Shown: positions 1-64,000 of the stretch, in pieces | How positions within the stretch are numbered: position 1 is the first letter of the stretch | How the letters are laid out: the number at the start of each line of letters is the position of its first letter | Sequence record: OQ708377.1 | Reading direction: 5' to 3' (one strand) | Source: Escherichia phage vB_EcoM_CRP22 | Length of the DNA stretch: 64,000 bases | The notes under the pieces: generated by a model | What the model saw: only the letters and a program-made list of their open reading frames with translations | Databases searched by the model: none | What the model was told of the DNA's origin: nothing | Translations under genes and position numbers: made by a program

Positions 1-254
1 TGTTAGAGCAGACTAAGAAGAATCTATATAAGCAACTTAGCAGTCTCAACACAGACCCTTCAAATACCTTAGAAGCATTTGCAAAGAATGCTCAGAAGGC
101 AATTAAAAGAGGTTTTGGTAATTCTGCTATCCTCCCTCCTAACGCACCTTCCACAGTCAAGAAAAAAGGCTTTAACGCACCTCTTGTTGAGACAGGTGAC
201 TTAAGAGATAACCTTGCTTATAAAATTTCTACTAAGAAGGGTATTAAAAAATGA
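1..254 (+). CDS. 3' end of an upstream virion gene (partial; start lies outside the window)
   Basis: Open frame from window edge to TGA at 252-254, overlapping next ATG (ATGA); sits at head of structural module. Confidence 0.4.
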   Translation, partial: LEQTKKNLYKQLSSLNTDPSNTLEAFAKNAQKAIKRGFGNSAILPPNAPSTVKKKGFNAPLVETGDLRDNLAYKISTKKGIKK

Positions 255-652
255 GACTCTTAAACAGACACAGCTTTGTAGTAAAGCGTAAAGTCTCTGA
301 AGACGGTTATTATAACGATGATGGTGATTGGGTAGCTTCACAAGATATTGTAGAGGTTAACTGTAAAGGTAATATCCAGCCATATATCAAAGGTTCTGTA
401 AAGAATGGTACACAGATTGCTTTACCGGAAGGTATTAGGCTTACCGATACAAGAATCCTGTATACCACATATAAACTTAGAACTTCAGATGATGTAGAGT
501 GGAATGAGTCTGATATTGTTATGATTGATGGTCATGAGTATGAAGTATTTATGACTATGGATTGGTCACAGCAATTAGCCCATACGTCCCATTATGAATA
601 TATCATTATTAGAAGGGATAAAATGAATGCAGTTAGAAACAGCAGAACTTGA
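251..652 (+). CDS. hypothetical virion protein (head-tail joining region)
   Basis: 133-aa ORF, co-oriented and tightly packed upstream of tail genes. Confidence 0.4.
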   Translation: MRLLNRHSFVVKRKVSEDGYYNDDGDWVASQDIVEVNCKGNIQPYIKGSVKNGTQIALPEGIRLTDTRILYTTYKLRTSDDVEWNESDIVMIDGHEYEVFMTMDWSQQLAHTSHYEYIIIRRDKMNAVRNSRT

Positions 653-1226
653 AAAAGGTCTAGTTAGAACCTTAGTGGATGTTATTGGTCACAGACTAGC
701 TCGTGATAAGAATAATAGACCAAACGTAATTAGAGCTTACCCTTCTGATAACTCAAATGACAAAGGTTTAAAACCTGACCAGCCATTTATTACCGTATAT
801 TGTCAAGATGCTGCAACACCTTATGGTTGGGTTCTTGATAAGTTTGTTGAGGATGATGTAGTTTGCTACAGAATTGCTTTTCAGATTCCAGTATTGATTA
901 CGGTGAATGGTAAAGGTGCTCACAGTATTATGCTTGAGCTTAAACAACGATTAGAGATGAGTTCAGTCAGAGATTTAATCCTTGAAGAAACAGGAGCTAC
1001 AGTACTAGATACTGGAGCAATCCCTAATGACTACACTTATCTCAATACAGATTTCGAAAATTCTGCACCTCTTGTTGTAACTCTTGTAAAAAACTCAGTC
1101 CTGAAAGATGAACGTGGAAGTATCATTGAGCGTGTCATTGTCGATGGTGAGTTGGTTTATGAGGAAGGACAAGAGCCACCAGAATATACTATCCATCTAG
1201 ATGTAGACTCCAAAGGGGTAAAATAA
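627..1226 (+). CDS. hypothetical virion protein (neck/tail completion candidate)
   Basis: 199-aa ORF, start overlaps previous gene; position before putative sheath. Confidence 0.4.
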   Translation: MQLETAELEKGLVRTLVDVIGHRLARDKNNRPNVIRAYPSDNSNDKGLKPDQPFITVYCQDAATPYGWVLDKFVEDDVVCYRIAFQIPVLITVNGKGAHSIMLELKQRLEMSSVRDLILEETGATVLDTGAIPNDYTYLNTDFENSAPLVVTLVKNSVLKDERGSIIERVIVDGELVYEEGQEPPEYTIHLDVDSKGVK

Positions 1227-2579
1227 ATGTGGAATCCAATTGTTAATGTAGATATTACATTGAACACCGCAGGAACTACAAGAGAAGGTTTTGGTTTGCC
1301 ACTATTCTTAGCTTCAACAGATAACTTTGAAGAAAGAGTACGTGGTTACACTTCCTTAACTGAAGTTGCTGAAGATTTCGATGAGAATACTGCTGCATAT
1401 AAGGCTGCTAAACAACTTTGGAGTCAGACTCCTAAAGTAACTCAGCTTTATATTGGTAGACGTGCTATGCAGTACACTGTATCAATTCCTGATGCCGTTA
1501 CCAAAAGTACAGACTACTCGATTACTGTAGCTGCTGGCGGTGGAATTTCTCAACCATACCAGTATACAGCACAAGGCTCAGACACTGCTGAAGTAGTGTT
1601 GCAACAGTTTAAAACACAGATTGAAGCTGACCCAACAATCAAAGATAAGGTTTCTGTGAACGTAACTGGTAGCAATGGTTCTGCCACAATGATTATTACC
1701 AAAGCTGGTGATAATGACTTTGTGAAAGTAACAACTACAGCACAGACTGTATCTATTGCAAGCACAACTGCCGATACAGCATCAACTGCTCTGGCAGCCA
1801 TTGAAGCTTATTCTACTGACTGGTATTTCATTGCAGCAGAAGATAGAACTCAACAGTTTGTCCTAGCAATGGCTTCTGAGATTCAGGCTCGTAAGAAAAT
1901 CTTCTTCACTGCTAACTCTGATGTATCAGCACTACAAGGTACAGAATTAAACAGTGCAAACGATGTTCCAGCACAGCTTGCTAAGAGTATGTATACTCGC
2001 ACAGTTTGCTTGTGGCATCACACAGCAGCAGAAGACTATCCAGAGATGGCATACATTGCTTATGGTGCTCCATACGATGCAGGGTCAATTGCTTGGGGTA
2101 ATGCTCAGTTGACTGGTGTAGCTGCTTCTCTACAGCCAGCTAATAAGAGACCTCTGACAAGTATTCAGAAGTCAGCTTTAGATGCACGTCACTGTAACTT
2201 TATTGACCTTGATGGTGGTGTTCCAGTGGTTCGTAGAGGGATTACTTCTGGTGGGGAATGGATTGATATCATCCGTGGCGTTGACTGGTTGGAATCAGAC
2301 CTGAAAACTTCTCTGAGAGACTTGCTAATTAACCAGAAGGGTGGTAAGATTACTTATGATGATACTGGTATTACCCGTATTCGTCAAGTCATTGAAACCT
2401 CTCTACAAAGAGCAGTCAACAGAAACTTCCTGTCATCTTACACAGTTAATGTTCCTAAAGCCTCTCAAGTTGCTTTGGCAGACAAGAAAGCTCGTATCCT
2501 GAAAGATGTTACCTTCTCAGGTATCTTAGCAGGGGCTATCTTGGATGTTGACTTGAAAGGTACAGTGGCTTACGAATAA
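1227..2579 (+). CDS. putative tail sheath protein
   Basis: 450-aa ORF immediately upstream of small tube-sized ORF, chaperone pair and tape measure; gene order typical of contractile tails. Confidence 0.5.
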   Translation: MWNPIVNVDITLNTAGTTREGFGLPLFLASTDNFEERVRGYTSLTEVAEDFDENTAAYKAAKQLWSQTPKVTQLYIGRRAMQYTVSIPDAVTKSTDYSITVAAGGGISQPYQYTAQGSDTAEVVLQQFKTQIEADPTIKDKVSVNVTGSNGSATMIITKAGDNDFVKVTTTAQTVSIASTTADTASTALAAIEAYSTDWYFIAAEDRTQQFVLAMASEIQARKKIFFTANSDVSALQGTELNSANDVPAQLAKSMYTRTVCLWHHTAAEDYPEMAYIAYGAPYDAGSIAWGNAQLTGVAASLQPANKRPLTSIQKSALDARHCNFIDLDGGVPVVRRGITSGGEWIDIIRGVDWLESDLKTSLRDLLINQKGGKITYDDTGITRIRQVIETSLQRAVNRNFLSSYTVNVPKASQVALADKKARILKDVTFSGILAGAILDVDLKGTVAYE

Positions 2580-2594
2580 TAGAGGTAAATTGGA

Positions 2595-3041
2595 ATGGCT
2601 ATGTATCAGCAATATTCCCCTAAAGACGTTGTATGTAGCTGGAATGGTATTGCCATTGAAGGCTTTGCTCCAGACTCATTCTTACGTCTACAGAGAACAT
2701 CACCACTTATTACACCAGTTGTAGGTGCAGGTGGTCAAGTTGCTCTGACAAGAAATGCAGATAAGACAGGTACTATTGAGATTGAGCTAATGCAGACTTC
2801 TCTCTCTAATCAGATGCTTTCTGCAATTCAAGCTAAACAAGACAATATGGAACTTGAAGAAGATATCTCTTCTAACTTCGTAATCTACGACCCATCAGGC
2901 TCTGTTCTGGCAACTGGTATTAATGCTTGGTTGCAGGAACTACCACAGATTGAACTTGGTCGTGACCAGAACTCTAAAACTTGGATTTTTGGTTGTGAGA
3001 AGCTAGACTACACTTCTACAATTCCAGCGTCAAGTGTTTAA
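2595..3041 (+). CDS. putative tail tube protein
   Basis: 148-aa ORF between sheath candidate and chaperones; followed by terminator hairpin. Confidence 0.45.
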   Translation: MAMYQQYSPKDVVCSWNGIAIEGFAPDSFLRLQRTSPLITPVVGAGGQVALTRNADKTGTIEIELMQTSLSNQMLSAIQAKQDNMELEEDISSNFVIYDPSGSVLATGINAWLQELPQIELGRDQNSKTWIFGCEKLDYTSTIPASSV

Positions 3042-3052
3042 TAAATCCTATA

Positions 3053-3087
3053 AGGGGGAGACTTTAAAAGGTCTTCCCCTTTTTTGT
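3053..3087 (+). terminator. rho-independent terminator-like hairpin
   Basis: agggggagac...gtcttcccct stem followed by TTTTTTGTTT. Confidence 0.6.
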
Positions 3088-3114
3088 TTCTTTTAAAAGT
3101 ATTAAGGAATCACA

Positions 3115-3513
3115 ATGAAAACAGAATCTAGAGTAATTAATGGTAAGAAAGTAAATATCGTTCTGCTTGGGGCAAGAGATGGTATTAAGATGTCTATGAA
3201 GTTGGGTAAAATTGTTGTTCCAACTTTTGCACAGATGCTATCAAGTCTGACTGATAAAGATAAGAAAGAAGCACCGATGGTTCCATTTAAAGAACTTGTT
3301 GAAGCTTGTTTTGACAGAATTGAAGAAATTAACCTTGAAGAAATGGCTACCCTATTATTTCAAGGGGCAACTGTTGATGACTTCCCACTTAATATTGATA
3401 CATACTTCCAAGCAAACTATGGTGAATTTATTGATTACTTAGCATTTGCGCTGGAGGCAAATTTCGGAAGTTTTTTCGAAGCAAGCATTTTCAAAAGCCT
3501 AACTTCTCAGTAA
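3115..3513 (+). CDS. tail assembly chaperone (gpG-like)
   Basis: 132-aa acidic ORF directly upstream of tape measure; contains slippery heptamer T_TTT_TTC near 3' end. Confidence 0.5.
   Translation: MKTESRVINGKKVNIVLLGARDGIKMSMKLGKIVVPTFAQMLSSLTDKDKKEAPMVPFKELVEACFDRIEEINLEEMATLLFQGATVDDFPLNIDTYFQANYGEFIDYLAFALEANFGSFFEASIFKSLTSQ
3471..3477 (+). other. candidate -1 programmed ribosomal frameshift site (T TTT TTC)
   Basis: X_XXY_YYZ heptamer in zero frame of 3115..3513; the -1 frame is open from 3477 into ORF 3516..3755. Confidence 0.5.
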
Positions 3514-3754
3514 ACATGGGTAACACTCTACAGACACCACTGACTGATGCTGCTGTAGAGGCAACCTATGAAGAAGCAGACGAGATGAAATTTGTGCTTG
3601 CTATTTATGGTATGGAAGGGTGTAAAGAAACACTTGACCAACTCTTTGCTATGACATTCTCTGATTTATTATCATTGAGACAATTTCTTGAAATTCAGAG
3701 GTCGTATAAAGAGGAAATTGCTTACAACGAACTTAGAAGAGCAGGAAAAATGTA

Positions 3755-3755
<1 letters not shown>
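3477..3755 (+). CDS. frameshift extension of tail assembly chaperone (gpGT-like C-terminal part)
   Basis: -1 frame relative to 3115..3513, open from slippery site through the 79-aa ORF 3516..3755; ends overlapping tape measure start (TAATG). Confidence 0.45.
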
Positions 3756-11771
<8,016 letters not shown>

Positions 11772-11773
11772 TA

Positions 11774-12961
11774 ATGGCAGTAGGTGAAATTCAAATTAGT
11801 GCCTTGCCTCAAGCAGCCTTACCAATTGACCTTAGTGATATCTTCCATCTTAAGCAGGGTATTGAGGATAAGAGGTGTACTCTTGAGCAATTACTTGCTC
11901 CACACTCAAGTCTAAAAAATAACCCTCATGGTGTTACTAAAACACAAATTGGTTTAGATAATGTTATTAATGCTCTTCAATTAGTTGCTGCAAATAACTT
12001 ATCAGATATTGTTAATGTAGCTGAGGCAAGAGCAAATCTACAGATTATGTCTTCAGAAGAGGTTAATAACCTTGTCCAGCAACATACCAAGGACAAGAGT
12101 AACCCACACAATACAACTAAGGCACAGGTTGGTTTAAGTAATGTCCAGAACTGGACAACATCTAATCTGTATAACGAAGATGCAGATAAGTATGCTACAG
12201 CAAGAGCAGTAAATAACTTGTACAAGGCTGTTCAGGCTTCTTATCCAGTAGGTACTATCCATCTTTCTATGAACTCTGCAAACCCTTCTACATACTTAAT
12301 TTGTGGAGGTACTTGGGAGTTAGTTTCAAAAGGTAGGGCATTGGTTGGTTATGACTCTGAGACAAGGCCAGCAGGTTCTGTATTTGGTGCTTCAACTGTC
12401 ACTTTGTCAGTTAATAACATGCCTCAACACTCACACTCTGTATCTCTTAGTGGTGGTGGTCACACTCATAATGCAACTGTTTCAATTTCAGCTTTTGACT
12501 ATGGGACTAAGACTACCAACTCTTTTGACTATGGGACTAAGACTACTAACACAACTGGTAACCACAACCATGTTGGTAGTGGGTCAACAAGTGCTGCTGG
12601 TGCTCACAACCACAGATTAACCTATGAAGCGGGTGGTGGTCTATCGGAAAGACCTGCAATGGTCTGGTCTTCAAGGAATGACCAATCGTGGTACTCAGCA
12701 GATGTTGTCTGTGAAGTCGCTGGTGCGCACACCCACTCTTTCAGTGTTACCACCAACACAACTGGTGACCACAACCATACGGTGGGTATTGGTGCTCACA
12801 GTCACACAGTTGGTATTGGTTCGCATACGCACAATGGTACTGTGACAGTTTCTTCTTCTGAGCATACGCATAGTGGAAACACGAACAGTGTTGGTGGAGG
12901 TCAGGCTGTGAATATTGAGCAGCCATCCTTTGTACTTTATGTATGGCAGAGAACAGCTTAA
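11774..12961 (+). CDS. tail fibre protein (His-rich HxH repeat tip)
   Basis: N-terminal phage tail-fibre repeats (NPHGVTKTQIGLDNV / NPHNTTKAQVGLSNV); C-terminal GxHxH repeats (HTHSFS, GAHSHTVGIGSHTHNG); tandem FDYGTKTTN duplication. Confidence 0.7.
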   Translation: MAVGEIQISALPQAALPIDLSDIFHLKQGIEDKRCTLEQLLAPHSSLKNNPHGVTKTQIGLDNVINALQLVAANNLSDIVNVAEARANLQIMSSEEVNNLVQQHTKDKSNPHNTTKAQVGLSNVQNWTTSNLYNEDADKYATARAVNNLYKAVQASYPVGTIHLSMNSANPSTYLICGGTWELVSKGRALVGYDSETRPAGSVFGASTVTLSVNNMPQHSHSVSLSGGGHTHNATVSISAFDYGTKTTNSFDYGTKTTNTTGNHNHVGSGSTSAAGAHNHRLTYEAGGGLSERPAMVWSSRNDQSWYSADVVCEVAGAHTHSFSVTTNTTGDHNHTVGIGAHSHTVGIGSHTHNGTVTVSSSEHTHSGNTNSVGGGQAVNIEQPSFVLYVWQRTA

Positions 12962-12971
12962 TTTCTTTACA

Positions 12972-12992
12972 GGGGCTTGAAAGCCCCTTTTT
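12972..12992 (+). terminator. rho-independent terminator
   Basis: ggggcttgaaagcccc hairpin followed by TTTTT. Confidence 0.65.
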
Positions 12993-13007
12993 AGAGGAAA
13001 ATTTATA

Positions 13008-15389
13008 ATGGCAGATTACAAGTTGAGTGAATTAAACTCAATCGACACAATCCGTTCAGATGACCTTCTTCATGTCAGGGTTAAAAAGAGACCTGAAATG
13101 CTGGGTGATGAAGACCGTCGAATGACCTATCAAGACTTCTTAGCATCTTTTAAACTTGAAAGATTTGTTCAGATTGCTGGTAGCACCATGACGGGCGACT
13201 TAGGGATTGTTAAGTTACTTTATGGTGGTAAGGCAGTATTTGACCCAACAGGCTCTTCTGAGATTACTATTGGGGATGTTTTAAAGACTTTTAAAATCAA
13301 CGCAAATGGTCTTAAACTAACTATTGCAGACGCTTCAAGGTCGGCAACTGTTTATCATACTCTGAATAAGCCAAGTCCTAATGAGCTTGGGATGAGAACT
13401 AATGAAGAGAATGACGCAAGATACTCAAGATTAACGGCAAATAACATCTTCACCTTCCAGCAAATTATCCAAGCAAATGGTGAAGCTCTTAGGGTAAAAA
13501 ACTCTTCTGAGAACTCACCGTTGTATATCAGAGGTCAGGATAGTGCTGGGAATAATAGGTGGTATGTAGGTAATGGCTCAGGGAGTGATGATGTTACTAT
13601 CTCCAACTACAAGACTGGTTCCTATGTTAATCTTGCTAACGATATTGCTATCAATAAAACACTAAAAATCACTGGTCAAGTTCAACCTTCTGATTTCTCT
13701 AACTTAGATGCTAGATATTTTACTCAGACAGTAGCTAATCAGAGATTTGCACAGTTAGCTGGCAATAATACATTTAGTGGCGTTAATACATTTAACCAAA
13801 TCTTATCGATTCAGACGAATAATGCAGCTTTAAGACTGAAAAGCACTGTAGCAAGTGGTGCGCTATACATTAAAGCTGAAACCAATGATGGTGCTGGCAG
13901 ATGGTATGTAGGTAATGGCGATAATACACCTTCTGTATTAATCCACAACTATACGTATGGCTCTAATCTTAGACTTGATAATGGTTATGTTGAAGTTAAC
14001 AAGCAGCTTAGGGTTGTTGGTCAAATTCAACCTTCTGATTGGACTAACATTGACTCTAGATATATTCCGGCGGGAACTTTGAGTAATCTTGCTAAGTTAA
14101 GTGATGTAAACACTTTTAGGATGGCACAGATTATTAATCAGAATGGCTCATTGTTACAGCTAAAGAACACTACACAAGACAGAGAGCTATACTTTGCTGG
14201 TCATAATGCTGATGGTGTTAGAAGGTGGTACATCGGTAATGGGGAACCATCCAATCCAACAAGACTTACTATCCGCAACGACAGAACTGCAACTACGCTT
14301 TATATGCAAGATGATTTCTTGTTGGATAAAAATGTAAGAATCACTGGTCAAGTTCAACCTTCTGATTTCTCTAACTTAGATGCTAGATATTTCGTAAAAA
14401 CAAAACTGTTAAGCCAATCTTTAATGACAAGGACAGCTAACAGGCTTGAGAGCGCGTCATCATTTAACAAAGATTATTCGGGATTTGTAAGAAACAACGG
14501 TATTGAGCAGGGTCTGAAAGATTTAGCCATCCATGTAGCACATTCTGCTGGTATTGCTCATGCCAGAGGTATTGCTTTTACATATGGGTCTAAAGGTCTT
14601 GATGTCTTCACATATGCTTATGGGTCAGGTGGAACATATGTTGGAGAGGCACAGTTGTATTCAACGGCATTTAAACCAACCCCTTCAGATATTGGTGCAT
14701 ACACTAAAACAGAAACTGACCAGAAAATTGCAACAGCAATTAGTGACTCTACAGACCTTAATAAAATCTATCCAGTAGGTATTGTAACGTGGTTTAACAG
14801 TAATGTTAACCCTAATACAGCACTTCCTGGTCTAACTTGGACATACCTAAACAATGGTGTTGGTAGAACTATCAGAATCGCAGCAGCAAACGGTTCAGAT
14901 GTTGCTACAACTGGTGGTTCAGACTCTGTAACGTTAGCTGTTGGTAACTTACCATCACACACTCACAGTTTCTCTGCTACCACTTCATCTTTTGATTATG
15001 GTACAAAGGGAACTAACAGTACTGGTGGACATACTCACTCTGTAAGTGGTACAACAAGTGCTGCTGGTAACCATGCTCACCACTTAGGTCTGCTATTGGT
15101 TAATGGTGGTGATGCTTTGTACGGATATACAACAGTTGGTAACAGTCTCCCTAGAACGCTTGACTGGCTTGAGAGAAGAGATAACAAGTTCCCTAACACT
15201 AACACAACTGGTAACCATACACACACATGGTCTGGTACTACAAGCGGTGCTGGTGACCATTCCCACTCTGTAGGCATTGGTGCTCACAGCCACACAGTTA
15301 GTGGTAACACTGGTAGTACAGGTTCTGGTTCAGCATTTAGTGTTACTAACCAGTTCTATAAATTAATGGCTTGGGTGAGAACTGCTTAA
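13008..15389 (+). CDS. large tail fibre protein (three ~225-aa tandem shaft repeats, His-rich tip)
   Basis: 793 aa; [18 protein letters not shown] repeated (nt 13672 and 14341) with a third degenerate copy (14010); C-terminal HTHSFS/GxHxH motifs and W-x-RTA end shared with 11774..12961. Confidence 0.7.
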
Positions 15390-15396
15390 TCCCTTA

Positions 15397-15425
15397 TTGA
15401 CTGATTGTTAAGATGGTGTTAATAT
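15397..15425 (+). promoter_or_regulatory. sigma70-like promoter (TTGACT-N17-TAATAT)
   Basis: -35 TTGACT at 15397-15402, 17-nt spacer, -10 TAATAT at 15420-15425; same hexamer pair as promoter at 56507. Confidence 0.5.
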
Positions 15426-15468
15426 TCTTTATGGGTATTCTCACCATCTTGGCTGATGAGGTGATTAA

Positions 15469-15666
15469 ATGCCTACAATCCTAGCAATTCTTCTAAAAAA
15501 TCTAGGTAGCTTCTTCTGGAAACTCATTTTATCCCTTCTAAGTGAATACATGATTGAGAAAGTGTTCTTTAGGCTTGCAAGGTATCTTGCAAGTAAAACA
15601 GACACACCTATTGATGATGAGTTCGTAGATAACTTAGAAAAAGCTTTTAAGGGGGAGAATAAATGA
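15469..15666 (+). CDS. small membrane protein (holin-like candidate)
   Basis: 65 aa, hydrophobic N-terminal segment (ILAILLKNLGSFFWKLILSLL), after promoter. Confidence 0.3.
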   Translation: MPTILAILLKNLGSFFWKLILSLLSEYMIEKVFFRLARYLASKTDTPIDDEFVDNLEKAFKGENK

Positions 15667-16034
15667 AGTGGCTAGAGGAAGCTTTTAAAAATAATATTGG
15701 TGCAATTGTAGTTGGTATTTTTAGTGTTATTGGGATGTATACCACCATGCAAGTCTCGGATGGTAAGCAAGAAGTGTCTATCACAACAAAGTTACAGCAG
15801 TTAGATAATTATTCCAAAAGTAATTATTCAGCTATTCGTGATTTACAGTCTGATGTGAGGCTGCTTCAGCTAGGGATGGAGAACCAGAAAGTCCAGTTAG
15901 AGAATGTTAAGGGTGAGAACGCAAAACTTACTAAGACTCTTGATAAATTCTCTGATAGTGTGAACAATCTGGCTCAATCAGTATCAGCCCTCCAAGCTAT
16001 TACTGAAAAGAACACAAAGAATACTGAAAAGTAA
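15663..16034 (+). CDS. membrane-anchored coiled-coil protein
   Basis: 123 aa, one predicted TM (IGAIVVGIFSVIGMY) then coiled-coil-like region; start overlaps previous stop. Confidence 0.3.
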   Translation: MKWLEEAFKNNIGAIVVGIFSVIGMYTTMQVSDGKQEVSITTKLQQLDNYSKSNYSAIRDLQSDVRLLQLGMENQKVQLENVKGENAKLTKTLDKFSDSVNNLAQSVSALQAITEKNTKNTEK

Positions 16035-16040
16035 AGTTTA

Positions 16041-16068
16041 AGGCTCCTTTTTACGGGAGCCTTTTTTG
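16041..16068. terminator. bidirectional terminator between convergent genes
   Basis: ggctcc...ggagcc hairpin flanked by T-runs, between + gene ending 16034 and - gene ending 16071. Confidence 0.6.
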
Positions 16069-16070
16069 TT

Positions 16071-16970
16071 TTATTTACCTACTGACAAAGGTGCTTCAAT
16101 CTTTCCTGCATGTTGGTAGTTGTTAATTCCACCAATAAAGTCACTTGCAGTGAGATGTTTTAGGTCACTTAAGGTGTTAAGTGGGATACCAATCTCAAAA
16201 GTTGGTGCGTGGAACTCTTCATTGTTCATCAGTTCATAAACCTGCTTCATATGATTCTGATAAATCTGAGTATCTCCAAAGACACCTATCAAGTACCGTG
16301 GAGTGTATCCAGTCATCTTACAAAGAACTTCCAGAATAAAACCATAAGATGCAATATTAAACGGAAGTCCTAAAAAGGTGTCTACAGAACGCTGATACCA
16401 TTGTAAGTCAACTTCACCCTCGTTAGTAATATAAATCTGAAACAGAACATGACAAGGTGCTAGAGCCATTGAGTTTGCTGCAATATCTGCTGCATTCCAA
16501 GCATTAACAAGCATATAACGGTCTGTGATATCACCCTTCATCTTCGTTACTAAGGTCTCTAACTGGTCTACAACACAACCATTATGACCTTCAAAGTTTC
16601 TCCACTGAACCCCGTAGATTCTTCCACCTGCATCTTCTAACCAATCTTGTTCAGAAGAGTAATTAGAGCTTAACCAGCGTTTAAAATCATCTGACCAGAT
16701 AGTCCAGCGTTCTCCGTCATTTTCACCCCAAGTACGGTAACGGAGTTCACCAAGCTTATTCTCGCCATTTAGGAACCATAAAGCTTCCCCAATAACTTGC
16801 CGTGTAAACACCTGTTTAGATGTTAAGAGCGGGAAACCAGTTCGCATATCAAAACGAAACTGAGGTGGAGCAAAAGCAGAGATAACATCTCCAGTTCGTG
16901 TAGTACGCAGTTCACCAACGGATAAAACATGGTTCAGGATATTTTTGTAACTTGAATCTGCTTGTGACAT
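16071..16970 (-). CDS. thyA: thymidylate synthase
   Basis: 299 aa with ThyA active-site motif LAPCHVLFQIY. Confidence 0.85.
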   Translation of the reverse strand: MSQADSSYKNILNHVLSVGELRTTRTGDVISAFAPPQFRFDMRTGFPLLTSKQVFTRQVIGEALWFLNGENKLGELRYRTWGENDGERWTIWSDDFKRWLSSNYSSEQDWLEDAGGRIYGVQWRNFEGHNGCVVDQLETLVTKMKGDITDRYMLVNAWNAADIAANSMALAPCHVLFQIYITNEGEVDLQWYQRSVDTFLGLPFNIASYGFILEVLCKMTGYTPRYLIGVFGDTQIYQNHMKQVYELMNNEEFHAPTFEIGIPLNTLSDLKHLTASDFIGGINNYQHAGKIEAPLSVGK

Positions 16971-16971
16971 A

Positions 16972-17517
16972 TCAAAAGTGTCCTTTTACTTGTGGAACAT
17001 AAATTTCAAAAGTTGCTTTACCATCCTCTGATGGTTTTGACTGTACCTTTGTAAATACACGGTTATCATACAGCTTCTCAAAGAAGTTTTCAAAAGGTAA
17101 ATGCACAGTGGCCTCTTCAGTAACTTTATGGAAAACAGTATGGAACACCACACTAGCATATGGTAAAGCATTGACAAGGACACCTGCACCACCAATTACA
17201 AAGACATCTTCATCAATAGAGCTATCAAGATACTTCAAAAATGCTCCAAATGAATCTTTACTGGCTTTAGCATACATTACATCATCTTTACCAAAGTCTA
17301 TGCCTAAATATGGTACAGAATTTGTTAAGATGAGGTTTGCACGTTCTGGTAAAGGTTTACTACCCAGAGTCTTAAAAGTCTCATTACCCATCACTACTAA
17401 GTTATTTTTAGTGAGTCTCTTAAACTCTTGCATGTCCTGTTTATGTCGAGGCCACGGCATACCAGTTGGAGTACCAAACTCACCATTTTCACCACTTGCA
17501 AAGATTAATTTAATCAT
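16972..17517 (-). CDS. frd: dihydrofolate reductase
   Basis: 181 aa; N-terminus MIKLIFASGENGEFGTPTGMPW typical of DHFR; adjacent to thyA as in T4 frd-td. Confidence 0.8.
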   Translation of the reverse strand: MIKLIFASGENGEFGTPTGMPWPRHKQDMQEFKRLTKNNLVVMGNETFKTLGSKPLPERANLILTNSVPYLGIDFGKDDVMYAKASKDSFGAFLKYLDSSIDEDVFVIGGAGVLVNALPYASVVFHTVFHKVTEEATVHLPFENFFEKLYDNRVFTKVQSKPSEDGKATFEIYVPQVKGHF

Positions 17518-17774
17518 TTTGTAAACCCTTTCTTAATGAACCAGTTGATAACATTCTTCACAGCTTTATTGCTATGGTAGATTAAGTGCGGTGTAGGTTG
17601 GTATGAACCATAAGCCCAGAAAGCAATAATTTCACTACACCCTGTACATCTTGTACTCTCTTCAGCAATATGACCGTTGACTATTTCACTCACCTCACCT
17701 TGTAAGTCTGTACACCCACAATGTGGACAACGAATAGGTGTTCCATCAGACTCATAGCAGTGTTCAATTTTCAT
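17514..17774 (-). CDS. zinc-ribbon protein
   Basis: 86 aa with CPHCGC ... CTGC cysteine pairs. Confidence 0.4.
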   Translation of the reverse strand: MKIEHCYESDGTPIRCPHCGCTDLQGEVSEIVNGHIAEESTRCTGCSEIIAFWAYGSYQPTPHLIYHSNKAVKNVINWFIKKGFTK

Positions 17775-18290
17775 TTATTTAACCTCAAAAACTGGCTCAA
17801 GAGCCAATATAAAGTCTACACAGTCATCTTCTTCATCCAGAATACCATCAAAGTTCTTAGGAACGAAGTCGAAGAGGTTCATAACAAAGCAGTCAGAAGT
17901 AACCCTTATAGTCCCTCCCATATTCTCTACAGTCAACACTGTACGGCTTTCTTTTACCTCTCTCAGAAGATTGCTCACAAAGTCATCTAGGAAGTACTTC
18001 ATTAGTGACTTAAAACCTTTAGGGTAATCTGTACCAGAGTATGTTTCAATCTGAGGTACAAGCTTAACATTTATACTAGTCTTTGCTAAGAACGTGCTAG
18101 AGAACATACTATCAGGTAACTTGCAAACAGTCTTTCCAGTGCCTTCATGTTCAATCTCAACAAAACCAGCTTCATCGCCACACGTAACTATTTTAAAAGA
18201 TGCTTCATTCTCATACTGTGAAGCCATAAACTTTTTAAGCATGACTTTAAGGAAGTCTGCATGAGCATCTTGTAAGTAGATATCAATCAT
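17775..18290 (-). CDS. hypothetical protein
   Basis: 171-aa ORF in co-directional minus-strand operon. Confidence 0.35.
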   Translation of the reverse strand: MIDIYLQDAHADFLKVMLKKFMASQYENEASFKIVTCGDEAGFVEIEHEGTGKTVCKLPDSMFSSTFLAKTSINVKLVPQIETYSGTDYPKGFKSLMKYFLDDFVSNLLREVKESRTVLTVENMGGTIRVTSDCFVMNLFDFVPKNFDGILDEEDDCVDFILALEPVFEVK

Positions 18291-18303
18291 AGTTAATCAC
18301 CTA

Positions 18304-18663
18304 TTATGGGAACAGACACTTAATGTCATCGTTTTTGAAAACGAAACTTGTGTAGTTGTGACCATCAACATCCAGCCAAACAGCCTGAACATCTACACCA
18401 TCAAGATTCTGGTAAAGCTCTTTGATGAAGTGGTCTTTTACAATCTGACTGCTAGTTGTTTCCAGCTTAATGTTAGAGATTGCTGAACCTACAGCCATAT
18501 AACCCATGACACGTTTCTTCTCAGTATGCTTAATCTTACCATCTTTGTAAGCCATAATGAGATTGGAAAGAATCTTCACACCATAATACTTTTCAAGGTG
18601 AGTCGGTACACCATAAAAACCTAATGCGAAGTTTTCAGAGTGGATAATGTTTTCACGTTTCAT
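18304..18663 (-). CDS. hypothetical protein
   Basis: 119-aa ORF. Confidence 0.35.
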   Translation of the reverse strand: MKRENIIHSENFALGFYGVPTHLEKYYGVKILSNLIMAYKDGKIKHTEKKRVMGYMAVGSAISNIKLETTSSQIVKDHFIKELYQNLDGVDVQAVWLDVDGHNYTSFVFKNDDIKCLFP

Positions 18664-18664
18664 A

Positions 18665-18994
18665 TTAATCTGCCAGCCTTAAATTAAAATTAACACCAAA
18701 TTTTTCACATACTTCCAACATAAACTCAAGAGAGACATTACCAGTGAGATTAATTATGTTGGATACACGAGCCTGAGAGATACCACAAATTTTAGCAACT
18801 TGCTCTTGAGAAAGACCTCTGGATTTAATCTCTCTCTTAAAACGATGTGCAACGAAATCTCTCATTTCGTCTACATCCATTGGACAAATATAACTCTCCA
18901 TTTCAGCCTCTCTGTCAGCCTCCCAATCATCTTGTGGAGCATAAGGGTCAAAAACCTCATTCATCTTTCTTCTTCCGTTTACGTGAAGTGTCAA
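18665..18994 (-). CDS. helix-turn-helix DNA-binding protein
   Basis: 109 aa; LSQEQVAKICGISQARVSNII resembles XRE-type HTH. Confidence 0.4.
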   Translation of the reverse strand: MTLHVNGRRKMNEVFDPYAPQDDWEADREAEMESYICPMDVDEMRDFVAHRFKREIKSRGLSQEQVAKICGISQARVSNIINLTGNVSLEFMLEVCEKFGVNFNLRLAD

Positions 18995-19169
18995 TCAATG
19001 AATCTATGTTTGTAGCCCTAACCTTTTCACGTTCATCGTTAAGATAATCGTCAAGAGCCTTTTCAATCTGTGAATCATCTTGGCAGATAACTGTAAAGAC
19101 TGTAAAGCCATCTGTATCGTCAATTATCTTACCATAACCGCTTCTGGGATGTAACTTTTTAAGAGCCAT
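18957..19169 (-). CDS. hypothetical small protein
   Basis: 70-aa ORF, basic C-terminus. Confidence 0.3.
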   Translation of the reverse strand: MALKKLHPRSGYGKIIDDTDGFTVFTVICQDDSQIEKALDDYLNDEREKVRATNIDSLIDTSRKRKKKDE

Positions 19170-19170
19170 A

Positions 19171-19554
19171 TCAAATACCTGTGCAGCTTCTGTTTTCTAA
19201 GAAATACTCAACACCATACATAGCTTTTTGCATCAAGTCTTCTTTAAACTGAATACGATGATTGAGCATAGCCTGTACATCAATATCTTCATGGTGCTTC
19301 TCTTTAATGTTTGCAGATTGCAGGAAATACTCTGCAAGAACACGATACTGATAGTCAGTTACCTTATCAGTCATCTCTGTCAAAGACTCTTCAGAGATTG
19401 GTTTAAGTAACTCACCATTAGCTAGAGCAACACCTTTAACAATCTGGCAAGTGTCTTCTGGAACACCTGATAAGTCCACATTGGGAAGTTCTGTTGCATT
19501 GACTGGTAAATTCATTGCCATAACCATTGCAGCAGCTAATAAAATCTTTTTCAT
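19171..19554 (-). CDS. secreted/periplasmic protein
   Basis: 127 aa with N-terminal signal peptide MKKILLAAAMVMAMNLPVNA. Confidence 0.4.
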   Translation of the reverse strand: MKKILLAAAMVMAMNLPVNATELPNVDLSGVPEDTCQIVKGVALANGELLKPISEESLTEMTDKVTDYQYRVLAEYFLQSANIKEKHHEDIDVQAMLNHRIQFKEDLMQKAMYGVEYFLENRSCTGI

Positions 19555-19663
19555 AATGACCTCAAAGTTATATTAAATTTTGTATTACGATGAGTATAAA
19601 AATAAGCTATAACACCTGACTTGTCAACAGATTTTATAGCTTATTTGGCAGATTTTTTATAAG

Positions 19664-19905
19664 GCTACTGCCATCCTTCCATACTTTACCGAACATCACC
19701 CTACTGAACCCGACCCTACCTCACCCGACCCAACCGAACCGTACCGAGCACAGCCTTATTAAAAGACCCTGTTTAAAGACCTTTTAAAAAGGTAAGTCTC
19801 ATTTTAATGTAGCTGAGACTAACTACCCATACTTCACATCACCGCACCATACTACACCTGACACCACCTTACACCACCGCACCATACCTGACCAAGCTAC
19901 ACATC
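19664..19905. repeat. strand-asymmetric G-depleted (C/A-rich) intergenic region with short direct repeats
   Basis: + strand almost lacks G; CCCgaCCCtacctcaCCCgaCCC at 19709-19731 (G4 motif on - strand); CACCGCACCATAC repeated at 19839 and 19876. Confidence 0.5.
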
Positions 19906-20004
19906 ACTTAAAAACCCTCTTAGAAGACTCTTAAGTGATGCTGGTGAGTACCCGTTGGTTTATGCTGCTCAGTATACTCACCAAATTTTCTATGTCAACA
20001 ACTT

Positions 20005-21108
20005 TTATTCATAATCTCGTATAACTAGACCAACAGGGAACTGTAAAGACCCCTTACGAGTCATCTTCTGGAACTGTACCGTTAAAGGTTTTCCGATAAA
20101 CTCTTCAGGATGCTCAGCAAGATACTGTTTCTTCTCATGAGTGGTTTTCCATGAGACATCCACAAAGACGTTAGGAAGAGTCTCTACAACGAACTTGCCA
20201 TGACCACGCTTATCAGTCTTTACACCAGTCACTTTAAACTCTTCAGTGTGCATCTTCTTGTGCTTAATCAAGAAGTATGAACGGTGACAACACTCATAGA
20301 AGGAGTTTTCAGAGATTGAACGGTACATTGCACCTTCAAACTTAGCTTCAACCCACTTATCATGAGCTTCATCGAACTCTTCCCAAGAATTTACACGACG
20401 AGACTTAACAGGGACAACTTTACAGCCATCTCTAAAGTCATTCAATGGTGAAGTCTCAATGATATCTCTACGCTCAGGCCACGTCTTAGTACTGTCACAG
20501 ATATCATACCAGTAAAACTTGAGTAGGTGTCTGTCAGGATTGTCTTCATTTTTAATCATGGAGACGATATCTTCTAAGTCCCACCCATGAGCATAAATCT
20601 CTCCATCAAATTCATCAACATCTTTGTGGAGCCTTAACATTGCCATAATGTCATGTATTAGTTCAGTAGGGATTTTGTAAACAGTATTTTCACGAGAGTA
20701 TGCTGTGAATACACTGCCAATACTTAAGTGCCTTGAAATCCTACAACGAACACCATCAAGTTTTGGTTGAGCATCAGCAGGGAATATCAAATACTTTGCA
20801 TGACTAACTTTTGCAGCATCATGAGCAAGCTGTACACCTACCTTTTCAGTGTTCTGTGCAGACTCTTTTGTGTAAGCATAACCTTTACGGTCAACTTGCT
20901 TTTTATACTTAGCAGCAACTTCAAAGAGAGCTTGCTGTTCAGCATTACGCTCATTCTTTTTACCGATGTTTTTCGGTTCTGCTGTGTACTCTTCAAACAT
21001 CATCTTGCCATTTTCTTTACCGTAGGTTGTAATAACTTTGTCACCTACAGCAACGCATGACCAGACGTTAAAAGAGCCATCTTTATTTTGTTTGTATAGA
21101 ATTGTCAT
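20005..21108 (-). CDS. ATP-dependent DNA ligase
   Basis: 367 aa with adenylation motif KLDG (AQPKLDGVRCR). Confidence 0.8.
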   Translation of the reverse strand: MTILYKQNKDGSFNVWSCVAVGDKVITTYGKENGKMMFEEYTAEPKNIGKKNERNAEQQALFEVAAKYKKQVDRKGYAYTKESAQNTEKVGVQLAHDAAKVSHAKYLIFPADAQPKLDGVRCRISRHLSIGSVFTAYSRENTVYKIPTELIHDIMAMLRLHKDVDEFDGEIYAHGWDLEDIVSMIKNEDNPDRHLLKFYWYDICDSTKTWPERRDIIETSPLNDFRDGCKVVPVKSRRVNSWEEFDEAHDKWVEAKFEGAMYRSISENSFYECCHRSYFLIKHKKMHTEEFKVTGVKTDKRGHGKFVVETLPNVFVDVSWKTTHEKKQYLAEHPEEFIGKPLTVQFQKMTRKGSLQFPVGLVIRDYE

Positions 21109-21311
21109 TTTCTCTTACCACCAATCTCTACGTCGATAACCTGAACATCACCAGCAACATCGAACTTATGGATGATGCTTTCCACAGTGTAAGTCCAACC
21201 ATCAATGCGAACCAACTCACCTTCCCGTGGGACTATTGGATTACGTTGAGCTACGGTTGTAGTGGAGTGAACAACATCATAACAGTAGATATAGTTTACT
21301 AGGACTTCCAT
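21105..21311 (-). CDS. hypothetical protein
   Basis: Start placed at internal ATG (MEVLVNY...) preceded by GAGG, to avoid overlap with the upstream lipoprotein. Confidence 0.3.
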   Translation of the reverse strand: MEVLVNYIYCYDVVHSTTTVAQRNPIVPREGELVRIDGWTYTVESIIHKFDVAGDVQVIDVEIGGKRK

Positions 21312-21321
21312 CTTGAAAACC

Positions 21322-21558
21322 TCACTCAATAACAGTAGTGTGTGATTGACCATTTTTGCCATAGCTATAAGATGTTGTTGTTTGAGAGTTTGGACATCTG
21401 ACCACAACAATATCCCTACTTATAGCATCGCCATGTAACTTGTATACTCTGCAATCTTGCATCTCTGGTGGGAGGCTGTAAGAAGCATTTTTATCTTCAT
21501 AAGAAGGGTTGCAGCCAGATAGAAAAATAACACCAAGTGCAATTACTGCTTTCCACAT
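21322..21558 (-). CDS. putative lipoprotein
   Basis: Start at MWKAVIALGVIFLSGC (lipobox LSGC) preceded by AGGAGAGG. Confidence 0.4.
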   Translation of the reverse strand: MWKAVIALGVIFLSGCNPSYEDKNASYSLPPEMQDCRVYKLHGDAISRDIVVVRCPNSQTTTSYSYGKNGQSHTTVIE

Positions 21559-21744
21559 AATACCTCTCCTATTACTGTTCACGATGTTCTACTTCTCTGT
21601 ACGTTCGTCGATAGTATATAATAAGCTGTGCTAACTCGTTGCTTTTAACATCTGAACGTAGTAGTTGCCAATCAAAACCTTTACCGACTCTTCCATACAA
21701 ACTAAATAATTTTACTTTGCGTTTCATTTTGGTACTCCAAATAC

Positions 21745-21957
21745 TCAGAGGCCAATGCTAATACGTTCACCCTTAAGGACTCCTGTACGGTCTCTTGCAA
21801 TCTTACCGTCAACAATAAGGATATGCGCAGACTTTAAAGATTCACTATTAAAACCTTTTACGAACTTACTAGGCATCACCACAATAAGCATCTCTTGAAT
21901 CAACTCTGGAGTATAGCAGTTGTCGTGAAGTTGCTTAATAACGTCTGCAAGTGTCAT
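21745..21957 (-). CDS. hypothetical protein
   Basis: 70-aa ORF. Confidence 0.3.
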   Translation of the reverse strand: MTLADVIKQLHDNCYTPELIQEMLIVVMPSKFVKGFNSESLKSAHILIVDGKIARDRTGVLKGERISIGL

Positions 21958-22008
21958 ATAACCTCCTATATAAGATATTGTATAAGGTACTCTTCCATGA
22001 GCACCTTG

Positions 22009-22542
22009 TCAAGATAGTTTTGCAAACTCTCCGTGGAGTTTCACAGCAGCTTCACAGTAAGCTTTATGGGCTTCTTCTGGTGTGTCATGGTAACCTAAAA
22101 ACATCTTCTTACCTTTATAACTTATCTGTGCGACCCACTTACCAGACTTCTTCTTAAGACTTACACCCTTGTACCCAGATTTATTGGTGACTAGTTTACC
22201 TTTATTCCAAGCACTTTGAAAGTCATCTGCCTCCCTTAAGTTTACAATCCTGTTGTCAAGTGAATCTCCGTTGATATGGTCAATGATACCTTTTGGCATC
22301 TTGCCATACACGTAAAGCCATGCGAGTCTGTGTGCTTTATGTGCTTTCTTGTCAAAATAGATACTAATCTGTTTATGACCACTTGAATCAGTCTGGATAT
22401 TACCTGCCACCTTTCCTGCATAATTACTATTAAAAACACTAACAGCTCTTGATTTACCTTCTCTACGAAGCCAAGTAAAGACCCCTGTTTCGGGGTCATA
22501 GTGCAGCAGCTCCTTTAAACGTTTTTGTAAAATTAAATCCAT
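22009..22542 (-). CDS. HNH homing endonuclease with AP2-like DNA-binding domain
   Basis: 177 aa; HNH-type core (HRLAWLY...DHINGDSLDNRIVNL) and C-terminal AP2-like segment (SGYKGVSLKKKSGKWVAQISYKGKK); paralog of 32137..32629. Confidence 0.7.
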   Translation of the reverse strand: MDLILQKRLKELLHYDPETGVFTWLRREGKSRAVSVFNSNYAGKVAGNIQTDSSGHKQISIYFDKKAHKAHRLAWLYVYGKMPKGIIDHINGDSLDNRIVNLREADDFQSAWNKGKLVTNKSGYKGVSLKKKSGKWVAQISYKGKKMFLGYHDTPEEAHKAYCEAAVKLHGEFAKLS

Positions 22543-22545
22543 TAA

Positions 22546-25245
22546 TCAATGTACCTCATACCAGCTCTTACCAACCTTTGCTGTACCAGTTACAAGTGTT
22601 TCTTTCCTCAAACCTAAGTTTTTTGAAGCTTGTCCATACATCCAGTCAGCAATTGCTTTCATATCATGTGTCATACCCTCTGGACATTCCCAACTATTTT
22701 CATCGTGATATGCCAGAAGTAACCTTGCTCCGATAGCTGGTTTTCGAGCATTCAGTTTTGTCAGGCCATCTTCACAGGCTTTTCTTGCTGCTAGGTTGAT
22801 GGCCTCATTCTGAATCTGTGCTTCCGAACTCATCAGGAGGTAGTTCAGTAGTTTATGTGGAGATTTGCACCATATCCATGCTCCAGCGACCCTGATATAA
22901 CCACCTTTAGCAATTGAAGAGTTCTTCCCAAAAACCTCTTCCAGAGCCTTTTTAGACGCCTTAAAATCAGCTTCTAAGCTATCAAGTAACTTCTTAATCT
23001 TTGGCAAACGCATATAGTAAGTTTGTTTAGTCAATGCACCTTCTTCCGTAGATGATGCCTTGATAGTTTTTGCAAACTTCTCGTCTCCGGCTCCAAATAA
23101 CAGGGCGTAGATGCCATTTTTGCTCTTCTTACGACCTTTTGTAATCTCGTGAAGAAGTTCCTCATCCTGTGTCTCCCTGCAACGAACAATATCTTCTTCC
23201 TTGTTCAGACCAAAGTAAATACTATTCAGTGTATGTGCATCAGTACCTGTGTAGACTTCGTAGAGGTCATTCTCAGCATCATAACGAAGATACTTATCAG
23301 TTTCTGGATTGAGGTACTTATCGAGATGCTTGCAATAGTATCTCCCATCCTCTTGCTTGGTAAATTCTACTGACTCTTTACCTTCAGTTACCGCTTTGGT
23401 GAAGTCTTTATCACCCATAAAGTTACACAGTAAAACAAGCTGTGCAGAGTTCTGGTCAACTGAAACGATATTAGTCCCTTCCTCGCAAATCCAAACCTCC
23501 CTCATAGGCGCTCCATAGACAGCAGCACCAGACGGTACGTTTACAATACCATATTGTGTCATACGTCCAGTTGAAGTACCAAACACCATTGCACCAGCAC
23601 TAAGGCGACCATCAGGACGAATCTGGTTCAACCAACCTTTTTCATCATCCTTTGAGTTCTCAATAGTCCTACGTCGGTGCATCAAAGTATAGTATTTAGC
23701 AATCTTCTGTCCAAGCTCACCTTCAATCGTATCATAAGATGATTCAGTAAGTTTTGGTGAAGTACGGATTAAGCAAGGCTCAAGCAAATCTGTGTACTTC
23801 TTCACAGACCAGTTATGTTCAATGTACTGGACACCTTCGTGTTCAACATAACTCAAACCACACCGTTCCACCATCTCATCCCACTTAGGATGTTTTGTAA
23901 TCATCTTTTTGTTGTCTTTGAAGCGACAAACCTTAACAGGACGACCATCAGAGTCTTTCTTATAGTTCCAGTCATCTGGAATCCAACCAACTGATTTCAA
24001 GTAGTCTTTGACAACTGCTACCTGAGTCATACGAGAAACTTCGAACTCAATTGGTGTATATGGTGCATCAATCAAACCTGTGTAGCGACTTGACTCAAGC
24101 TCAAAGTGGTTAACAACATGGCTGTTATAGTACTTCACAGTTTTAACTGTTTTTACTGGCTTCCAGTCTTTGCACTTCTTACCAATCTTTGCATTCAACT
24201 CATTGCAAATTGCACGAGCATCCTTCATTGCTACAAAGCCTTCCTTGTACTCTTCACCAGTTACAGAGTTGGTTGGTGTATAGCAATTCCGCTTTTCAAT
24301 GTTAAAAATCTTGGTAGTTGGTTTACCAAATGGCTTGATTTCATATGTCTGCATCTCACCGTTGCGTACCTGTTGACGATACTTTGTCTTAGGGTACTTG
24401 GTAATCCTCTTCAGTCCATCTGCATGGCCAAATGCTTCAACATACTCATTCCAAGCTTTTGCAAATTCTTCTCCAGTGACTTTACCTTTAGTCTTAATAG
24501 TTGGAGGAAGATGTGGTTCAACTTCTGAAGCAAGCTCATTAGTCAACTTGTCAAGTTCCTTTACATGAAACTCCATAAGCTCTTTATCAGCTTTCCAACC
24601 ATTGATAGCCTGTTGACTCATCCAGAAAGATGTTTCTTTAGCTCGCATGTAGGTTTCATAGGTGTCTACGCCACACTTCTTTAGCTTCAGATATTCATTA
24701 TCCAATGCACGTTTAGTTTTGGCGTTGATACGGATATCTTCTACAACACGAGTGAAGATTTCTGCATTCCACACACCCCAATGTTCAATCTCTGGTTTAC
24801 GGACACCAACACGAGCACCCCATGCTGCCAAGCCATGAGCACCTTTATAGCCTTTTGGAGTTGGCCTATCCATCCACTGAACACGAGACTGGATAAGAGA
24901 ATCCTGAAAGAAATTACTCCACGGCTTACACTTTGGATTATCAAAGTTCCACAAATCAGGTGCAATGTGATTGAAAACCCACCAGTCATACCCTAAACCA
25001 TTATGGATGCAAAGTCGTTTTGCCTTTAACGCAAACTCAACACCTTCACGCAAGCCACCCTTAATGTACTTGGTATACTTGTGACCGAGGATAGGCTCAT
25101 CTGTAAAGACCCATACAGGTGGCTCTTCATCGTCAGATTTATAGTCTGCGAAAGCCATTACGTGTACTTTAGTGAACTCAAGGAGTAAACCATCAGTTTC
25201 TGTATCACCAACTAAATGTAAGTTTTTAAAATCTACGTTTTCCAT
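22546..25245 (-). CDS. DNA polymerase, family A (T7-like) with 3'-5' exonuclease
   Basis: Exo I motif LVGDTETDG; Pol motif B-like KSKNGIYALLFGAG; motif C YHDE; start moved to ATG (MENVDF...) preceded by GAGGGAG. Confidence 0.85.
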   Translation of the reverse strand: MENVDFKNLHLVGDTETDGLLLEFTKVHVMAFADYKSDDEEPPVWVFTDEPILGHKYTKYIKGGLREGVEFALKAKRLCIHNGLGYDWWVFNHIAPDLWNFDNPKCKPWSNFFQDSLIQSRVQWMDRPTPKGYKGAHGLAAWGARVGVRKPEIEHWGVWNAEIFTRVVEDIRINAKTKRALDNEYLKLKKCGVDTYETYMRAKETSFWMSQQAINGWKADKELMEFHVKELDKLTNELASEVEPHLPPTIKTKGKVTGEEFAKAWNEYVEAFGHADGLKRITKYPKTKYRQQVRNGEMQTYEIKPFGKPTTKIFNIEKRNCYTPTNSVTGEEYKEGFVAMKDARAICNELNAKIGKKCKDWKPVKTVKTVKYYNSHVVNHFELESSRYTGLIDAPYTPIEFEVSRMTQVAVVKDYLKSVGWIPDDWNYKKDSDGRPVKVCRFKDNKKMITKHPKWDEMVERCGLSYVEHEGVQYIEHNWSVKKYTDLLEPCLIRTSPKLTESSYDTIEGELGQKIAKYYTLMHRRRTIENSKDDEKGWLNQIRPDGRLSAGAMVFGTSTGRMTQYGIVNVPSGAAVYGAPMREVWICEEGTNIVSVDQNSAQLVLLCNFMGDKDFTKAVTEGKESVEFTKQEDGRYYCKHLDKYLNPETDKYLRYDAENDLYEVYTGTDAHTLNSIYFGLNKEEDIVRCRETQDEELLHEITKGRKKSKNGIYALLFGAGDEKFAKTIKASSTEEGALTKQTYYMRLPKIKKLLDSLEADFKASKKALEEVFGKNSSIAKGGYIRVAGAWIWCKSPHKLLNYLLMSSEAQIQNEAINLAARKACEDGLTKLNARKPAIGARLLLAYHDENSWECPEGMTHDMKAIADWMYGQASKNLGLRKETLVTGTAKVGKSWYEVH

Positions 25246-25440
25246 TTGCACTCCCTCTAATTCATTAACCTCATACATTACTGCAAAAAATTATAAAAAG
25301 CAAGTTGACAATGTGCTTGACAAGGTGTTAATCTTTGCGAAGTGGGTTTTTACTTAAAAGGTTACTTAACAGTTTAACTATACAGCTACTTTAAAACTCT
25401 TAAAAGATTATTTAATAGCTTTTAAAAAGCTTTAAAGTAT

Positions 25441-25457
25441 AACGTATAGAATACGTT
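25441..25457. promoter_or_regulatory. perfect palindrome AACGTAT-aga-ATACGTT (operator-like)
   Basis: 7-bp inverted repeat with 3-bp spacer in divergent intergenic region between DNA polymerase and rightward operon. Confidence 0.4.
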
Positions 25458-25501
25458 AAGATAAAAGATTAAAACTTAACAGTTACTTAAAAGAGGCTTA
25501 C

Positions 25502-25924
25502 ATGCAGAAAATGTTTGTTCACCCAGACATAGCTGACTTTGTTAGAGCTTTGCAGAAGTTGGAAGAACTTGACATTGCTGCTCAACGGGAATATGCTCAC
25601 CATCACAGGAGAATGGTTGATATACAACATGAAATAGAGTTGTCTGAAAACTATGAGGATGACTTAAAATGCTCTGTATTTGAGCATATGAAAGATGTTG
25701 CTACAGCGAGGCGTAAAGCTAAAGACACAGTTGCTTTACTAGATTCTCTTAAAAAGAGGTTGCAAAGTGGTACAGACCTGTGTAATCTAGCGTCACTGAT
25801 TAACGATGTTGAAACTTCTTGGGATAGACATTACTATCCACGTTCTGAAAAGACACTTGACTTTTCTTCATCAGAAAACTTAAAATGTTCTAGAAAGAAA
25901 CTTAACCAACTGAGAGAGAAATAA
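25502..25924 (+). CDS. hypothetical protein
   Basis: 140-aa ORF, first gene of rightward operon. Confidence 0.35.
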   Translation: MQKMFVHPDIADFVRALQKLEELDIAAQREYAHHHRRMVDIQHEIELSENYEDDLKCSVFEHMKDVATARRKAKDTVALLDSLKKRLQSGTDLCNLASLINDVETSWDRHYYPRSEKTLDFSSSENLKCSRKKLNQLREK

Positions 25925-25925
25925 T

Positions 25926-26726
25926 ATGAATAACGATGTAGAAAAGATGCTTGAAGAGAAAGGTGTTGATGAAGCATTCTTAATAAATGCCGTAGAAAGC
26001 ATGGCTATGATTCTTCGTGGAAACAACTACACAGAACAGTTTATGCCTGCAAGCTATAACTTGCCTAAAGACAAGTCTGATAACGGTGCTTTTGCAGAGC
26101 AGGTTAATATGATGTTGACAGACACTACACTTGCTCTGGCATCTATTGCGGTTGGTGTTGATGCACTTGCTGAGTTCATTTTTTATGAAATGCAAAAGAA
26201 TGACTATATCAGGATGTCAGACGAAGATAAGGAACTGTTGCTGACTAAGGACACTGATTTCATTATTGATACGCTTATCTCATCAACGAGTGCTGTTATG
26301 GCTGTTCTTGAGAAGCGTATGGAAGAGAAACTTTCACGATATGAAAAACTTGATTGGGGCGTAGAAGAATTAAACCCACGAATCAAAGAGATTATCCAGC
26401 AAACTAAAGAGTCTTTGGAAGAAGCTGTTGAAAATGACTCTGTAGCTGACATTGAACCACTTCAGGTGAAAGTTGCACTGATGATTCAAGCTATATCTAC
26501 GATGATGTATATCGTTGCACTAATCCAACTGTCACAGATGATGGGTGTGAGTATTGAGTTCATTGAGGAGATGACTGGTGGTGCTAGTATGCAAGCAATC
26601 AATGATGTTTTGGTGAATATTGGTGCTTCAATCATTGAAGAGAAGCTACGCATTAACTTCGGTGATGATTTTGTGAAGCAAATCTCAACTATGGCTGAAA
26701 AAGAGTATGCTGACCAACTGCACTAA
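25926..26726 (+). CDS. hypothetical acidic protein
   Basis: 266-aa ORF. Confidence 0.35.
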   Translation: MNNDVEKMLEEKGVDEAFLINAVESMAMILRGNNYTEQFMPASYNLPKDKSDNGAFAEQVNMMLTDTTLALASIAVGVDALAEFIFYEMQKNDYIRMSDEDKELLLTKDTDFIIDTLISSTSAVMAVLEKRMEEKLSRYEKLDWGVEELNPRIKEIIQQTKESLEEAVENDSVADIEPLQVKVALMIQAISTMMYIVALIQLSQMMGVSIEFIEEMTGGASMQAINDVLVNIGASIIEEKLRINFGDDFVKQISTMAEKEYADQLH

Positions 26727-26742
26727 GTCTTTATAAATCTTA

Positions 26743-26770
26743 CAAGCCTCCTTAGTTGGGGGCTTTTTAG
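26743..26770 (+). terminator. terminator-like hairpin
   Basis: aagcctcc...gggggctt stem followed by TTTTT. Confidence 0.5.
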
Positions 26771-26787
26771 TAATTAAGGGAGACAAA

Positions 26788-27531
26788 ATGAGTAATATTA
26801 TCGCATTTACTGGAAAGGCACGTTCTGGAAAAGATACCTCATGCTCTATTGTTAAGAATATCCTAGAAGATGAGTATGGCTACAATGTTGCAGTAATGGC
26901 CTATGCAGACAATCTTAAGCTATCTGCATCAAAGATATTTGACTTGACGTGGAATGACCTGTACGGTGAAACTAAAGAGACTCCACAGGTTTTTGATTTA
27001 TCATACTCTGAACTTATGTTTAAAGTTACAGAAGCTATGGAGTTTACCTTCAGGGGCGAGCGTTATCATACGGACTTCAAACTTATGTCAGAGTTAACCG
27101 GACGATTAATTATGGAGCTTAAGAAGGTTGCTAAACCAACTCTATTGACACGTCTGGGATTTAGTAAAAAGTATAAATTCTCGTCAAGGCAAATTCAACA
27201 GATTTGGGGTACTGAAGTTATCCGTAAAGTTATGGGTGACAAATTCTGGGCTAAAGACCTCGAAAAACGAATGGCAAATTTCTTTGACGTTTGCTCACTT
27301 AGGAATCAAGAAGGTGTTGTTTTAATCAGTGACTTAAGGTTTGACTCTGAAGCTGAGTGGTTGAGCAGATTTGCACACCAAATTGTTGAAGTAAAAAGAA
27401 ACAATGTGGATAAGGTTTCGTCACATGTTTCAGAAAATGGAATTTCTACCAAATATGCGCGTGACATTATCCATAATAATGGTACTCTTGCAGACCTTGA
27501 AAGCAAGCTAAGAGCTATCCTGAAAATTTAA
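26788..27531 (+). CDS. deoxynucleoside monophosphate kinase-like P-loop protein
   Basis: N-terminal P-loop FTGKARSGKDT resembles T4 gp1 dNMP kinase N-terminus (recalled from memory). Confidence 0.45.
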   Translation: MSNIIAFTGKARSGKDTSCSIVKNILEDEYGYNVAVMAYADNLKLSASKIFDLTWNDLYGETKETPQVFDLSYSELMFKVTEAMEFTFRGERYHTDFKLMSELTGRLIMELKKVAKPTLLTRLGFSKKYKFSSRQIQQIWGTEVIRKVMGDKFWAKDLEKRMANFFDVCSLRNQEGVVLISDLRFDSEAEWLSRFAHQIVEVKRNNVDKVSSHVSENGISTKYARDIIHNNGTLADLESKLRAILKI

Positions 27532-27539
27532 AAGAGAGG

Positions 27540-27740
27540 ATGAAGATGAGAGTAAAAGATAATTTTAAAGTTATTGACCATCGTTTAGTGGAACTCTCAT
27601 CTCTTTCCGATGAGGTAATGATTGAACGTCTTAAGAGAGTTGAATCACGAAGGAAAGAGATTGCAGATGAAATTCATGAACTGGACAAGATTGAAAATGG
27701 ATTGAAGGCAGAACTACAACGAAGAGGTGCTAATGTCTAA
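27540..27740 (+). CDS. small coiled-coil protein
   Basis: 66-aa ORF. Confidence 0.3.
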   Translation: MKMRVKDNFKVIDHRLVELSSLSDEVMIERLKRVESRRKEIADEIHELDKIENGLKAELQRRGANV

Positions 27741-29718
27741 AGGTCGTAAATTGAAAGAGGCTGGTCAGTTTGTTGGTCATTGTGCATGTCCACGTTGTGG
27801 TTCATCAGATGCTGGTTCAATCTATCATCATGACGATGATTCTTATTCAATGACTTGCTTTAGTTGTAACAAAGGTTTCCCAGAGTGGGATTTTGATAAA
27901 GGACAAATCGTGAGCACTTATTCTACTGGTTCAGACAATAAAAACCGTACTTTCCGTGGAATGGATTTAGACGATGTGAAAGAAAACCTTGAAGCAATGG
28001 ACTTGAAAGACAGGAAAATCCCTGCAAAAGTCCTTGAACGTTTAGGTATCAAGGTTGACATTGACAGTGATGGTGAAATTGACGCACATTTCTACCCAAC
28101 TTACAAACGTAATGAAGATGGCAAGCTAGAGCATGTTGGCTACCGTGTTCGTCACCGTTACCCAGAAGACCATCCAAAAGAACACCTACGTGGTAAGCTA
28201 AAAGACTTTTCAGGTGGTGTTGGAGACATTAAAGGTGAACTGGCAATGTTCGGTTCATGGATTGCTCCAGAAGGTGGCAACCGTCTATTCATCTGGGAAG
28301 GTGAGATGGAATGTGCGACAGCAATCTACATGACTTCTTTGGCGATTAAAGATAAATCTCGTCGTAAGAATTACTGTCACGTATCTGTTCCATCAGGTGC
28401 AAACATTAAGTCTATCAAAGACAACTATCAGTACATCACATCATTTGATGAAATTTACTTGTGCTTTGATAACGATGAAGCAGGTGCTAAAGCCACTAAA
28501 GAGGCTGCTGGTATCCTACCTATTGAGAAGGTCCGTTTATTCCAGTATCCAGAAGGTGTAAAAGACCTTAACGAGTGGTGGACAAAGTTCTATAAAGAGA
28601 AAGATACAGTTCTGGAAGGATTTAAGCAGCGTATCTACAACGCACCTCGTTACTGCCCTGCTGGTATCAAGAACTTTGCAGATGGTTTTGAGGCAATGAA
28701 GAATCGTGGTCAGATTCCATTGATTCCTTTCCCAGAATCTTTCGGGGATTTGAACAGGCTGACTTATGGTGGTTACGGTTTAGGTGAGATTACAACTCTG
28801 GCAGCACCATCTTCAGTAGGTAAATCGGCATATACCCGTGAAATGATTTACACTGCTTGGAAGGAAACCGATTACAATATTGGTGTAATTCCTGTAGAAG
28901 ATACCTATGAAGAGTTGATGGAGATGCTCTGTGCAATTCACCTGAGCAAGCAGATTTCTGAGATTCCTTATGATGAACGGGATTGGGATGAATTAAAAGG
29001 AGCACACGCAGAACTATCTAAAGGTCGTCGTATCCATATCGTTGACCATCAAGGGGCAATTGACCAAGATAACCTGCTGGAATTTGTTGACTACCTTGTT
29101 AACAGTTTAGACTGTAAGATTATTATTCTTGACCCTATTACGTTGGCTCTGTCACGTTCTGATACGGATGAAGAAGAAGTCTTGTCTGAGTTATTGCGTC
29201 GTTGCAAACGCTACCAGTATGCACAGGTAAACGTATGTCACGTTCGTAAGAGTGCAGGTGGTCAGAAAGCTAACTCTGAAGGCGGGGATATCTCTGAAGA
29301 GGATATTAAGGGTTCTGGTGCGTATTTCCAGATTTCCATGAACAACATCCTGTTAATGCGTAACAAGGTTGACCCAGACCCTGTTAAGAAAAACTTGACA
29401 AAAATCAAGTTAACTAAGTGTCGTCGTCATGGTAAGTCAACAGGTATTGCTGGTCATACTTGGTACAATCCAGATACAGGACGTCTTATCAAAGCTTCTG
29501 GATGTGGTGTTGATATTGATGGTGCAGCAGAAAATATTCGTCAACAGTTTGGTATTGGTGAAGCTGAAGACCATTACGATGACTCTTTACCTCATTATGA
29601 GGATGAAGTGTTTGACCGTGAGACTGGTGAAGTCTATACTGAAGAACAGCGTCAAAGCTCAACGATTCCACCTGTATTAAGTGAGGATGCAGATGACTGC
29701 CCGTTTGAAACTGAGTGA
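27727..29718 (+). CDS. DNA primase-helicase (T7 gp4-like)
   Basis: N-terminal Zn-ribbon CACPRCG...CFSC; helicase Walker A PSSVGKSAY; 663 aa. Confidence 0.85.
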   Translation: MLMSKGRKLKEAGQFVGHCACPRCGSSDAGSIYHHDDDSYSMTCFSCNKGFPEWDFDKGQIVSTYSTGSDNKNRTFRGMDLDDVKENLEAMDLKDRKIPAKVLERLGIKVDIDSDGEIDAHFYPTYKRNEDGKLEHVGYRVRHRYPEDHPKEHLRGKLKDFSGGVGDIKGELAMFGSWIAPEGGNRLFIWEGEMECATAIYMTSLAIKDKSRRKNYCHVSVPSGANIKSIKDNYQYITSFDEIYLCFDNDEAGAKATKEAAGILPIEKVRLFQYPEGVKDLNEWWTKFYKEKDTVLEGFKQRIYNAPRYCPAGIKNFADGFEAMKNRGQIPLIPFPESFGDLNRLTYGGYGLGEITTLAAPSSVGKSAYTREMIYTAWKETDYNIGVIPVEDTYEELMEMLCAIHLSKQISEIPYDERDWDELKGAHAELSKGRRIHIVDHQGAIDQDNLLEFVDYLVNSLDCKIIILDPITLALSRSDTDEEEVLSELLRRCKRYQYAQVNVCHVRKSAGGQKANSEGGDISEEDIKGSGAYFQISMNNILLMRNKVDPDPVKKNLTKIKLTKCRRHGKSTGIAGHTWYNPDTGRLIKASGCGVDIDGAAENIRQQFGIGEAEDHYDDSLPHYEDEVFDRETGEVYTEEQRQSSTIPPVLSEDADDCPFETE

Positions 29719-29787
29719 TAGTTATAAAAGAGAGGGGTTCACTCCCTTCTTTGAAGAAAAAAGTTTAAATGAATTTCAGGAAGAGTG

Positions 29788-29816
29788 TTTGACAAAGGTT
29801 GATAGGTTCTATAGAA
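29788..29816 (+). promoter_or_regulatory. sigma70 consensus-like promoter (TTGACA-N17-TAGAAT)
   Basis: TTGACA 29788-29793, 17-nt spacer, TAGAAT 29811-29816. Confidence 0.5.
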
Positions 29817-29970
29817 TGCTTCTCATGAAATGCGATGGAGAGGTTGCTATAAAAGAAGATTCCTACCAAAGCACGATTACAGTCATCATTACACTGCCTC
29901 AGCATAATATTAGTTGGCTGTTTATAATTAAAGAAAATGTGTTTGAATATCAAGTATATCGGAGAATATC

Positions 29971-30120
29971 ATGAAACACTCTAAAGCATTTGAAAAAGTT
30001 TTTGGTGATTCCTTAAAAGCCACTGCTGGAAAACCAGCAAAATACTATGAAGAAAAACGTGTAAGAACTGGAAAAACTGCACGTAAAGCAGCTTCTAAAG
30101 ATAAGCACAACTTCCAGTAA
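29971..30120 (+). CDS. small basic protein (49 aa)
   Basis: ATG preceded by GGAGA; MKHSKAFEKVFGDS...; below the ORF-track length cutoff. Confidence 0.3.
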   Translation: MKHSKAFEKVFGDSLKATAGKPAKYYEEKRVRTGKTARKAASKDKHNFQ

Positions 30121-30127
30121 TTAGTAT

Positions 30128-30156
30128 TTGACAATAGAGTATCAACAAACTAGAAT
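30128..30156 (+). promoter_or_regulatory. sigma70 consensus-like promoter (TTGACA-N17-TAGAAT)
   Basis: TTGACA 30128-30133, 17-nt spacer, TAGAAT 30151-30156, about 37 nt upstream of ATG 30193. Confidence 0.55.
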
Positions 30157-30192
30157 TGATACTCTTCATAAATTGAGATAGAGGTTTAAATA

Positions 30193-31050
30193 ATGTCTAA
30201 AGTTGTTAAAATGAAAGCTCCGGTAGAGAAGTACAATGGTACTGAACGTCAAACTCTGCGTTACCTGCTGAAAGATGTCTGGTTTTATTACCTGAACACT
30301 TCACCACGTCCGGGAAAAGGTAAATCCATTGATAAGAAATTCCCAGGAAAAGACTGTAACTACAGCGTATCAATCCTGGCAGAAGACGGTAACAAGCTCT
30401 TTAAAGAGTTTACTAAGTCTAAGAAGAATCCAGAAGGTTGGGATAAAGTTACTACTGAAGCAGTTGATGCAGACGACTTTGAAGAGAAGTTTGGTTGCAA
30501 ACCACCATTTGAAGCAGATACTTACTACATCTTGAAAGTAAGTCGTGCAGCAGCTTATAAAGATGGTGCTGTGTGGACAGCTAAACAGTCATTCCCTGTA
30601 ATGCTGATTGAAGAAGTAAATGGTAAGCGTGTAGCTGTTAAACAGCCGATGAAGAAAATCAAAGCTCAAGCATCTGATGAACATGAAGATGACAAGAACT
30701 ATGATGTAATTCATCCAGATATTGCAGTCGGTAATGGTTCTTTTGGTAGTGTGATTCTTTCTACTCACTTCTACACTTTTGAGAACAATGTTCTGACAAA
30801 ACCTATTCAGGAACAGTTTATCATTGATACTCTTGTACCTTACACTGGTGGTAACGGTGCTAACGGCGAACCTGAACTGGATGAAGATGAACTGGCTATG
30901 CTTGGTCTTGATGGTGTTGAAGATAACGGTGAAATCACTGAAGAAGATGCAACAGACCACAAACCTTCGAATGCTTCTGATGATGGTGATGATGAAGACT
31001 TGCCAGACCCAGATGATGAAGAAGATGAAGACTTCGATACAGAAGACTAA
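30193..31050 (+). CDS. putative ssDNA-binding protein with acidic C-terminal tail
   Basis: 285 aa; strongly acidic C-terminus ending ...EEDEDFDTED, as in T7 gp2.5-type SSBs; sits between primase-helicase and exonuclease. Confidence 0.4.
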   Translation: MSKVVKMKAPVEKYNGTERQTLRYLLKDVWFYYLNTSPRPGKGKSIDKKFPGKDCNYSVSILAEDGNKLFKEFTKSKKNPEGWDKVTTEAVDADDFEEKFGCKPPFEADTYYILKVSRAAAYKDGAVWTAKQSFPVMLIEEVNGKRVAVKQPMKKIKAQASDEHEDDKNYDVIHPDIAVGNGSFGSVILSTHFYTFENNVLTKPIQEQFIIDTLVPYTGGNGANGEPELDEDELAMLGLDGVEDNGEITEEDATDHKPSNASDDGDDEDLPDPDDEEDEDFDTED

Positions 31051-31066
31051 TCTCTAAAAGTTACTT

Positions 31067-31098
31067 TAAAGCCCTGTACTTAGTATGGGGCTTTTTCA
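31067..31098 (+). terminator. rho-independent terminator
   Basis: aaagccc...ggggcttttt hairpin plus T-run. Confidence 0.55.
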
Positions 31099-31112
31099 TA
31101 TGGAGAGCCATA

Positions 31113-32159
31113 ATGGAGAAGTACACATTAACAAAACTTCCCGATTCAGTTACACATGTTTTTATTGACTCTGACAGTATTGCCTATAAAGGTGCTTGTG
31201 TAGTTGAGAAAGCAAAATATAAATATGTCAATAAACTCACAGCAGAAGAGTCTGAGCCATTTGATAATGCGAAAGATGCTGCAAGATGGTTATCAGACCA
31301 GAGAATCCTTGTGGAAGAGCTTGGCCTGACATTTGATGAAGATGAATGGGAAAGACAGACTTGGAAAGAAGCTAAGAGTGAAAAAGAAGCTATCATGGCT
31401 ACTCAACAGGTGCTTCAGGAATGGCTTAAGATTGTTGGTAAAGAAAGAACTTGGGTAGGTTATTTAACAGAGAAAGGTGTGCATAAGCATAAAGACATTA
31501 AAGGTCTTGAGCACCAATATCAAGGTAACCGTAAAGATGCTGTCACACCAACACACTTAGTTGCTTGTCGTGAGTATCTTCTGTCAAGACCAGAGTTTAA
31601 ATTGATTCTTGATGGATTTGAAGCTGACTCTATCGTTATTGCTAAAGCTGAAAAGATGGGTAAAAAGGCTGCCTTAATGAGTATTGATAAAGACCTTCGC
31701 CAAGCTGAAGGGACTTACTGCATTGATATGACCTATGAGAAGTCACCTTTGATTTTCATTGCTGATAACAACGTTGGTGAAATTTGGGATTGTCCAATAA
31801 AATCGACACCAAAAGCTAAGAAGACAGTTGGGGTAGGTTTTAAATTTCTTTGTTACCAAGCTGTGGCTGGTGATAATGCAGATAACTATTTTGGTTTAAA
31901 GGGCGTTGGTAAGGTTGCTGTAATGAAAGCCCTTGAAGGTAAAACTACTTACAAAGAGTGTCTTGATGCAATTTATGAGCTTTATGCTAAGAAAGAGTCA
32001 TACACTTATGTCTCGTGGGATGGTCAAACAATTACCAGAACACCCTTAGAGTTAATGCAGCAACACTTTTTCTTAGCTTATCAGGAAAGAAATAAGAAAG
32101 ACGATTTTACTTTTGATAAGTATGGGTGGACACCAAATGTTAACTCAACAAACTCTTAA
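31113..32159 (+). CDS. 5'-3' exonuclease (T7 gp6-like / FEN family)
   Basis: 348 aa; segments HVFIDSDSIAY and MSIDKDLRQ resemble the T7 gp6 acidic-cluster motifs (recalled from memory). Confidence 0.5.
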   Translation: MEKYTLTKLPDSVTHVFIDSDSIAYKGACVVEKAKYKYVNKLTAEESEPFDNAKDAARWLSDQRILVEELGLTFDEDEWERQTWKEAKSEKEAIMATQQVLQEWLKIVGKERTWVGYLTEKGVHKHKDIKGLEHQYQGNRKDAVTPTHLVACREYLLSRPEFKLILDGFEADSIVIAKAEKMGKKAALMSIDKDLRQAEGTYCIDMTYEKSPLIFIADNNVGEIWDCPIKSTPKAKKTVGVGFKFLCYQAVAGDNADNYFGLKGVGKVAVMKALEGKTTYKECLDAIYELYAKKESYTYVSWDGQTITRTPLELMQQHFFLAYQERNKKDDFTFDKYGWTPNVNSTNS

Positions 32160-32629
32160 AGAATACCTACACTATGACCCCGAAACAGGGGGTCTTTACT
32201 TGGATTAAGAAGTCTGCTAAGCACACAAAAATTGGTTCTGTTGCAGGTACAAACTTAAGGGGATACATCAGAATCTATTTGTTTGGTAAGGGTTATTATG
32301 CACATACACTGGCTGTTCTGTATATGGATGGTTACCTCCCTGAGTGTGTTGACCATAAAAATCATGTAACCCTAGATAATCGCTGGATAAATCTTAGGGC
32401 ATGTACGTTATCAGAGAACCAATGTAATAGGTTACTCAATAAGAATAATAAATCAGGTGTTAAAGGTGTGTACTACAAAAAACAGTATGGTAAGTGGTCT
32501 ACACAGATAACTTTTAAGAAGAGAGTTTACTTCTTCGGCAACTATGACACGATTGCTGAAGCAGCAGAGGTTGTAAATAGGGAACGTCAACGGTTACACA
32601 GAGAGTTTGCTAATAAAGGTGATGAATGA
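32137..32629 (+). CDS. HNH-AP2 homing endonuclease, reading frame disrupted at a G5 run (possible pseudogene or homopolymer error)
   Basis: ATG 32137 frame encodes MLTQQTLKEYLHYDPETG, matching the paralog N-terminus, then stops at 32206; body (VFTW...) continues one nt out of frame from the G5 run at 32188-32192 to 32629. Confidence 0.5.
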
Positions 32630-33126
32630 GAAAAATAAAAGGTTTTGGCAATTGCCCTGAATATGGACATTGGACTTCACTATGTGGTGAGGTTGACCCA
32701 GCAAAGCACTTTGGTTTTGTCTACCTAGTGTACTGCAAAAAGACTGGACAGTACTATTTGGGTAAAAAACAGCTTAATAGCGTGACCAAAAGAAAAGTTG
32801 CTGGTAAGACTCGGAAGAAGGTAGTCACTAAGGAGAGTGATTGGATGACTTATGAGACTTCTTCTGAGTATATTAAAAAAGATATTGAGAGCTTTGGAAA
32901 AGAATTTTTTGACTTTTACATTATTCAGACCTACTACACAAAAGGTGGCCTAGTCTATGGTGAAGCAAACCTTCAACATAAATTCGATGTAATGACAAAA
33001 AGGATTGACTCGAAGCTCAGACTCTTCTACAATGCCAATATTGCAGCAATTAAGTTTATCACTAAAGAAACTTATGAAGATGCTGAAAAAAGAATCCATA
33101 AGGTAATGAAAGCAAATCGTGCTTGA
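32626..33126 (+). CDS. putative GIY-YIG-like endonuclease
   Basis: 166 aa; FGFVYLVYCKKTGQYYLGKK resembles the GIY-(x10)-YIG motif; follows an HNH endonuclease. Confidence 0.35.
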   Translation: MRKIKGFGNCPEYGHWTSLCGEVDPAKHFGFVYLVYCKKTGQYYLGKKQLNSVTKRKVAGKTRKKVVTKESDWMTYETSSEYIKKDIESFGKEFFDFYIIQTYYTKGGLVYGEANLQHKFDVMTKRIDSKLRLFYNANIAAIKFITKETYEDAEKRIHKVMKANRA

Positions 33127-33132
33127 TAACTA

Positions 33133-33396
33133 TTGAGAGAGAATAAAATGTTTAACAAAAGTAAAGCTGTGAGTCATGTAGCAAAAGTTGACAGCAAGAT
33201 TGAAGAACTTGAGCGCATCCTTGCAAATGCTAGAGAGTCAATAATTAAAGAAGTTGAAGCTGTTGAATCTCAAATGCAGCACCTAATGCTTAAACGCCAA
33301 GAGCTACGTGAGCATCTTGAATATATTGAAACACGAGAGCTAAAGGTTAACAAATATTTTAAGGAGTACGAATGTTTAACTCAAGAGAATCAGTAA
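33133..33396 (+). CDS. small coiled-coil protein
   Basis: 87-aa ORF. Confidence 0.3.
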   Translation: MRENKMFNKSKAVSHVAKVDSKIEELERILANARESIIKEVEAVESQMQHLMLKRQELREHLEYIETRELKVNKYFKEYECLTQENQ

Positions 33397-34127
33397 AAAA
33401 CTGGAACCTTCGTTGTGGAAACACTCAAAAGCAACCTTACAGTGATGAGTATTGGGAATCTTTAAAATCTCAATCTCTGTGTATGCTTGAAGAGGCAAAA
33501 GAGCTTGTAAAAGCAATTGAAGAGAAAGACCCCATTGAGACACTGGATGCTCAGGCAGATTTACAATATGTTCTTGACGGTTTGATTTACCTGTCACAAC
33601 ATGACCATAACGGTGCTATGGAAGCTGTTTGCCATAATAATGACCTGAAGTACACAGATGACTATGAAGAAGCTTTAAAACGTCTTGCAGATATTGAGAA
33701 GCGCACTGGTCAAGATTGTATTGTCAGAATGTCAGTGGTTGATGGCAAAGAATGGTATGCAATTGTTCGTGCAGCCGATGGGAAGATTATGAAGCAATCA
33801 AATCTTCCTAAAGTGCAGCTTGGTGAATACATTGTAGAACTTGAAAGCCAAGAACTTTTTGTGGTAGTATCTGAGACATGCGTTATCTGCAAAGGTCTTG
33901 TAGGTAGCTTAAAGGATTTGGGTGTAGATGGTTTTGTAGAAGTTAATCCAATTACCTCTAAGGCAGATAAAGACTTCTGTAAAGAGAATGGACTATGGAT
34001 TGCAGATATTGTCTACTATGATGGTGAGCAGTTCCATGTAACCTCATACCCGAAACTGAATTATGATGCTAATAACCTGAAGTGCTGGTTAAAAGGGGTT
34101 GGTTATAATGGATTCACAGAACATTAA
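33372..34127 (+). CDS. hypothetical protein (MazG-like nucleotide pyrophosphohydrolase candidate)
   Basis: 251 aa; EEAKELVKAIEE...ETLDAQADLQYVLDGL resembles the MazG E-x-x-E / D-x-x-D helix pattern. Confidence 0.3.
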   Translation: MFNSRESVKNWNLRCGNTQKQPYSDEYWESLKSQSLCMLEEAKELVKAIEEKDPIETLDAQADLQYVLDGLIYLSQHDHNGAMEAVCHNNDLKYTDDYEEALKRLADIEKRTGQDCIVRMSVVDGKEWYAIVRAADGKIMKQSNLPKVQLGEYIVELESQELFVVVSETCVICKGLVGSLKDLGVDGFVEVNPITSKADKDFCKENGLWIADIVYYDGEQFHVTSYPKLNYDANNLKCWLKGVGYNGFTEH

Positions 34128-34431
34128 TAAAGAAGGTGTGGCTCAGAAGAGCCACTTCTCAAACTACAATATTTCTATGACGGTGTTTATGAATGACCCG
34201 TTACTTGAGAAGTATGGTGAGACTCCAGATACACTTCTGGATAATGAACAAGTTTTAAAAGCAGTTCTGTACAAATACGGGATTGATATTGAGAAAGAGT
34301 ATTCTTTTGAAATCTGTCAACACAGGAATACTTTTGGTAAAGTTGTAATGGCTCCACTCTTCATGGGTGTAGAAAGAACTGACTATGGTTGGTTATATCT
34401 AAAAAGAAACTTGGAGAAATACCGTGTCTAA
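34099..34431 (+). CDS. hypothetical protein
   Basis: 110-aa ORF. Confidence 0.3.
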   Translation: MVIMDSQNINKEGVAQKSHFSNYNISMTVFMNDPLLEKYGETPDTLLDNEQVLKAVLYKYGIDIEKEYSFEICQHRNTFGKVVMAPLFMGVERTDYGWLYLKRNLEKYRV

Positions 34432-34762
34432 AGCAAAAAAGTTATCTTATGATGACATTATCTCAGGTGCTAAGTTAGGTGTTGATAGTATCGGACAAGA
34501 CGTTAAGCACGGAGACACAGTTATGTACTGTGATGACCGAAGAGGGAGAAGTGCAATCTTGTTTGGAAGAATTGTTTGCAATATGCGAGGCAATTACGTT
34601 GTTGCAGACATGGATGTGAACGTTACACAAAAACTTGAAACACTTATGGATGATAATCCATCATCATGGTTCTCCCTGAACTGTATGCACACTTCATCAG
34701 TCACAAAAGTAAGTGATAAGTTTTACGATATGTGGCAGAATGAGCAAATTTTCAAGATTTAA
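34424..34762 (+). CDS. hypothetical protein
   Basis: 112-aa ORF. Confidence 0.3.
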   Translation: MSKAKKLSYDDIISGAKLGVDSIGQDVKHGDTVMYCDDRRGRSAILFGRIVCNMRGNYVVADMDVNVTQKLETLMDDNPSSWFSLNCMHTSSVTKVSDKFYDMWQNEQIFKI

Positions 34763-34765
34763 ACT

Positions 34766-34791
34766 AGGGAGCCTCTTCGGGGGCTCTTTTC
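34766..34791 (+). terminator. rho-independent terminator
   Basis: gggagcctcttcgggggctc hairpin plus TTTT. Confidence 0.6.
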
Positions 34792-34807
34792 ATCTGTAGG
34801 ATTCAAA

Positions 34808-37042
34808 ATGATTAAGACAATTAAAAAATCAAACGGTACAGTAGTAAGCTTTGACCCAGAAAGACTGAATAAGTGGGCATCATGGGCAGATAAACGTGGA
34901 ATTATCTGGTCAGAAGTCACTATGGAAGCTATGAAACGTGTCTATGAAGGTTGCACTACAAAAGAGATGCACCAAGCCATGATTGATGTTTGTGTTGATA
35001 AGCAAACTCAAGAGTACTCAGATATGGCTGGACGGCTACTTCTGGGAATTATCTACAAAGAATCCTTTGGAGGCTTTACTAAGGTTCCTACGCTGGTTAC
35101 CTTCGTTAAAAATATGGAGAGAGCAGGACTTTGGGAGAAGATGGACTATTCACAGGAAGAGCTTGAATACCTGCAAGGGTACATTGTGCACTCAAAAGAT
35201 ATCTCTTACGGTTATGCAGTACTGAAACAGTTTAGAGACAAGTATGGTATCCGTGATATTAAAACGGGAAGACTTTTTGAGTCACCACAGTTTATGTTTA
35301 TGGGTATGGCTATGAAAGCCTTCGAGAAGCAACCAAAGCACCGTAGACTGCAAGATGTTATCAAGCTGTACACTTACCTATCTGACCTGAAGATTAATGC
35401 TCCTACGCCTTATCTGAATGGTTTAAGAGCTACTAAATCAGGTTATGCGTCATGCTGTTTGATTAAGGCAAATGATACTGCTGAATCTCTAGGTATTGCT
35501 GCAAAGGTTGCTTATGATATGACTACAAAGCAAGCTGGTATTGGGATGCTGATGGAGACTCGCACTATTGGTGATGGTATCCGTCAAAATACTATTGAGC
35601 ATATGGGTAAACTACCTTATTACAAGCTTGTACGTTCATCTGTAGAGGCAAACAAACAAAAGAGCCGTGGTGGTTCAGCTAACAACTTCTACACCGCTCT
35701 AGACCCGCAGATTGAAGATTTACTGCGTTTGAAGCACCCTACAACGGTTCCTTCGAAACGTATTAACGAGATGGACTACTCATTTGGTACAAATGATTAT
35801 TTCTGGCAGTGTGTTCAATATGATACAGACTGGTTGCTATTCTCTTACAAGGATGCACCAAAGCTCTATGACATGTTCTACACAGCATCTGCTGATGAGT
35901 TTGCTATGGCAGTTGGTCACGCAGTGCATTCAGGTGTTAAGCACAGACGAGTAAAGGCTCGTGAAATTGCTAAACTGTTTATCCAGCAGCGTTATGCAAC
36001 AGGCCGTGTGTACCCATTCTTCACAAATAATGCAAACACACATACACCATTTAAAGAGCCTTTGAAGATGTCAAATCTTTGTATGGAAATTGTGTTGCCA
36101 GTGTACGGTTTTGAGAAAGAGACAGACCTTTACAGAGATGATGCTGTGAAAGAGGATGGTGAGGTAGCTCTTTGCTTCCTAGCTAGTTTGGTTGCAGGGA
36201 GAATTTCAGAAGATGAATACGCTGACGTTGCTTATTATGCTCTTGCAATGGTTGACTCCGTTATTGACCTTATGGATTATCCGTATCCGTCGATGTGTAA
36301 CCATGTTCAGAAGCGTCGTTCTGTTGGGATTGGCCTTACAAATGTGGCTCATTACCTTGCAAAAAACTACGTGAACTACTCTTCAAGAGCAGGTAAGACG
36401 AAGCTTCATGAGCTTGCTGAAATGCACTCTTACTACTTACACGAAGCTTCTTTAAGACTTGCTAAAGAACGTGGTGTACCTGAGTATATGCAGTTCACTA
36501 AGTATCCTGAAGGTTGGGTTCCTCCGAAGACAGCTAACAGGAAGATTGATGAGAAGCATGATGCAAAACTTCGTTATGATTGGGATGACTTAGCACAACG
36601 TATTAAAGAAAATGGTGGAATCCGCAACTCTGTATTAGAAGCTTACATGCCTAATGAGAGTTCTTCACTGGCAACTAATACGACAAACGGCTTGTACCCA
36701 ATTCGTGACTTTATTTTAACTAAAAAGTCTGCAACTGGTAACGTACTGTTTATTGTTCCAGATTACGAAGAGTTGAAGTATGTCTATGAAATTGCTTGGG
36801 ATATTGACACCTTTGACCTAATTGATTGCTATGCAATTGTTCAAAAGTTCACTGGTCAAGCTATCTCTTCAGATTTCTATGTTGACTACGCAAAAGCTAA
36901 GAAGGTATCATTGGCTCAAGCTTTGAAGTACATGATTTATGCCAACTCAGTAGGTATGAAAACCATGTACTACCTTAACAGTCGCATCGGTGTAGGTAAA
37001 TCTGCACTGCAAGATGCTTATTGCGAGGGTTGTGGTGTTTAG
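34808..37042 (+). CDS. nrdA: ribonucleotide reductase class Ia large subunit
   Basis: 744 aa; N-terminal ATP-cone-like region, active-site NLCMEI motif, C-terminal cysteine pair CEGCGV. Confidence 0.85.
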   Translation: MIKTIKKSNGTVVSFDPERLNKWASWADKRGIIWSEVTMEAMKRVYEGCTTKEMHQAMIDVCVDKQTQEYSDMAGRLLLGIIYKESFGGFTKVPTLVTFVKNMERAGLWEKMDYSQEELEYLQGYIVHSKDISYGYAVLKQFRDKYGIRDIKTGRLFESPQFMFMGMAMKAFEKQPKHRRLQDVIKLYTYLSDLKINAPTPYLNGLRATKSGYASCCLIKANDTAESLGIAAKVAYDMTTKQAGIGMLMETRTIGDGIRQNTIEHMGKLPYYKLVRSSVEANKQKSRGGSANNFYTALDPQIEDLLRLKHPTTVPSKRINEMDYSFGTNDYFWQCVQYDTDWLLFSYKDAPKLYDMFYTASADEFAMAVGHAVHSGVKHRRVKAREIAKLFIQQRYATGRVYPFFTNNANTHTPFKEPLKMSNLCMEIVLPVYGFEKETDLYRDDAVKEDGEVALCFLASLVAGRISEDEYADVAYYALAMVDSVIDLMDYPYPSMCNHVQKRRSVGIGLTNVAHYLAKNYVNYSSRAGKTKLHELAEMHSYYLHEASLRLAKERGVPEYMQFTKYPEGWVPPKTANRKIDEKHDAKLRYDWDDLAQRIKENGGIRNSVLEAYMPNESSSLATNTTNGLYPIRDFILTKKSATGNVLFIVPDYEELKYVYEIAWDIDTFDLIDCYAIVQKFTGQAISSDFYVDYAKAKKVSLAQALKYMIYANSVGMKTMYYLNSRIGVGKSALQDAYCEGCGV

Positions 37043-37097
37043 TTTTAATAACTATGAGGGTCGTAAAAGACCCTCTAAAATTAACTTTGGAGAGACC

Positions 37098-37355
37098 ATG
37101 AAAGATTTAATAGAAAAACATGAGCGACCTATATACTTGCTCCACAAGCCTCGGAAAACGATGTACTATGTGAGTAGCACAGATATGATGATAAAACAAA
37201 AGGATGACTCATGGGTTGCTGGTATCTCTTACATCTCTACAGCAGATGGTAAAATCTACGCAAGACCTTATGAGATGTTCAACAAAGAAAATTGGGAAGT
37301 TTTAGACAGAAAACAAGCCTTAGAAATGATAAAGAAAGGAGAAATCACGCTATGA
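37098..37355 (+). CDS. hypothetical protein
   Basis: Start at ATG 37098 (MKDLIEK...) preceded by GGAGAG; stop overlaps nrdB start (ATGA). Confidence 0.3.
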   Translation: MKDLIEKHERPIYLLHKPRKTMYYVSSTDMMIKQKDDSWVAGISYISTADGKIYARPYEMFNKENWEVLDRKQALEMIKKGEITL

Positions 37356-38425
37356 TTAACCAGCACCCAATCTTTTTAGGTGGTGAGAGAAAAACTTTTG
37401 ACTCACTTAATAAACACTACCCAAAAATCTTTGAGCTTTATAAACAACAAAAAGCACAAGATTGGTCAGAAGATGAGTTCCCTTTTGAACAATCACGTCT
37501 TGATTTTGAGAGTGTTCCAGCATCAATGTCAGGTGTAATGCTTGAGATTCTTAAGTGGCAGTGGGAAGCAGATACTCAAGTTGCTAAGAGCTTGGCATTT
37601 GCCTTTGCACCCTTTATCTCTGATGATATCTATGCAACTGCAATTATGAAGCAGTCTGAGATTGAAAACCTACATGCTCTTACTTACTCAGAGATTGTAA
37701 GGCAATGTATTAAAAACCCTGAAACAATCTTAGATGAGATTAACCAGAATGTTGCTGTACAAGACCGATTAAAAACTGTGAATCGTGTTCTTGAAGAATT
37801 GCTGGATGAAGGTATAAACTACCGACTGAGTTATGTCCGTGACTCACTTCTGGACAAAGACCCTTTACACTTCCATAAAGTGATTCTAAAAGGTCTATTT
37901 GCAGTGACTGCACTTGAAGGTATTTCTTTTATGGCATCCTTTGCATGTACTTTTGCACTTGATGCTCAAGATAAATTTCAAGGTATTGCTCAAGCTGTCC
38001 AGAAAATTATGCTTGACGAAATCCTTCACACTAAAATTGATATTGAAGTTTTAAAAGAAACTTTAAGAGATGATGAGTGGCAAAAAGCTTTCCAACAAAT
38101 TCTTCCAGAGATTAAAGTAATCTTAGATGAAGTAGTTGAAAGTGAAGAGAAATGGTCGTATTATATCTTCTCCGAAGGACGTGCTGTAGTTGGGTTAAAT
38201 ACAAAGCTTCTTCATGAGTGGGTTTACTATAATGCTGCCCCACTGTATGATATGTTTGGCATTCCCAGAGATTTTGTAGCTCCTAAAGAACCACCTTTGA
38301 AGTACATGATTAAGAAGATGGAAATTGATAAAGAGCAGAATGCTAATCAGGAGCAACAGAACGGTGCGTACCTGTTGAATACTGTTGTAGATGATTTGAA
38401 TAGTGGATTTTTAGAGGTTCCTTAA
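37352..38425 (+). CDS. nrdB: ribonucleotide reductase class Ia small subunit
   Basis: Start at ATG 37352 preceded by AGGAG; about 357 aa; directly follows nrdA. Confidence 0.75.
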   Translation: MINQHPIFLGGERKTFDSLNKHYPKIFELYKQQKAQDWSEDEFPFEQSRLDFESVPASMSGVMLEILKWQWEADTQVAKSLAFAFAPFISDDIYATAIMKQSEIENLHALTYSEIVRQCIKNPETILDEINQNVAVQDRLKTVNRVLEELLDEGINYRLSYVRDSLLDKDPLHFHKVILKGLFAVTALEGISFMASFACTFALDAQDKFQGIAQAVQKIMLDEILHTKIDIEVLKETLRDDEWQKAFQQILPEIKVILDEVVESEEKWSYYIFSEGRAVVGLNTKLLHEWVYYNAAPLYDMFGIPRDFVAPKEPPLKYMIKKMEIDKEQNANQEQQNGAYLLNTVVDDLNSGFLEVP

Positions 38426-38667
38426 TGACTTATGTAATTTACTCCAAAACTGGATGCCCTCAATGTGAGACTGCAAAGAATTTTGCAAAAGCTCGTGGTA
38501 TTGACCATGTTGTGAGAATGTTGGGGCAGGATTATGAACTGTCAGACCTGATTGATATTGCACAGATGCCAGTTCGTCAGATGCCATTCATCATGAAAAC
38601 TGATGGTCAAAATCTAAAACCTGTTGGAATGCTACAGAATTTCATGGCAGAGGTGAATAATGCTTAA
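38425..38667 (+). CDS. nrdH: glutaredoxin/NrdH-like redoxin
   Basis: 80 aa with CPQC redox motif near N-terminus (YSKTGCPQCETAK). Confidence 0.6.
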   Translation: MTYVIYSKTGCPQCETAKNFAKARGIDHVVRMLGQDYELSDLIDIAQMPVRQMPFIMKTDGQNLKPVGMLQNFMAEVNNA

Positions 38668-38866
38668 ACGCCTTTGGGAAGGCTTGGTTGTTGATGCACC
38701 AGCTATTGTGATTGGTATGCTTATTGTTAACCTATTTACTGACTTTGAACAAGGTTCATTGTTTGGAGCCATGTTACTATGGGTTATCTTCGAAATATTA
38801 GAGATACAGCTAGGTATCACTGAAAAACTAAGAGAACTCTTTGCGAAGTTTTCTAAAAAGATTTAA
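38660..38866 (+). CDS. small membrane protein
   Basis: 68 aa, two hydrophobic segments. Confidence 0.3.
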   Translation: MLKRLWEGLVVDAPAIVIGMLIVNLFTDFEQGSLFGAMLLWVIFEILEIQLGITEKLRELFAKFSKKI

Positions 38867-38870
38867 AATG

Positions 38871-38896
38871 AAAGGGTCTCTTCGGAGACCTTTTTA
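38871..38896 (+). terminator. rho-independent terminator
   Basis: gggtctcttcggagacc hairpin plus TTTTT. Confidence 0.6.
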
Positions 38897-38914
38897 GCAT
38901 GTAAAGGGGCAATA

Positions 38915-40111
38915 ATGAACAAAGTACAGATTATTAAAAAGAATGGCTCACTCGAAGAACCTGATATCAAAAAAGTTTTAGCAGCAGTCACAAAGTCAGC
39001 TAACAGGGTTGGATATAAAGAACTCCCACCAGATGTTACCCAAGCTCTTGAGTCAGCATTTATGAGGATTCTGGTAAAATCTACTAAACAGAATAATTTG
39101 CTAATTTCTGTAAATGATATTCACAGTATTGTTGAGGGTGCTTTGGCAGAAGTCAATCACGAGATTTATGAGTCTTACTCAACATATAGAAATTACCGTA
39201 AAGAAGTTGCTCAAAATTGGGATGAGCTTTACCAGAAGACCAAAGACACACTCTTCTTAGGTGACAGAGAGAATGCTAACTTTGATAGCAGTTTAATTTC
39301 TACAAAAGGTTCAATTATTCGTGGTTATCTGACTAAAGAAATCTTTAAACAGTACCACTTAACACCAGAGGAACTTGAAGCCATTGAAAAAGGGTTTATC
39401 TACATCCATGACTTAAGAGACCTAATTTTTGGTGGTATCAACTGTTGCCTGTTCGACATTGGTAAAGTCCTGAAAGGTGGCTTTGAAATGTCCGGCATCG
39501 AATATTGTGAACCAAAGTCTGTGCTGTCGGCATTACAGGTTATTGGTGACGTAGTTCTTTCAGCAACTGCACAGCAATTTGGTGGATTTACTTTAGCAGA
39601 GATTGATAAGGTACTTGTACCGTATGCTAAGAAGTCTCTACGCTATCATGCTGAGAAAGCAGCATCTTATGGTATTCCTAAAGAGCATTACCACAATTAT
39701 GTCATGGAGCAGCTACAGATTGAGCTAACTCAAGGTTTCCAGTCACTTGAAATGAAACTAAATACTGTACCTTGTAGTCGTGGGGATTTTGCATTCACAA
39801 CTTTGACATTCGGGTTACTTGACTCAGATATGTCCAATGAAGATAACCGACTGCAATATATAATTGCAAGTACTCTCCTAGATGTTCGTATGAATGGACA
39901 AGGTAAGAGCAAAAAGCCTGTTGTATTCCCTAAACTGGTTTATATTTATGACCAGAAGAGACATAATGAGAATATCTGTCAAGGACACCTGTACAGTAAA
40001 GCCATTGAGTGTTGCTCTAAAGCAATGTATCCAGATTTCTTAAGTGTATCTGGTCATGGTGCTGTAGCAGAGGCTTTTGAGCGTTCTGGCAAGGTAATTT
40101 CACCGATGGGT
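38915..40111 (+). CDS. nrdD: anaerobic ribonucleotide reductase, exon 1
   Basis: 399 codons ending ...GKVISPMG immediately before an in-frame TAA that begins the intron; continues as CRAFLSP... in exon 2. Confidence 0.75.
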
Positions 40112-40852
40112 TAACAAGCTCTATAGCTCATCTAAAACGTGCCTAAACAGGGAAACTCTACAGGTGTAGACAATCCTGTGCTAAATGATGTACGATGTAA
40201 GAAACTATATAAATAGGAGTATTACATGCCAAATTATCATGTTACTGAGGACGGAAGAGTCTTTAGGAAAAATGGTGTAGAACTTACGCAGTGGAAATCC
40301 AACACTGGTTATATGAAAGTAAGGTTTTATGGAAGGAAGAATCGTGACATGTATGTCCATAGGTTAGTTGCTGAAAAGTATGTACCTAACCCTAACAATC
40401 TTCCAATTGTAAAACACAAAGATGATAACAAACTGAACAACCATGCTTCTAACTTAGAATGGGGAACTCATTCTGAGAATGTTAAAGAGGGTTATGAAAA
40501 CGGTTGCTACAAGTTTTGTAAGCGTTCATATGCTGTGAAGGCTACACACAAAGTGACAAAAGAAGTTATTGTTGCTAAGTCAATACGAGAGTTATCCAAC
40601 ATACTCGGATATAATCGCAAGACTATCTCTTCAATATTGAAGGGTGTAAAAGAGCATAATAACTTTGAACATGAATTTGAGTACATTTAAATGCCGAACG
40701 ACTAACCGTGATGAATGTAGCGGTGTAGGGTCAAGCGACTCGAAATGGTACGCTACTTAGAAATAAGTAGAAGATATAGTCTGGACTTACTGGTGACAGT
40801 AAGCAGCTTGAATAAAGCGGGGTAAGCGTAGCGAACTTACCTGAACAACAAG
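40112..40852 (+). mobile_element. group I self-splicing intron interrupting nrdD, carrying an HNH endonuclease ORF
   Basis: Exon 1 ends in U, intron ends in G; 5' core (CTAAACAGGGAAACTCTACAGGTGTAGACAATCCTGTGCTAAAT) and 3' core (GTAGGGTCAAGCGACTCGAAA ... GATATAGTCTG ... CTGAACAACAAG) resemble the phage T4 td intron as recalled. Confidence 0.7.
40226..40690 (+). CDS. intron-encoded HNH homing endonuclease
   Basis: 154 aa; HNH-like core (VHRLVAEKY...NHASNLEWGTHSEN); located in intron loop with its own RBS (ATAGGAG). Confidence 0.65.
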   Translation: MPNYHVTEDGRVFRKNGVELTQWKSNTGYMKVRFYGRKNRDMYVHRLVAEKYVPNPNNLPIVKHKDDNKLNNHASNLEWGTHSENVKEGYENGCYKFCKRSYAVKATHKVTKEVIVAKSIRELSNILGYNRKTISSILKGVKEHNNFEHEFEYI

Positions 40853-41800
40853 TGTAGAGCGTTTTTATCACCATATCATAACGAAGATGGTGAAGAGTTT
40901 TATGTTGGTCGTGCTAACATTGGTGCTGTATCTTTGAACTTGCCAATGATTTACCAGTATTCTAAAGAGAATGGTTTAGATTTCTGGAAAGAGCTTGATA
41001 AGTACCTAGAGATGATTCGCAGCTTCCACAAGAAACGCTACGAAATGATTGCTAACATGCCAGCAAGTTCTAACCCTCTGGCATTCACACAAGGTGGTCT
41101 GTACAAAGGGACTAAGAAACCTACTGACAAGGTTGGTTGGGATATCGTGAAGTCCTTCACAGCTTCTTTTGGGGTTACTGCGCTTGATGAACTATCTGTT
41201 CTTGCTGAAGGTAAACGACTTCATGAAGTTGGAAGTTCTAGTTTTGCATACGATGTTCTGGCATACATTAACATGAAAACTGAAGAGTTTAAGAATGAAG
41301 ATGGCTTCCTGTATGCAGTATATGGCACTCCAGCAGAGTCATTGTGTGGAACTCAGCTAAAACAGTTCAGAGATATGTTTGGCGTTATCAAAGGCGTTTC
41401 TGATAAGGAATATTTTACAAACAGTTTCCATATGAATGTTGCAGCAGATATCTCACCATTTGAGAAGCAGGACTTAGAAGAGCCATTCTTCCATATCTGT
41501 AGAGGCGGCAGAATCCAGTATGTGAGGGTAGCTAACCCAGAAAACTTACCAGCACTTAAAAGTTGTATTACAAGAGGGATGTTGAAAGGTTTTTATCAGG
41601 GACTTAACTTTGACTTAGCAATCTGCGAACATTGTGGCAACAGACCAAAGGCTGATGTTGAAGAATGTGAGGTTTGCCATTCACATGACATCTCTGTGAT
41701 TAACAGAGTGTGTGGGTATCTTGGGTGGACTAAGATTAAAGGTGAATCCCGAATGAATGATGCAAAAATTGCTGAGATTCGTGACAGGGTTTCTATGTAA
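40853..41800 (+). CDS. nrdD: anaerobic ribonucleotide reductase, exon 2
   Basis: In-frame continuation CRAFLSPYHNEDGEEF...; C-terminal glycyl-radical motif RVCGYLG; Cys cluster CEHCG...CEVCH. Confidence 0.75.
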   Translation, partial: CRAFLSPYHNEDGEEFYVGRANIGAVSLNLPMIYQYSKENGLDFWKELDKYLEMIRSFHKKRYEMIANMPASSNPLAFTQGGLYKGTKKPTDKVGWDIVKSFTASFGVTALDELSVLAEGKRLHEVGSSSFAYDVLAYINMKTEEFKNEDGFLYAVYGTPAESLCGTQLKQFRDMFGVIKGVSDKEYFTNSFHMNVAADISPFEKQDLEEPFFHICRGGRIQYVRVANPENLPALKSCITRGMLKGFYQGLNFDLAICEHCGNRPKADVEECEVCHSHDISVINRVCGYLGWTKIKGESRMNDAKIAEIRDRVSM

Positions 41801-41954
41801 AACTTGACAAGGTGGTGTGAGTCTTGATAGGCTTACATCACCTTTTTTATTGGATGTTAGATATGGCAGAGAGCATCATTGGCCTGTTCATAGGTTCTGT
41901 CTTACTGGGGTTCTTTTTAGGACTCTCTTATTGTGAGTTGAGAGATAAGTTAAA

Positions 41955-42155
41955 ATGTTTAAAATATCAAAAACGTTGATATACATACTTCACATTCTAA
42001 TCTTCTTTTTTGGAGTTAGTGTTATGGTATGGGGTTTTTCAGACCCACAATGGAGTTTCGCATATCATGGTCAGATGGATTTATGGTCATGCTTCAAACC
42101 ATTTTTAGGGTTAGCTATAGCATTCAGTGCATTACCAACTAAGGTGAAATTATGA
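41955..42155 (+). CDS. small membrane protein
   Basis: 66 aa, hydrophobic. Confidence 0.3.
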   Translation: MFKISKTLIYILHILIFFFGVSVMVWGFSDPQWSFAYHGQMDLWSCFKPFLGLAIAFSALPTKVKL

Positions 42156-42547
42156 TTAAGTTGAGCAAAAAACAGTTAGAGTGGATTAAAGATTACGCCT
42201 CAGAGTGTGGCTCTTGCGAAAAGAATCACGTAAGATACTCAACATTCCATACAACCTTCACATTGTACATCAGTAACAACGTTCTAAGTGATTCCGTAGA
42301 AGATGGTGTAGCGTTGCCTAATGAATTGCTTGACAAATTAGCTGCAGTCACTGGAACTTGGTCTGAAGAAGACGGTCATGAATTATCTGACGATGTTGTC
42401 TTCTACAGTCTTGAAAATATTATGAATCCAGAGTACATCATACTAATGACTTGTGCACAAGACTGTGTTCCATTACAAAACTTCATTAAAGAGCACTGTG
42501 AGGAGTTTATTACTAAACAGGTTCCTTGTCAGGTAGTGTTTGAATGA
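42152..42547 (+). CDS. hypothetical protein
   Basis: 131-aa ORF between nrdD and nrdG. Confidence 0.3.
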   Translation: MIKLSKKQLEWIKDYASECGSCEKNHVRYSTFHTTFTLYISNNVLSDSVEDGVALPNELLDKLAAVTGTWSEEDGHELSDDVVFYSLENIMNPEYIILMTCAQDCVPLQNFIKEHCEEFITKQVPCQVVFE

Positions 42548-42582
42548 GTAAAACAATTAAATAATATTGGTGAGGTAACTAG

Positions 42583-43068
42583 ATGAATTACATGGAGATT
42601 CGACCATTTGACACAGCTAATGGTGAAGGGGTTCGTGTAAGCCTCTTCGTAGCTGGTTGTAAACATCACTGTGAAGGCTGCTTTAACAGGGAGTCTTGGA
42701 AGTTTAATGCTGGTAAAGAGTTTACTTATGCAAACCTCTACGGCATCATTAAGTTAATGGATGATAAGGCCATTAGTGGGTTGTCAATACTTGGTGGAGA
42801 GCCTCTTGATGATAGAAACATTCAAGAGGTCACCAACATATGTAAACGTATTAAAACTGTTTACCCAGAAAAATCTATCTGGCTCTGGACAGGTTTTCAG
42901 TTACACGAAAAAATCCACCTAGATGTGATGAAATATGTTGACGTGGTGATTGATGGTAAGTATGATTCATCTAAACCAACAGTTAAACCATATCGTGGTT
43001 CTGATAACCAAAACCTCTGGAGAAAAGAGTATGGGTGGCAAGGCGATTGTCAATGGCGAGCAGAGTGA
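42583..43068 (+). CDS. nrdG: anaerobic RNR activating enzyme (radical SAM)
   Basis: 161 aa with CxxxCxxC motif (CKHHCEGC) near N-terminus; adjacent to nrdD. Confidence 0.8.
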   Translation: MNYMEIRPFDTANGEGVRVSLFVAGCKHHCEGCFNRESWKFNAGKEFTYANLYGIIKLMDDKAISGLSILGGEPLDDRNIQEVTNICKRIKTVYPEKSIWLWTGFQLHEKIHLDVMKYVDVVIDGKYDSSKPTVKPYRGSDNQNLWRKEYGWQGDCQWRAE

Positions 43069-43105
43069 ATCTCGTCGTAAAATTGGCTACGGGAAAGGTG
43101 AGATA

Positions 43106-43408
43106 ATGATTATCTCTTTTAATAGTGCTTTATTAGGCACTTATAAGGTTAAGACCAAACTCCTTGATGAGTGGAAAAAGTATACAAACTCACTTTTCGG
43201 TAATGTTGGAATGGAAGCCTTAGCAGAGATTGAGAAGGCTGGAACATTCGAAGTTGTTGGTAAAGGCCACTTTACAATGTTCTACAAAACAAATTTAAAC
43301 GTTGGTGACAGTGTTGTTGGTGTCACTGAAGAAGAACTCAAAACATTTTGTGAAAAGATTGAGAGAGATACTAAATGGGAATCTGGAATAGTTTTAAATC
43401 AAAAGTAA
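43106..43408 (+). CDS. hypothetical protein
   Basis: Start at internal ATG 43106 (MIISFNS...) preceded by AAAGGTGAG, to avoid overlap with nrdG. Confidence 0.3.
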   Translation: MIISFNSALLGTYKVKTKLLDEWKKYTNSLFGNVGMEALAEIEKAGTFEVVGKGHFTMFYKTNLNVGDSVVGVTEEELKTFCEKIERDTKWESGIVLNQK

Positions 43409-43632
43409 AAGCAGCACTGGCATCACTAGGTATGCTTACTGGTGTTGACGTGACTCATCTCATGCAGAACTTCAAGATGGATGAGAAACTAGCTAATGAG
43501 ATTATGAAAAGCATCTATGTAGGTCGTGGCAAAGGTGGTAAAAAACAAGCACATCGACCAACTGGTGCAGCAGCAATTAAACGTGCAGCTAAGAAAGCTC
43601 GTAACCGTAAACGTAACAAGAAGGCTAAATAA
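43375..43632 (+). CDS. hypothetical protein with basic C-terminus
   Basis: 85 aa, Lys/Arg-rich tail (KRAAKKARNRKRNKKAK). Confidence 0.3.
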   Translation: MGIWNSFKSKVKAALASLGMLTGVDVTHLMQNFKMDEKLANEIMKSIYVGRGKGGKKQAHRPTGAAAIKRAAKKARNRKRNKKAK

Positions 43633-43634
43633 TC

Positions 43635-43955
43635 ATGAACAAAGTTTATAATACTCGTAAATTACAGATTTTCGTACTGTGCCAGTTTATGGCTAAAGAG
43701 TATAACTACTACTATTGTGGTACAGGGTTCATTAGTGACAATGACGGCTCATATCTACCATTTAAAGAGGCTGTAAAACTCTTCAATGAAGAGAAAAGCT
43801 CTAAGAAAGATATTGAAAAGGTTAAGCTAACCTACAGCAAGAAAGATAAGAAGATTATCTGCCTAGATAACTTTGTAAAAGTTACTGGAGAAGCAAAAGA
43901 GTTTATGGATGAGAGTGAAATCTCATTTACAAGCATCTTGAAAGTAGCTCAGTAA
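43635..43955 (+). CDS. hypothetical protein
   Basis: 106-aa ORF. Confidence 0.3.
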   Translation: MNKVYNTRKLQIFVLCQFMAKEYNYYYCGTGFISDNDGSYLPFKEAVKLFNEEKSSKKDIEKVKLTYSKKDKKIICLDNFVKVTGEAKEFMDESEISFTSILKVAQ

Positions 43956-43967
43956 ACAGATACTATA

Positions 43968-43996
43968 AGGGGACTGTAAAGGTTCCCTTTTTATTT
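43968..43996 (+). terminator. rho-independent terminator
   Basis: ggggactgtaaaggttccc hairpin plus TTTTTATTTT. Confidence 0.55.
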
Positions 43997-44006
43997 TGGA
44001 GATAAT

Positions 44007-44522
44007 ATGTATCTGTCAAATCTAAAACGTTCGGCTGCAATGTCAGTTCTAAGACTAAGCTTTGAGGAACGTCAAGAGTTCATTGACTCCCACCAATACG
44101 ACCCTTCTAACTCAAATCACATGATTCTCTGGAATCGTGATAACTTCCGTGAAAGAGCACTTGTCCGTTATTACCCACACTACACAATAGATAAACTGTA
44201 TGAATGGTGTGTCGTGAAGAACACTATTGCAACACTGAACAATCTTTGCAGGTATACAGGTAAGCAAACATTCACATTAGGCCACCACAAGCCTGTTACA
44301 AAAGGTGGTGAACATCACTGTGCGAACTGGTTTATCCAAACTAAAGCTGATAACCAGAAGCAAGGAGATAGCCTTCTAAGTACTCCTAAGATGACCTATG
44401 AAGAGCAAGAGAAATATATCAAAAATAATATGCCAGATGTGCTTGACAACAACTATACAGATTTGGCAATATCTCTCCTGTTGAAGTTCGAGACAGTTTA
44501 TAGGGCAACTTACAATGGCTAA
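44007..44522 (+). CDS. hypothetical protein
   Basis: 171-aa ORF. Confidence 0.3.
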   Translation: MYLSNLKRSAAMSVLRLSFEERQEFIDSHQYDPSNSNHMILWNRDNFRERALVRYYPHYTIDKLYEWCVVKNTIATLNNLCRYTGKQTFTLGHHKPVTKGGEHHCANWFIQTKADNQKQGDSLLSTPKMTYEEQEKYIKNNMPDVLDNNYTDLAISLLLKFETVYRATYNG

Positions 44523-44793
44523 AGCAGATTGGGAAATAAAAGACCTAATAAGTGATGCTGGAAATGGTTGTGAGATGTATATGATTCGTGGCCATATACC
44601 AGACCCATTAGCTCTTGAGATGATTGACCGTCACACAAACGGATTCTACAAAGAACTAGGTGAACCAAATGTTGAACGCACTTGGACAAAACCAGTACCA
44701 GATAGCACAGGCAACTGTTCAGTAATCTATCACATTGTGAATCCACAAAAATGCAAAACAGCTATGGCTGTGACATTCGTAACTTTTGATTGA
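44515..44793 (+). CDS. hypothetical protein
   Basis: 92-aa ORF. Confidence 0.3.
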   Translation: MAKADWEIKDLISDAGNGCEMYMIRGHIPDPLALEMIDRHTNGFYKELGEPNVERTWTKPVPDSTGNCSVIYHIVNPQKCKTAMAVTFVTFD

Positions 44794-44803
44794 GAGTAAA
44801 ACT

Positions 44804-45685
44804 ATGAAAACATCTATCCGTGTTATAATTCATTCACCGACAAAAGGGTCTCATGAAGAAGAGTTTAACATCATCCAGTTCCCTTCTGGTGAGATTGGTG
44901 GACACTTTTCACAAGAGCTTGTCGATTTTACTGCTTATGCAGCATCGTCCATCAACAATGTGATTATGATTGTAAAAGGCTACGACAAGGACACATTGTT
45001 TGCTGTGGCACTTGCTAAAGAAGCAATTGATGATTTAATTCCTCATGATTATGCCTTAAAGACTGTCATCTTTTACTACTTACCAAATGCACGATATGAC
45101 CGTCACATGTTTAAAGGTGATGCAGCAGCTTTGAAGGTTTTTGCTAAACAGGTTAATGCAATGAGGTTTGGTGCGGTCTGTGCAGTTGACCCTCACAGTT
45201 ATGTGCCAGATAACCTGTTTAACTGCTTCCAAAGTATTCCTCAAAATGAAATTGCAGTCCACTATGCAAATGACCCACTGGTTGATTACTTAGTAGCCCC
45301 AGATGCAGGTGCTTCTAAGAAGATTGCAGAGACTGCTAAAGAGGTGGATAAACCATACATCACAATGTCTAAAGTACGTAACCTTCAGACTGGTGAAATT
45401 ACTGGTATGCGAATCCTTGATGATGTGGATTTGACAGATAAAACTGTCATGATTCTTGATGATATCTGTGATGGAGGTCGTACCTTCATAGAGGCAGCTA
45501 AACATCTTCGTGAATCAGGTGCAAAACGTGTGGAACTCTATGTAACTCATGGCATTTTCTCTAAAGGTGTTGAAAATCTTCTTGACAATGGCATTGACCA
45601 CATCTACACTACAAACTCTTTAGGGGAAGCTAAAGACCGTGGTTTAACACATTATGGTCAAGTTACTGTAGCAAACCTTGATTAA
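44804..45685 (+). CDS. PRPP-synthetase-fold protein (ribose-phosphate pyrophosphokinase-like; candidate ADP-ribose pyrophosphokinase Adps)
   Basis: PRPP/ribose-5-phosphate binding loop VMILDDICDGGRTFIEAAKHL; start set at ATG 44804 preceded by GAGAG; directly upstream of NAMPT-like gene. Confidence 0.65.
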   Translation: MKTSIRVIIHSPTKGSHEEEFNIIQFPSGEIGGHFSQELVDFTAYAASSINNVIMIVKGYDKDTLFAVALAKEAIDDLIPHDYALKTVIFYYLPNARYDRHMFKGDAAALKVFAKQVNAMRFGAVCAVDPHSYVPDNLFNCFQSIPQNEIAVHYANDPLVDYLVAPDAGASKKIAETAKEVDKPYITMSKVRNLQTGEITGMRILDDVDLTDKTVMILDDICDGGRTFIEAAKHLRESGAKRVELYVTHGIFSKGVENLLDNGIDHIYTTNSLGEAKDRGLTHYGQVTVANLD

Positions 45686-45694
45686 AACTTTATA

Positions 45695-45715
45695 GGGGCT
45701 TCAAAGCCCCATTTT
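45695..45715 (+). terminator. hairpin (attenuator/terminator-like) between the NAD-pathway genes
   Basis: ggggcttcaaagcccc followed by ATTTT. Confidence 0.45.
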
Positions 45716-45731
45716 GAGAGAGATTAAAAAG

Positions 45732-47513
45732 ATGACTAAATCACTTTATGCAGTACCAGCAGGTCTTAATGCAGATGCTTACAAGGCATCACATATATAT
45801 CAGTATCCAGATGCTACACAGTATCTTATGTTGAACCTGACACCACGTAGTGATAAATGGTTTAACAGCCCTTTAGCCATTGACGGTGTAGTTGCTTTTG
45901 GTATTCAACGTTTTGTTAAAGATTACCTGATAGACCACTGGAATGCCACCTTCTTCGAACGTGACAAAAAAGAAGCAATTGACGAAATCTTAGAAGTCAT
46001 GAACGGTGTTCTGGGTAAAGATGCTATCGGTAGAGAACATTGGGAAGCACTTCACGACTTAGGTTATCTACCAGTTGAAGTATACGCTGTAGAAGAAGGC
46101 ACAGTTGTCCCTATGCGTGTACCAATGATTGTCTTCCAGAACACTGTTTCAGGTTTCCATTGGGTAGCGGGGTATCTGGAAGATGCTTTCTCTGCTGAGA
46201 TTTGGAAGGCTTGTACCATTGCAACTATTGCATTGCACTACAAACGTATCTGTAAGAAGTGGTCTGACCTTACTTGTGACAACGACTTGCATTTGCCTTA
46301 TCAGTGCCATGATTTTGCTATGCGTGGTATGTCCGGCTTTACTGATGACGCATTTAACGCTGTAGGACACTTAACCAGCTTTAAAGGGACTGATAGCTTC
46401 CCTGCTGTATATACAGCTAAACGCATCTACGGTCAGTCCTACCCAATCTCTGATATTGGTAGCTCTGTACCCGCCACTGAACACTCTGTAATGTGTGCAA
46501 ACATTGCTTGGGAAGGTGGTAATGAGTTGATTGAAGAAGAAAGACGCTTTAAAGGTGAGTTACAAACCTTCCGTCGTTTCTTAACAGAAACTTACCCAAC
46601 TGGTATTGCAAGTGTTGTTTCAGACACTTATAACTTCTGGAGAACTGTGTCAGAAATTTTACCAGCACTTCGTAAAGAAATTATGGAACGTGATGGCAAA
46701 CTGGTAATTCGTCCTGACTCTGGAGACCCTGTACATATTATCACAGGTTATAAAGCAATCCACTTAGAATGTGCTAAGAAGGCTTATTACGAGCACCTAA
46801 GCAAGCTGGAAGCCAGTGACACAATGCTGAATGCTGTTCTGAACATGAAGCTTGAAAACATCAACTATGGTATTGCTGGATGGCTACTGTCAGAAGGCTA
46901 CGAGATGGTTGTTGACAGAGAAGACTTTGAAGTTGCTGATACAGTGCTGTTGAAAAACGCTTATATGGTTGGCTCTGCAAACGTTGTAACACGTCCTGTA
47001 GCAGAGATTGATGGGGCTATTAAGACCTTGTATAACATCTTTGGAGGGACTATCAACTCTAAAGGCTTTAAGGTACTGGATGAGCACATTGGCCTCATCT
47101 ATGGTGACTCTATCACGCTGGAACGTGCAAACGAAATCCTGAAGCGTTTGTATGAAATGGGTTTTGCAAGCTCTAACGTAGTGTTTGGTGTAGGCTCTTA
47201 CACTTACCAGTATATGACTCGTGACACCTTTGCATTTGCTGTTAAAGCAACTCTTGCAAGTATTGGTGGCAAAGAGATTATGCTTGCAAAAGACCCTAAA
47301 ACAGACAGTGGTGTTAAGAAGTCTGCTTTTGGTGGTGTAGCACCTATGTGGGATGGCGATAAGCTGAAAGCTGTAGATGGCTATGGATTCCAGAGCTTTG
47401 CAGATGTGCTTGAACATCCAGCTTGTGCTTTACGTTTAGTCTTTAGTGACTCTGAGCAGTTCGGTTACACAACTCTTGGTGATATTCGAAATAATATTGA
47501 CAAGCAGCTTTAA
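45732..47513 (+). CDS. nicotinamide phosphoribosyltransferase-family protein (NadV/NAMPT-like; candidate Namat)
   Basis: About 594 aa from ATG 45732 (MTKSLYAVPAGLNADAYK...), N-terminus and length typical of NAMPT/NadV family (recalled); preceded by GAGAGAG. Confidence 0.7.
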   Translation: MTKSLYAVPAGLNADAYKASHIYQYPDATQYLMLNLTPRSDKWFNSPLAIDGVVAFGIQRFVKDYLIDHWNATFFERDKKEAIDEILEVMNGVLGKDAIGREHWEALHDLGYLPVEVYAVEEGTVVPMRVPMIVFQNTVSGFHWVAGYLEDAFSAEIWKACTIATIALHYKRICKKWSDLTCDNDLHLPYQCHDFAMRGMSGFTDDAFNAVGHLTSFKGTDSFPAVYTAKRIYGQSYPISDIGSSVPATEHSVMCANIAWEGGNELIEEERRFKGELQTFRRFLTETYPTGIASVVSDTYNFWRTVSEILPALRKEIMERDGKLVIRPDSGDPVHIITGYKAIHLECAKKAYYEHLSKLEASDTMLNAVLNMKLENINYGIAGWLLSEGYEMVVDREDFEVADTVLLKNAYMVGSANVVTRPVAEIDGAIKTLYNIFGGTINSKGFKVLDEHIGLIYGDSITLERANEILKRLYEMGFASSNVVFGVGSYTYQYMTRDTFAFAVKATLASIGGKEIMLAKDPKTDSGVKKSAFGGVAPMWDGDKLKAVDGYGFQSFADVLEHPACALRLVFSDSEQFGYTTLGDIRNNIDKQL

Positions 47514-47526
47514 AAGTATATGATAA

Positions 47527-47550
47527 GAGGCTCCTACGGGAGCCTTTTTA
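47527..47550 (+). terminator. rho-independent terminator
   Basis: aggctcctacgggagcct hairpin plus TTTTT. Confidence 0.65.
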
Positions 47551-47566
47551 ATTTCTGGAGAATACT

Positions 47567-47902
47567 ATGAAAATCAAAGAAATGAACATCAATGTTGTCT
47601 TAGAAGAACGCTGGGAGAACATCAAGAAGCCTGAAAATGGTCATAAGTTCCTCAACAAAATCTTAGTAGCAGCTAAAGAAGAACTGACTGGCAAGGTTGC
47701 AGCAGCAATCACAATAAAGGTCTGTGTAAAAGGTCTTCCAGACAATCACCAATTTGCACTTGACGAGTTTAAAGAAAGCTTCTACAATCCAAACAAACAG
47801 ATGCTTGAAAGTAACTTTGCAGTATCTACAAGCATCGTTCATGACAGAAGCTTTATCCTTTACAAGAATATGAGAGGTGAGTCATGCAAGCATATTGGAT
47901 AG
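47567..47902 (+). CDS. hypothetical protein
   Basis: 111-aa ORF. Confidence 0.3.
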   Translation: MKIKEMNINVVLEERWENIKKPENGHKFLNKILVAAKEELTGKVAAAITIKVCVKGLPDNHQFALDEFKESFYNPNKQMLESNFAVSTSIVHDRSFILYKNMRGESCKHIG

Positions 47903-48060
47903 AAATTTTACTGTCACTTGGTAGTGTAGCAGTGTTTGTTTACCTTCTTTGTAAGTACTTTGCAGAACACAAAAAATGTGACTACTGTAACGGAGAGGGG
48001 TACATAAGGGCAGGTTGTTGCCCTATGTGTGGTGGTTCTGGTAAAATGTTTAATAAGTAA
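47884..48060 (+). CDS. small membrane-anchored DnaJ-type zinc-finger protein (58 aa)
   Basis: N-terminal hydrophobic helix then two CxxCxGxG repeats (CDYCNGEG, CPMCGGSG); below ORF-track cutoff. Confidence 0.4.
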   Translation: MQAYWIEILLSLGSVAVFVYLLCKYFAEHKKCDYCNGEGYIRAGCCPMCGGSGKMFNK

Positions 48061-48088
48061 TTTAACAGTAAACTAAGAGGAAAGTATT

Positions 48089-50455
48089 ATGCGCATGGTA
48101 AATGACCACGCAGAAGTGATTAAAAGTTCAACTTCTTTAGAGACATCTCAAGCACAGATTACAATGACACCTGAAATGTTCAGCCTTTTGAGTTCTGGTG
48201 TATATACATTTAAAGAGCGAGCAGTAATTCGTGAACTGTCATGTAACGCAGTAGATGCTCAGAAAGAAGCTGGAAAAGAGAACATCCCGTTCCATGTGCA
48301 TTTACCTACTCGTTTTGAGCCTTACTTTGAAGTTCGTGATTTTGGAACTGGATTGACTCATGATAAAGTTATGAGTTTGTATCTAAACTACGGGGCTTCT
48401 ACGAAGAATGACTCTAATGACTACATTGGTGCAATGGGTATCGGCTCAAAATCTCCATTTGCAATTGCTCAGTCATTCACAGTATCTAGCTATGTTGATG
48501 GTGTTGTTAATAAGTACTCTGTTTACCTTGAGAATGGTATCCCTCAAGTAACTAAGCTGACCACCAACCCAACAAAAGAACCTAATGGTTTAGCTGTACG
48601 TGTAGCAGTTGCTGACCATCGTATCTCAAAGTTCTTTGAAGAGGCTGGTCACGTATACTCATACTTTGCTGTAAAACCAGAAAGTAATATCGAGTATGAC
48701 GATGTATTAGCAGATATGAATGTCATTGCCCGTGAAGAAGGTGTTTATGATGCTATGATTCATAAGCAAAGCTGGCGTTCTAGTGGCAACAGGATAGAGT
48801 TTAATGTGGTAATGGGTAATATTGCCTACCCAGTGAACATGGAAGCATTACTTGGTGATGATTTCTTCAAAGTCTTGCCAGAGTTTTTCCGTAGGAGCAT
48901 AGACCTTGTAAACATCTACATGCCTATTGGTTCAGTGGCTATTGCAGCTTCTCGTGAAGCATTGCAGATGAATGACACGACAAAAAATGTTATCATTGAG
49001 GCTACTAAAAAGATAACTGAAGCCATTACAAAGGATGTTATCAAGAAAGTTAACAGCCAACCTACACTCATGGATGCTGCACAGGCTTATGCTGAGTTAC
49101 GTTTGAACTCACGAGAGATGTTTAATGTTGTGTGTCCAAAGCTAGAGTGGGGAGGCGTTAAGCTTGATTCTCTGGAAGTAGAATTACTAAACATCCGTCG
49201 TGGGATTATCTACGCAGAAGACGGCTCAGTCATTTATGAACGTGACGGTAAAGGTAATATCAAGGTTGATAGGAACGGGAACAATATCCCTAAAGTGGAT
49301 TATCTTTATAATCCAGTTGCTTATGTCAAGTTCAACTCTTTAGAGAGTAAGATTCGTGCAACAGCACTTTCCTACACTCAAGAGGCAAGTATGTTCAATA
49401 TCTTTGGCGCAATGCGTAAAAGTCAAATTGAACAGTTTTTGTTTGTTATAAACGACCGTCGCAATAAAAATGGTACTGAGAAGACTGTAGGACGCAATCA
49501 GATTCTGCGTGGTGCATGTCGAGACTATGCCAGTGAGTCTAGTCTGTTTCACAGATACAATGGTATCGTCTTTGTATTCTCTACCGAGAAAGAGTTAGAC
49601 GACCTAATCAATCTGCACAAACTTGATAAAAGCTTGTTAAAGATTGTGAAGATGTCTGATAAGGAACATCATTATCAGCGTAAAGAAGCTGTAAGAGGTG
49701 TTGTAAAACTCTGGAAAGCTGTTCCAGCAGAAGGTGTAGCTTCATACAAAGAGGTGTCAGAAGACTTAGATACGATTGAAGAGCCTCAGCTTTATATTAA
49801 GGCAGTAGGCGACACAGTTGATGGCGAATGTTTTTGCTCATCTCCAGAAGATGTAGCTAAGTCAGTTGCCAATGTCATTGGGAAGACAGTTTATGTTTTC
49901 CGAAAAGCAAATTGGAAAAAGATACCAGAAGACTGGATTGAAGTAGATGAGAAGCTCTTGAACGATAGCTTAACTGATGTTCACTGGATTAATCATAACA
50001 GGTATATGACACGTATCTATATGAATGGTGTCCTAGACCTGACAAGCAGTTGGATTATTGCCAGAAACTTTACGTTCAATAACAGGAAGATTTCTCGTGG
50101 TTATTGCTATTCACGAGATACAAACAAAACTATCTTCTTAGAAGGTAATGAAGATGCTGTTGAGGCAATGTTTGGAAAAATCCAATACGTTGCTGCACCG
50201 TTTGCATACACTTACACTGTTAGCAGGTTGCAAACTTTGAAAGAATGCCTTGACAACGATACAAAGCTGTACAAGAAAATTAAGAAAGCTGGCGACCGTA
50301 TGGTCATTAAGGTGACAAACTATCTTTCAAAAAGAAAACAAGAAAACTTCTTGCTTTCTCATTTAGATTGGAATAAAGTGTCACCCATCGAAGTGAGTAA
50401 GTTCTTAGGCTTTGATGTGAAGTGTGTCCCAGAAGGGACTACAATTTACGATTAA
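48089..50455 (+). CDS. rIIA: rIIA-like protein with GHKL-type ATPase domain
   Basis: 788 aa; Bergerat-fold motifs: N-box ELSCNAVDA, G1 VRDFGTGLT, G2 GAMGIGSKS. Confidence 0.5.
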   Translation: MRMVNDHAEVIKSSTSLETSQAQITMTPEMFSLLSSGVYTFKERAVIRELSCNAVDAQKEAGKENIPFHVHLPTRFEPYFEVRDFGTGLTHDKVMSLYLNYGASTKNDSNDYIGAMGIGSKSPFAIAQSFTVSSYVDGVVNKYSVYLENGIPQVTKLTTNPTKEPNGLAVRVAVADHRISKFFEEAGHVYSYFAVKPESNIEYDDVLADMNVIAREEGVYDAMIHKQSWRSSGNRIEFNVVMGNIAYPVNMEALLGDDFFKVLPEFFRRSIDLVNIYMPIGSVAIAASREALQMNDTTKNVIIEATKKITEAITKDVIKKVNSQPTLMDAAQAYAELRLNSREMFNVVCPKLEWGGVKLDSLEVELLNIRRGIIYAEDGSVIYERDGKGNIKVDRNGNNIPKVDYLYNPVAYVKFNSLESKIRATALSYTQEASMFNIFGAMRKSQIEQFLFVINDRRNKNGTEKTVGRNQILRGACRDYASESSLFHRYNGIVFVFSTEKELDDLINLHKLDKSLLKIVKMSDKEHHYQRKEAVRGVVKLWKAVPAEGVASYKEVSEDLDTIEEPQLYIKAVGDTVDGECFCSSPEDVAKSVANVIGKTVYVFRKANWKKIPEDWIEVDEKLLNDSLTDVHWINHNRYMTRIYMNGVLDLTSSWIIARNFTFNNRKISRGYCYSRDTNKTIFLEGNEDAVEAMFGKIQYVAAPFAYTYTVSRLQTLKECLDNDTKLYKKIKKAGDRMVIKVTNYLSKRKQENFLLSHLDWNKVSPIEVSKFLGFDVKCVPEGTTIYD

Positions 50456-50460
50456 AGTGT

Positions 50461-50490
50461 TTGACAAGGGGCTTTGAAGCCCCTTAGAAT
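50461..50490 (+). promoter_or_regulatory. sigma70 consensus-like promoter with hairpin in spacer (TTGACA-N18-TAGAAT)
   Basis: TTGACA 50461-50466; spacer aggggctttgaagcccct is itself a hairpin; TAGAAT 50485-50490. Confidence 0.55.
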
Positions 50491-50534
50491 AGCCTTACAA
50501 AATGATTTATTAACTAACAAGAGAGAGTAATAAG

Positions 50535-51644
50535 ATGACTACTAAAACTAAAGCACAGATTGACGCAGAAATTTACAAACTGGTTAAAGAAGGCAAGCTG
50601 ACTAAAACAGCTATTGCACAGAAGTTCAATACTTCAACCCGTTCAGTTGGTCGTGCTGTAGAGCGTCATGAAGCAACCTTAAAGGGTAAGAAAAAGGTAG
50701 CTTCTACACCAGCTACGAAGACTTTGAAGCAAGTTGCTAAGTCAGTTAAAAAGAAAGCTGACAAACCAGTTGAAAAGGTCGTTAAAGAGTCTGTACAGAA
50801 AGCTCCAGTAAATAAACTGCATGAAGCTATGCAGAAAGATGACAAGATTGAGTACATGATTACTGGCGACTCTGTAATTATGACTTACGGTTCAGAATCT
50901 GAAATTGTTGAGTCTACTCATCCGAACTATCAAGAGATTGTAGTTCATGTTGTGAAAGGTGAGTTCAAGAAAGCTTTCGAACTGATGAACATTCGTAAAT
51001 CTATCGAAAACTTCACTCAGGGTGCTATCACAATCAAAGGTGACAAGCTATTCTACGGTGCTGTTGAGATGCGTTCTACTCTGGTTGACCGTATCCTTCA
51101 CATGATGAAGACTGGTGATAAAGGTTTTGAACGACTTGTAATGTTCTTCGAAAAACTGATGGAAAACCCATCTAAAGACTCTGTAGAACAACTTTGGGGA
51201 TTCGTATCTCACCTTGATGTTGAAATTGATGAAGAGGGTTACATCATTGGTTGGAAGAAAGTCTCTACTCGTGAAGGCAAACTGGTTGACTCTCACACCT
51301 ACAAAGTACCTAATGATTTGGGTAACATTGTAGAGATGCCACGTTGGATGGTTGATAACAACCGTAACGTAACTTGCTCTCAAGGTCTTCATGTTGGTGC
51401 TTGGGATTATGTTCGTTGCTTCTCAGGTGATACCATCCTGAAGGTTCGTGTCCATCCACGAGATGTTGTATCTGTTCCAACTGATTACAACGATATGAAG
51501 ATGCGCTCATCCCGTTATGAAGTTGCAGCAATCGTTGATAATCAGCGTAGAGTGCTGAAAGCATGGGACGGTAAGACTGAGGCTTTGCATGTCATCGTTG
51601 GCACTGCTGGTGAACTTATCTCTCAACGGAAACGTGAAATCTAA
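50535..51644 (+). CDS. hypothetical protein (rIIB-like by position only)
   Basis: 369 aa immediately downstream of rIIA-like gene; no motif recognised. Confidence 0.25.
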   Translation: MTTKTKAQIDAEIYKLVKEGKLTKTAIAQKFNTSTRSVGRAVERHEATLKGKKKVASTPATKTLKQVAKSVKKKADKPVEKVVKESVQKAPVNKLHEAMQKDDKIEYMITGDSVIMTYGSESEIVESTHPNYQEIVVHVVKGEFKKAFELMNIRKSIENFTQGAITIKGDKLFYGAVEMRSTLVDRILHMMKTGDKGFERLVMFFEKLMENPSKDSVEQLWGFVSHLDVEIDEEGYIIGWKKVSTREGKLVDSHTYKVPNDLGNIVEMPRWMVDNNRNVTCSQGLHVGAWDYVRCFSGDTILKVRVHPRDVVSVPTDYNDMKMRSSRYEVAAIVDNQRRVLKAWDGKTEALHVIVGTAGELISQRKREI

Positions 51645-51658
51645 TAAGTAATTTCTTA

Positions 51659-51685
51659 AAAGGCTGCTTCGGCGGCCTTTTTTAT
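51659..51685 (+). terminator. rho-independent terminator
   Basis: aggctgcttcggcggcct hairpin plus TTTTTTATTT. Confidence 0.65.
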
Positions 51686-51744
51686 TTGTATTTTGTGCAG
51701 AGTGCTGTATAATTGTTGTCACGATAAACTAAACAGGAGAACCA

Positions 51745-52293
51745 ATGAAGAAGTTGATTCTAGGTTTGTGCTTAATGTTTACAGCACACTTATCTTATGC
51801 AGTTGACTGCCCAGAGCTATCAATTAGCCAAAAAGTAAACATGCTAAAAGCTTACCAGTATGGTGAGAATAATATGGGGAAAGGTTGGGGTATCACTCTA
51901 GCTGCTATAGCCTTACAAGAGTCAGAGTTAGGTCTGAAGGTAGAGAATAAAAAGACCCATGACTATGGTATCTTCCAGAATCACTTGAAGACTGTTGTAA
52001 AGCGTAACAAAATCAGTCCTAATGTGGCTAAAAAGAAACTCTTAAAAGATTTTGACTATGCTGCAAAGGAAACACACAAAGAGCTTGAGTTTTGGACGAA
52101 GGTACATGGTCAACCAAAGTCAAAGAAGACTTTACAAAAAGTTTTAGCATCATATAATGCTGGGTATTCATACAAAATCCCTAAAGCTAAGAAATATTCT
52201 CAAGATGTCTATAACAACATGAAAGTTATTGCTCAATGTGAATTTGCAACAAACATTTCTAAGGTAAATCATGAAAAAATTAAGAAAGTCTGA
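51745..52293 (+). CDS. secreted lytic transglycosylase (SLT domain) candidate
   Basis: Signal peptide MKKLILGLCLMFTAHLSYA; catalytic-type AIALQESELG and YNAG motif (ASYNAGYS). Confidence 0.45.
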   Translation: MKKLILGLCLMFTAHLSYAVDCPELSISQKVNMLKAYQYGENNMGKGWGITLAAIALQESELGLKVENKKTHDYGIFQNHLKTVVKRNKISPNVAKKKLLKDFDYAAKETHKELEFWTKVHGQPKSKKTLQKVLASYNAGYSYKIPKAKKYSQDVYNNMKVIAQCEFATNISKVNHEKIKKV

Positions 52294-52966
52294 TGAAGTA
52301 CTGTGTCATGCTTATGACTTACATCCTCATGAGTTAGGTCTTGATTCCTGTGTATGGACTCCAGAACAGTGTAGGGATTTTGAAGACACCGCAAGAGAAG
52401 TTGTATGTTCACTCGAAGAGTTCCACACATCAGAGACAATTGTGAATGTTGTAGATAAAGAGACTGGGCAAACTATAGGTGTAAGTCGTGACAGCTTAGT
52501 CATAGTCAATAAAGACTTTGTAGAAAAAGGTAACCTTATCTTAGCAGACATTGATGGTGTTCTTACAAATTTTAATCACGAAGATTACTCAACGGAATTG
52601 ATTGATGGGTCATTTTCACAGTACACTAATTTGCTTGACTCTGTAAGAGCAAAACCAACGTATATTTTCAATATTATTGATGCAATTGCTAACCATGCTG
52701 CCATTGGACTCTTGACAGCGAGGGGTGAATCTCAGAGAATACCTACTGAGATGTTTTTAAGGCATTACATAGAGCATGATTACATGCTTTTTATGCGTGG
52801 TTTTGGAACTAACTCTATAAATGCAGAAAGTTTGAAAGTGAGGATGATTCAGTCTTGCATTCTTCCTTACTTTAATATAGTATGCTTTATAGAAGACACA
52901 GAGAAGAATGTGCAGAAGGTGAACAGAATCCTTCCACACATCAAAACCATGTTAGTTAAACATTGA
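52271..52966 (+). CDS. HAD-superfamily hydrolase-like protein
   Basis: 231 aa; motif I-like LADIDGVLT (DxDG[VT]). Confidence 0.3.
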   Translation: MKKLRKSDEVLCHAYDLHPHELGLDSCVWTPEQCRDFEDTAREVVCSLEEFHTSETIVNVVDKETGQTIGVSRDSLVIVNKDFVEKGNLILADIDGVLTNFNHEDYSTELIDGSFSQYTNLLDSVRAKPTYIFNIIDAIANHAAIGLLTARGESQRIPTEMFLRHYIEHDYMLFMRGFGTNSINAESLKVRMIQSCILPYFNIVCFIEDTEKNVQKVNRILPHIKTMLVKH

Positions 52967-52976
52967 GAGAAAACTT

Positions 52977-53441
52977 ATGAACAATATCATTACGGTAGCA
53001 CTGGACGTTACGGCAAACAAATCTGAAGTAGTTCGTAACATTATCAAAAACAACTTTGAGGGTAAAATCTTCCGTGCTGTCAATGTAAAAGCAGACGGTA
53101 ACATCCGAGAGTATCGTGCTCTTCTGAATGTCAAGAAACACGTCAAAGGTGCTGGTTCAACGACTGCACACAAAGAAAACCTGATGACTATCTATGATAT
53201 GGGTATGGCTTCAGAGTTAGGTGCTGAAGGTATCGTTAAAGAAGGTGCTCCGTATCGCTCTTTCAATCTGGAAACTGCTCTTATGCTTTCCTTTACAAGT
53301 GGTTCTAAAACAACTACTTATCTCTTTACTGATGCTGCAACGGTATCTGCTATCAAGGATAGCACCGTCAAAGCTGGGGTAGCTGCTGCTGCAAAAGCTT
53401 CTTCGATGGCTGCGAATGTCCTTGCTAAAGTCCTCGGTTAA
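52977..53441 (+). CDS. hypothetical protein
   Basis: 154-aa ORF. Confidence 0.3.
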   Translation: MNNIITVALDVTANKSEVVRNIIKNNFEGKIFRAVNVKADGNIREYRALLNVKKHVKGAGSTTAHKENLMTIYDMGMASELGAEGIVKEGAPYRSFNLETALMLSFTSGSKTTTYLFTDAATVSAIKDSTVKAGVAAAAKASSMAANVLAKVLG

Positions 53442-53451
53442 GGTTAAGATA

Positions 53452-53477
53452 CAGGCTCCTTCGGGAGCCTTTTTCAT
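53452..53477 (+). terminator. rho-independent terminator
   Basis: caggctccttcgggagcctt hairpin plus TTTT. Confidence 0.65.
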
Positions 53478-53493
53478 TTCAGGAGATTGTTAA

Positions 53494-53841
53494 ATGACAT
53501 TCAAAGAGTTCTGTCAAGCTACTTTCATAATTGTTTTCTTAGTTGGAGCAGGTGTCTGGGGGGGATACTCTTACAGAGACTATCAAGTTGCTGAAGCTGA
53601 GCTAAATAATGAGAAACTAATAAGTGTTGCTAAAGATGCTTATCAGGAAGGTTTAGCCACACTCAGCACCAATTACAAAAATGATTTGAAAGATGTGCTT
53701 GCTAAGAATAAGCACACAAAAGAGGTAATAACATATGAAAAGACTAAGCCAGAGTTTTATAATGTTTGTGTTACTGATAATTATGTCAGGGTGTTCAACG
53801 AACAAAGTGAACAGTACATTCAAAAACTCCCAAGTAAGTGA
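53494..53841 (+). CDS. i-spanin (Rz-like) candidate
   Basis: 115 aa; N-terminal TM (FIIVFLVGAGVWGGY) then coiled-coil-type periplasmic region; overlaps lipoprotein ORF. Confidence 0.45.
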   Translation: MTFKEFCQATFIIVFLVGAGVWGGYSYRDYQVAEAELNNEKLISVAKDAYQEGLATLSTNYKNDLKDVLAKNKHTKEVITYEKTKPEFYNVCVTDNYVRVFNEQSEQYIQKLPSK

Positions 53842-54004
53842 GAGTGACAAGTACACTCAAGAAGAGTCAAGATTCACTGTCAAAGGTAATACTGGTAGTG
53901 ATGTGGCAGCAGCCCTTGAGTTTTATCGTGATGGTTTTTACCAGTGCACAATCAAAGCTAATAACCTTATTGATATGATTTTATTAGGAAACAAACAGCA
54001 ATGA
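53735..54004 (+). CDS. o-spanin (Rz1-like) lipoprotein candidate, overlapped in +1 frame
   Basis: 89 aa; signal and lipobox MKRLSQSFIMFVLLIIMSGC; begins inside Rz-like gene and extends past it; RBS AGAGG. Confidence 0.4.
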   Translation: MKRLSQSFIMFVLLIIMSGCSTNKVNSTFKNSQVSESDKYTQEESRFTVKGNTGSDVAAALEFYRDGFYQCTIKANNLIDMILLGNKQQ

Positions 54005-54270
54005 CAGAGAATGAAGATACTTTCTATGTAGAAGGGTACTTACTGCTACCACGACCAAAAGAAACTTATATGCGGGTTGATTTTTCACCAACCATTATGG
54101 ATAACGTGATGTGCCATATCTTTATGCAAGGTGTCACAGCACAGCTTAAGCATGTTGGTAAAGAGTGCAAAATAAAGGTTGACACTCATCCAGAAATCAA
54201 AGAGAATCACTACACATGGTTCTTACCAGACTCTAAAGAAATCTTAGCAGTTCTTAAAACGAGGAAATGA
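54001..54270 (+). CDS. hypothetical protein
   Basis: 89-aa ORF. Confidence 0.3.
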   Translation: MTENEDTFYVEGYLLLPRPKETYMRVDFSPTIMDNVMCHIFMQGVTAQLKHVGKECKIKVDTHPEIKENHYTWFLPDSKEILAVLKTRK

Positions 54271-54581
54271 TTATGCAATTCCAGCCAACAAATCGTGGAT
54301 TTTCTTATGCAGAATTTAAAGATGCTAAAGGAGAGATTTGTACTTTACAAGAAAGTTCATCATATGAACCATGTATCTGGTTAGGTGCTAAAGAGGTCTC
54401 TGTTCAGTACCTAGATGGTGGCTGGAAAACACTTGATATCCCAGCATTAGTAGGCAAAGATTTTGTAGGTAACCAAAGAATGAAACTCAACCAAGAACAG
54501 GTGAAAGAGTTATTACCATACCTTCAGTACTTTGCTGAGAATGGTGAATTACCAACAGAGGAACTTACAAATGCAGATTAA
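54267..54581 (+). CDS. hypothetical protein
   Basis: 104-aa ORF. Confidence 0.3.
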   Translation: MIMQFQPTNRGFSYAEFKDAKGEICTLQESSSYEPCIWLGAKEVSVQYLDGGWKTLDIPALVGKDFVGNQRMKLNQEQVKELLPYLQYFAENGELPTEELTNAD

Positions 54582-54897
54582 TGGAAGAGACTTTGTAGCC
54601 GTTTACTACGAGAAAGATAAAGAAGTTGGCGTAGCACAAGTATCTTATGGTAATGGTAAGTGGTTGTATGGGACAATCGCAGTAGTCGGAACAAGAAGTG
54701 ATACAAAAACTTTTAAAGATTGTGTTGACCTTCTTGAAGAATCCATCCACAATCATTGGTGTCTGATATGGATGACTGACAACGAAGTGATAGAACGCTT
54801 CAAAAAGATTGGTATCAACATTGATAGTATTGAGCATGTTGATTTATACGAACTAACTGAGAAGGTAAACTATGAGAGTAATACTAGCCAGAGATAA
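54571..54897 (+). CDS. hypothetical protein
   Basis: Start at ATG 54571 (MQINGRDF...) preceded by GAGG. Confidence 0.3.
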   Translation: MQINGRDFVAVYYEKDKEVGVAQVSYGNGKWLYGTIAVVGTRSDTKTFKDCVDLLEESIHNHWCLIWMTDNEVIERFKKIGINIDSIEHVDLYELTEKVNYESNTSQR

Positions 54898-55099
54898 AAA
54901 GACACGGAAACTTATCAGGTCAGCGGTGTTCATTGGACGAAATGAGGTCATACCATTTACAGCAAATGATGTGATAGCTTACCGGAAGAACTTAGTATTC
55001 ACTGACTGTTTACGTGGCTTTATCTCTGAACCATTAGAAGACTTTAAAAGTCGTTGTGGTAAAGGTATCATCATTCAAGAGGCAATTATTCATGGCTGA
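54872..55099 (+). CDS. hypothetical protein
   Basis: 75-aa ORF with RBS GAGAAGG. Confidence 0.3.
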   Translation: MRVILARDKKTRKLIRSAVFIGRNEVIPFTANDVIAYRKNLVFTDCLRGFISEPLEDFKSRCGKGIIIQEAIIHG

Positions 55100-55292
55100 C
55101 TTCTGCAAAGACTGTGCTATCGAAATGTTCGGACGTGATACAGGTGACTTAAAAGGTCTTATCACTGAAGATGACTTTAAAGCTGGCTATGCAATGCCAG
55201 TAATCTGTGAAGGCTGTGGATGTATCTGGGTAGACCACGAAGGACAACGTGTAAAACCTTCAGAAGATAAAGAATCTTGGGAGAGATGTTAA
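55092..55292 (+). CDS. small Cys-rich protein
   Basis: Start at ATG 55092 (MADFCKDC...); CKDC ... CEGCGC cysteine pairs. Confidence 0.3.
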   Translation: MADFCKDCAIEMFGRDTGDLKGLITEDDFKAGYAMPVICEGCGCIWVDHEGQRVKPSEDKESWERC

Positions 55293-56078
55293 ATGGGTAT
55301 TGTAAAAATCATCAATGGGGATATCTTCTCCGCATTTGATAAAGGTAAGTTTGATGTTATTGGTCACGGTTGCAACTGTATGAATTTAATGGGTGCAGGT
55401 ATCGCTGACAAGATTTCTAAACTTTACCCAAAAGCATATGAGACTGATACAGAAGTCTATCTGTATGCAGGTGGTATAGGTCACAAACCCTGTGAAAATT
55501 TACTAGGCAATTTCTCTGTAGCACGTTTAGAACAAGGCCGTATAGCTAACCTTTACACTCAGCTTAAGACTGGTAAAGATGCCCGATACAGTGCTTTAGA
55601 GTCATCTTTGAAACAACTTAACAGATACTGTGAAGTCAATCAGTTGAAGAAAGTTGGGTTACCTATGATTGGTGCAGGTATCGGTGGACTAGACTCTCAA
55701 GCCGTCACAGTCATCATTAATCAGGTGATGAAGAGTGTAGATGTGTATCTGTATGTCTATGAAGGAGAGATGTACCACAAGTTACGCTCAGGTTGGAAGA
55801 ACTACTGTGAACCAGAATACTTTGCTGGTGTAGTAGTGTTCACTAATGATGTAGTTACCCTCTTCAGACGAAGAAAAGGCAAGATACATCAAAGTAACCC
55901 TCCGGTTGAAAAGATGTCTCTAAGTAACGCTCTAGTTACCCACCTGTCGAAGAGCAATCACAGAATTGCAGTAACATTTGGCAGTGATGCAGATACATAT
56001 ATCTATGCAAGAACTGATGAGGATGTTGAGGAAATTTTCTCTTCACCGGAAGTAACCTTCTTAGACGCAAAGAACTAA
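55293..56078 (+). CDS. macro-domain protein (ADP-ribose binding/hydrolase candidate)
   Basis: N-terminal IINGDIF, GHGCNCMNLMGAGIADKI and later GLPMIGAGIGGLD match the macro-domain G-rich loop pattern. Confidence 0.5.
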   Translation: MGIVKIINGDIFSAFDKGKFDVIGHGCNCMNLMGAGIADKISKLYPKAYETDTEVYLYAGGIGHKPCENLLGNFSVARLEQGRIANLYTQLKTGKDARYSALESSLKQLNRYCEVNQLKKVGLPMIGAGIGGLDSQAVTVIINQVMKSVDVYLYVYEGEMYHKLRSGWKNYCEPEYFAGVVVFTNDVVTLFRRRKGKIHQSNPPVEKMSLSNALVTHLSKSNHRIAVTFGSDADTYIYARTDEDVEEIFSSPEVTFLDAKN

Positions 56079-56152
56079 GAAACTCTGTAGAATATTCACA
56101 ATAAACTAAGCCTTTCTTATCTGGTAAATTTTTCAGGTAAGGAGGGCTTTTT

Positions 56153-56330
56153 CATTTTAGAATTGTGCAGGTAGAGTTCTGTAGAGAAATCTGTAGAGAA
56201 AATTTTGAACTCCAAAGAGAAAATTCATTTTCAAACTGTGCAGGTAATCTCCAAAGAGCTTTTTCATTTTCAAAACGTGCAGACCCCGCTCAGGTCGGGC
56301 AAGAAAAATCATTTTAGAATTGTGCAGGTA
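56153..56330. repeat. four direct repeats of a 21-bp box CATTTT(A/C)(G/A)AA(n)(T)GTGCAG(G/A)(T/C)(A/C)
   Basis: Boxes at 56153-56173, 56226-56246, 56265-56285, 56310-56330 (first and last identical); also tandem TCTGTAGAGAAA x2 and TCCAAAGAG x2. Confidence 0.6.
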
Positions 56331-56506
56331 GGTGGGTGCATGTGGGGATGTCGCCATTTCTCACAAGGCTACCACATCTGAAAAGAAAAGTCAACAGAAA
56401 AATTTGTAGCGGATTGAAAAATAATTCTTGATTGTAGTTCTGTTTTGTGGTAGTCGCGTGCGCCCGTTTCATTACAGTTTTTGCAAAAATATTTTTAAAA
56501 TTCCTA

Positions 56507-56535
56507 TTGACTCTTTGAATATGGTTATCTAATAT
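56507..56535 (+). promoter_or_regulatory. sigma70-like promoter (TTGACT-N17-TAATAT) at head of early-gene array
   Basis: TTGACT 56507-56512, 17-nt spacer, TAATAT 56530-56535; upstream AT-rich tract. Confidence 0.55.
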
Positions 56536-56584
56536 TTGCATCAGACGGGCAATCAAGCCCACTTCCTAAACTGGAGAATCAAAA

Positions 56585-56791
56585 ATGCTTTACAGTCGTG
56601 AATTGATGGTTACAACTAACGTTAACACAAAGGTAAAACGTTTTTATATGCAAGTTTGCGGCGCATGGCGTAGAATATCAGAAGCTGATTATTGCAACTA
56701 TGTAGAAACGGCAATCAACTCCAATTGCTACCTTACGAAGAACACAAAGAAACTTATAAAACAGACAGCGGTTTACTATTACGATATATAA
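56585..56791 (+). CDS. small early-region protein
   Basis: 68 aa; ATG preceded by conserved CTAAACTGGAGAATCAAAA leader. Confidence 0.4.
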   Translation: MLYSRELMVTTNVNTKVKRFYMQVCGAWRRISEADYCNYVETAINSNCYLTKNTKKLIKQTAVYYYDI

Positions 56792-56880
56792 AAGTACTTT
56801 ACAGGGGGCTTAAAAGCTGATATCTTAAGCCCCAGATAAAGAGCTTTACTAAATTAACCCTTAAACTAGGAGATTCAAAA
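56792..56880 (+). promoter_or_regulatory. intergenic module A copy 1 (TTTACA-N17-TATCTT overlapping GC hairpin, conserved leader and RBS)
   Basis: aagtactttacagggggcttaaaagctgatatcttaagccccagataaagagctttac...taaactaggagattcaaaa. Confidence 0.5.
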
Positions 56881-57261
56881 ATGGCTTATCGTGCACCTAA
56901 ATTCATCAACAAAGACAACTTTCGCAACACACTGGAGAAGTCACTTGATGAAAATTTTAAAGGTAACATTGTTGTTGTTCACTCGTTTAATTTCAAGTAT
57001 GATATCAACGGGAATAAAATCAACCATTACACGGCAACCATGTTAGATGGTACACTATCAAGTGAAAAAGCCGTACTGAATGCACTTGCAGGACGTGGTA
57101 AAAACCTGATAAGATGCGATAAGAGACGTTATCAGGGTGGCGCATATGGTTATGATGATGCTGTTTATCATCTTGAAAATATGGGCTATTCAGTGGAAAA
57201 AGCTGGAGTGTCTCAAATAATCGGCAGTGACGGCTATGTGACAATTTTCAAAATTAACTAA
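56881..57261 (+). CDS. early-region protein
   Basis: 126 aa, follows module A. Confidence 0.4.
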   Translation: MAYRAPKFINKDNFRNTLEKSLDENFKGNIVVVHSFNFKYDINGNKINHYTATMLDGTLSSEKAVLNALAGRGKNLIRCDKRRYQGGAYGYDDAVYHLENMGYSVEKAGVSQIIGSDGYVTIFKIN

Positions 57262-57263
57262 TA

Positions 57264-57349
57264 AAGTACTTTACAGGGGGCTTATAGTTCGATAAAGTAA
57301 GCCCCAGATAAAGAGCTTTACCACTAAATCCTAAATTGGAGATTCAAAA
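57264..57349 (+). promoter_or_regulatory. intergenic module A copy 2
   Basis: TTTACA-N17-TAAAGT; hairpin arms ggggctta/taagcccc (compensatory variant). Confidence 0.5.
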
Positions 57350-57640
57350 ATGGCTATTATTAAAAACGTTGTAATTCCTGCAAAAACTCGTGATGACGCT
57401 CGCATCATGGCGAAAAAGTTAGGCGGGAAAGTGGTTGACAACGGAAAACAAACTGCTGTAAGGTGGAACGTGAAGGCGGATAAACAAATGAATTTAAAAA
57501 ATTCACCAATAAACCTTTTTACATGTGTAAACACTATCGGGAAAACGAATGTATACACTAAAAAGGCATATATCAGACGCATCGCCATGACGTCACCTAT
57601 TCGCACAATGAGAAGTCATGCAAAGCTGAAAATTAAGTAA
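57350..57640 (+). CDS. early-region basic protein
   Basis: 96 aa, follows module A. Confidence 0.4.
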   Translation: MAIIKNVVIPAKTRDDARIMAKKLGGKVVDNGKQTAVRWNVKADKQMNLKNSPINLFTCVNTIGKTNVYTKKAYIRRIAMTSPIRTMRSHAKLKIK

Positions 57641-57642
57641 TA

Positions 57643-57730
57643 GAGTACTTTACAGGGGGCTTAAAAGCTGATATCTTAAGCCCCAGATAAAGAGCTTTAC
57701 TACTCAATCCTTAAACTAGGAGATTCAAAA
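57643..57730 (+). promoter_or_regulatory. intergenic module A copy 3
   Basis: Near-identical to copy 1. Confidence 0.5.
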
Positions 57731-58243
57731 ATGAAAACTGTAGACGCTACCTTTGAAGTTGTAAAAGAAAAATTTTCCATCATTTACGAAGCTGTCAATT
57801 GCTACGAAGCAAGCCATAATCTTGATAATTGGAAGTTTACAGATGACCATCAAGGCGGTGTGACTATTAAAAACCCCAACTGTCAGCGTAATGGATTTAA
57901 ATATGCAATTCCTTTACATTACAGCCTTAAACAGCTTTCAATTGACTATGCAAAACAAGGCCGGGAAAATCCATCGAAAGAGGCTTACATCAGCTTACAG
58001 AAAGAACTAGAAAGAGATTTAGAGGCTTCAGAATATAACATCGCCGCGAAAGTTGTAGATGCAAACGGTAGCACGGTTTTAGAGAGTTTTTATATTGGTT
58101 ATGCTTTCGATTGGTGCTACAGTGACGGCGATGATTTAGATGACAGACTAAAAGAGGAAGTGAACAACGCAGACGCAGAATCTGAAGTATTAGAACGCTT
58201 GGAAGCATTAAAAGATTCAGTGATGAATATCTTTAAGAACTAA
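57731..58243 (+). CDS. early-region acidic protein
   Basis: 170 aa, follows module A. Confidence 0.4.
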   Translation: MKTVDATFEVVKEKFSIIYEAVNCYEASHNLDNWKFTDDHQGGVTIKNPNCQRNGFKYAIPLHYSLKQLSIDYAKQGRENPSKEAYISLQKELERDLEASEYNIAAKVVDANGSTVLESFYIGYAFDWCYSDGDDLDDRLKEEVNNADAESEVLERLEALKDSVMNIFKN

Positions 58244-58246
58244 ATA

Positions 58247-58330
58247 GATTTCTTTACACGGGGCTAACAAGCGGATATGATAGCCCCAGATAAAGAGATT
58301 TATCAACTGTCCTAAACTGGAGATTCAAAA
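58247..58330 (+). promoter_or_regulatory. intergenic module A copy 4 (diverged)
   Basis: TTTACA-N17-TATGAT; hairpin arms ggggcta/tagcccc; leader ...cctaaactggagattcaaaa. Confidence 0.45.
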
Positions 58331-58627
58331 ATGAAACTATCAAATAAAGTTAGGGAAAACCTTAGTAAATTACTCAACAAAATTGATTTTATCGAGACCT
58401 CAAGAAATACTCATGAGGTGATGGAATGGTTACACGGCAAAATAAAAGGCCGTCGTGTAGTGATTTGCTTATGGAACAGTTGCAGGGAATATAAAAAACC
58501 TGTATTACAAGTTAATATTTATGATGATACTTTTAAAAGTCCTGTAAAGTCTAAAAGCGATTTATTAGAATCCTATGAGATAACTGTAAATGGCAAAGTA
58601 TCACGTAAAGAGGAAACACCATGTTAA
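58331..58627 (+). CDS. early-region protein
   Basis: 98 aa. Confidence 0.4.
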   Translation: MKLSNKVRENLSKLLNKIDFIETSRNTHEVMEWLHGKIKGRRVVICLWNSCREYKKPVLQVNIYDDTFKSPVKSKSDLLESYEITVNGKVSRKEETPC

Positions 58628-58953
58628 TGATTGGTATCACTGCAACCGTTGCCATTTTCGCGCTATATAAGGCGTATAAGGCCTATAATCTAGCAAATAA
58701 GGCAATCACACAGCAGGTTAGCAATAACTTGGTAGAGAGCTTTCTAGGACGCCTCAGTGATGAGCAAATAAAGCGGCTAGAGATGAGCTTCAGATATAAA
58801 GCGAAAACCTATCAGATAAGTGACATCTTCAAAGATGATTTTCAGCTTGTCGATGATTATAACTCTCTGATAAATGCTTTAAATGTCAGTGACTTAAAAG
58901 ACTATTACGCTGTAATTGTTCAAGAATTGAGCAAACGAAAAAATTCCTCTTGA
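58621..58953 (+). CDS. early-region membrane protein
   Basis: 110 aa; N-terminal hydrophobic helix (MLMIGITATVAIFALY); start overlaps previous stop. Confidence 0.4.
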   Translation: MLMIGITATVAIFALYKAYKAYNLANKAITQQVSNNLVESFLGRLSDEQIKRLEMSFRYKAKTYQISDIFKDDFQLVDDYNSLINALNVSDLKDYYAVIVQELSKRKNSS

Positions 58954-59039
58954 TTTTGGTTTTTAAAACAAGTAAATTACTAATCAACGGGAGGGATAAC
59001 CTCCTACTAAATAAAGTCCTTAAACTAGGAGATTATAAA
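58941..59039 (+). repeat. intergenic module B copy 1 (GTAAATTACTAATCAACGG + GGGAGG/CCTCC hairpin + conserved leader)
   Basis: tcttgattttggtttttaaaacaagtaaattactaatcaacgggagggataacctcctactaaataaagtccttaaactaggagattataaa. Confidence 0.5.
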
Positions 59040-59312
59040 ATGTATACTACTAACAACGGTCGCACTTTAAACGTAACCCTACGTCACTATGTAAACGGTG
59101 TGATGTGCTTTGATGATTTACAAGCTGAGCAACATATCTTGGATTGGCAACTTGCAGGACTCCAAAAAACTGCTACCGGATACGGGAAAAAGATTCCAAC
59201 TAGCTGGAAAGTCCACTACAAAGGACGTTTGCGCAGAATTTATCAGGATATATGTAGCAATAGCGCATCAAGTTACATCATGGTAAAAGGTAAAAAATTA
59301 CACTTAGTATAA
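59040..59312 (+). CDS. early-region protein
   Basis: 90 aa starting MYTTNNGRTL at the conserved ATG after module B; ORF-track N-terminal extension is a translated repeat. Confidence 0.4.
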   Translation: MYTTNNGRTLNVTLRHYVNGVMCFDDLQAEQHILDWQLAGLQKTATGYGKKIPTSWKVHYKGRLRRIYQDICSNSASSYIMVKGKKLHLV

Positions 59313-59398
59313 AGTACTTTACAAGGGGCTTATAGTTCGATAAAGTAAGCCCCAGATAAAGAGCTTTACTAACTAAATCCTAAATTGGAGATTCAAAA
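59312..59398 (+). promoter_or_regulatory. intergenic module A copy 5
   Basis: TTTACA-N17-TAAAGT; same hairpin variant as copy 2. Confidence 0.5.
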
Positions 59399-59803
59399 AT
59401 GGCTATTAATAACCGTGAGTTATCAATCTTAAAAGCACGTTTGACCGTTAACCGGATTAATGTTATCACGTCATCAGCACCGGATGAAACACTTCAAAAC
59501 ATTATTAGGAAGATTCAAAGTGTTATCTTAGACGTTGAAAGCGTAAAAAACTCATTGGCTGACGTTGCAGCAGGTATCACGCTAGACGGTGCACAATATG
59601 AAATGGTTGACATGTTAGGCAAATCTAAAGTAATGAATAAAGAGTTAGATTTGAAAATGTTCCGTTTTGCTGTTAAGGTGTGGCTATCCATCGAATATGA
59701 CGCAAATTTTGCAATCGCTGACTTTTTCGCAACATGGTTACAACGTAATTTAACAAATTATGATTTTCGTGATATCTGCGATGCAATTTACGCAGAACTT
59801 TAA
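59399..59803 (+). CDS. early-region protein
   Basis: 134 aa. Confidence 0.4.
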   Translation: MAINNRELSILKARLTVNRINVITSSAPDETLQNIIRKIQSVILDVESVKNSLADVAAGITLDGAQYEMVDMLGKSKVMNKELDLKMFRFAVKVWLSIEYDANFAIADFFATWLQRNLTNYDFRDICDAIYAEL

Positions 59804-59908
59804 AAATTTCTCTTGATTTTGGTTTTTAAAACAAGTAAATTACTAATCAACGGGGAGGGAATGACCTTTCCCCCACTAAGTAAAGTCCTTAAACTAGGAG
59901 ATTCGAAA
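59804..59908 (+). repeat. intergenic module B copy 2
   Basis: tctcttgattttggtttttaaaacaagtaaattactaatcaacggggagggaatgacctttccccc...ccttaaactaggagattcgaaa. Confidence 0.5.
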
Positions 59909-60112
59909 ATGGCTATTATTAATGGTTTAAACATTGAAACTACTCACATCAAAGATATTAAAGTCGGCGATATAGTCCTTTTTCACGGCGTAGAAAAAAC
60001 CGTCACTGAAAAGGATATCAAAGAGGATTCATTCATGGGTCGGTCGCTCTTCGGTGATTCCTATTGCTTAGGTTACCGTGCAGTTTTAAAAGTTGTCAAA
60101 AATAATCGTTAA
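59909..60112 (+). CDS. early-region protein
   Basis: 67 aa starting MAIINGLNIE at the conserved ATG. Confidence 0.4.
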   Translation: MAIINGLNIETTHIKDIKVGDIVLFHGVEKTVTEKDIKEDSFMGRSLFGDSYCLGYRAVLKVVKNNR

Positions 60113-60123
60113 AGTACTTTACA

Positions 60124-60198
60124 AGGGGCTTAAAAGTTGATATCTTAAGCCCCAGATAAAGAGCTTTACCACTAAATCCTAAACTGGAGATTCAAAAA
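60124..60198 (+). promoter_or_regulatory. intergenic module A copy 6
   Basis: TTTACA-N17-TATCTT; hairpin ggggcttaa/ttaagcccc. Confidence 0.5.
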
Positions 60199-60765
60199 AT
60201 GAAATGCTATCACGGCACTACTCTGAAAAACTTTGTAAACCTGCTTAAAGGTGGCGACAAGCCGGAAGGTATCTGGAACTGCTCTTACATGGATGATTGT
60301 TTTTACGTTTACCCGATGGATAAGATTATCAAGACGGAATGCCTGGAAGATGAAGAAGACCCTTACATCCGTGAACGCTGCATTCAAAACGCTTTAGAGT
60401 CGGGGCTTATTACGGCAGCTTTCCAAATGGAAACGCAGGAAGTGATTGTAATTGAGATGGATATCCCAGAGGAAGAGCTTGAGGATGATTATTCTTGTGA
60501 CAACATGAGCGAAATCGCCAGCTTTACCGGTTACTTTGATAAAGATTGGATTATCGGTATTCACTCGACGAAATTTAGTGCAATGTATGCGCCATTCTTT
60601 GTTCCTGATACAACTAACCATAATTTGGGCTATATTGACGATGATTTGTTGAGTATTGCAAAAATTGTACAGAATAGCGGGGAGACTTCTTCTGTGTTTT
60701 GTGACCTGCTGGATAAAATTACCGAGAATCTCACAGAGCGCAATCTAAGCGACTTTTTAGACTAA
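60199..60765 (+). CDS. early-region protein with ADP-ribosyltransferase-like (H-G-T) N-terminal motif
   Basis: 188 aa; MKCYHGTTLKNFVNLLKGGDKP resembles the YHGT NAD-binding strand-helix of diphtheria-toxin-class ARTs and Tpt1/KptA (recalled); aromatic-rich SYMDDCFYVY; acidic stretches. Confidence 0.35.
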   Translation: MKCYHGTTLKNFVNLLKGGDKPEGIWNCSYMDDCFYVYPMDKIIKTECLEDEEDPYIRERCIQNALESGLITAAFQMETQEVIVIEMDIPEEELEDDYSCDNMSEIASFTGYFDKDWIIGIHSTKFSAMYAPFFVPDTTNHNLGYIDDDLLSIAKIVQNSGETSSVFCDLLDKITENLTERNLSDFLD

Positions 60766-60794
60766 GCAGTACAAAGACACTAATTTCCAACTTA

Positions 60795-60815
60795 AGGCCC
60801 ATACAGGGCCATTTA
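60795..60815 (+). terminator. hairpin terminator-like element
   Basis: ggcccatacagggcc followed by ATTT. Confidence 0.4.
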
Positions 60816-60828
60816 GAGGGCTTAAATC

Positions 60829-61062
60829 ATGCTTACAACCGTTTATCTCATCCTTTCTATTTGTAACGGTCATTCATGTGATTTTAAAGGGCTTGAGGAG
60901 TTTACAGGAAGTAAAGAAAATGCTATTCAGGTTTGCCAGATAGCAAGGCAAGACTATCCCGCCAGTGATGATATACAATGCTACTTCAAAACAGAAGATA
61001 ACGACGGCGTCTATTTTGATAGTGTCGATGGTCAATATGAAATTATCATTGAAAAAGACTAG
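60829..61062 (+). CDS. early-region small protein with N-terminal hydrophobic segment
   Basis: 77 aa; MLTTVYLILSICNGHSC... Confidence 0.35.
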   Translation: MLTTVYLILSICNGHSCDFKGLEEFTGSKENAIQVCQIARQDYPASDDIQCYFKTEDNDGVYFDSVDGQYEIIIEKD

Positions 61063-61078
61063 ACAAGCCTGATAAAAG

Positions 61079-61153
61079 TCTGTAAATTACTAATCAACGG
61101 GGAGGTAATGACCTTCCCCACTAAATAAAGTCCTTAAACTAGGAGATTCTAAA
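61079..61153 (+). repeat. intergenic module B copy 3
   Basis: tgtaaattactaatcaacggggaggtaatgaccttccccactaaataaagtccttaaactaggagattctaaa. Confidence 0.5.
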
Positions 61154-61402
61154 ATGTATACTAAAACTCAACTAAAAAACATGGTTAGCAATGGCTTAAT
61201 GGATGAAGTCTATAAAGAGTGTAGACGATATGGAGAAATCAAAGGTAAAACAAGCTATGAATACACCCACACAATAAACTTTAAAACTAATGAGCAAAAA
61301 ACCGACTTAATAACTAGCATTATAATTGAGTATAAAGGTATAATATGGTCCTTTGAGCTAGTGAAAGGTGAGTGCATAGAAATCGAATACAAAGACGCTT
61401 AA
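61154..61402 (+). CDS. early-region protein
   Basis: 82 aa. Confidence 0.4.
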   Translation: MYTKTQLKNMVSNGLMDEVYKECRRYGEIKGKTSYEYTHTINFKTNEQKTDLITSIIIEYKGIIWSFELVKGECIEIEYKDA

Positions 61403-61488
61403 AAGTACTTTACAAGGGGCTTAAAAGTTGATATCTTAAGCCCCAGATAAAGAGCTTTACCACTAAATCCTAAACTGGAGATTCAAAA
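61403..61488 (+). promoter_or_regulatory. intergenic module A copy 7
   Basis: Identical core to copy 6. Confidence 0.5.
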
Positions 61489-61830
61489 ATGGCTTATGTA
61501 ACCGTAATTACTGATAAAGCTGGCTCATCTTGGTCAACTCAAGTAAGTGATAAGATGTCACCTATGCAGTGCCTAAAATACTTTGAGCAGTGGAACAAAG
61601 GCGAGGATGTCAGCCCCTTTCAAGTGATGCAAATCATCCATACAGATAACGAAGGAAACAAAACGACACTTAATAGTGAGTATTACACAAATCGTTTTGA
61701 GAGTCGAGTTGAAACGATGAAGGGGCTGCGTGAGGCCGGATATGGGCACATTGCCGCCTTGTTATGGGATGACCTGCTAAAAAGTCAGCGTATCAGCTAC
61801 ATAAAACCTGAAAAAATATTCATCAGTTAA
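61489..61830 (+). CDS. early-region protein
   Basis: 113 aa. Confidence 0.4.
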   Translation: MAYVTVITDKAGSSWSTQVSDKMSPMQCLKYFEQWNKGEDVSPFQVMQIIHTDNEGNKTTLNSEYYTNRFESRVETMKGLREAGYGHIAALLWDDLLKSQRISYIKPEKIFIS

Positions 61831-61977
61831 TCAATAACTTACAAAAAACTTTTAAAAAAGTGTTGACAATCCCTATTGACATTGGTAACTTTGTTCGAGG
61901 GGGCTTATCTTAAAGGGATTCACTTAAAAGGTTCTTTATAGATAAGCTCAAAAAATTACTTGCAATCAGATATCAAA

Positions 61978-62051
61978 ACAAGTAAATTACTAATCAACGG
62001 GGAGGGATTAACCTTCCCCACTAAACAAAGTCCTAAACTGGAGATTCAAAA
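61978..62051 (+). repeat. intergenic module B copy 4
   Basis: acaagtaaattactaatcaacggggagggattaaccttccccactaaacaaagtcctaaactggagattcaaaa. Confidence 0.5.
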
Positions 62052-62582
62052 ATGAACAAGTTCAAAGCTATCAACTTCATTCGTTCAAATAGTGTCATGT
62101 CAAAGCCTGTTAAAGATACCTATGAATTTCGTTGTAATGGTGTACATTTTGCAACAATCACCAAATCAGAAAACGGGGCTTATTACGTCCATCGTCGTAA
62201 TGTTGCAACCGTTGCAGTCTCTCACTTTATGCAAGCTGTAGCGGAATTATTACCGTTATTCTTAGAGATTTATCTAGATGATTGTAAAAACGTTCACAGA
62301 CACGTTAAAAACCTTTTAAACGGTTATAGAATGGCTTATGAACGTTCTATCAAGTCCTTAAACAAGTTCTATAAAGCCCCTGTAAATACCGTTTCAATGG
62401 CCTATGGCGTAGGTGGCTGGACTGTTAACCTTTCTCTAGTGGAAGAAATCGAGCTTTATGATTTACGCCCTGATGGATACTCTAAGACACTGGGAGAGGG
62501 CTTATCTTTCAATATCAAGAACTTAGAGAAAACTTTAAAAGATATTGAAAAAGATATTGACGAGACAACCAAAAATCTGTAA
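62052..62582 (+). CDS. early-region protein
   Basis: 176 aa; stop codon TAA forms the start of the next module B core (cTGTAAATTAC). Confidence 0.4.
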   Translation: MNKFKAINFIRSNSVMSKPVKDTYEFRCNGVHFATITKSENGAYYVHRRNVATVAVSHFMQAVAELLPLFLEIYLDDCKNVHRHVKNLLNGYRMAYERSIKSLNKFYKAPVNTVSMAYGVGGWTVNLSLVEEIELYDLRPDGYSKTLGEGLSFNIKNLEKTLKDIEKDIDETTKNL

Positions 62583-62651
62583 ATTACTAATCAACGGGGA
62601 GGGGATGACCTTCCCCACTAAGTAAAGTCCTTAAACTAGGAGATTCAAAAA
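62577..62651 (+). repeat. intergenic module B copy 5
   Basis: ctgtaaattactaatcaacggggaggggatgaccttccccactaagtaaagtccttaaactaggagattcaaaaa. Confidence 0.5.
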
Positions 62652-62900
62652 ATGGCAACTATCCGCGCAATTGTAAATTCTTATGGCTGCTACACTCTGG
62701 ACGTTAAATTTGATATTGGTGGGACTGATGAGTGTTTCGAACTGGTGAAGACAGTCATTAAACAAGTTATCCCAGACTATAACCCCACTGATGACTTCTG
62801 GAAAGATGCCGTAAAAGAGGCGTTGAACGATGAATATCATTACCATTACTGGGGTGACTTGATTGTCTCCCTATACTACAGCAAACAAGGTTACAACTAA
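62652..62900 (+). CDS. early-region protein
   Basis: 82 aa; last gene before the 1.1 kb non-coding region. Confidence 0.4.
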   Translation: MATIRAIVNSYGCYTLDVKFDIGGTDECFELVKTVIKQVIPDYNPTDDFWKDAVKEALNDEYHYHYWGDLIVSLYYSKQGYN

Positions 62901-62936
62901 TCGACGCAACGGGGCTAAATAGCCCCAGATACCTTC

Positions 62937-62990
62937 AAAGCCCCTTTATATTGATTCGATAGAATCTATCTCATAGGGGCTTTTTTATGT
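62937..62990. terminator. long hairpin (AAAGCCCC...GGGGCTTT) enclosing palindrome GATAGAATCTATC, followed by T-run
   Basis: 8-bp GC-rich stem arms at 62937-62944 and 62976-62983; TTTTTTAT after; palindrome at about 62958-62970 with a second degenerate copy at about 63038-63050. Confidence 0.45.
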
Positions 62991-63329
62991 CTTATCAAAT
63001 CCTTTCCCTTTCCAGAATCTATCCCACTAATTCGATAGAACCTATCTCATACCTTAAAAGGCAATAACTCTATAGCTTACTCTATAGCCCCTTATCAAAT
63101 CAACTTAAATATAAGCCCATAACCCCAGAAAGGGGATGGCCTCTTATTGGTATTGTTACCAATCCCCTAAAACGCTCTATAAAGCTCTATAACAGCCTTA
63201 TCAACCTAACTTAAGGGATTGCATTAACTCACCTTAAAAAGCTCTTTACAGGGCTTTATAGAGGCTTAAAAGAATCTTATAAGGTTATAAGCTTTATTAT
63301 CTCGTTAGCTATCTTGTGAACTACTAAAA

Positions 63330-64000
63330 AGGGGCTTGTTAGTGTCTTAAAAGTATGTTATAGGGGCTATAAAGTTACTTCAAAGTTACGTAAAAGAAGC
63401 TATAAAGTTACGTAAATGCTAGCCCCCTTAACATCTTCTTAACAAATTCTTAACAATACCTACATAGTTATGCTTGTTAGAGACTTGTTAGCCCCTTGTT
63501 AAATCTCTGTTAAAACCACGTAAAAGCTTTGTAAGAGTCTTTGACATAGCCTTAAAAGCTCCTGTAAAGCCTTATAAATAGGTGTCTGTATAGTTGGGGT
63601 GTAATTACTAGGAAGAGGTTTAAAAGAGCTTACAAGGAGCTATAGAGAGCTTTTAAAAGGGCTATTTAGAGAATCACTAAGAGGGAAAGGGAACGATAAG
63701 AAAGAGATAGTGACCATGTTAATAGCTTGTTAAAAAGATTAAACACTTGTTAGGAACTTGTTAATTATCTTAACAAAATAACTCTTAAAAATTAACTTGT
63801 TAGCTCTTGTTAGTCATCCGTTAAGACGCTGTAAAGCCCATGTAGCAACTGTTAAGAACTTGTTACAGCCTTGTTAGTTCTGTTAAGAGTCTGTTAAGAC
63901 CTCTGAAGAGATGTTAAGAGGATGTAATAGCTGTTAAGAGATTGTTAAGGATATTTTAAAATTCTGCAAAGGGGATGTTACAGGGATGTTAAGGGCTACC
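63330..64000. repeat. dense array of short (C/T)TGTTA(A/G) motifs in ORF-free DNA
   Basis: More than 20 copies, e.g. 63850, 63860, 63871, 63880, 63890 spaced about 10 bp apart; no ORF of 60 aa or more on either strand from 62901 to window end. Confidence 0.6.

What the first reader, a model, noticed from the sequence alone, without database searches (positions are those of the whole stretch)
32137..32629. HNH-AP2 homing-endonuclease paralog with its N-terminus in a different frame at a G5 homopolymer
The ATG at 32137 encodes MLTQQTLKEYLHYDPETG..., matching the N-terminus of the intact paralog at 22009..22542 (LKELLHYDPETGVFTW), but this frame stops at 32206. The rest of the protein (VFTWIKK... 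through the HNH and AP2 regions) is read one nucleotide out of frame from the GGGGG run at 32188-32192; removing one G restores ETGVFTW exactly. This is either a recently inactivated endonuclease gene, a homopolymer sequencing error, or a slippage-dependent expression switch.
Basis: seen in the sequence. Interest (0 to 1): 0.4.

Follow-up and report, generated by a model that had tools for sequence, protein, structure and literature searches.

The report
One-base frameshift in phage homing endonuclease
One copy of a selfish, mobile DNA-cutting enzyme gene in this Felix O1-like phage carries a single extra G that breaks its reading frame; this is an ordinary recent inactivating mutation or a sequencing slip, not a regulatory switch.

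Summary
The ATG at 32137 opens a frame that stops at 32206-32208. The rest of an HNH-AP2 homing endonuclease gene continues in the +1 frame to 32629. Deleting one G from GGGGG at 32188-32192 restores a 163-aa protein.

Exact protein matches show the window is Escherichia phage vB_EcoM_CRP22 (Felixounavirus). GenBank annotates only the 151-aa remainder there (WIL01227.1).

The G5 run is unique:
- All 16 fetched relatives have G4, as do 12 IMG/VR loci and the in-window paralog.
- None of 134 matching phage records has G5.
- No metagenome or genome contig has it.

Apart from the extra G, the gene is 492/492 identical to the intact allele of Salmonella phage SWJM-02. It lies in a 572-nt identical tract whose flanks differ by 4-6%. 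The block was therefore exchanged recently, and the lesion is very young or artefactual.

Intact orthologues are under purifying selection. The lost N-terminus is a conserved helix plus strand. The internal ATG has no Shine-Dalgarno sequence. A reference comparison found no other frameshifted gene in the 64-kb window. An independent G-run frameshift allele of the same gene exists in metagenomes.

Estimated odds: real slippage mutation about 0.55, consensus error about 0.3, recoding about 0.05. Low interest.

The parts
32137..32208 (+). 5' fragment of the HNH-AP2 gene in its native frame: 23 codons plus a TAA stop. The first 18 codons are the authentic N-terminus, MLTQQTLKEYLHYDPETG.
   Evidence: It is identical to the N-terminus of intact orthologues.
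32124..32129 (+). Shine-Dalgarno sequence (GGGTGG) serving the native ATG at 32137.
   Evidence: Duplex energy with the anti-SD is -5.8 kcal/mol, against a median of -6.4 for long-ORF starts in the window and -0.9 for the internal ATG at 32174.
32188..32192 (+). GGGGG run holding one extra G relative to every relative. This is the frameshift lesion.
32174..32629 (+). 151-aa ORF in the +1 frame, identical to GenBank WIL01227.1. From 32192 onward it encodes the remainder of the endonuclease: strand beta2, the HNH motif and the AP2 domain.
32176..32194 (+). Six-base-pair G+C-rich hairpin, GACCCC-GAAACAG-GGGGTC, followed by TTTACTT. It is encoded by the conserved YDPETGVF block, and the G run forms its 3' arm.
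   Evidence: terminator-like by a simple scan; fold z-score only -1.3 to -2.0.
32103..32674 (+). 572-nt tract identical to Salmonella phage SWJM-02 except for the extra G. Its flanks differ by 4-6%. This is a recently exchanged homing-endonuclease block.
   Evidence: (differences at 32102, 32188 and 32675 only).
31113..32159 (+). Upstream 5'-3' exonuclease gene (WIL01226.1). Its last 23 nt overlap the native HNH start, and the lesion does not affect it.
32626..33126 (+). Downstream SegE-like GIY-YIG homing endonuclease gene (WIL01228.1, labelled 'NAD synthetase' in GenBank). Its ATG overlaps the HNH stop (ATGA).
   Evidence: Pfam PF19835 at 94 bits.
22009..22542 (-). Intact HNH-AP2 paralogue (177 aa, WIL01216.1), 42% identical at the protein level.
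22471..22500 (-). 30-nt block in the paralogue, identical to 32173-32203 apart from having four Gs.

Best explanation
The locus is a free-standing HNH-AP2 homing endonuclease gene lying between the 5'-3' exonuclease gene and a SegE-like GIY-YIG gene of Escherichia phage vB_EcoM_CRP22 (Felixounavirus). In this isolate a G4 run has gained one G, most likely by replication slippage. Ribosomes starting at the native, Shine-Dalgarno-served ATG at 32137 therefore stop after 23 codons. The catalytic HNH and AP2 DNA-binding parts are left in the +1 frame behind an ATG that has no ribosome-binding site. The gene is a very young pseudogene, at the first step of the usual decay of a selfish endonuclease gene once it is fixed or unneeded. 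Shown here: the lesion, its uniqueness, the intactness and purifying selection of orthologues, the recent exchange of the gene block, the structural importance of the lost N-terminus, and the absence of a Shine-Dalgarno sequence at 32174. Inferred: that the extra G is in the phage DNA rather than only in the assembly, and that the protein is not made.
For: (1) G5 is unique. All 16 fetched relatives have G4. The G5 30-mer has 0 hits in IMG/VR against 12 for G4, and 0 in metagenome and genome contigs. None of 134 matching phage records reaches 100% identity; the best, 98.8%, is exactly the one-base gap.
(2) The gene is otherwise 492/492 identical to the intact SWJM-02 allele. It sits in a 572-nt tract with no differences, while the flanks show 59 differences in 979 nt and 35 in 898 nt. 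The lesion is therefore the only change since a recent exchange.
(3) Intact orthologues are under purifying selection: 16-23 synonymous against 5-7 nonsynonymous differences for most comparisons, and mean pN/pS of 0.17 even with one frameshifted record included.
(4) The same gene carries an independent +1 lesion at its second G run (GGGGA to GGGGGG) in two ENA metagenome contigs that differ from each other by 3 SNPs in 2372 nt. G-run frameshift alleles of this gene therefore exist and are inherited in nature.
(5) The assembly shows no homopolymer-error signature. A tblastn frame-switch scan against SWJM-02 found no other interrupted coding gene in the parts of the 64-kb window that align to that genome (checked), although the window holds 263 A/T runs and 12 G/C runs of five or more.
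(6) The lost segment matters. Y13 and G18 are invariant and L7, L11, P15 and T17 nearly invariant across 67 homologues. In an AlphaFold model with mean pLDDT 95, the lost residues form a helix and the beta strand that pairs with VFTW.
(7) The internal ATG at 32174 has an anti-SD duplex energy of -0.9 kcal/mol. That is weaker than the random-position median of -2.2 and far weaker than -5.8 for the native start.
Against: There are no reads, and only one deposited sequence carries G5, so a consensus error at a homopolymer cannot be excluded. The complete lack of any other lesion or private substitution in the gene is also exactly what an error would look like. The sequencing platform of CRP22 is unknown, and no paper on the phage was found. 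The frame-switch scan used a single reference genome and does not cover window segments that lack an SWJM-02 homologue. Ribosomes terminating at the exonuclease stop (32157-32159) could reinitiate 15 nt downstream at 32174, and low-level +1 slippage at GGG_G or CUU_U is conceivable. 'No protein is made' is therefore an inference.
Confidence: 0.55

Rival explanations
1. Sequencing or assembly error: the phage really has GGGG and an intact 163-aa gene, and the fifth G is a homopolymer miscall in the deposited consensus.
For: Every relative has G4. The gene is otherwise base-for-base identical to an intact allele. The lesion sits in a homopolymer. Only the single GenBank-derived protein carries the frameshift N-terminus MTPKQG, with no Logan or ENA read-derived copy. 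Another record of this gene with a homopolymer indel (GE_vB_7A, A6 to A5) is flagged UNVERIFIED.
Against: No other coding frameshift was found in the parts of the 64-kb window aligned to SWJM-02, despite about 275 homopolymers of five or more bases. These include 56 A/T runs of six or more, which error-prone platforms miscall first. The one lesion falls in a dispensable selfish gene, where a real mutation is tolerated. A rough rate argument (my inference) puts a real G-run slippage within the age of the tract above a single isolated consensus error.
Confidence: 0.3
2. Recoding: full-length endonuclease is still made from the G5 allele. This could happen by +1 ribosomal slippage, either with tRNA-Gly on GGG_G (giving the exact wild-type protein) or with tRNA-Leu on CUU_U (VF changed to GL). 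It could also happen by RNA polymerase dropping one G. The extra G would then act as an expression throttle or switch.
For: Two +1-permissive P-site codons lie before the 0-frame stop (GGG_G at 32188-32191 and CUU_U at 32194-32197). The extra G creates AGGGGG, the same SD-like stimulator as in the E. coli prfB site AGGGGG-UAU-CUU-UGA, just upstream of an in-frame CUU_U (PMC13245932). Homing endonucleases need very little protein (general knowledge).
Against: The G5 state is not conserved in any relative, whereas programmed sites are conserved. The spacer is 1 nt instead of the UAU or UCU codon. The A-site codons (GGU, UAC) are ordinary sense codons, not a stop or a rare codon (for the requirements). 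Five Gs is well below the run length at which bacterial RNA polymerase slips efficiently (established knowledge, not tested here).
Confidence: 0.05
3. The lesion is real, but the N-terminally truncated 151-aa protein annotated in GenBank (from ATG 32174) is made by reinitiation after the exonuclease stop codon and remains an active endonuclease.
For: ATG 32174 lies 15 nt downstream of the exonuclease stop at 32157-32159. The HNH motif and the AP2 domain are entirely within the 151-aa ORF.
Against: There is no Shine-Dalgarno sequence (-0.9 kcal/mol). The truncation removes an invariant Tyr, several nearly invariant residues, a helix and the first strand of a beta-hairpin modelled at pLDDT 98. 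No natural homologue among the 67 aligned starts at this position.
Confidence: 0.1

Closest known systems
HNH-AP2 free-standing homing endonuclease genes of phages (Felix O1 ORF257 at the same locus; the HNH-AP2 class counted in T4-related phages RB49, RB43, RB16 and JSE by Petrov et al. 2010, PMC2993671)
   Same: It shares the HNH_3 nuclease motif followed by an AP2 DNA-binding domain and the conserved N-terminal LxxxLxYDPETGxFxW motif. It is a free-standing insertion between conserved replication genes, with allelic replacement among related phages and a recently exchanged block.
   Different: This copy has a one-base insertion that separates the first 18 codons from the rest. No cleavage site or activity is known for any Felixounavirus member.
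I-HmuI (PDB 1U3E), the HNH homing endonuclease of Bacillus phage SPO1
   Same: It is the best solved sequence relative of the nuclease half (profile E = 1.5e-8 over residues 31-111), with beta-hairpins preceding a beta-beta-alpha-metal motif.
   Different: I-HmuI is intron-encoded, and its C-terminal DNA-binding part is not an AP2 domain (from my own knowledge of the structure; not tested here). Foldseek did not recover it as a whole-chain match.
Degeneration phase of the homing-endonuclease gene life cycle (Goddard and Burt model; from my own knowledge)
   Same: A selfish endonuclease gene picks up a disabling mutation while orthologues elsewhere remain intact and mobile. Independent disabled alleles of the same gene exist.
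   Different: Only a single lesion is present and no further decay has occurred, so the degeneration is either at its very first step or not real.
The prfB (RF2) programmed +1 frameshift site, AGGGGG-UAU-CUU-UGA-C
   Same: It has an AGGGGG SD-like element followed by an in-frame CUU_U, and a +1 shift would restore the protein.
   Different: The spacer is 1 nt rather than a codon. The A-site codon is a sense codon (UAC) instead of UGA. The site is not conserved in any orthologue.

Membership tests
HNH-AP2 free-standing homing endonuclease | HNH (beta-beta-alpha-metal) nuclease motif with conserved His and Asn residues | tested here: met
   Pfam HNH_3 scores 42 bits against a cut-off of 24.8. 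The D-H pair and three Asn residues are invariant or nearly invariant in 67 homologues. The profile hits I-HmuI at E = 1.5e-8.
HNH-AP2 free-standing homing endonuclease | C-terminal AP2 DNA-binding domain | tested here: met
   Pfam AP2 scores only 19.3 bits, below the 33.3 cut-off. However, the family profile hits plant AP2 structures at E = 3.5e-7. The model also superposes on the ERF1 and TEM1 AP2 domains (Foldseek probability 1.0, rmsd 1.1-2.5 A).
HNH-AP2 free-standing homing endonuclease | Intact open reading frame from the native start codon | tested here: not met
   The frame from ATG 32137 stops at 32206-32208 because of the extra G.
HNH-AP2 free-standing homing endonuclease | Mobile-element distribution: variable occupancy or alleles at a fixed site in related genomes, with exchange independent of the flanks | tested here: met
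   Of 243 related records, 20 carry this allele across the query, while others such as Felix O1 carry a divergent allele at the same site. A 572-nt tract identical to SWJM-02 lies within flanks that differ by 4-6%.
HNH-AP2 free-standing homing endonuclease | Site-specific DNA cleavage and homing into endonuclease-free alleles | not testable with these tools
   This needs biochemistry or co-infection crosses.
Programmed +1 ribosomal frameshift (prfB type) | Frameshift site conserved among orthologues | tested here: not met
   G5 occurs in 0 of 16 relatives, 0 of 12 IMG/VR loci and 0 of 134 phage records.
Programmed +1 ribosomal frameshift (prfB type) | P-site codon whose tRNA can re-pair in the +1 frame | tested here: met
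   GGG_G (32188-32191) and CUU_U (32194-32197) are both 0-frame codons upstream of the stop.
Programmed +1 ribosomal frameshift (prfB type) | Slowly decoded A-site codon (a stop or a rare codon) next to the shifty codon | tested here: not met
   The A-site codons are GGU and UAC. The requirement is described in PMC13245932.
Programmed +1 ribosomal frameshift (prfB type) | SD-like stimulator one spacer codon (3 nt) upstream of the shifty codon | tested here: not met
   AGGGGG is present, but it is separated from CUU by 1 nt (one search compared).
Transcriptional slippage site | Long homopolymer, typically 8-9 or more A or T (established knowledge) | tested here: not met
   The run is five Gs.
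Decaying homing-endonuclease pseudogene | Several lesions or relaxed constraint (private nonsynonymous changes) in the disrupted copy | tested here: not met
   There are zero substitutions relative to the intact SWJM-02 allele, and the extra G is the only lesion.

The most novel reading that the evidence does not exclude
The extra G is real and does not silence the gene. By creating AGGGGG one nucleotide upstream of an in-frame CUU_U, and by making GGG_G itself slippery, it would convert the gene into a leaky +1 frameshift allele. That allele would make a trickle of full-length endonuclease, which would be an accidental, newly arisen prfB-like recoding site in a selfish gene.
Probability: 0.05. 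Interest if true: 0.4.

Novelty: already known. Interest (0 to 1): 0.1.

Why it matters
It matters little in itself. The practical use is for annotation. The GenBank CDS WIL01227.1 (151 aa from ATG 32174) is best treated as the 3' part of a frameshifted HNH-AP2 gene (pseudogene or sequencing error), not as a native protein. The neighbouring 'NAD synthetase' is a SegE-like GIY-YIG endonuclease. The 572-nt identical block and the independent G-run frameshift alleles give a small, clean example of homing-endonuclease turnover (recent transfer followed by immediate decay) in Felixounaviruses. If the lesion proved to be leaky it would be a minor curiosity for recoding research.

Tried and rejected
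- Exact-protein contig look-ups for the 151-aa ORF and both neighbours found nothing. Provenance came from cluster membership instead.
- Literature searches for CRP22 gave no paper and no sequencing platform.
- The raw blastn indel list against SWJM-02 was dominated by intergenic and divergent regions, so I replaced it with a tblastn frame-switch scan.
  - Its other flags were an intergenic site at 15660, an intergenic repeat near 58300, and a change to the C-terminus of a small ORF at 37299 upstream of the nrdB-like gene. None is a broken gene.
- A reference-free scan of homopolymers flanked by long ORF arms in different frames returned only normal gene junctions, plus the tail-chaperone site.
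- Foldseek against the PDB supported only the AP2 half. E-values were weak and there was no whole-chain match to I-HmuI.
- The hairpin spanning the G run was considered as a terminator or slippage stimulator. Its fold z-scores are unremarkable (-1.3 to -2.0) and the G run lies inside the stem rather than after it, so it was not pursued as a mechanism.
- The window contains no tRNA gene, so a phage-encoded frameshift-suppressor tRNA-Gly could not be examined.

Full report
**What is in the sequence**

The ATG at 32137 lies 7 nt downstream of GGGTGG. It opens a frame reading MLTQQTLKEYLHYDPETGGLYLD and stops at 32206-32208. One nucleotide out of frame, an ORF runs to 32629. From 32192 it reads VFTWIKK... 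through an HNH motif and an AP2-like region, and its first ATG at 32174 gives 151 aa.

The run at 32188-32192 is GGGGG. Deleting one G yields a clean 163-aa ORF. On that restored protein Pfam finds HNH_3 at 42 bits (cut-off 24.8) and AP2 at 19.3 bits (below the 33.3 cut-off). The paralogue at 22009..22542 (-) passes both thresholds.

**Where the window comes from**

The region is 95-97% identical to many Felixounavirus genomes (Felix O1-like myoviruses of Salmonella and E. coli), but to none at 100%. The 151-aa ORF is exactly WIL01227.1, 'putative HNH endonuclease [Escherichia phage vB_EcoM_CRP22]'.

Three other window proteins are also exact CRP22 proteins from an 87,193-bp contig:
- the upstream exonuclease, WIL01226.1;
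- the downstream gene, WIL01228.1;
- the paralogue, WIL01216.1.

The window is therefore CRP22, the exemplar of species Felixounavirus CRP22. The depositors' gene caller annotated only the post-frameshift ORF. The consecutive accession numbers show that no CDS was called for the 23-codon fragment. I found no paper on this phage and no sequencing platform.

**The extra G is unique**

- All 16 relatives I fetched read ACAGGGGTC with four Gs, including the divergent Felix O1 allele and a Mooglevirus. The records that are annotated call an intact 163-174-aa gene.
- The 31-nt G5 sequence has 0 hits in IMG/VR, while the G4 version has 12.
- G5 has 0 hits in the metagenome and genome collections.
- An 86-nt query across the site matched 134 phage records. 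The best reached 98.8%, which is 85 of 86 and corresponds to the one-base gap. None reached 100%.
- The paralogue inside the same window carries the identical 30-mer with G4.

The ancestral state is G4, and the window has a private +1 insertion.

**Age and context of the lesion**

Apart from the extra G, the gene is 492/492 identical to the intact gene of Salmonella phage SWJM-02. Differences between the two genomes fall at 32102, 32188 (the G) and 32675. That gives a 572-nt identical tract.

The left flank has 59 differences in 979 nt and the right flank 35 in 898 nt. At those rates about 28 differences would be expected in the tract, so its identity is not chance. The block, meaning the HNH ORF plus 35-45 nt on each side, was exchanged between lineages recently. 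This is the behaviour expected of an active homing endonuclease gene. The frameshift is the only change since then.

Among intact orthologues, synonymous changes far outnumber nonsynonymous ones. Typical comparisons show 16-23 synonymous against 5-7 nonsynonymous differences. Mean pN/pS is 0.17 even with one frameshifted record included. The gene is therefore normally kept functional.

**Is the assembly error-prone?**

A tblastn frame-switch scan of all SWJM-02 ORFs against the window flagged four places. Only the HNH is a broken gene. The other three are:
- an intergenic site at 15660;
- an intergenic repeat near 58300;
- a one-base difference at 37299 that changes the C-terminus of a small ORF just upstream of the next gene's start at 37353.

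The window holds 263 A/T runs and 12 G/C runs of five or more bases, and 56 A/T runs of six or more. A homopolymer-error-prone data set would be expected to break several genes, and this one breaks none other. The scan used one reference and does not cover segments without an SWJM-02 homologue.

**Do real frameshift alleles of this gene occur?**

Yes. Cluster mates of the orthologue include a 116-aa protein. Its contigs, from ENA assemblies, show the same gene split into 50-aa and 116-aa ORFs. The cause is a different +1 lesion at the gene's second G run, GGGGA to GGGGGG. Two of these contigs differ by 3 SNPs over 2372 nt. The allele has therefore been inherited and has diverged, which an assembly error would not do.

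A third record (GE_vB_7A, flagged UNVERIFIED) has A6 to A5 in the same gene. That one may well be an error.

**Consequence for the protein**

In an alignment of 67 homologues the N-terminal motif LKExLHYDPETGVFTW is among the best conserved parts. In 163-aa numbering, Y13 and G18 are invariant, and L7, L11, P15, T17 and F20 are at least 90% conserved. An AlphaFold2 model has mean pLDDT 95.2 and pTM 0.84. It places residues 4-10 in a helix and 11-14 in a strand paired with 19-22 (VFTW), all at pLDDT of about 98.

The frameshift removes the helix and the first strand. The 151-aa ORF replaces YDPETG with MTPKQG. Its ATG has essentially no Shine-Dalgarno complementarity. The anti-SD duplex energy is -0.9 kcal/mol, compared with:
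- -5.8 for the native start;
- a median of -6.4 for long-ORF starts;
- a median of -2.2 for random positions.

Reinitiation after the exonuclease stop codon 15 nt upstream remains possible but is unproven.

**Could it be recoding?**

A +1 shift would restore the frame. Two 0-frame codons before the stop allow perfect or wobble re-pairing in the +1 frame:
- GGG_G, which would give the exact wild-type protein;
- CUU_U, which would change VF to GL.

The extra G also creates AGGGGG, the SD-like stimulator of the E. coli prfB site AGGGGG-UAU-CUU-UGA-C (PMC13245932). The similarity stops there. The spacer is 1 nt rather than a codon, the A-site codons are ordinary sense codons, and the site exists in no relative.

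Five Gs is also too short for efficient polymerase slippage (established knowledge). The hairpin GACCCC-GAAACAG-GGGGTC that spans the run is terminator-like by a simple scan but statistically unremarkable. The run lies inside the stem rather than after it. I rate programmed or useful recoding at about 5%.

**Verdict**

The feature is real in the deposited sequence and was correctly described. It is a private one-base insertion in an otherwise pristine, recently exchanged HNH-AP2 homing endonuclease gene.

Without reads I cannot separate a genuine slippage mutation from a consensus error. I favour the mutation (about 0.55 against 0.3) for three reasons:
- the rest of the window shows no homopolymer-error signature;
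- the lesion sits in a dispensable selfish gene;
- inherited G-run frameshift alleles of this very gene exist elsewhere.

Either way it is an ordinary event of a known kind, and the gene family is already annotated. Interest is low.

**Comparison with known systems**

The nuclease half is related to I-HmuI (1U3E, profile E = 1.5e-8). The C-terminal half has the AP2 fold. 'HNH-AP2' is a recognised class of free-standing phage homing endonuclease genes (Table 5 of PMC2993671). Felix O1 is reported to carry six homing-endonuclease-related sequences (PMC8300805).

The locus meets the sequence and distribution criteria for that class but fails the criterion of an intact ORF. Cleavage and homing could not be tested.

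Noticed in passing
window 3115-3755 (slippery site 3471-3477): Two small ORFs (3115..3513, 132 aa; 3516..3755, 79 aa) lie immediately upstream of the 742-aa tape-measure gene (3755..5983). The heptamer T_TTT_TTC sits in the zero frame of the first ORF. A -1 shift there enters a 94-codon open frame that contains the second ORF. This looks like the conserved tail-assembly-chaperone programmed -1 frameshift, so it is a likelier real recoding site in this window than the HNH lesion.
   Followed up: partly
window 32170-32203 (+) and 22471-22504 (-); also L016 1070-1103: A block of about 34 nt (GCACTATGACCCCGAAACAGGGGTCTTTACTTGG) is identical at the DNA level between HNH-AP2 genes that are only 42-57% identical as proteins. 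In the block 10 of 10 codons are identical, against 22 of 60 at other conserved residues (about 4.6e-5 if codons are independent). The block forms a 6-bp G+C hairpin followed by a T-rich tail. This points to gene conversion between paralogues or to selection on the nucleotide or RNA sequence. It was not resolved.
   Followed up: partly
window 32626-33126 (+): The gene annotated 'NAD synthetase' in CRP22 and in many relatives is a SegE-like GIY-YIG homing endonuclease (Pfam PF19835, 94 bits). Two different homing endonuclease genes therefore sit in tandem, with a 4-nt ATGA overlap.
   Followed up: yes
window 32103-32674 compared with OQ594353.1 (L001): A 572-nt tract is identical to Salmonella phage SWJM-02 and covers just the HNH ORF plus 35-45 nt on each side, while the flanks differ by 4-6%. 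This is a sharp mosaic boundary that indicates recent lateral exchange (homing) of the endonuclease block.
   Followed up: yes
L031 1359-1851; L032 380-872 (ENA metagenome contigs): The same HNH-AP2 gene carries an independent +1 frameshift at its second G run (GGGGA to GGGGGG), which splits it into 50-aa and 116-aa ORFs. The two contigs differ by 3 SNPs in 2372 nt, so the broken allele is inherited in a natural lineage.
   Followed up: yes
L005 (MG969404.1, GE_vB_7A, UNVERIFIED), gene position about 340: There is a one-base deletion in an A6 run of the orthologous HNH gene. The record is unannotated and flagged UNVERIFIED, so a sequencing error is likely.
   Followed up: partly
window about 56790-62650 (for example 56791-56883, 57640-57736, 59802-59911, 61082-61163, 62579-62651): An intergenic element of about 75-115 nt is repeated many times. 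It contains TCAACGGGGAGGG...CCTTCCCC (a G+C hairpin) followed by ...CTTAAACT(A)GGAGATTCAAAAATG (ribosome-binding site and start codon). These look like terminator plus promoter/RBS cassettes between small early genes.
   Followed up: no
window 37299 (small ORF ending at 37355, upstream of the ATG at 37353): A one-base difference from SWJM-02 (GGGAAGTTTT against GGGAATTTT) changes the C-terminal reading frame of a small ORF just before the ribonucleotide reductase small-subunit-like gene. I did not check whether it is private to this phage.
   Followed up: partly
window 23100-23111 compared with OQ594353.1 76286-76565: SWJM-02 has roughly 270 extra nucleotides inside its DNA polymerase gene, which is annotated there as two CDSs. 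The window has one uninterrupted 910-aa ORF (22546..25278, - strand). This may be an insertion or intervening sequence in the relative.
   Followed up: no

What the first reader, a model, noticed from the sequence alone, without database searches (positions are those of the whole stretch)
40112..40852. Group I intron with HNH homing endonuclease splitting the anaerobic RNR gene nrdD
The nrdD frame stops at TAA right after ...GKVISPMG (40111) and resumes in frame at 40853 with CRAFLSPYHNEDGEEF..., running to the glycyl-radical motif RVCGYLG. The intervening 741 nt begins after an exonic U and ends with G, and carries 5' and 3' core segments resembling the T4 td group IA2 intron as I recall it. 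A 154-aa HNH endonuclease ORF with its own RBS lies in the middle. The insertion is next to codons for the conserved SPMG-C motif, as expected for homing into conserved catalytic sequence.
Basis: partly seen in the sequence, partly recalled or inferred. Interest (0 to 1): 0.55.

Follow-up and report, generated by a model that had tools for sequence, protein, structure and literature searches.

The report
Self-splicing intron splitting phage nrdD
A Felix O1-like phage carries a mobile self-splicing (group I) intron, with its own DNA-cutting enzyme gene, inserted just before the catalytic cysteine codon of its anaerobic ribonucleotide reductase gene; it is a clean but ordinary, already-annotated example of a well-known kind of phage parasite.

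Summary
nrdD (38915-40111) stops at a TAA that is the first three bases of a 741-nt insert (40112-40852), and the frame resumes at 40853. Felix O1 itself lacks exactly these 741 nt.

The window is a Felixounavirus (98.6% identical to Salmonella phage NJ12). The insert is a group I intron of the phage IA type (P7.1/P7.2 present, no P2), with a 154-aa I-HmuI-like HNH endonuclease gene in the P6 loop.

- Rfam hits both halves below threshold because the ORF splits the core. Natural ORF-less alleles (316 nt) score 54.8 and 53.3 bits, above the gathering score of 50.
- Across 12 lineages the proposed P1-P10 structure is 93% paired, with compensatory changes in 48 of 74 pairs.
- Roughly 60 database records carry intron plus ORF, about 34 an ORF-less intron, and about 144 no intron.
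- Intron-plus alleles share a distinct haplotype in the first ~50 nt of exon 2, which fits homing with co-conversion.

The site differs from the T4 nrdD intron site (about 110 codons upstream). It lies immediately 5' of the codon equivalent to T4 NrdD Cys290, and related introns occupy it in many other phage lineages. Sister phages are already annotated with joined exons. Splicing and cleavage themselves were not tested.

The parts
38915..40111 (+). nrdD exon 1 (399 codons: ATP-cone plus N-terminal half of the class III RNR large subunit), ending ...SPMG with GGT
   Evidence: ORF list. Pfam NRDD 3.8e-41 and ATP-cone 4.3e-12. Colinear with Felix O1 NrdD.
40112..40852 (+). Group I intron, 741 nt. 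It begins with an in-frame UAA and ends with the terminal G (omega-G) at 40852.
   Evidence: Exact 741-nt insertion relative to Felix O1. Rfam RF00028 split hits. ORF-less alleles above the gathering score. Covariation.
40120..40131 (+). Internal guide sequence. UCUAUA (40120-40125) pairs with 3' exon UGUAGA (40853-40858) to form P10. GCUCAU (40126-40131) pairs with 5' exon AUGGGU (40106-40111) to form P1, with the U.G wobble at the splice site.
   Evidence: Read from the sequence. P1 is 93% paired and P10 68% paired over 12 lineages. The guide changes together with the exon in F88 (UGCCGA/UUGGCA) and L026 (UGUCG/CGACA).
40138..40190 (+). 5' half of the ribozyme core: P3 5' strand 40138-40143; P4 40147-40152 with 40174-40179; P5 40157-40161 with 40166-40170; P6 5' strand 40180-40181; P6a 5' strand 40187-40190. 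There is no P2.
   Evidence: Rfam alignment. Pair counts: P3 100% paired with 5 of 6 pairs compensatory; P4 100% paired.
40215..40219 (+). Shine-Dalgarno AGGAG of the intron ORF, 6 nt before the ATG
   Evidence: Sequence. Annotated as an RBS in the sister phage Meda.
40226..40690 (+). Intron-encoded HNH homing endonuclease gene (154 aa) in the P6 loop. Its stop codon (40688-40690) lies inside the 3' side of P6/P6a.
   Evidence: Pfam HNH_3 2.6e-10, NUMOD1 weak. PHROG 59 at 1.3e-43. I-HmuI (PDB 1U3E) E = 4.5e-10 over residues 3-145. Replaced by a 12-codon remnant in ORF-less alleles.
40684..40852 (+). 3' half of the ribozyme: P6a/P6 3' strands 40684-40687 and 40693-40694; P7 40700-40704 with 40777-40781; P7.1 40705-40708 with 40721-40724; P7.2 40728-40732 with 40737-40741; P3 3' strand 40747-40752; P8 40753-40770 (GAAA loop); J8/7 40771-40776; P9 40786-40803 (GUGA loop); P9.1 40806-40818; P9.2 40820-40842; omega-G 40852.
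   Evidence: Rfam hit of 38.1 bits including GAAGAUAUAGUCU. Covariation per helix: P7.2 4/4, P8 6/7, P9 5/7 and P9.2 6/7 pairs compensatory; P7 invariant.
40853..41800 (+). nrdD exon 2, starting with the Cys codon equivalent to T4 NrdD Cys290 and running through the glycyl-radical motif RVCGYLG to the stop
   Evidence: Pfam NRDD 7.7e-65 and Gly_radical. In T4 NrdD the Cys of SPMGC is residue 290 and the Gly of the radical motif is residue 580. The first in-frame start codon inside exon 2 is TTG at 40934.

Best explanation
This is a mobile group I intron of the phage IA type, the same kind as the three T4 introns. It interrupts the anaerobic ribonucleotide reductase gene nrdD of a Felix O1-like phage between the Gly399 and Cys400 codons.

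Splicing (inferred):
1. On the nrdD pre-mRNA, ribosomes translating exon 1 stop at the UAA that forms the first three intron bases.
2. The RNA folds into the conserved P3-P9 core with the IA-specific P7.1/P7.2 helices.
3. The guide sequence GCUCAU pairs with exon AUGGGU (P1, U.G at the cleavage site), and a free guanosine attacks after U40111.
4. The adjacent guide segment UCUAUA holds the 3' exon UGUAGA (P10).
5. After the terminal G40852 docks, the exons are ligated to GGU-UGU. This restores a 714-aa NrdD whose catalytic cysteine codon lies immediately after the junction.

Mobility (inferred): the 154-aa ORF looped out of P6 is translated from its own RBS into an I-HmuI-like HNH endonuclease. 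In mixed infections it would cut or nick intron-less nrdD alleles near this site. Recombinational repair from the intron-plus genome would then copy in the intron together with about 50 nt of the 3' exon.

Shown here: exact insertion, fold, covariation, endonuclease homology, presence/absence polymorphism, the ORF-deleted derivative, and the exon haplotype linked to the intron.
Inferred: catalytic splicing, endonuclease activity and its target, and the direction of gene conversion.
For: - Precise 741-nt insertion relative to Felix O1, restoring a colinear NrdD that is 701/714 identical.
- Rfam RF00028 hits both halves in the window (38.1 and 16.5 bits). ORF-less alleles with near-identical ribozyme sequence (98.7% identical to ORF-bearing sister alleles) exceed the gathering score (54.8 and 53.3 against 50). 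Intron-less Felix O1 gives no hit.
- On 12 diverse family members the proposed structure is 93.2% paired, against 71.3% +/- 1.0 in shuffles (0 of 500 reach it) and 35-41% when the 3' partners are slid. 48 of 74 pairs show changes on both sides. The covariation score is 0.583 against 0.07-0.10 for the slid controls.
- The guide sequences track their own exons in other lineages.
- The ORF is HNH_3 above Pfam's cut-off. Its best solved relative is I-HmuI, E = 4.5e-10, with the H-N-N motif aligned.
- Three allele states exist in the genus: about 60 records with intron plus ORF, about 34 with an ORF-less intron, and about 144 without an intron.
- Intron-plus versus intron-minus exon divergence is 18.1% in the first 50 nt of exon 2, 3.5% in the last 50 nt of exon 1, and 5.8% in the next 50 nt. 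Position +3 is T in 14/14 intron-plus and C in 6/6 intron-minus alleles.
- Annotators of the sister phages JohannRWettstein and Meda already join the two exons.
Against: - There are no RNA or protein data, so splicing and cleavage are inferred.
- The window's own Rfam scores are below the gathering score, as expected with a 465-nt ORF in P6. I could not score an ORF-deleted copy of the window sequence itself.
- P10 is only 68% paired across the family.
- The covariation alignment used ORF-trimmed sequences, and the structure was projected from the window row, which favours the true register somewhat. The slid controls address this only partly.
- The exon haplotype could partly reflect selection for P10 pairing or shared ancestry rather than co-conversion.
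Confidence: 0.93

Rival explanations
1. Genes-in-pieces. A free-standing homing endonuclease gene has split nrdD into two separately translated polypeptides that reassemble into an active enzyme, as mobE does to nrdA in Aeromonas phage Aeh1. No RNA splicing is involved.
For: Many GenBank records annotate two separate nrdD CDSs flanking an HNH gene. The literature describes the locus only as 'nrdD split by a homing endonuclease' (PMC4837284). The Aeh1 precedent is summarised in PMC3653736.
Against: - A complete, covarying group I ribozyme flanks the ORF.
- ORF-less alleles keep the 316-nt ribozyme.
- Exon 2 has no start codon at the junction. The first in-frame start is TTG at 40934, 27 codons in, so a separate product would lack the catalytic Cys400 and the conserved CRAFLSPY segment.
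- The guide sequence pairs with both exons.
Confidence: 0.03
2. Decayed intron. The insert derives from a group I intron but no longer splices, so nrdD is a pseudogene in this phage, tolerated because the aerobic nrdAB genes suffice.
For: The window's own Rfam score is below the gathering threshold. nrdD is dispensable in some related phage groups (PMC7344957).
Against: - Both exons are intact and 98% identical in protein to uninterrupted Felix O1 NrdD.
- All core helices are intact in the window sequence, and the ribozyme segments are nearly identical (98.7% between ORF-less and ORF-bearing alleles) to alleles scoring above the threshold.
- P1 and P10 pairing is preserved. The +3 U that strengthens P10 is fixed in all 14 intron-plus alleles examined.
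- The same intron is conserved in about 90 records.
Confidence: 0.03
3. The same element as the classical T4 nrdD (sunY) intron, inherited or transferred at the orthologous site.
For: It is in the same host gene. It shares the guide hexamer GCUCAU and the P7.1 loop UGAUGAAUGUA, lacks P2 like sunY, and has 70% ribozyme identity.
Against: - The T4 intron lies after nt 538 of nrdD, about 110 codons upstream of the SPMG|C site, and T4's own SPMGC is uninterrupted.
- T4's intron encodes the GIY-YIG enzyme I-TevII in the P9.1 region, not an HNH enzyme in P6.
- Ribozyme identities across the family are star-like (55-73%), so no special T4 nrdD relationship is resolved.
Confidence: 0.01

Closest known systems
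Phage T4 nrdD (sunY) group IA2 intron with I-TevII
   Same: Same host gene. Same intron class with P7.1/P7.2, and no P2. Same P1 guide hexamer GCUCAU and the same P7.1 loop. The 5' exon hexamers are similar (AUGAGU in T4, AUGGGU here). Ribozyme identity is 70%.
   Different: The insertion site is about 110 codons upstream in T4. The T4 endonuclease is GIY-YIG and sits in the P9.1 region rather than being an HNH in P6.
Phage T4 td group IA2 intron with I-TevI
   Same: The endonuclease ORF is looped out of P6 and ends in the 3' strand/J6/7 region. Both introns start with an in-frame UAA. The 3' domain (P7.2, P8, P9, P9.1, P9.2...GAACAUAAUG end) is very similar. Identity is 64%.
   Different: td has a P2 hairpin and a short P7.1 without the UGAUGAAUGUA loop. 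Its host gene is thymidylate synthase, and its endonuclease is GIY-YIG.
I-HmuI, the HNH nicking endonuclease of the Bacillus phage SPO1 DNA-polymerase intron (PDB 1U3E)
   Same: Closest solved relative of the window ORF: E = 4.5e-10, aligned over nearly the full length, with the HNH motif residues aligned. It is also intron-encoded in a phage. From general knowledge, I-HmuI nicks one strand close to the insertion site.
   Different: Different host gene and phage group. The window protein lacks about 10 N-terminal residues of I-HmuI. Its activity and nick position are untested.
HNH-bearing nrdD introns of Vequintavirus SYGMH1 and Vibrio phage F88
   Same: Identical insertion point (..MG|CR..). 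Related ribozymes (70-73% identity), with the HNH ORF in the same P6 loop, and related endonucleases (50% and 42% identity).
   Different: Different phage families and divergent NrdD exons. The guide sequences are adapted to each exon. In the records these loci are annotated only as split genes plus an HNH gene.
Joined-CDS annotations in the felixounaviruses JohannRWettstein (MZ501086) and Meda (MH586731)
   Same: The same intron at the same site, 94-96% identical, with nrdD annotated as a two-piece join around the endonuclease gene. The BASEL paper says intron boundaries were set by comparative genomics.
   Different: I found no published RNA-level description (class, structure or splicing test) for this genus. 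Most other records annotate two separate nrdD genes.

Membership tests
Group I self-splicing intron (Rfam RF00028) | Covariance-model match at or above the curated gathering score | tested here: met
   The window is split by the ORF into 38.1-bit and 16.5-bit hits, below the score of 50. Natural ORF-less alleles of the same intron (HMD-P8, L27) score 54.8 and 53.3 bits, and intron-less Felix O1 gives nothing. I could not score an ORF-deleted copy of the window sequence itself.
Group I self-splicing intron (Rfam RF00028) | Conserved core helices P3-P9 supported by compensatory base changes | tested here: met
   93.2% of cells are paired and 48 of 74 pairs show changes on both sides. The covariation score is 0.583 against 0.07-0.10 for slid controls, and 0 of 500 shuffles reach it. 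P3 is 100% paired with 5 of 6 pairs compensatory; P7 is invariant.
Group I self-splicing intron (Rfam RF00028) | 5' splice site after a U paired to G in P1; the guide sequence also pairs with the 3' exon (P10); the intron ends in G | tested here: met
   U40111 pairs with G40126 within AUGGGU/GCUCAU. P10 is UGUAGA/UCUAUA. G40852 is invariant in the alignment. Two family members (L028, L056) appear to have C or A at -1.
Group I self-splicing intron (Rfam RF00028) | Removal restores an uninterrupted, conserved reading frame | tested here: met
   The spliced ORF of 714 aa is 701/714 identical to Felix O1 NrdD.
Group I self-splicing intron (Rfam RF00028) | Guanosine-dependent self-splicing of the transcript | not testable with these tools
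   This needs in vitro transcription with GTP, or RT-PCR from infected cells.
Subgroup IA (IA2-like, phage T4 type) | Extra helices P7.1 and P7.2 between P7 and the 3' strand of P3 | tested here: met
   P7.1 is ACCG/CGGU and P7.2 is GGGUC/GACUC, 98% and 100% paired, with compensatory changes in 2/4 and 4/4 pairs. The two free positions of the search pattern covary perfectly with the unsearched 3' strand.
Subgroup IA (IA2-like, phage T4 type) | Sequence similarity to the T4 td, nrdD and nrdB introns | tested here: met
   BLAST hit to the T4 td intron at 71% over 160 nt. Ribozyme identity is 70% to T4 nrdD and 64% to T4 td. nrdB was not compared. The formal IA1/IA2/IA3 assignment rests on my recollection of the Michel-Westhof scheme.
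HNH (HNH_3, I-HmuI-like) intron-encoded homing endonuclease | HNH catalytic domain above the curated threshold, with motif residues present | tested here: met
   Pfam HNH_3 scores 40.2 bits against a cut-off of 24.8. The alignment to I-HmuI keeps the HKD..NK.NN...NL.W.T...N motif. PHROG 59 scores 1.3e-43.
HNH (HNH_3, I-HmuI-like) intron-encoded homing endonuclease | [quoted passage not shown] | tested here: met
   Three allele states occur in the genus. An exon-2 haplotype is linked to the intron: 18.1% divergence in the first 50 nt against 3.5% upstream. One intron-plus allele (L057) has a shorter tract.
HNH (HNH_3, I-HmuI-like) intron-encoded homing endonuclease | Site-specific cleavage or nicking of the intron-less allele | not testable with these tools
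   This needs purified protein and Felix O1 nrdD target DNA.
T4 nrdD (sunY) intron / I-TevII element | Same insertion site in nrdD and a GIY-YIG endonuclease | tested here: not met
   The T4 site is after nt 538, alignment column 282 against 411 here. T4's SPMGC is uninterrupted. The endonuclease here is an HNH.
Intein | Insert read in frame with the host protein without stop codons | tested here: not met
   The insert begins with an in-frame TAA at 40112-40114, and the HNH ORF has its own RBS and start codon.
Free-standing endonuclease 'genes-in-pieces' split (Aeh1 mobE type) | No ribozyme; the downstream gene piece has its own translation start at the break | tested here: not met
   The ribozyme is present. 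There is no start codon at the junction; the first in-frame start is 27 codons into exon 2.

The most novel reading that the evidence does not exclude
The boundary just 5' of the catalytic cysteine codon of nrdD (..MG|CR..) may be a pan-phage homing hot spot colonised by one related ribozyme lineage.

Introns with the same P7/P7.1 signature sit at this exact boundary in Felixounavirus, Vequintavirus, Vibrio phages, a T4-like NrdD and several uncultured lineages. Their guide sequences are re-tuned to each host exon. They carry at least two groups of HNH genes, or none.

The classical T4 sunY intron, whose 5' exon hexamer AUGAGU resembles AUGGGU, could be an ectopic offshoot of this lineage at a look-alike site.
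Probability: 0.35. Interest if true: 0.4.

Novelty: already known. Interest (0 to 1): 0.25.

Why it matters
For annotation, most Felix O1-like genomes in GenBank list two truncated nrdD genes plus an HNH gene, or spurious small ORFs inside the ORF-less intron. They should carry a single joined nrdD.

For biology, this genus offers all three stages of the homing cycle within about 95%-identical genomes used in phage therapy and biocontrol: empty site, intron with endonuclease, and intron with a deleted endonuclease. A visible co-conversion footprint comes with them. That makes it a convenient natural system for measuring intron drive in phage populations.

The wider recurrence of related introns at the same catalytic-cysteine codon illustrates, once more, that homing elements settle in the most conserved parts of essential genes. 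None of this changes current understanding of group I introns.

Tried and rejected
1. **Rfam at gathering threshold on the whole window.** It found nothing. This is explained by the 465-nt ORF splitting the core. The sensitive search found both halves, and a whole-window scan at E<0.01 found no other intron.
2. **T4-style late promoter for the HNH gene.** TATAAATA lies at 40208-40215, just upstream of the RBS. I rejected this reading because the octamer occurs 4 times in the window against 3.85 expected, it is not conserved among alleles, and Felix O1 is reported to lack T4-like promoter-specificity factors (PMC3185647).
3. **A hairpin sequestering the RBS and start codon (about 40195-40227).** It is predicted, but is no better than shuffled sequence (z = -0.51). 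Unsupported.
4. **The T4 sunY intron as the nearest relative, or a transposed copy.** Identities are star-like (55-73%), with sunY at 70% and td at 64%. Unresolved, and kept only as part of the novel case.
5. **Intein and genes-in-pieces readings.** Rejected; see the membership tests.
6. **Literature.** I found reports of a 'split nrdD with homing endonuclease' in Felix O1-like phages (PMC4837284), 'two introns' detected as ncRNAs in Felixounavirus SPJ41 (PMC9951933), and the statement that Felix O1 itself has no introns (PMC3185647). I found no RNA-level study of this intron. One literature query failed on a too-short term, so the role of T4 NrdD Cys290 as the thiyl-radical residue rests on my own knowledge plus the residue numbering computed.
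7. **My first automatic pick of the T4 nrdD splice site (x=514) was wrong.** The intron-like 5' end and the GAACACAUUG 3' end fix it at nt 538. The conclusion of a different site is unaffected.
Full report
**What the window is.** Megablast of 39900-41100 finds 348 phage records. The best is Salmonella phage NJ12 (98.6%), followed by JH2, SP116, UAB_Phi87 and others, all Felix O1-like myoviruses of the genus Felixounavirus. The finding lies in a ribonucleotide-reductase cluster:
- nrdB, 37352-38425
- glutaredoxin, 38425-38667
- nrdD, in two pieces
- nrdG, 42583-43068

**Checking the observation.** It holds at every stated coordinate.
- The nrdD ORF from 38915 ends ...GKVISPMG, followed by TAA at 40112-40114.
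- The frame resumes at 40853 with CRAFLSPYHNEDGEEF and runs to RVCGYLG and a stop at 41800.
- Pfam places exon 1 on NRDD profile positions 1-250 (plus an ATP-cone) and exon 2 on positions 264-560 (plus Gly_radical). The two pieces are therefore adjacent parts of one protein.
- The 154-aa ORF at 40226-40690 is HNH_3 (40.2 bits, cut-off 24.8) with a weak NUMOD1 match. AGGAG lies 6 nt upstream of its ATG.

**Defining the insertion.** Felixounaviruses show three states over the 1201-nt query: 1201 nt, 776 nt and 460 nt. The last figure is exactly 1201 minus 741. Alignment with Felix O1 (intron-less) gives ...CCGATGGGT|TGCAGAGC.... Joining the exons yields a 714-aa protein that is 701/714 identical to Felix O1 NrdD.

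The 776-nt state (HMD-P8, L27) is the same intron with an in-frame 426-nt deletion of the endonuclease gene. It leaves ATG CCA AAT AAC ... TAA, a 12-codon remnant, inside a 316-nt intron.

**Is it a group I intron?**
- At Rfam's gathering threshold the window gives nothing.
- A sensitive search finds RF00028 twice. One hit is 40623-40803 (38.1 bits, E = 5e-8), including the hallmark GAAGAUAUAGUCU J8/7-P7 segment. The other is 40147-40220 (16.5 bits), covering P3-P6. This is what an ORF in a peripheral loop does to a covariance model.
- The natural ORF-less alleles, whose ribozyme parts are nearly identical to the window's, score 54.8 and 53.3 bits against a gathering score of 50. Intron-less Felix O1 scores nothing.

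**Structure.** I derived a full secondary structure by comparison. There is no P2.

| Helix | Pairing |
|---|---|
| P1 | exon AUGGGU / 40126-40131 GCUCAU |
| P10 | 40120-40125 UCUAUA / exon UGUAGA |
| P3 | 40138-43 / 40747-52 |
| P4 | 40147-52 / 40174-79 |
| P5 | 40157-61 / 40166-70 |
| P6, P6a | flank the ORF |
| P7 | 40700-04 / 40777-81 |
| P7.1 | 40705-08 / 40721-24 |
| P7.2 | 40728-32 / 40737-41 |
| P8 | 40753-70 |
| P9 | 40786-803 |
| P9.1 | 40806-18 |
| P9.2 | 40820-42 |
| terminal G | 40852 |

**Covariation test.** To test the structure I collected relatives:
- introns at the same site in Vequintavirus SYGMH1 and Vibrio phage F88;
- the T4 nrdD intron;
- 56 IMG/VR loci carrying the P7-P7.1 motif.

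Twelve distinct ORF-trimmed introns were aligned, and the structure was projected from the window row.

| Measure | Observed | Control |
|---|---|---|
| Cells forming a standard pair | 93.2% | 71.3% +/- 1.0 in shuffles (0/500 reach it); 35-41% when partners are slid |
| Pairs with changes on both sides | 48 of 74 | — |
| Covariation score | 0.583 | 0.07-0.10 (slid) |

P3 is 100% paired with 5 of 6 pairs compensatory. P7.2, P8, P9 and P9.2 are rich in double changes, and P7 is invariant. The guide sequence also follows the exons. F88 has 3' exon UGCCGA opposite UUGGCA, L026 has UGUCG opposite CGACA, and L044 has UGUAG opposite CUACA.

Two caveats apply. The structure came from one of the aligned sequences. 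P10 is only 68% paired overall.

**The endonuclease.** The closest solved structure is I-HmuI (1U3E; E = 4.5e-10; residues 3-145 against 12-163), with the HNH motif aligned. PHROG 59 'HNH endonuclease' scores 1.3e-43. The ORF sits in the P6 loop, as I-TevI does in the td intron. Its stop codon lies within the 3' side of P6/P6a.

**Evidence of mobility.**
- *Census.* 244 records match the nrdD junction region. 178 of them are uninterrupted or carry the short intron. 59 carry the full 1201-nt form. 93 carry the ribozyme at 95% identity or more. That gives about 60 with intron plus ORF, about 34 ORF-less and about 144 intron-less, with duplicate GenBank/RefSeq entries included.
- *Exon haplotypes.* In 14 intron-plus and 6 intron-minus alleles, divergence between the two classes is 18.1% in the first 50 nt of exon 2. 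It is 3.5% in the last 50 nt of exon 1 and 5.8% in the following 50 nt.
- *Within the intron-plus class.* These alleles are unusually uniform on the 3' side.
- *Position +3.* It is T in all intron-plus and C in all intron-minus alleles, and U+3 pairs with A in P10.
- *Exceptions.* One intron-plus allele (L057) switches to the intron-minus haplotype from +26 onwards. One intron-minus allele (L070) carries most of the intron-plus haplotype.

This pattern is what homing with 3'-biased co-conversion, plus occasional recombination or intron loss, would leave. It does not prove it.

**Relation to the T4 introns.** The T4 nrdD intron (1033 nt) lies after nt 538 of the gene and encodes I-TevII (GIY-YIG) in the P9.1 region. 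T4's own VSPMGCRSF is uninterrupted. In a four-way NrdD alignment the T4 site is at column 282, while the window, SYGMH1 and F88 sites are all at column 411. So this is a different site.

In T4 numbering the Cys after the junction is residue 290 and the radical Gly is residue 580. From my own knowledge of the T4 NrdD literature, Cys290 is the thiyl-radical cysteine, which would place the intron directly before the catalytic codon.

Ribozyme identities are star-like. The window is 73% identical to F88, 70% to SYGMH1, T4 nrdD and L026, and 64% to T4 td. The window intron lacks P2 like sunY, and carries its ORF in P6 like td.

**Side observation.** Many of the IMG/VR introns recovered with the P7-P7.1 motif are followed by exons beginning C-R-[AS]-[FY]-L. 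For L011, L017, L026, L045 and L056 these exons run on to RVCGYLG or RICGYLG, so they are nrdD at the same boundary. These introns carry either no ORF (247-263 nt) or HNH genes falling into two groups. Window/SYGMH1/F88 are 42-52% identical to each other, L011/L045/L056 are 32-46%, and identity between the groups is 20-35%. One group (L012 type) appears to be inserted 4 nt upstream. The Cys codon of nrdD thus looks like a recurrent target across phage lineages.

**What is already known.**
- Felix O1 itself was reported to have no introns (PMC3185647), which agrees with what I see.
- Bardina et al. noted nrdD split by a homing endonuclease gene in UAB_Phi87, HB-2014 and JH2 (PMC4837284).
- An SPJ41 paper lists 'two introns' among ncRNAs (PMC9951933).
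- The GenBank records of JohannRWettstein and Meda join the two nrdD exons. The BASEL paper states that intron boundaries were set by comparison.
- Group I introns with endonuclease genes in phage RNR genes, including nrdD, are textbook material (PMC2988022, PMC3653736, PMC12880540).

I therefore rate the element as already known, correctly read by the first stage, and of modest interest.

**Not supported.** A T4-type late promoter at 40208-40215 and an RBS-sequestering hairpin were both examined and dropped.

Noticed in passing
L011, L013, L017, L026, L028/L062, L045, L056 (IMG/VR loci); L006 and L007 (GenBank phages): Related IA-type introns with the same P7-P7.1 signature occupy the identical nrdD boundary (..MG|CR..) in many unrelated phage lineages. 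Some carry HNH genes of two different groups and some carry none. Their guide sequences are adapted to each exon.
   Followed up: partly
L012, L029, L040, L049, L055 (IMG/VR): A further intron type appears to be inserted 4 nt upstream of the common site (TCGCCGAT|...|GGGATGCCGG), with guide GUCGGCG pairing to CGCCGAU. The exact 3' boundary was not confirmed.
   Followed up: no
L028/L062 and L056 (IMG/VR), 5' splice sites: The last exon base before the intron appears to be C (ATGGGC|) in L028/L062 and A (ATGGGA|) in L056, instead of the near-universal U. This would replace the U.G wobble in P1. The boundaries were inferred only by alignment.
   Followed up: no
L070 (Escherichia phage pEC-M719-6WT.1, OQ845957), nrdD positions +9 to +54 after the junction: This intron-less allele carries most of the exon-2 haplotype otherwise seen only in intron-plus alleles (all but +3 and +26). 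It could be a precise intron loss, or a representative of the donor lineage.
   Followed up: partly
L004 (HMD-P8, PQ568382) and L005 (L27, LC473039), and many records: Public annotations list exon 2 as a separate gene starting at a downstream start codon (284-288 aa). In L27 they also list small 'hypothetical proteins' inside the ORF-less intron. These are annotation artefacts of an unrecognised intron.
   Followed up: partly
NC_071010 (Salmonella phage vB_SAg-RPN213), record 61376-61667: This record holds a shorter (about 292 nt) and more divergent (89%) ORF-less version of the Felix-type nrdD intron, suggesting further decay of the P6 remnant.
   Followed up: no
window 40208-40215: TATAAATA, the T4 late-promoter octamer, lies just upstream of the HNH gene's RBS. 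It is not enriched in the window and not conserved among alleles, so it is probably coincidence.
   Followed up: yes
L021, L036, L041, L047, L050 (115-138 kb Aeromonas-phage-like contigs): The same ribozyme family, here 300 nt, ORF-less and with an enlarged P1/P2 region, interrupts a different, unidentified gene (5' exon ...ATCAAGGGT|).
   Followed up: no

What the first reader, a model, noticed from the sequence alone, without database searches (positions are those of the whole stretch)
44804..47513. PRPP-synthetase-like plus NAMPT-like gene pair: candidate phage NAD+ reconstitution (NARP1-type) counter-defence module
Two adjacent co-oriented genes encode a PRPP-synthetase-fold protein (binding loop VMILDDICDGGRTFIEAAKHL) and a NAMPT/NadV-family protein of about 594 aa, separated only by a short hairpin. 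This two-gene architecture matches what has been described for phage NARP1: an ADP-ribose pyrophosphokinase (Adps, Prs-like) and a nicotinamide ADPR transferase (Namat, Nampt-like) that rebuild NAD+ from ADPR and nicotinamide after NAD+-depleting immunity (Thoeris, DSR, SIR2-type). The alternative is a classical NadV plus Prs salvage pair; sequence alone cannot tell whether the substrate is ADPR or ribose-5-phosphate. No NMNAT-like gene was recognised in the window, which would favour the NARP1-type route if it is absent genome-wide.
Basis: partly seen in the sequence, partly recalled or inferred. Interest (0 to 1): 0.7.

Follow-up and report, generated by a model that had tools for sequence, protein, structure and literature searches.

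The report
Known phage NAD+ rebuilding operon (NARP1)

Summary
Two co-oriented genes lie at 44804-45685 (293 aa, Prs-like) and 45732-47513 (593 aa, Nampt-like), separated by a 46-nt spacer that holds a 6-bp hairpin. The window is a Felixounavirus. NARP1 was discovered in Bas63, a phage of that genus, as genes 79-80. The window proteins are 76% (Adps) and 97% (Namat) identical to those two. Namat keeps the catalytic His/Arg/Asp core and both elements of the published ADPR-PP "selectivity clamp": GSYTYQYMTRD, and K42-W43 as in Bas63. Adps keeps the catalytic lysine. It scores twice as high against the biochemically characterised SPbetaL1 Adps as against E. coli Prs. No NMNAT-like gene was found in the ORFs scanned. 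Close relatives carrying the same Adps allele are already listed as NARP1 carriers by the discoverers. Verdict: interpretation supported, already known, low interest.

Three side observations:
- A conserved Adpp-family macro-domain protein lies 7.8 kb downstream (55293-56078) and keeps both residues that were mutated in Adpp. It may act as an unlinked NARP1-AP phosphatase.
- Namat carries a folded ~88-aa insertion seen in all 13 sampled homologues of 582-610 aa.
- A mosaic divergent block covers the upstream small ORF and the first ~60% of the adps gene.

The parts
44804..45685 (+). adps: ADP-ribose pyrophosphokinase (ADPR-PP synthetase), a Prs-like protein of 293 aa. RxDR motif ARYDR at aa 96-100, DPHS at aa 129-132, catalytic Lys190 (nt 45371-45373), PRPP-type loop at aa 215-235.
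   Evidence: It is 76% identical to bas63_0079. phmmer gives 84 bits to SPbetaL1 Adps and 43.5 bits to E. coli Prs; Lys190 aligns with SPbetaL1 K162. It falls below the cut-off of every NCBIfam Prs model. It matches PHROG 619.
45695..45710 (+). Intergenic hairpin (6-bp GC-rich stem, UCAA loop, followed by AUUUU) in the 46-nt adps-namat spacer. Role unknown; a partial terminator or an RNA-stability/processing element is possible.
   Evidence: The terminator scan did not call it. In some relatives an HNH endonuclease gene occupies this spacer.
45732..47513 (+). namat: nicotinamide ADP-ribose transferase, a Nampt-like protein of 593 aa. Clamp loop PRSDKWF at aa 38-44 (nt 45843-45863), catalytic His251, Arg327/Asp329, clamp helix motif GSYTYQYMTRD at aa 488-498 (nt 47193-47225).
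   Evidence: It is 97% identical to bas63_0080. The best PDB sequence and fold match is SPbetaL1 Namat 9w5w/9w5x. All 20 NAD+-contact residues are identical or conservatively replaced.
46749..47012 (+). Insertion of ~88 aa in Namat (aa 340-427), predicted to form a folded alpha/beta subdomain. It is absent from SPbetaL1 Namat, bacterial homologues and NAMPT. Function unknown.
   Evidence: Alignment A1. AF2 model with block pLDDT 85-96 in this stretch. No Pfam or PDB sequence match.
47525..47548 (+). Intrinsic-terminator-like hairpin (10-bp stem, T-run) just after namat; the likely 3' end of the transcription unit.
   Evidence: -16.9 kcal/mol, z = -3.1.
55293..56078 (+). Unlinked candidate accessory gene: a 261-aa protein with an N-terminal Adpp/Tk.4/Poa1p-type macro domain (aa 1-157, His25 and Asn28 conserved) and a beta-rich C-terminal domain of about 100 aa. 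Its link to NARP1 is an inference, not a result.
   Evidence: Pfam Macro, E 2e-7. An HMM built from 11 NARP1-associated Adpp proteins scores 108 bits, E 4e-33. It is 27% identical to Vibrio phage Gary Adpp. Fold search: TARG1, DarG, Poa1p. The synteny is conserved in a distant relative.

Best explanation
This is the two-gene NARP1 counter-defence operon of a Felixounavirus. When a host NADase defence (SIR2-HerA/Nezha, DSR, type I Thoeris, SEFIR and others) cleaves NAD+ to ADP-ribose and nicotinamide, Adps (44804-45685) uses ATP to pyrophosphorylate ADPR to ADPR-PP. Namat (45732-47513) then replaces the pyrophosphate with nicotinamide and regenerates NAD+ directly, with no NMN intermediate and no NMN adenylyltransferase. 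What is shown here: gene anatomy, orthology, and conservation of catalytic and specificity residues. What is shown by others on orthologues: genetics and ADPR-PP detection in Bas63-infected cells, and enzymology on the SPbetaL1 homologues. What is inferred: that the window's own proteins, including its more divergent Adps allele, have the same activities.
For: 1. The window is a Felixounavirus; 258 phage records match the pair and the best is 96% identical.
2. Namat is 97% and Adps 76% identical to Bas63 gp80 and gp79, with identical lengths and synteny.
3. In Bas63, deleting genes 79-80 sensitises the phage to SIR2-HerA. The effect persists in a host lacking pncC and nadR. ADPR-PP appears only with wild-type phage plus the defence system. 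An independent PhageMaP study found a 10^4-10^6 drop in plating efficiency for either single deletion, rescued by complementation.
4. Namat residues: Asp15/Tyr17, Phe195, Arg198, Asp221, His251, Arg327 and Asp329 are conserved. The clamp motif GSYTYQYMTRD fits GSX-phi-X-phi-X-phi-TRD. The clamp loop has K42-W43 as described for Bas63.
5. The AF2 model (pLDDT 92) matches solved Namat best, with target-normalised TM 0.95.
6. Adps and SPbetaL1 Adps are mutually closer (84 bits) than either is to E. coli Prs (42-44 bits). The catalytic Lys190 is conserved. All NCBIfam Prs models score below cut-off.
7. Relatives with the same Adps N-terminus (phages allfine and vB_EcoM_Shy, both starting MKTSIRVII...) are already listed in the discoverers' supplementary Prs/Adps table, with a 'Yes' flag that I read as Namat-associated.
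8. No NMNAT-type domain was found in 38 window ORFs or in 10 Bas63 ORFs lying outside the window, and none is annotated in Bas63.
Against: None of this window's proteins has been assayed. The enzymology was done on SPbetaL1 proteins, which are only 34% (Adps) and ~43% (Namat) identical; Bas63 Adps did not purify well. The window Adps differs from the genetically tested Bas63 allele over most of its first ~175 residues, where DNA identity is 59-79%. No sequence signature for ADPR versus ribose-5-phosphate specificity is known in Adps. Namat homologues can still make NMN from PRPP in vitro, so a minor classical activity is not excluded. The NMNAT search used Pfam only, covered ORFs of about 110 aa and longer plus annotations, and used Bas63 as a proxy for the ~23 kb of genome outside the window.
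Confidence: 0.93

Rival explanations
1. A classical salvage pair. The first enzyme is a true PRPP synthetase and the second a true NadV/Nampt that makes NMN, which host NadR or PncC-dependent routes then convert to NAD+.
For: Pfam, PHROG, NCBIfam PRK09198 and GenBank annotations all name the proteins this way. Namat homologues can form NMN from PRPP in vitro. The fold matches HdNadV almost as well as Namat (TM 0.94 against 0.95).
Against: Bas63 orthologues work in a host lacking pncC and nadR, and they generate ADPR-PP in vivo. The paper's figure legend says SPbetaL1 Adps was incubated with ribose-5-phosphate or ADPR, and its text reports no measurable product from the non-ADPR incubation, which the text calls 'PRPP and ATP'; I read this as no activity on ribose-5-phosphate. 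The Namat-specific adenine clamp motif is present. Adps misses every curated Prs cut-off.
Confidence: 0.04
2. A split NARP1-AP. The two-gene operon works together with the unlinked macro-domain protein at 55293-56078, which would dephosphorylate ADPR-1''-phosphate made by aRES-type defences and so feed ADPR into Adps.
For: An HMM of NARP1-associated Adpp proteins matches the protein end to end (108 bits, E 4e-33). The residues mutated in Gary Adpp, His24 and Asn27 (the primer and strain tables list H24A and N27A variants; the paper says inactivating any of the three genes abolished anti-defence), are conserved as His25 and Asn28 and are invariant in 24 homologues. The gene is present at >=80% coverage in 261 phage records, about the same number (258) as carry this NARP1 pair, and its position about 9 kb downstream of namat is kept in a relative whose namat lies on the same contig. 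An aRES system exists in E. coli.
Against: The gene is about 13-14 genes from the operon, so it fails the published within-two-genes criterion, and no Escherichia phage appears in that paper's table. The same family (T4 Tk.4, PHROG 335) is common in phages that are not known to carry NARP1. The best structural matches are TARG1 and DarG macro domains, which remove ADP-ribose from proteins or DNA, ahead of Poa1p. The motif after the conserved glycine loop differs (GGLDSQ against GGDW). The extra C-terminal domain is unexplained.
Confidence: 0.3
3. The genes are decayed or non-functional remnants.
For: None found.
Against: Both reading frames are intact and full length. Identity to many relatives is 94-99%. 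All catalytic residues are kept. The structure model is confident.
Confidence: 0.01

Closest known systems
NARP1 of Escherichia phage Bas63 / JohannRWettstein, genes bas63_0079-0080 (Osterman et al., bioRxiv 10.1101/2024.02.11.579819)
   Same: Same genus, same gene order and flanking genes, identical protein lengths. Namat is 97% and Adps 76% identical. The clamp loop (PRSDKWF) and clamp helix motif are the same.
   Different: A mosaic block (window ~44520-45330) makes the upstream 92-aa ORF and roughly the first 175 residues of Adps (~60% of the gene) a different allele. That allele is the commoner one among Felixounaviruses. Bas63 has one extra small gene (0081) after namat.
NARP1 of Bacillus phage SPbetaL1 (the enzymology, and Namat crystal structures 9w5w/9w5x; NAR 2026, PMC12774641)
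   Same: Same two-gene architecture. Catalytic Lys in Adps. Namat catalytic core and GSX..TRD clamp helix. Best PDB match by both sequence and fold.
   Different: Only 34% (Adps) and ~43% (Namat) identity. The clamp loop uses Lys-Trp instead of Arg. The window Namat has two extra insertions (aa ~258-275 and aa 340-427). In SPbetaL1 the two genes abut, with no spacer hairpin.
NARP1-AP of Vibrio phage Gary (Adps-Adpp-Namat; bioRxiv 10.64898/2026.01.28.702374)
   Same: Adps and Namat core. The window genome also encodes an Adpp-family macro domain in which the two residues mutated in Adpp are conserved.
   Different: Here the macro gene is 7.8 kb downstream rather than inside the operon, and it carries an extra C-terminal domain.
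NARP2 of Vibrio phage KVP40 (NadV/Nampt + NatV/Nmnat)
   Same: A Nampt-fold enzyme used by a phage to restore NAD+.
   Different: NARP2 runs through PRPP and NMN and needs a phage Nmnat. No Nmnat was found here, a Prs-like Adps is present, and the Namat clamp motif is present.
Cellular Prs (PRPP synthetase) and NadV/NAMPT
   Same: Same folds and catalytic chemistry: pyrophosphoryl transfer from ATP to C1 of a ribose, then displacement of pyrophosphate by nicotinamide.
   Different: The substrate is ADP-ribose / ADPR-PP rather than ribose-5-phosphate / PRPP. Adps scores below the curated Prs thresholds.

Membership tests
NARP1 (Adps + Namat) | Adjacent, co-oriented adps and namat genes | tested here: met
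   44804-45685 and 45732-47513, both on the + strand, 46 nt apart.
NARP1 (Adps + Namat) | The Prs-like protein belongs to the phage Adps clade, not to cellular Prs | tested here: met
   It is 76% identical to bas63_0079. It scores 84 bits to SPbetaL1 Adps against 43.5 bits to E. coli Prs, and the reverse search agrees. It is below every NCBIfam Prs cut-off. Relatives with the same N-terminus are listed in the discoverers' supplementary Prs/Adps table.
NARP1 (Adps + Namat) | Adps catalytic lysine (SPbetaL1 K162, Gary K192) | tested here: met
   Lys190 aligns with SPbetaL1 K162 and E. coli Prs K194.
NARP1 (Adps + Namat) | Namat catalytic core (catalytic His; Arg306, Asp215, Phe189 in SPbetaL1 numbering) | tested here: met
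   His251, Arg327, Asp221 and Phe195 are conserved. Of 20 NAD+-contact residues, 16 are identical and 4 conservatively replaced.
NARP1 (Adps + Namat) | [quoted passage not shown] | tested here: met
   GSYTYQYMTRD at aa 488-498, with Tyr at positions 3, 5 and 7. Position phi3 is Met, where the paper reports mainly Asn or Val.
NARP1 (Adps + Namat) | Namat clamp loop supplies an adenine-stacking residue (Arg at position 3, or Lys/Tyr followed by the stacking residue) | tested here: met
   S40-D41-K42-W43, identical to Bas63, which the paper describes as the Lys-plus-next-residue type.
NARP1 (Adps + Namat) | Enzymatic activities: ADPR + ATP gives ADPR-PP; ADPR-PP + nicotinamide gives NAD+ | not testable with these tools
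   Shown for the SPbetaL1 enzymes and, as metabolites, in Bas63-infected cells. Not shown for this window's proteins.
NARP1 (Adps + Namat) | Counter-defence phenotype against NAD+-depleting systems | not testable with these tools
   Shown for the Bas63 orthologues by two independent studies.
NARP2 (Nampt + Nmnat) | A phage-encoded NMN adenylyltransferase | tested here: not met
   No nucleotidyltransferase or NMNAT Pfam hit in 38 window ORFs or in 10 Bas63 ORFs outside the window. None is annotated in Bas63. Limits: Pfam only, ORFs of about 110 aa and longer, and a proxy genome for the unseen ~23 kb.
NARP1-AP (Adps + Adpp + Namat) | A macro-domain Adpp gene within two genes of the NARP1 operon | tested here: not met
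   The flanking ORFs have no Macro or RyR domain. The only macro gene starts 7.8 kb downstream of the namat stop codon.
NARP1-AP (Adps + Adpp + Namat) | An Adpp-family protein with the two mutated residues (Gary H24, N27) somewhere in the genome | tested here: met
   The protein at 55293-56078 scores 108 bits against an Adpp HMM, and His25 and Asn28 are conserved. Activity is untested.
Cellular PRPP synthetase (Prs) | Score above the curated NCBIfam/TIGRFAM Prs thresholds | tested here: not met
   TIGR01251 scores 112 bits against a cut-off of 113. The equivalog models score 40-103 bits against cut-offs of 296-536.

The most novel reading that the evidence does not exclude
Felixounaviruses may run a split NARP1-AP. 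In this reading, the conserved but unlinked macro-domain protein at 55293-56078 (Adpp/Tk.4 family, His25 and Asn28 intact, with an extra C-terminal domain) converts ADPR-1''-phosphate, or perhaps other ADPR derivatives, into ADPR for the Adps-Namat operon. That would extend counter-defence to aRES-type systems. The published survey scanned only two genes either side of NARP1 and so would not have counted it. A second, weaker possibility is that the folded ~88-aa insertion in Namat adds a regulatory or partner-binding function.
Probability: 0.3. Interest if true: 0.45.

Novelty: already known. Interest (0 to 1): 0.15.

Why it matters
As it stands, this confirms a published system. It shows that the usual database names for these genes ("ribose-phosphate pyrophosphokinase" and "nicotinamide phosphoribosyltransferase") are functionally misleading. 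Felixounaviruses are widely used as therapeutic and typing phages, so it is practically useful to know that they carry NARP1, and possibly an unlinked Adpp-like phosphatase, when predicting which NAD+-depleting defences they can overcome. The only route to something new is the macro-domain lead. If it were confirmed, the reported figure of 15% of NARP1 phages with an associated phosphatase would be an underestimate, and accessory steps of NAD+ reconstitution would not have to be operon-linked.

Tried and rejected
- Classical Prs + NadV salvage: rejected on the published Bas63 genetics and metabolite data, the Namat clamp motif, and the failure of Adps to reach Prs thresholds.
- NARP2: rejected because no NMNAT was found.
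- In-operon NARP1-AP or a RyDEP (RyR-domain) accessory: the flanking ORFs 44007-44522, 44515-44793, 47567-47902 and 47884-48060 have no Macro or RyR hits.
- A sequence signature separating ADPR from ribose-5-phosphate specificity in Adps: the 5-phosphate loop is DGGRT here, SFGGT in SPbetaL1 and DTGGT in E. coli Prs, so it is not conserved among Adps proteins. I make no claim from it.
- Identity of the Namat insertion (aa 340-427) and of the macro protein's C-terminal domain: Pfam at E<=10 and PDB phmmer gave only noise.
- Rfam at gathering thresholds found nothing in the whole window, so the spacer hairpin is not a described RNA family.
- A guessed accession for Bas63 (MZ501111) turned out to be Bas51. 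The correct record, MZ501086, came from a spread listing of BLAST hits.
Full report
**Observation**

ATG 44804 to stop 45685 encodes 293 aa. ATG 45732 to stop 47513 encodes 593 aa. Both are on the + strand. The quoted loop VMILDDICDGGRTFIEAAKHL is at aa 215-235 of the first protein. Pfam assigns Pribosyltran and Pribosyl_synth to the first, and NAPRTase plus NAMPT_N to the second.

The 46-nt spacer contains the hairpin GGGGCU-UCAA-AGCCCC at 45695-45710. A strong terminator-like hairpin follows namat at 47525-47548, and another lies upstream at 43967-43989. This suggests a transcription unit running from ORF 44007 to the end of namat, but that is inference.

**What the window is**

Megablast of the pair finds 258 phage records. 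Nearly all are Escherichia, Salmonella, Shigella or Citrobacter Felixounavirus-type phages, and the best is 96% identical (Escherichia phage HMD-P10). GC content is about 39% throughout.

**What the pair is**

[quoted passage not shown] It reports the following for Bas63:
- Deleting genes 79-80 made the phage sensitive to SIR2-HerA.
- NAD+ depletion was less severe with wild-type phage.
- The effect did not need host PncC or NadR.
- ADPR-PP (m/z 720.010) appeared only with wild-type phage in cells carrying the defence system.

The enzymology used the SPbetaL1 homologues. Adps formed ADPR-PP from ADPR and ATP. Namat formed NAD+ from ADPR-PP and nicotinamide, and preferred ADPR-PP over PRPP when given both. 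The K162A (Adps) and R306G (Namat) mutants were inactive.

An independent PhageMaP screen found that deleting either g79 or g80 reduced Bas63 plating on Sir2-HerA cells by 10^4-10^6, and complementation restored it.

I retrieved Bas63 (MZ501086) and compared directly. Window Namat is 97% identical to bas63_0080 over all 593 residues (578 of 593). Window Adps is 76% identical to bas63_0079 over all 293 residues. The flanking genes are the same.

**Specificity features of Namat**

The 2026 structural paper on SPbetaL1 Namat lists the NAD+-contact residues. It defines a "selectivity clamp" with two elements: a helix motif GSX-phi-X-phi-X-phi-TRD, and a variable loop that supplies an adenine-stacking residue.

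I mapped the residues through the phmmer alignment to PDB 9w5w. Its numbering is offset by +5, and all 20 named residues matched the expected letters, which verifies the mapping. Sixteen of the 20 contacts are identical in the window protein. The other four are conservative: R40 to K42, S190 to A196, A362 to S460, F392 to Y490. The catalytic His is His251, and Arg306 corresponds to Arg327.

The helix motif reads GSYTYQYMTRD (aa 488-498). The loop reads S-D-K-W, which is the Lys-plus-next-residue arrangement the paper describes for Bas63.

An AlphaFold2 model built on a 26-sequence alignment has mean pLDDT 92. Its best PDB matches are the Namat crystal structures (target-normalised TM 0.95), then H. 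ducreyi NadV (0.94), then mammalian NAMPT (about 0.9). So the fold alone barely discriminates between Namat and Nampt. The clamp motif and the orthology are what decide it.

**Adps**

In phmmer, window Adps scores 84 bits against SPbetaL1 Adps and 43.5 bits against E. coli Prs. The reverse search gives 84 against 42 bits. Among solved structures the best hits are archaeal Prs at 63-64 bits. Every NCBIfam Prs model scores below its cut-off.

Lys190 aligns with SPbetaL1 K162. The RxDR motif (ARYDR) and the DPHS motif are conserved.

I found no motif shared by Adps proteins that would explain ADPR specificity, so the substrate assignment for Adps rests on orthology. The discoverers' supplementary tables already list close relatives of this window (phages allfine, vB_EcoM_Shy, EC6, SP116, FelixO1) in their Prs/Adps and Namat tables. 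For allfine and Shy the listed Adps sequence starts MKTSIRVII..., the window's allele.

**NMNAT**

No nucleotidyltransferase or NMNAT domain was hit in 38 window ORFs. None was hit in 10 Bas63 ORFs that lie outside the region the window covers. None is annotated in Bas63. This fits NARP1 and argues against NARP2.

**Differences from the characterised examples**

1. Compared with Bas63, a block at about 44520-45330 has only 59-79% nucleotide identity, while the flanks are mostly about 90% or higher. The block covers the 92-aa ORF 44515-44793 (68% aa identity) and roughly the first 175 residues of Adps. Among the hits, the window allele is the commoner form (cluster P0121 has 791 member sequences; the 78% cluster P0123 has 259).
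2. Namat has two insertions relative to SPbetaL1 and bacterial homologues, at aa ~258-275 and aa 340-427. The second is predicted as a folded alpha/beta subdomain (block pLDDT 85-96). It is present in all 13 sampled homologues of 582-610 aa, down to 45% identity. The named ones are from Felix O1-like phages of Escherichia, Salmonella, Shigella, Yersinia and Pectobacterium. It has no Pfam or PDB sequence match. The structural paper's text does not discuss it.
3. In some relatives an HNH endonuclease gene occupies the adps-namat spacer.

**A lead outside the finding**

While scanning for NMNAT I found that window 55293-56078 (the homologue of bas63_0095, annotated "putative phosphatase") has a Macro domain.

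A 2026 preprint shows that aRES defences cleave NAD+ to ADPR-1''-phosphate, which NARP1 cannot use. It also shows that some NARP1 operons carry a macro-domain phosphatase, Adpp, that restores ADPR; this extended pathway is called NARP1-AP. That survey scanned only two genes on either side of NARP1, and its table lists no Escherichia phage.

Evidence linking the window protein to Adpp:
- An HMM I built from 11 Adpp sequences in that table hits it end to end at 108 bits, E 4e-33, and hits no other ORF in the window.
- It is 27% identical to Gary Adpp.
- The two residues mutated in that study, H24 and N27, correspond to His25 and Asn28. Both are invariant in 24 homologues.
- The gene keeps its position about 9 kb downstream of namat in a relative whose namat lies on the same contig.

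Evidence against a dedicated role in NARP1:
- The same family includes T4 Tk.4 and is widespread in phages not known to carry NARP1.
- The model's best structural matches are TARG1 and DarG macro domains, ahead of Poa1p.
- The protein has an unexplained beta-rich C-terminal domain.

I therefore rate a "split NARP1-AP" at about 0.3.

**Context**

According to PhageMaP in Bas63, the gene just upstream (g77, whose window homologue at 44007-44522 is 91% identical) counters the Ec67 retron. rIIA and rIIB downstream counter QatABCD. NARP1 therefore sits in a region rich in counter-defence genes.

**Verdict**

The system is already known: this is the lineage in which it was discovered. Interest is low (0.15). 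The macro-domain lead is the only element with some novelty potential.

Noticed in passing
window 55293-56078 (+): A 261-aa protein with an Adpp/Tk.4/Poa1p-type macro domain and an extra beta-rich C-terminal domain of about 100 aa. An Adpp HMM scores 108 bits, and the two residues mutated in Adpp (His25, Asn28 here) are conserved. It lies 7.8 kb downstream of namat, so it would not have been counted by the published NARP1-AP survey. It could be an unlinked ADPR-1''-P phosphatase, or a TARG1/DarG-like ADP-ribosyl hydrolase.
   Followed up: partly
window 46749-47012 (Namat aa 340-427) and 46497-46559 (aa ~256-276): Two insertions in Namat. The larger is confidently modelled as a folded alpha/beta subdomain and has no Pfam or PDB sequence match. 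Unrelated insertions occur at the same site in other phage Namats (P0097, P0112), so this looks like an insertion hot spot.
   Followed up: partly
window ~44520-45330: A mosaic divergent block relative to Bas63 (59-79% nt identity, flanks mostly ~90% or higher). It spans the 92-aa ORF 44515-44793 and roughly the first 175 residues of Adps. Two Adps alleles circulate in Felixounaviruses, and the genetically tested Bas63 allele is the rarer one.
   Followed up: partly
L006 (PP892526.1) 1209-1700; window spacer 45686-45731: In a subset of relatives an HNH homing endonuclease gene (163 aa) sits between adps and namat, where the window has only the 46-nt hairpin spacer.
   Followed up: partly
window 44007-44522 (+) and 48089-50455 / 50535-51644 (+): The neighbours of NARP1 are homologues of Bas63 g77 (91% identical; reported to counter the Ec67 retron) and of rIIA/rIIB (reported to counter QatABCD). 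The region is a cluster of counter-defence genes. PHROGs gives g77 a weak HNH hit, whereas the PhageMaP paper calls it GIY-YIG.
   Followed up: partly
window 38915-41800 (+): The anaerobic ribonucleotide reductase gene nrdD appears split by an HNH_3/NUMOD1 homing endonuclease ORF (40226-40690), matching the joined CDS annotated in Bas63. Rfam found no group I intron at gathering threshold.
   Followed up: no
window 32174-33126 (+) and 33372-34127 (+): Back-to-back HNH_3 and GIY-YIG (SegE-like) homing endonuclease ORFs, followed by a 251-aa protein with a PRA-PH/MazG-like pyrophosphohydrolase domain.
   Followed up: no
hits H41, H71, H46 (MG065664, GU169904, PP892526): Records labelled Campylobacter phage A132 and Staphylococcus phage SA1, and a record classified as Tequintavirus, match this Felixounavirus operon at 92-95% nucleotide identity. 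They are probably mislabelled or contaminated database entries.
   Followed up: no

What the first reader, a model, noticed from the sequence alone, without database searches (positions are those of the whole stretch)
55293..56078. Macro-domain protein at the boundary of the early region
The N-terminal half shows macro-domain hallmarks (IINGDIF; GHGCNCMNLMGAGIADKI; GLPMIGAGIGGLD), followed by an unassigned extension of about 100 aa. Macro domains bind or hydrolyse ADP-ribose conjugates and O-acetyl-ADP-ribose. In a phage that also carries a candidate ADPR-to-NAD+ pathway and an ART-like protein, this suggests counter-action of ADP-ribosylation-based or NAD+-derived-signal immunity, or feeding ADPR into the reconstitution pathway.
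Basis: partly seen in the sequence, partly recalled or inferred. Interest (0 to 1): 0.55.

Follow-up and report, generated by a model that had tools for sequence, protein, structure and literature searches.

The report
Phage ADP-ribose-phosphate phosphatase with orphan domain
This Felix O1-like phage gene encodes a macro-domain enzyme of the same family as Adpp, a recently described phage phosphatase that strips the phosphate from ADP-ribose-1''-phosphate so the phage can rebuild NAD+ after bacterial immune attack; here the gene sits far from the NAD+-rebuilding genes and carries an extra domain with no known relatives.

Summary
Window 55293-56078 (+) is a real 261-aa ORF with an N-terminal macro domain and a folded C-terminal domain of about 100 aa. 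The window is a Felixounavirus. The protein is 96% identical to Bas63 gp95 ('putative phosphatase').

The macro domain belongs to the Poa1p-like/Adpp family (profile-profile probability 100%, E 2e-47). It keeps the histidine whose mutation inactivates Adpp (Gary H24 = Poa1p H23 = H25 here). It lacks the catalytic Lys and Asp of DarG/TARG1 ADP-ribosyl glycohydrolases (Q90, G131).

The same genome carries NARP1 (Adps 44786-45685, Namat 45714-47513), shown experimentally in Bas63. A January 2026 preprint showed that Adpp converts ADPR-1''-phosphate, the product of the aRES defence, into ADPR for NARP1. It counted only macro genes within two genes of NARP1. This gene lies 7.8 kb downstream, so the whole subfamily Ounavirinae was missed.

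Most likely function: an unlinked Adpp-type ADPR-1''-P phosphatase that feeds NARP1. This is inferred, not shown.

What is new is the C-terminal domain. It is restricted to Ounavirinae, has no detectable sequence or fold relatives, and its appearance coincides with loss of an otherwise invariant Trp next to the phosphate-binding loop.

Verdict: a new variant of a known kind, of moderate interest.

The parts
55293..56078 (+). Complete gene for the 261-aa two-domain macro protein (ortholog of Bas63 gp95 'putative phosphatase'), stop codon included
   Evidence: ORF listing and translation; 96.2% identical to Bas63 bas63_0095; PHROG 335 E 3e-112
55293..55763 (+). Macro domain, residues 1-157, Poa1p-like/Adpp type. 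Signature residues: H25, N28, M33-G-A-G-I-A38, D52, N86-L-Y-T-Q90, P124-x-I-G-A-G-I-G-G132
   Evidence: Pfam; AF2 model; Foldseek against PDB; hhalign against the Adpp alignment, probability 100%, E 2.2e-47; signature table
55764..56075 (+). C-terminal orphan domain, residues 158-261: helix, six beta-strands, helix. Only P174, G179 and Y236 are (nearly) invariant
55279..55285 (+). Shine-Dalgarno-like GGGAGAG, 7 nt before the ATG; the upstream ORF's TAA stop abuts the ATG (TAAATG)
   Evidence: Sequence read
56108..56159 (+). Intrinsic-terminator-like hairpin (17-bp stem, 8-nt loop) with a T-rich tail, 30 nt after the stop codon
   Evidence: sequence
44786..45685 (+). Adps (ADPR diphosphokinase; annotated ribose-phosphate pyrophosphokinase), first NARP1 enzyme and presumed downstream partner
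   Evidence: Pfam Pribosyltran and Pribosyl_synth; Bas63 g79 shown experimentally
45714..47513 (+). Namat (nicotinamide ADPR-transferase; annotated NAMPT), second NARP1 enzyme; lies 7,780 nt upstream of the macro gene on the same strand
   Evidence: Pfam NAPRTase and NAMPT_N; 97.9% identical to Bas63 gp80; experiments

Best explanation
The gene encodes an Adpp-type (Poa1p-like) macro-domain phosphatase. Its most likely reaction is hydrolysis of the 1''-phosphate of ADP-ribose-1''-phosphate to give ADP-ribose. In this phage the ADP-ribose would then be taken up by NARP1: Adps makes ADPR-PP, and Namat adds nicotinamide to give NAD+. ADPR-1''-P is what RES-domain NAD+ phosphorylases such as the aRES defence produce, and NARP1 alone cannot use it. 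The macro protein would therefore extend NARP1 into a 'NARP1-AP' pathway, even though the gene lies 7.8 kb from the NARP1 operon. A second possible source of substrate is the phage's own pathway: ADPR-PP decays to ADPR-cyclic-phosphate, and its ring-opened form would also need a phosphatase to be recycled. This second source is my inference. The C-terminal domain has no conserved polar residues and so is unlikely to be catalytic. It probably packs against the macro domain near the second glycine-rich (phosphate-binding) loop and modifies substrate access, stability or partner binding. Shown here: the fold, the family membership, conservation of the catalytic His, absence of glycohydrolase residues, co-occurrence and conserved synteny with NARP1, and dispensability of the ortholog on lab hosts. 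Inferred: the substrate, the coupling to NARP1, the anti-aRES role, and any role of the C-domain.
For: (1) Macro fold with high confidence. (2) Same family as the NARP1-adjacent Adpps: hhalign probability 100%, E 2.2e-47 over 154 columns; BLASTP 27-36% identity with E 1e-17 to 9e-9 against Adpps, including the biochemically tested Vibrio phage Gary enzyme. (3) The residue whose mutation abolishes Adpp function (Gary H24A), which is also the Poa1p H23 probed in PDB 6LFS, aligns with H25. H25 is invariant in all 26 family members aligned and in all Adpps. N28, D52, N86, Y88 and Q90 are likewise shared with Adpps. (4) NARP1 is in the same genome and on the same strand, and was validated experimentally in the 96-98% identical phage Bas63. 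(5) The arrangement Adps-Namat...rIIA-rIIB...PNK-like...macro is retained in relatives whose macro protein is only 32-43% identical and in Erwinia Kolesnikvirus M7. (6) The preprint's screen looked only within two genes of NARP1, and its Table S1 lists no Escherichia, Salmonella, Shigella or Erwinia phage, so this lineage was not assessed. (7) aRES homologs are listed in Escherichia, Salmonella and Shigella genomes, the hosts of these phages. (8) Bas63 gene 95 is non-essential on lab E. coli (scores +0.6 to +1.1, against -2 to -3 for structural genes), as expected of a conditional counter-defence gene.
Against: No activity has been measured for this protein or any two-domain member. The gene is not in the NARP1 operon, so the guilt-by-association that defined Adpp is weaker here. 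Its conserved co-occurrence across Ounavirinae could simply reflect vertical inheritance of one genome backbone. The family is much broader than NARP1: 2,852 phage records carry a homolog against 2,024 with Namat, and among phages named 'Escherichia' the figures are 998 against 191. Many carriers, for example T4 with Tk.4, have no Namat, so the family must have at least one NARP1-independent role. The protein's best BLAST match among the characterised or named proteins compared is T4 Tk.4 (34%). It shares Tk.4's short loop after 'YTQ' rather than the longer loop of most NARP1-adjacent Adpps. The tree does not resolve which it is closer to: YTQ clade 5/60, Adpp monophyly 1/60. The Trp that is invariant in Adpps ('GGDW') is replaced here by Ser135. 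PhageMaP did not report gene 95 as a counter to any defence system in its panel, and aRES was never tested against a Felixounavirus.
Confidence: 0.55

Rival explanations
1. It is a DarG/TARG1/AdfM-like ADP-ribosyl glycohydrolase. It would remove ADP-ribose from phage DNA, RNA or proteins modified by host ADP-ribosyltransferase defences such as DarT or CmdT-like toxins.
For: The top structural neighbours are the DarG and TARG1 macrodomains. The only NCBIfam hit is antitoxin_DarG, E 1e-12. Phage DarG-like macrodomains with this function exist, for example AdfM of PhiKZ, and PHROG 335 lumps AdfM with this protein.
Against: The NCBIfam score is 48 bits against a curated cut-off of 250. The catalytic Lys (TARG1 K84, the DarG/AdfM 'FPTK' motif) is an invariant Gln (Q90), and TARG1 D125 is G131. 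AdfM and TARG1 separate from the His/Gln-type family in 44 of 60 bootstraps. AdfM lacks the His that is invariant here.
Confidence: 0.12
2. It has the same chemistry (ADPR-1''-P phosphatase, or another small-molecule ADPR-derivative hydrolase) but a NARP1-independent role, as must be the case for T4 Tk.4. Examples would be clearing ADPR-1''-P or ADPR-cyclic-phosphate made by a Tpt1/KptA-like RNA 2'-phosphotransferase during RNA repair (the phage has a PNK-like gene at 52271-52966 and a gp107 homolog said to resemble Tpt1), or detoxifying an ADPR-derived metabolite.
For: Poa1p's native role is in the Tpt1 to Cpd1 to Poa1p pathway. The family is widespread in phages without Namat. The protein is marginally closest to Tk.4. 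PhageMaP notes that gp107 has slight structural similarity to the NAD-binding domain of RNA 2'-phosphotransferase. A PNK-like gene is conserved between NARP1 and the macro gene.
Against: The gp107 homolog (60199-60765) has no detectable sequence match to any PDB chain or named family. No RNA ligase or 2H cyclic phosphodiesterase is annotated in the parts of Bas63 that were inspected. T4-type PNK removes 2',3'-cyclic phosphates directly, so a Tpt1 step is not required (my own knowledge).
Confidence: 0.2
3. It is a non-catalytic ADPR-binding module or a hydrolase of ADPR-derived immune signals, for example Thoeris gcADPR or His-ADPR. It would act as a sponge or signal eraser, with the C-terminal domain providing specificity or oligomerisation.
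For: Macro domains bind ADPR derivatives generally. The orphan C-domain and the loss of the conserved Trp beside the binding loop show that the ligand site was remodelled in this clade.
Against: There is no similarity to known Thoeris or CBASS anti-defence proteins in any search. The invariant catalytic His and the other active-site residues are under strong conservation, typical of an enzyme of the Adpp/Poa1p type. PhageMaP reported no such phenotype for this gene.
Confidence: 0.08

Closest known systems
Adpp, the NARP1-associated ADPR-1''-phosphate phosphatase (Vibrio phage Gary KNV71_gp137; Osterman et al., bioRxiv 10.64898/2026.01.28.702374)
   Same: Macro fold, and the same sequence family (hhalign probability 100%). 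Shared H/N/MGxGIA/D/N-x-Y-[GT]-Q/P-x-I-G-x-G signature, including the His that is essential for Adpp function. Encoded by a phage that also has Adps and Namat.
   Different: The gene is 7.8 kb (about 15 genes) from NARP1 instead of inside the operon. The protein has an extra 104-aa C-terminal domain (Adpps are about 150-170 aa). It lacks the invariant Trp of 'GGDW' and the longer loop after 'YGQ'. Its activity is untested.
Saccharomyces cerevisiae Poa1p (PDB 6LFQ/6LFR), ADP-ribose-1''-phosphate phosphatase of the tRNA-splicing by-product pathway
   Same: Foldseek probability 1.00, TM 0.74. The N-terminal motif 'IHSCNC..WGGGIA..YPKA' aligns with 'IGHGCNC..MGAGIA..YPKA', placing Poa1p H23 on H25.
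   Different: About 22% identity. Poa1p S30 and F152, probed by the depositors, are L32 and G131 here. It is eukaryotic and housekeeping, with no C-terminal domain.
T4 Tk.4 (17.5 kDa 'A1pp phosphatase motif' protein) and other one-domain phage macro proteins of PHROG 335
   Same: Best pairwise match among the named proteins compared (34% identity, E 1e-19). Same 'HGCNC' and 'NLYTQ' motifs and the same short loop.
   Different: Tk.4 is one-domain, keeps the Trp, and sits in a phage group in which Namat matches are far rarer than macro matches. That T4 itself lacks NARP1 is my own knowledge; it was not tested here. Its function is unknown.
DarG / TARG1 / phage AdfM (PhiKZ gp104) ADP-ribosyl glycohydrolases
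   Same: Nearest solved structures. AdfM is a phage counter-defence macrodomain in the same PHROG.
   Different: The catalytic Lys is replaced by Gln and TARG1's Asp by Gly. AdfM has no equivalent of H25. They fall in a separate branch of the tree.

Membership tests
Macro domain superfamily (Pfam PF01661) | Three-layer alpha/beta/alpha macro fold with two glycine-rich ADPR/phosphate-binding loops | tested here: met
   Pfam 31.4 bits against a cut-off of 22. AF2 pLDDT 92.9. Foldseek probability 1.00 to many macrodomains. The loops MGAGIA (33-38) and GAGIGG (127-132) are present.
Adpp (NARP1-AP phosphatase) | Sequence membership in the Poa1p-like phage macro family that contains the tested Gary enzyme | tested here: met
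   hhalign A1 against A3: probability 100%, E 2.2e-47. BLASTP to Gary Adpp E 9e-9 and to PaP1 Adpp E 1e-17.
Adpp (NARP1-AP phosphatase) | Catalytic histidine (Gary H24; H24A abolishes anti-aRES activity) | tested here: met
   H25 aligns with Gary H24 and Poa1p H23 and is invariant.
Adpp (NARP1-AP phosphatase) | Gene located within the NARP1 operon (within two genes of Adps/Namat; the operational definition in the preprint) | tested here: not met
   The gene is 7,780 nt and about 15 genes downstream of Namat. It is on the same strand and in the same genome, and the spacing is conserved across Ounavirinae.
Adpp (NARP1-AP phosphatase) | Invariant Trp after the second Gly-rich loop ('GGDW') in the Adpps of Table S1 | tested here: not met
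   Ser135 occupies this position here. All 15 two-domain proteins lack the Trp and all 11 one-domain homologs keep it.
Adpp (NARP1-AP phosphatase) | Converts ADPR-1''-P to ADPR and enables NARP1 to overcome aRES | not testable with these tools
   This needs an enzyme assay and phage genetics. aRES was not tested on any Felixounavirus.
DarG / TARG1-type ADP-ribosyl glycohydrolase | Catalytic lysine (TARG1 K84; DarG/AdfM 'PTK') and, for TARG1, Asp125 | tested here: not met
   K84 aligns with Q90 and D125 with G131 in the profile alignment, and in MAFFT.
DarG antitoxin (NCBIfam NF048014 equivalog) | Score above the curated cut-off, and a DarT-binding C-terminal domain | tested here: not met
   48.1 bits against a cut-off of 250, matching the macro part only. 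The C-domain has no match to anything.
MacroD / YmdB-type hydrolase | N-x6-GG[VLI]D motif with a catalytic Asp (motif recalled from the literature) | tested here: not met
   The corresponding stretch is N28-x5-GAGIA38. An invariant Ala sits where the Asp would be.

The most novel reading that the evidence does not exclude
The Ounavirinae protein may not be simply a displaced Adpp. It could be a functionally distinct two-domain enzyme, in which the orphan C-terminal domain packs beside the remodelled phosphate-binding loop (the Trp is lost in all two-domain members) and changes what the macro domain acts on or with whom. Examples: accepting ADPR-1'',2''-cyclic phosphate, the decay product of NARP1's own intermediate ADPR-PP; docking onto Adps/Namat to channel ADPR; or binding a host NADase. 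That would make it a new accessory component of phage NAD+ reconstitution, and would define a new protein domain.
Probability: 0.2. Interest if true: 0.65.

Novelty: new variant of a known kind. Interest (0 to 1): 0.45.

Why it matters
If correct, the NARP1-AP counter-defence is more widespread than the 15% of NARP1 phages reported, because operon-adjacency screens miss unlinked phosphatases. All Felix O1-like phages would then be predicted to resist aRES-type NAD+ phosphorylases. These phages are common therapeutic and diagnostic phages of Salmonella, E. coli, Shigella, Citrobacter and Erwinia; 242 records carry the two-domain form. It also gives a concrete, cheap experiment in a tractable system: Bas63, where NARP1 deletions and a genome-wide knockout library already exist. 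In addition it flags an orphan domain fused to a known enzyme, whose role could reveal how the phosphatase is regulated or targeted. Finally, it cautions that database labels for this family ('phosphatase', 'O-acetyl-ADP-ribose deacetylase', 'DarG-like') lump at least two chemistries. These can be told apart by a His/Gln versus Lys signature.

Tried and rejected

(2) C-domain as a 2H cyclic phosphodiesterase. The two 'HxS' strings (HQS, HLS) are not conserved among homologs. Rejected.

(3) C-domain as an aRad1-like aRES inhibitor. BLASTP E > 4, and there is no aRad1 homolog anywhere in the window. Rejected.

(4) C-domain relatives in 1.84 billion proteins. Hits outside its own family were PQQ/BamB beta-propeller repeat proteins and a retroelement polyprotein, matching in many short stretches. 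I judged these to be repeat-driven noise. The 114-aa hit P0030 is a 5'-truncated copy of the same gene.

(5) PHROG membership as a functional discriminator. PHROG 335 also contains the DarG-like AdfM, so it is uninformative.

(6) A phylogeny to place the protein with either the Adpps or Tk.4. The internal nodes are unsupported.

(8) The Tpt1-like neighbour (60199-60765). No sequence-level support.

(9) A September 2026 preprint that mentions NARP1 and ADPR-1P could not be read.

Full report
**Observation**

The finding's coordinates delimit a genuine ORF: ATG at 55293, TAA ending at 56078, 261 codons, + strand. The reverse strand is riddled with stops. The upstream ORF's stop codon abuts the start (TAAATG), and a GGGAGAG Shine-Dalgarno lies 7 nt upstream. 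The gene is therefore the last member of a translationally coupled run of small + strand genes. Thirty nucleotides after the stop there is a 17-bp-stem hairpin with a T-rich tail at 56108-56149. A roughly 400-nt repeat-rich spacer follows. Expression timing was not tested.

**Identity of the window**

The region is 95-99% identical to many Felixounavirus genomes. The protein is 96.2% identical to gp95 ('putative phosphatase') of BASEL phage Bas63 / JohannRWettstein.

**The macro domain**

- Pfam Macro scores above its gathering threshold, E 2e-7.
- A family profile hits TARG1, DarG and Poa1p in the PDB at E 1e-16 to 1e-11.
- An AlphaFold2 model built on 26 homologs is confident: pLDDT 92.9, pTM 0.89.
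- Its residues 1-157 superpose on the DarG, TARG1 and Poa1p macrodomains, with Foldseek probability 1.00 and TM 0.74-0.84 normalised to the target.

**Which kind of macro domain**

Residue-level comparison separates two chemistries.

- In the profile alignment to TARG1, the catalytic K84 aligns with Q90 of an invariant NLYTQ motif, and D125 aligns with G131.
- PhiKZ AdfM is an experimentally proven phage DarG2-like DNA de-ADP-ribosylase. It has the DarG 'FPTK' lysine and no equivalent of H25.
- The N-terminal motif IGHGCNC..MGAGIA..YPKA aligns with Poa1p IHSCNC..WGGGIA..YPKA. This places Poa1p H23 on H25, which is invariant in every homolog aligned.

**Link to Adpp**

A January 2026 preprint (Osterman et al., 10.64898/2026.01.28.702374) reports the following:

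- The aRES defence cleaves NAD+ phosphorolytically to nicotinamide plus ADPR-1''-phosphate.
- The phage NAD+ reconstitution pathway NARP1 cannot use that product.
- 15% of NARP1 operons contain a Poa1p-like macro protein, Adpp, which dephosphorylates ADPR-1''-P to ADPR.

Gary Adpp was purified and shown to do this, and an H24A mutant abolishes anti-aRES activity. Gary H24 aligns with H25 here.

A profile of this protein's family matches a profile of ten Table S1 Adpps with probability 100%, E 2.2e-47, over 154 columns. H25, N28, D52, N86, Y88 and Q90 are shared with the Adpps.

In a neighbour-joining tree the His/Gln-type proteins separate from AdfM plus TARG1 in 44 of 60 bootstraps. Within that family the NARP1-adjacent Adpps are not a clade (1/60), and the position of this protein relative to the Adpps and T4 Tk.4 is unresolved.

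The curated NCBIfam DarG equivalog is hit at only 48 bits against a cut-off of 250.

**Genomic partner**

The window encodes Adps at 44786-45685 and Namat at 45714-47513, adjacent and with no macro gene between them. The Bas63 orthologs (genes 79-80) were shown by two groups to reconstitute NAD+ and to overcome SIR2-HerA. The window's Namat is 97.9% identical to Bas63 gp80 over the 480-residue C-terminal part compared.

The macro gene lies 7,780 nt downstream on the same strand. In between are rIIA, rIIB, a PNK-like gene, spanins and small ORFs.

The preprint scanned only two genes either side of NARP1. Its Table S1 contains no Escherichia, Salmonella, Shigella or Erwinia phage. Its phage panel had no Felix O1-like phage. 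This lineage was therefore not assessed.

The same order, Adps-Namat...rIIA-rIIB...PNK-like...macro, with 8-10 kb spacing, is kept in three metagenomic relatives whose macro protein is only 32-41% identical. It is also kept in Erwinia phage M7, genus Kolesnikvirus, as gp083/gp084...gp101 of 260 aa. The pairing is thus ancient within Ounavirinae. Because the backbone is syntenic, however, this is a single lineage, not independent replication.

**The C-terminal domain**

Residues 158-261 fold as helix, six strands, helix. Evidence that the domain is an orphan:

- It occurs only in Ounavirinae phages: 242 records from Escherichia, Salmonella, Shigella and Citrobacter phages by tblastn, plus more divergent metagenomic and Erwinia versions.
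- Foldseek against the viral structure library finds only the same protein from phage SUSP2.
- An HMM search of 1.84 billion representative proteins finds only its own family, plus repeat-driven matches to PQQ beta-propellers and a retroelement.
- Pfam, NCBIfam and PHROGs give nothing beyond PHROG 335 itself.

Only P174, G179 and Y236 are (nearly) invariant, so a second catalytic activity is unlikely. The two-domain proteins form a clade with 60/60 bootstrap support.

Every two-domain protein (15/15) has lost the Trp that follows the second glycine-rich loop ('GGDW' becomes 'GGLD-S/P/G/A/I'). Every one-domain homolog (11/11) keeps it, as do all ten aligned Adpps, Tk.4 and TARG1. This is one evolutionary event. 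It suggests that acquisition of the C-domain went with remodelling next to the phosphate-binding loop. That the domain contacts this region is my inference; I could not inspect the model coordinates.

**Other data**

In the PhageMaP knockout screen, Bas63 gene 95 scores +0.6 to +1.1 on lab E. coli and on the defence strains that could be read. Structural genes score -2 to -3. Gene 95 is therefore dispensable, and it is not reported as a counter to any system in that panel, which did not include aRES.

**Caveats that limit confidence**

- The macro family is far more widespread than NARP1: 2,852 against 2,024 phage records, and 998 against 191 for phages named Escherichia. It includes T4 Tk.4, whose function is unknown. 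At least some members must therefore work without NARP1.
- This protein is marginally closer to Tk.4 than to the tested Adpp.
- No biochemical or genetic test exists for any two-domain member.

**Conclusion**

The best-supported reading (confidence about 0.55) is an unlinked, two-domain Adpp-type ADPR-1''-phosphate phosphatase that supplies ADPR to NARP1 and would extend Felix O1-like phages' NAD+ reconstitution to aRES-type defences.

A NARP1-independent small-molecule role with the same chemistry comes next (about 0.2). A DarG/TARG1-like glycohydrolase role is disfavoured by the missing catalytic residues (about 0.12). A signal-sponge or signal-eraser role has no positive support (about 0.08).

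Relative to what is known, this is a new variant of a known kind. The enzyme family and pathway were described in 2026. The unlinked arrangement, its conservation across a whole subfamily, and the orphan C-terminal domain have not been described.

Noticed in passing
window 56137-56410: Immediately after the macro gene's terminator there are 4-5 direct copies of a ~25-34-nt unit ending ...TTTTCATTTT(A/C)(G/A)AA(T/C/A)(T/C)GTGCAG, at 56137, 56210, 56249 and 56294 with a weak copy at 56376 (spacing 73/39/45/82 nt). They overlap two small minus-strand ORFs annotated in Bas63 (bas63_0096 and 0097). They could be iterons or repeated promoter or regulator sites at a transcription-unit boundary.
   Followed up: partly
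window 55056-55292 (+): The small ORF translationally coupled to the macro gene (66-78 aa depending on the start) carries CxxC...CxxCxC cysteine pairs (FCKDC...CEGCGC), suggesting a zinc-ribbon mini-protein. No family match was sought.
   Followed up: no
window 60199-60765 (+): This is the homolog of Bas63 gp107, which PhageMaP reports as conditionally important in E. coli S17-1 and as having 'slight' structural similarity to the NAD-binding domain of RNA 2'-phosphotransferase (Tpt1/KptA). Here it matched only PHROG 3303 (unknown function), with no Pfam family and no PDB sequence.
   Followed up: partly
PHROG 335 (database observation): The PHROG annotated 'phosphatase' lumps biochemically distinct proteins: Adpp (ADPR-1''-P phosphatase), T4 Tk.4 (unknown function) and PhiKZ AdfM (DNA ADP-ribosyl glycohydrolase). 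A His25/Gln90 versus Lys signature separates them. Deposited annotations for the same Felixounavirus gene range from 'phosphatase' to 'O-acetyl-ADP-ribose deacetylase'.
   Followed up: partly
window 44786-56078, and loci L003, L004, L005, L008: A conserved + strand block gathers several known or suspected counter-defence or host-takeover functions in a fixed order across Ounavirinae: Adps-Namat (NARP1), rIIA-rIIB, an SLT-like protein, a PNK-like HAD protein, spanins, then the macro protein. Some relatives insert a Dam-like methyltransferase (MethyltransfD12) and HNH endonucleases.
   Followed up: no
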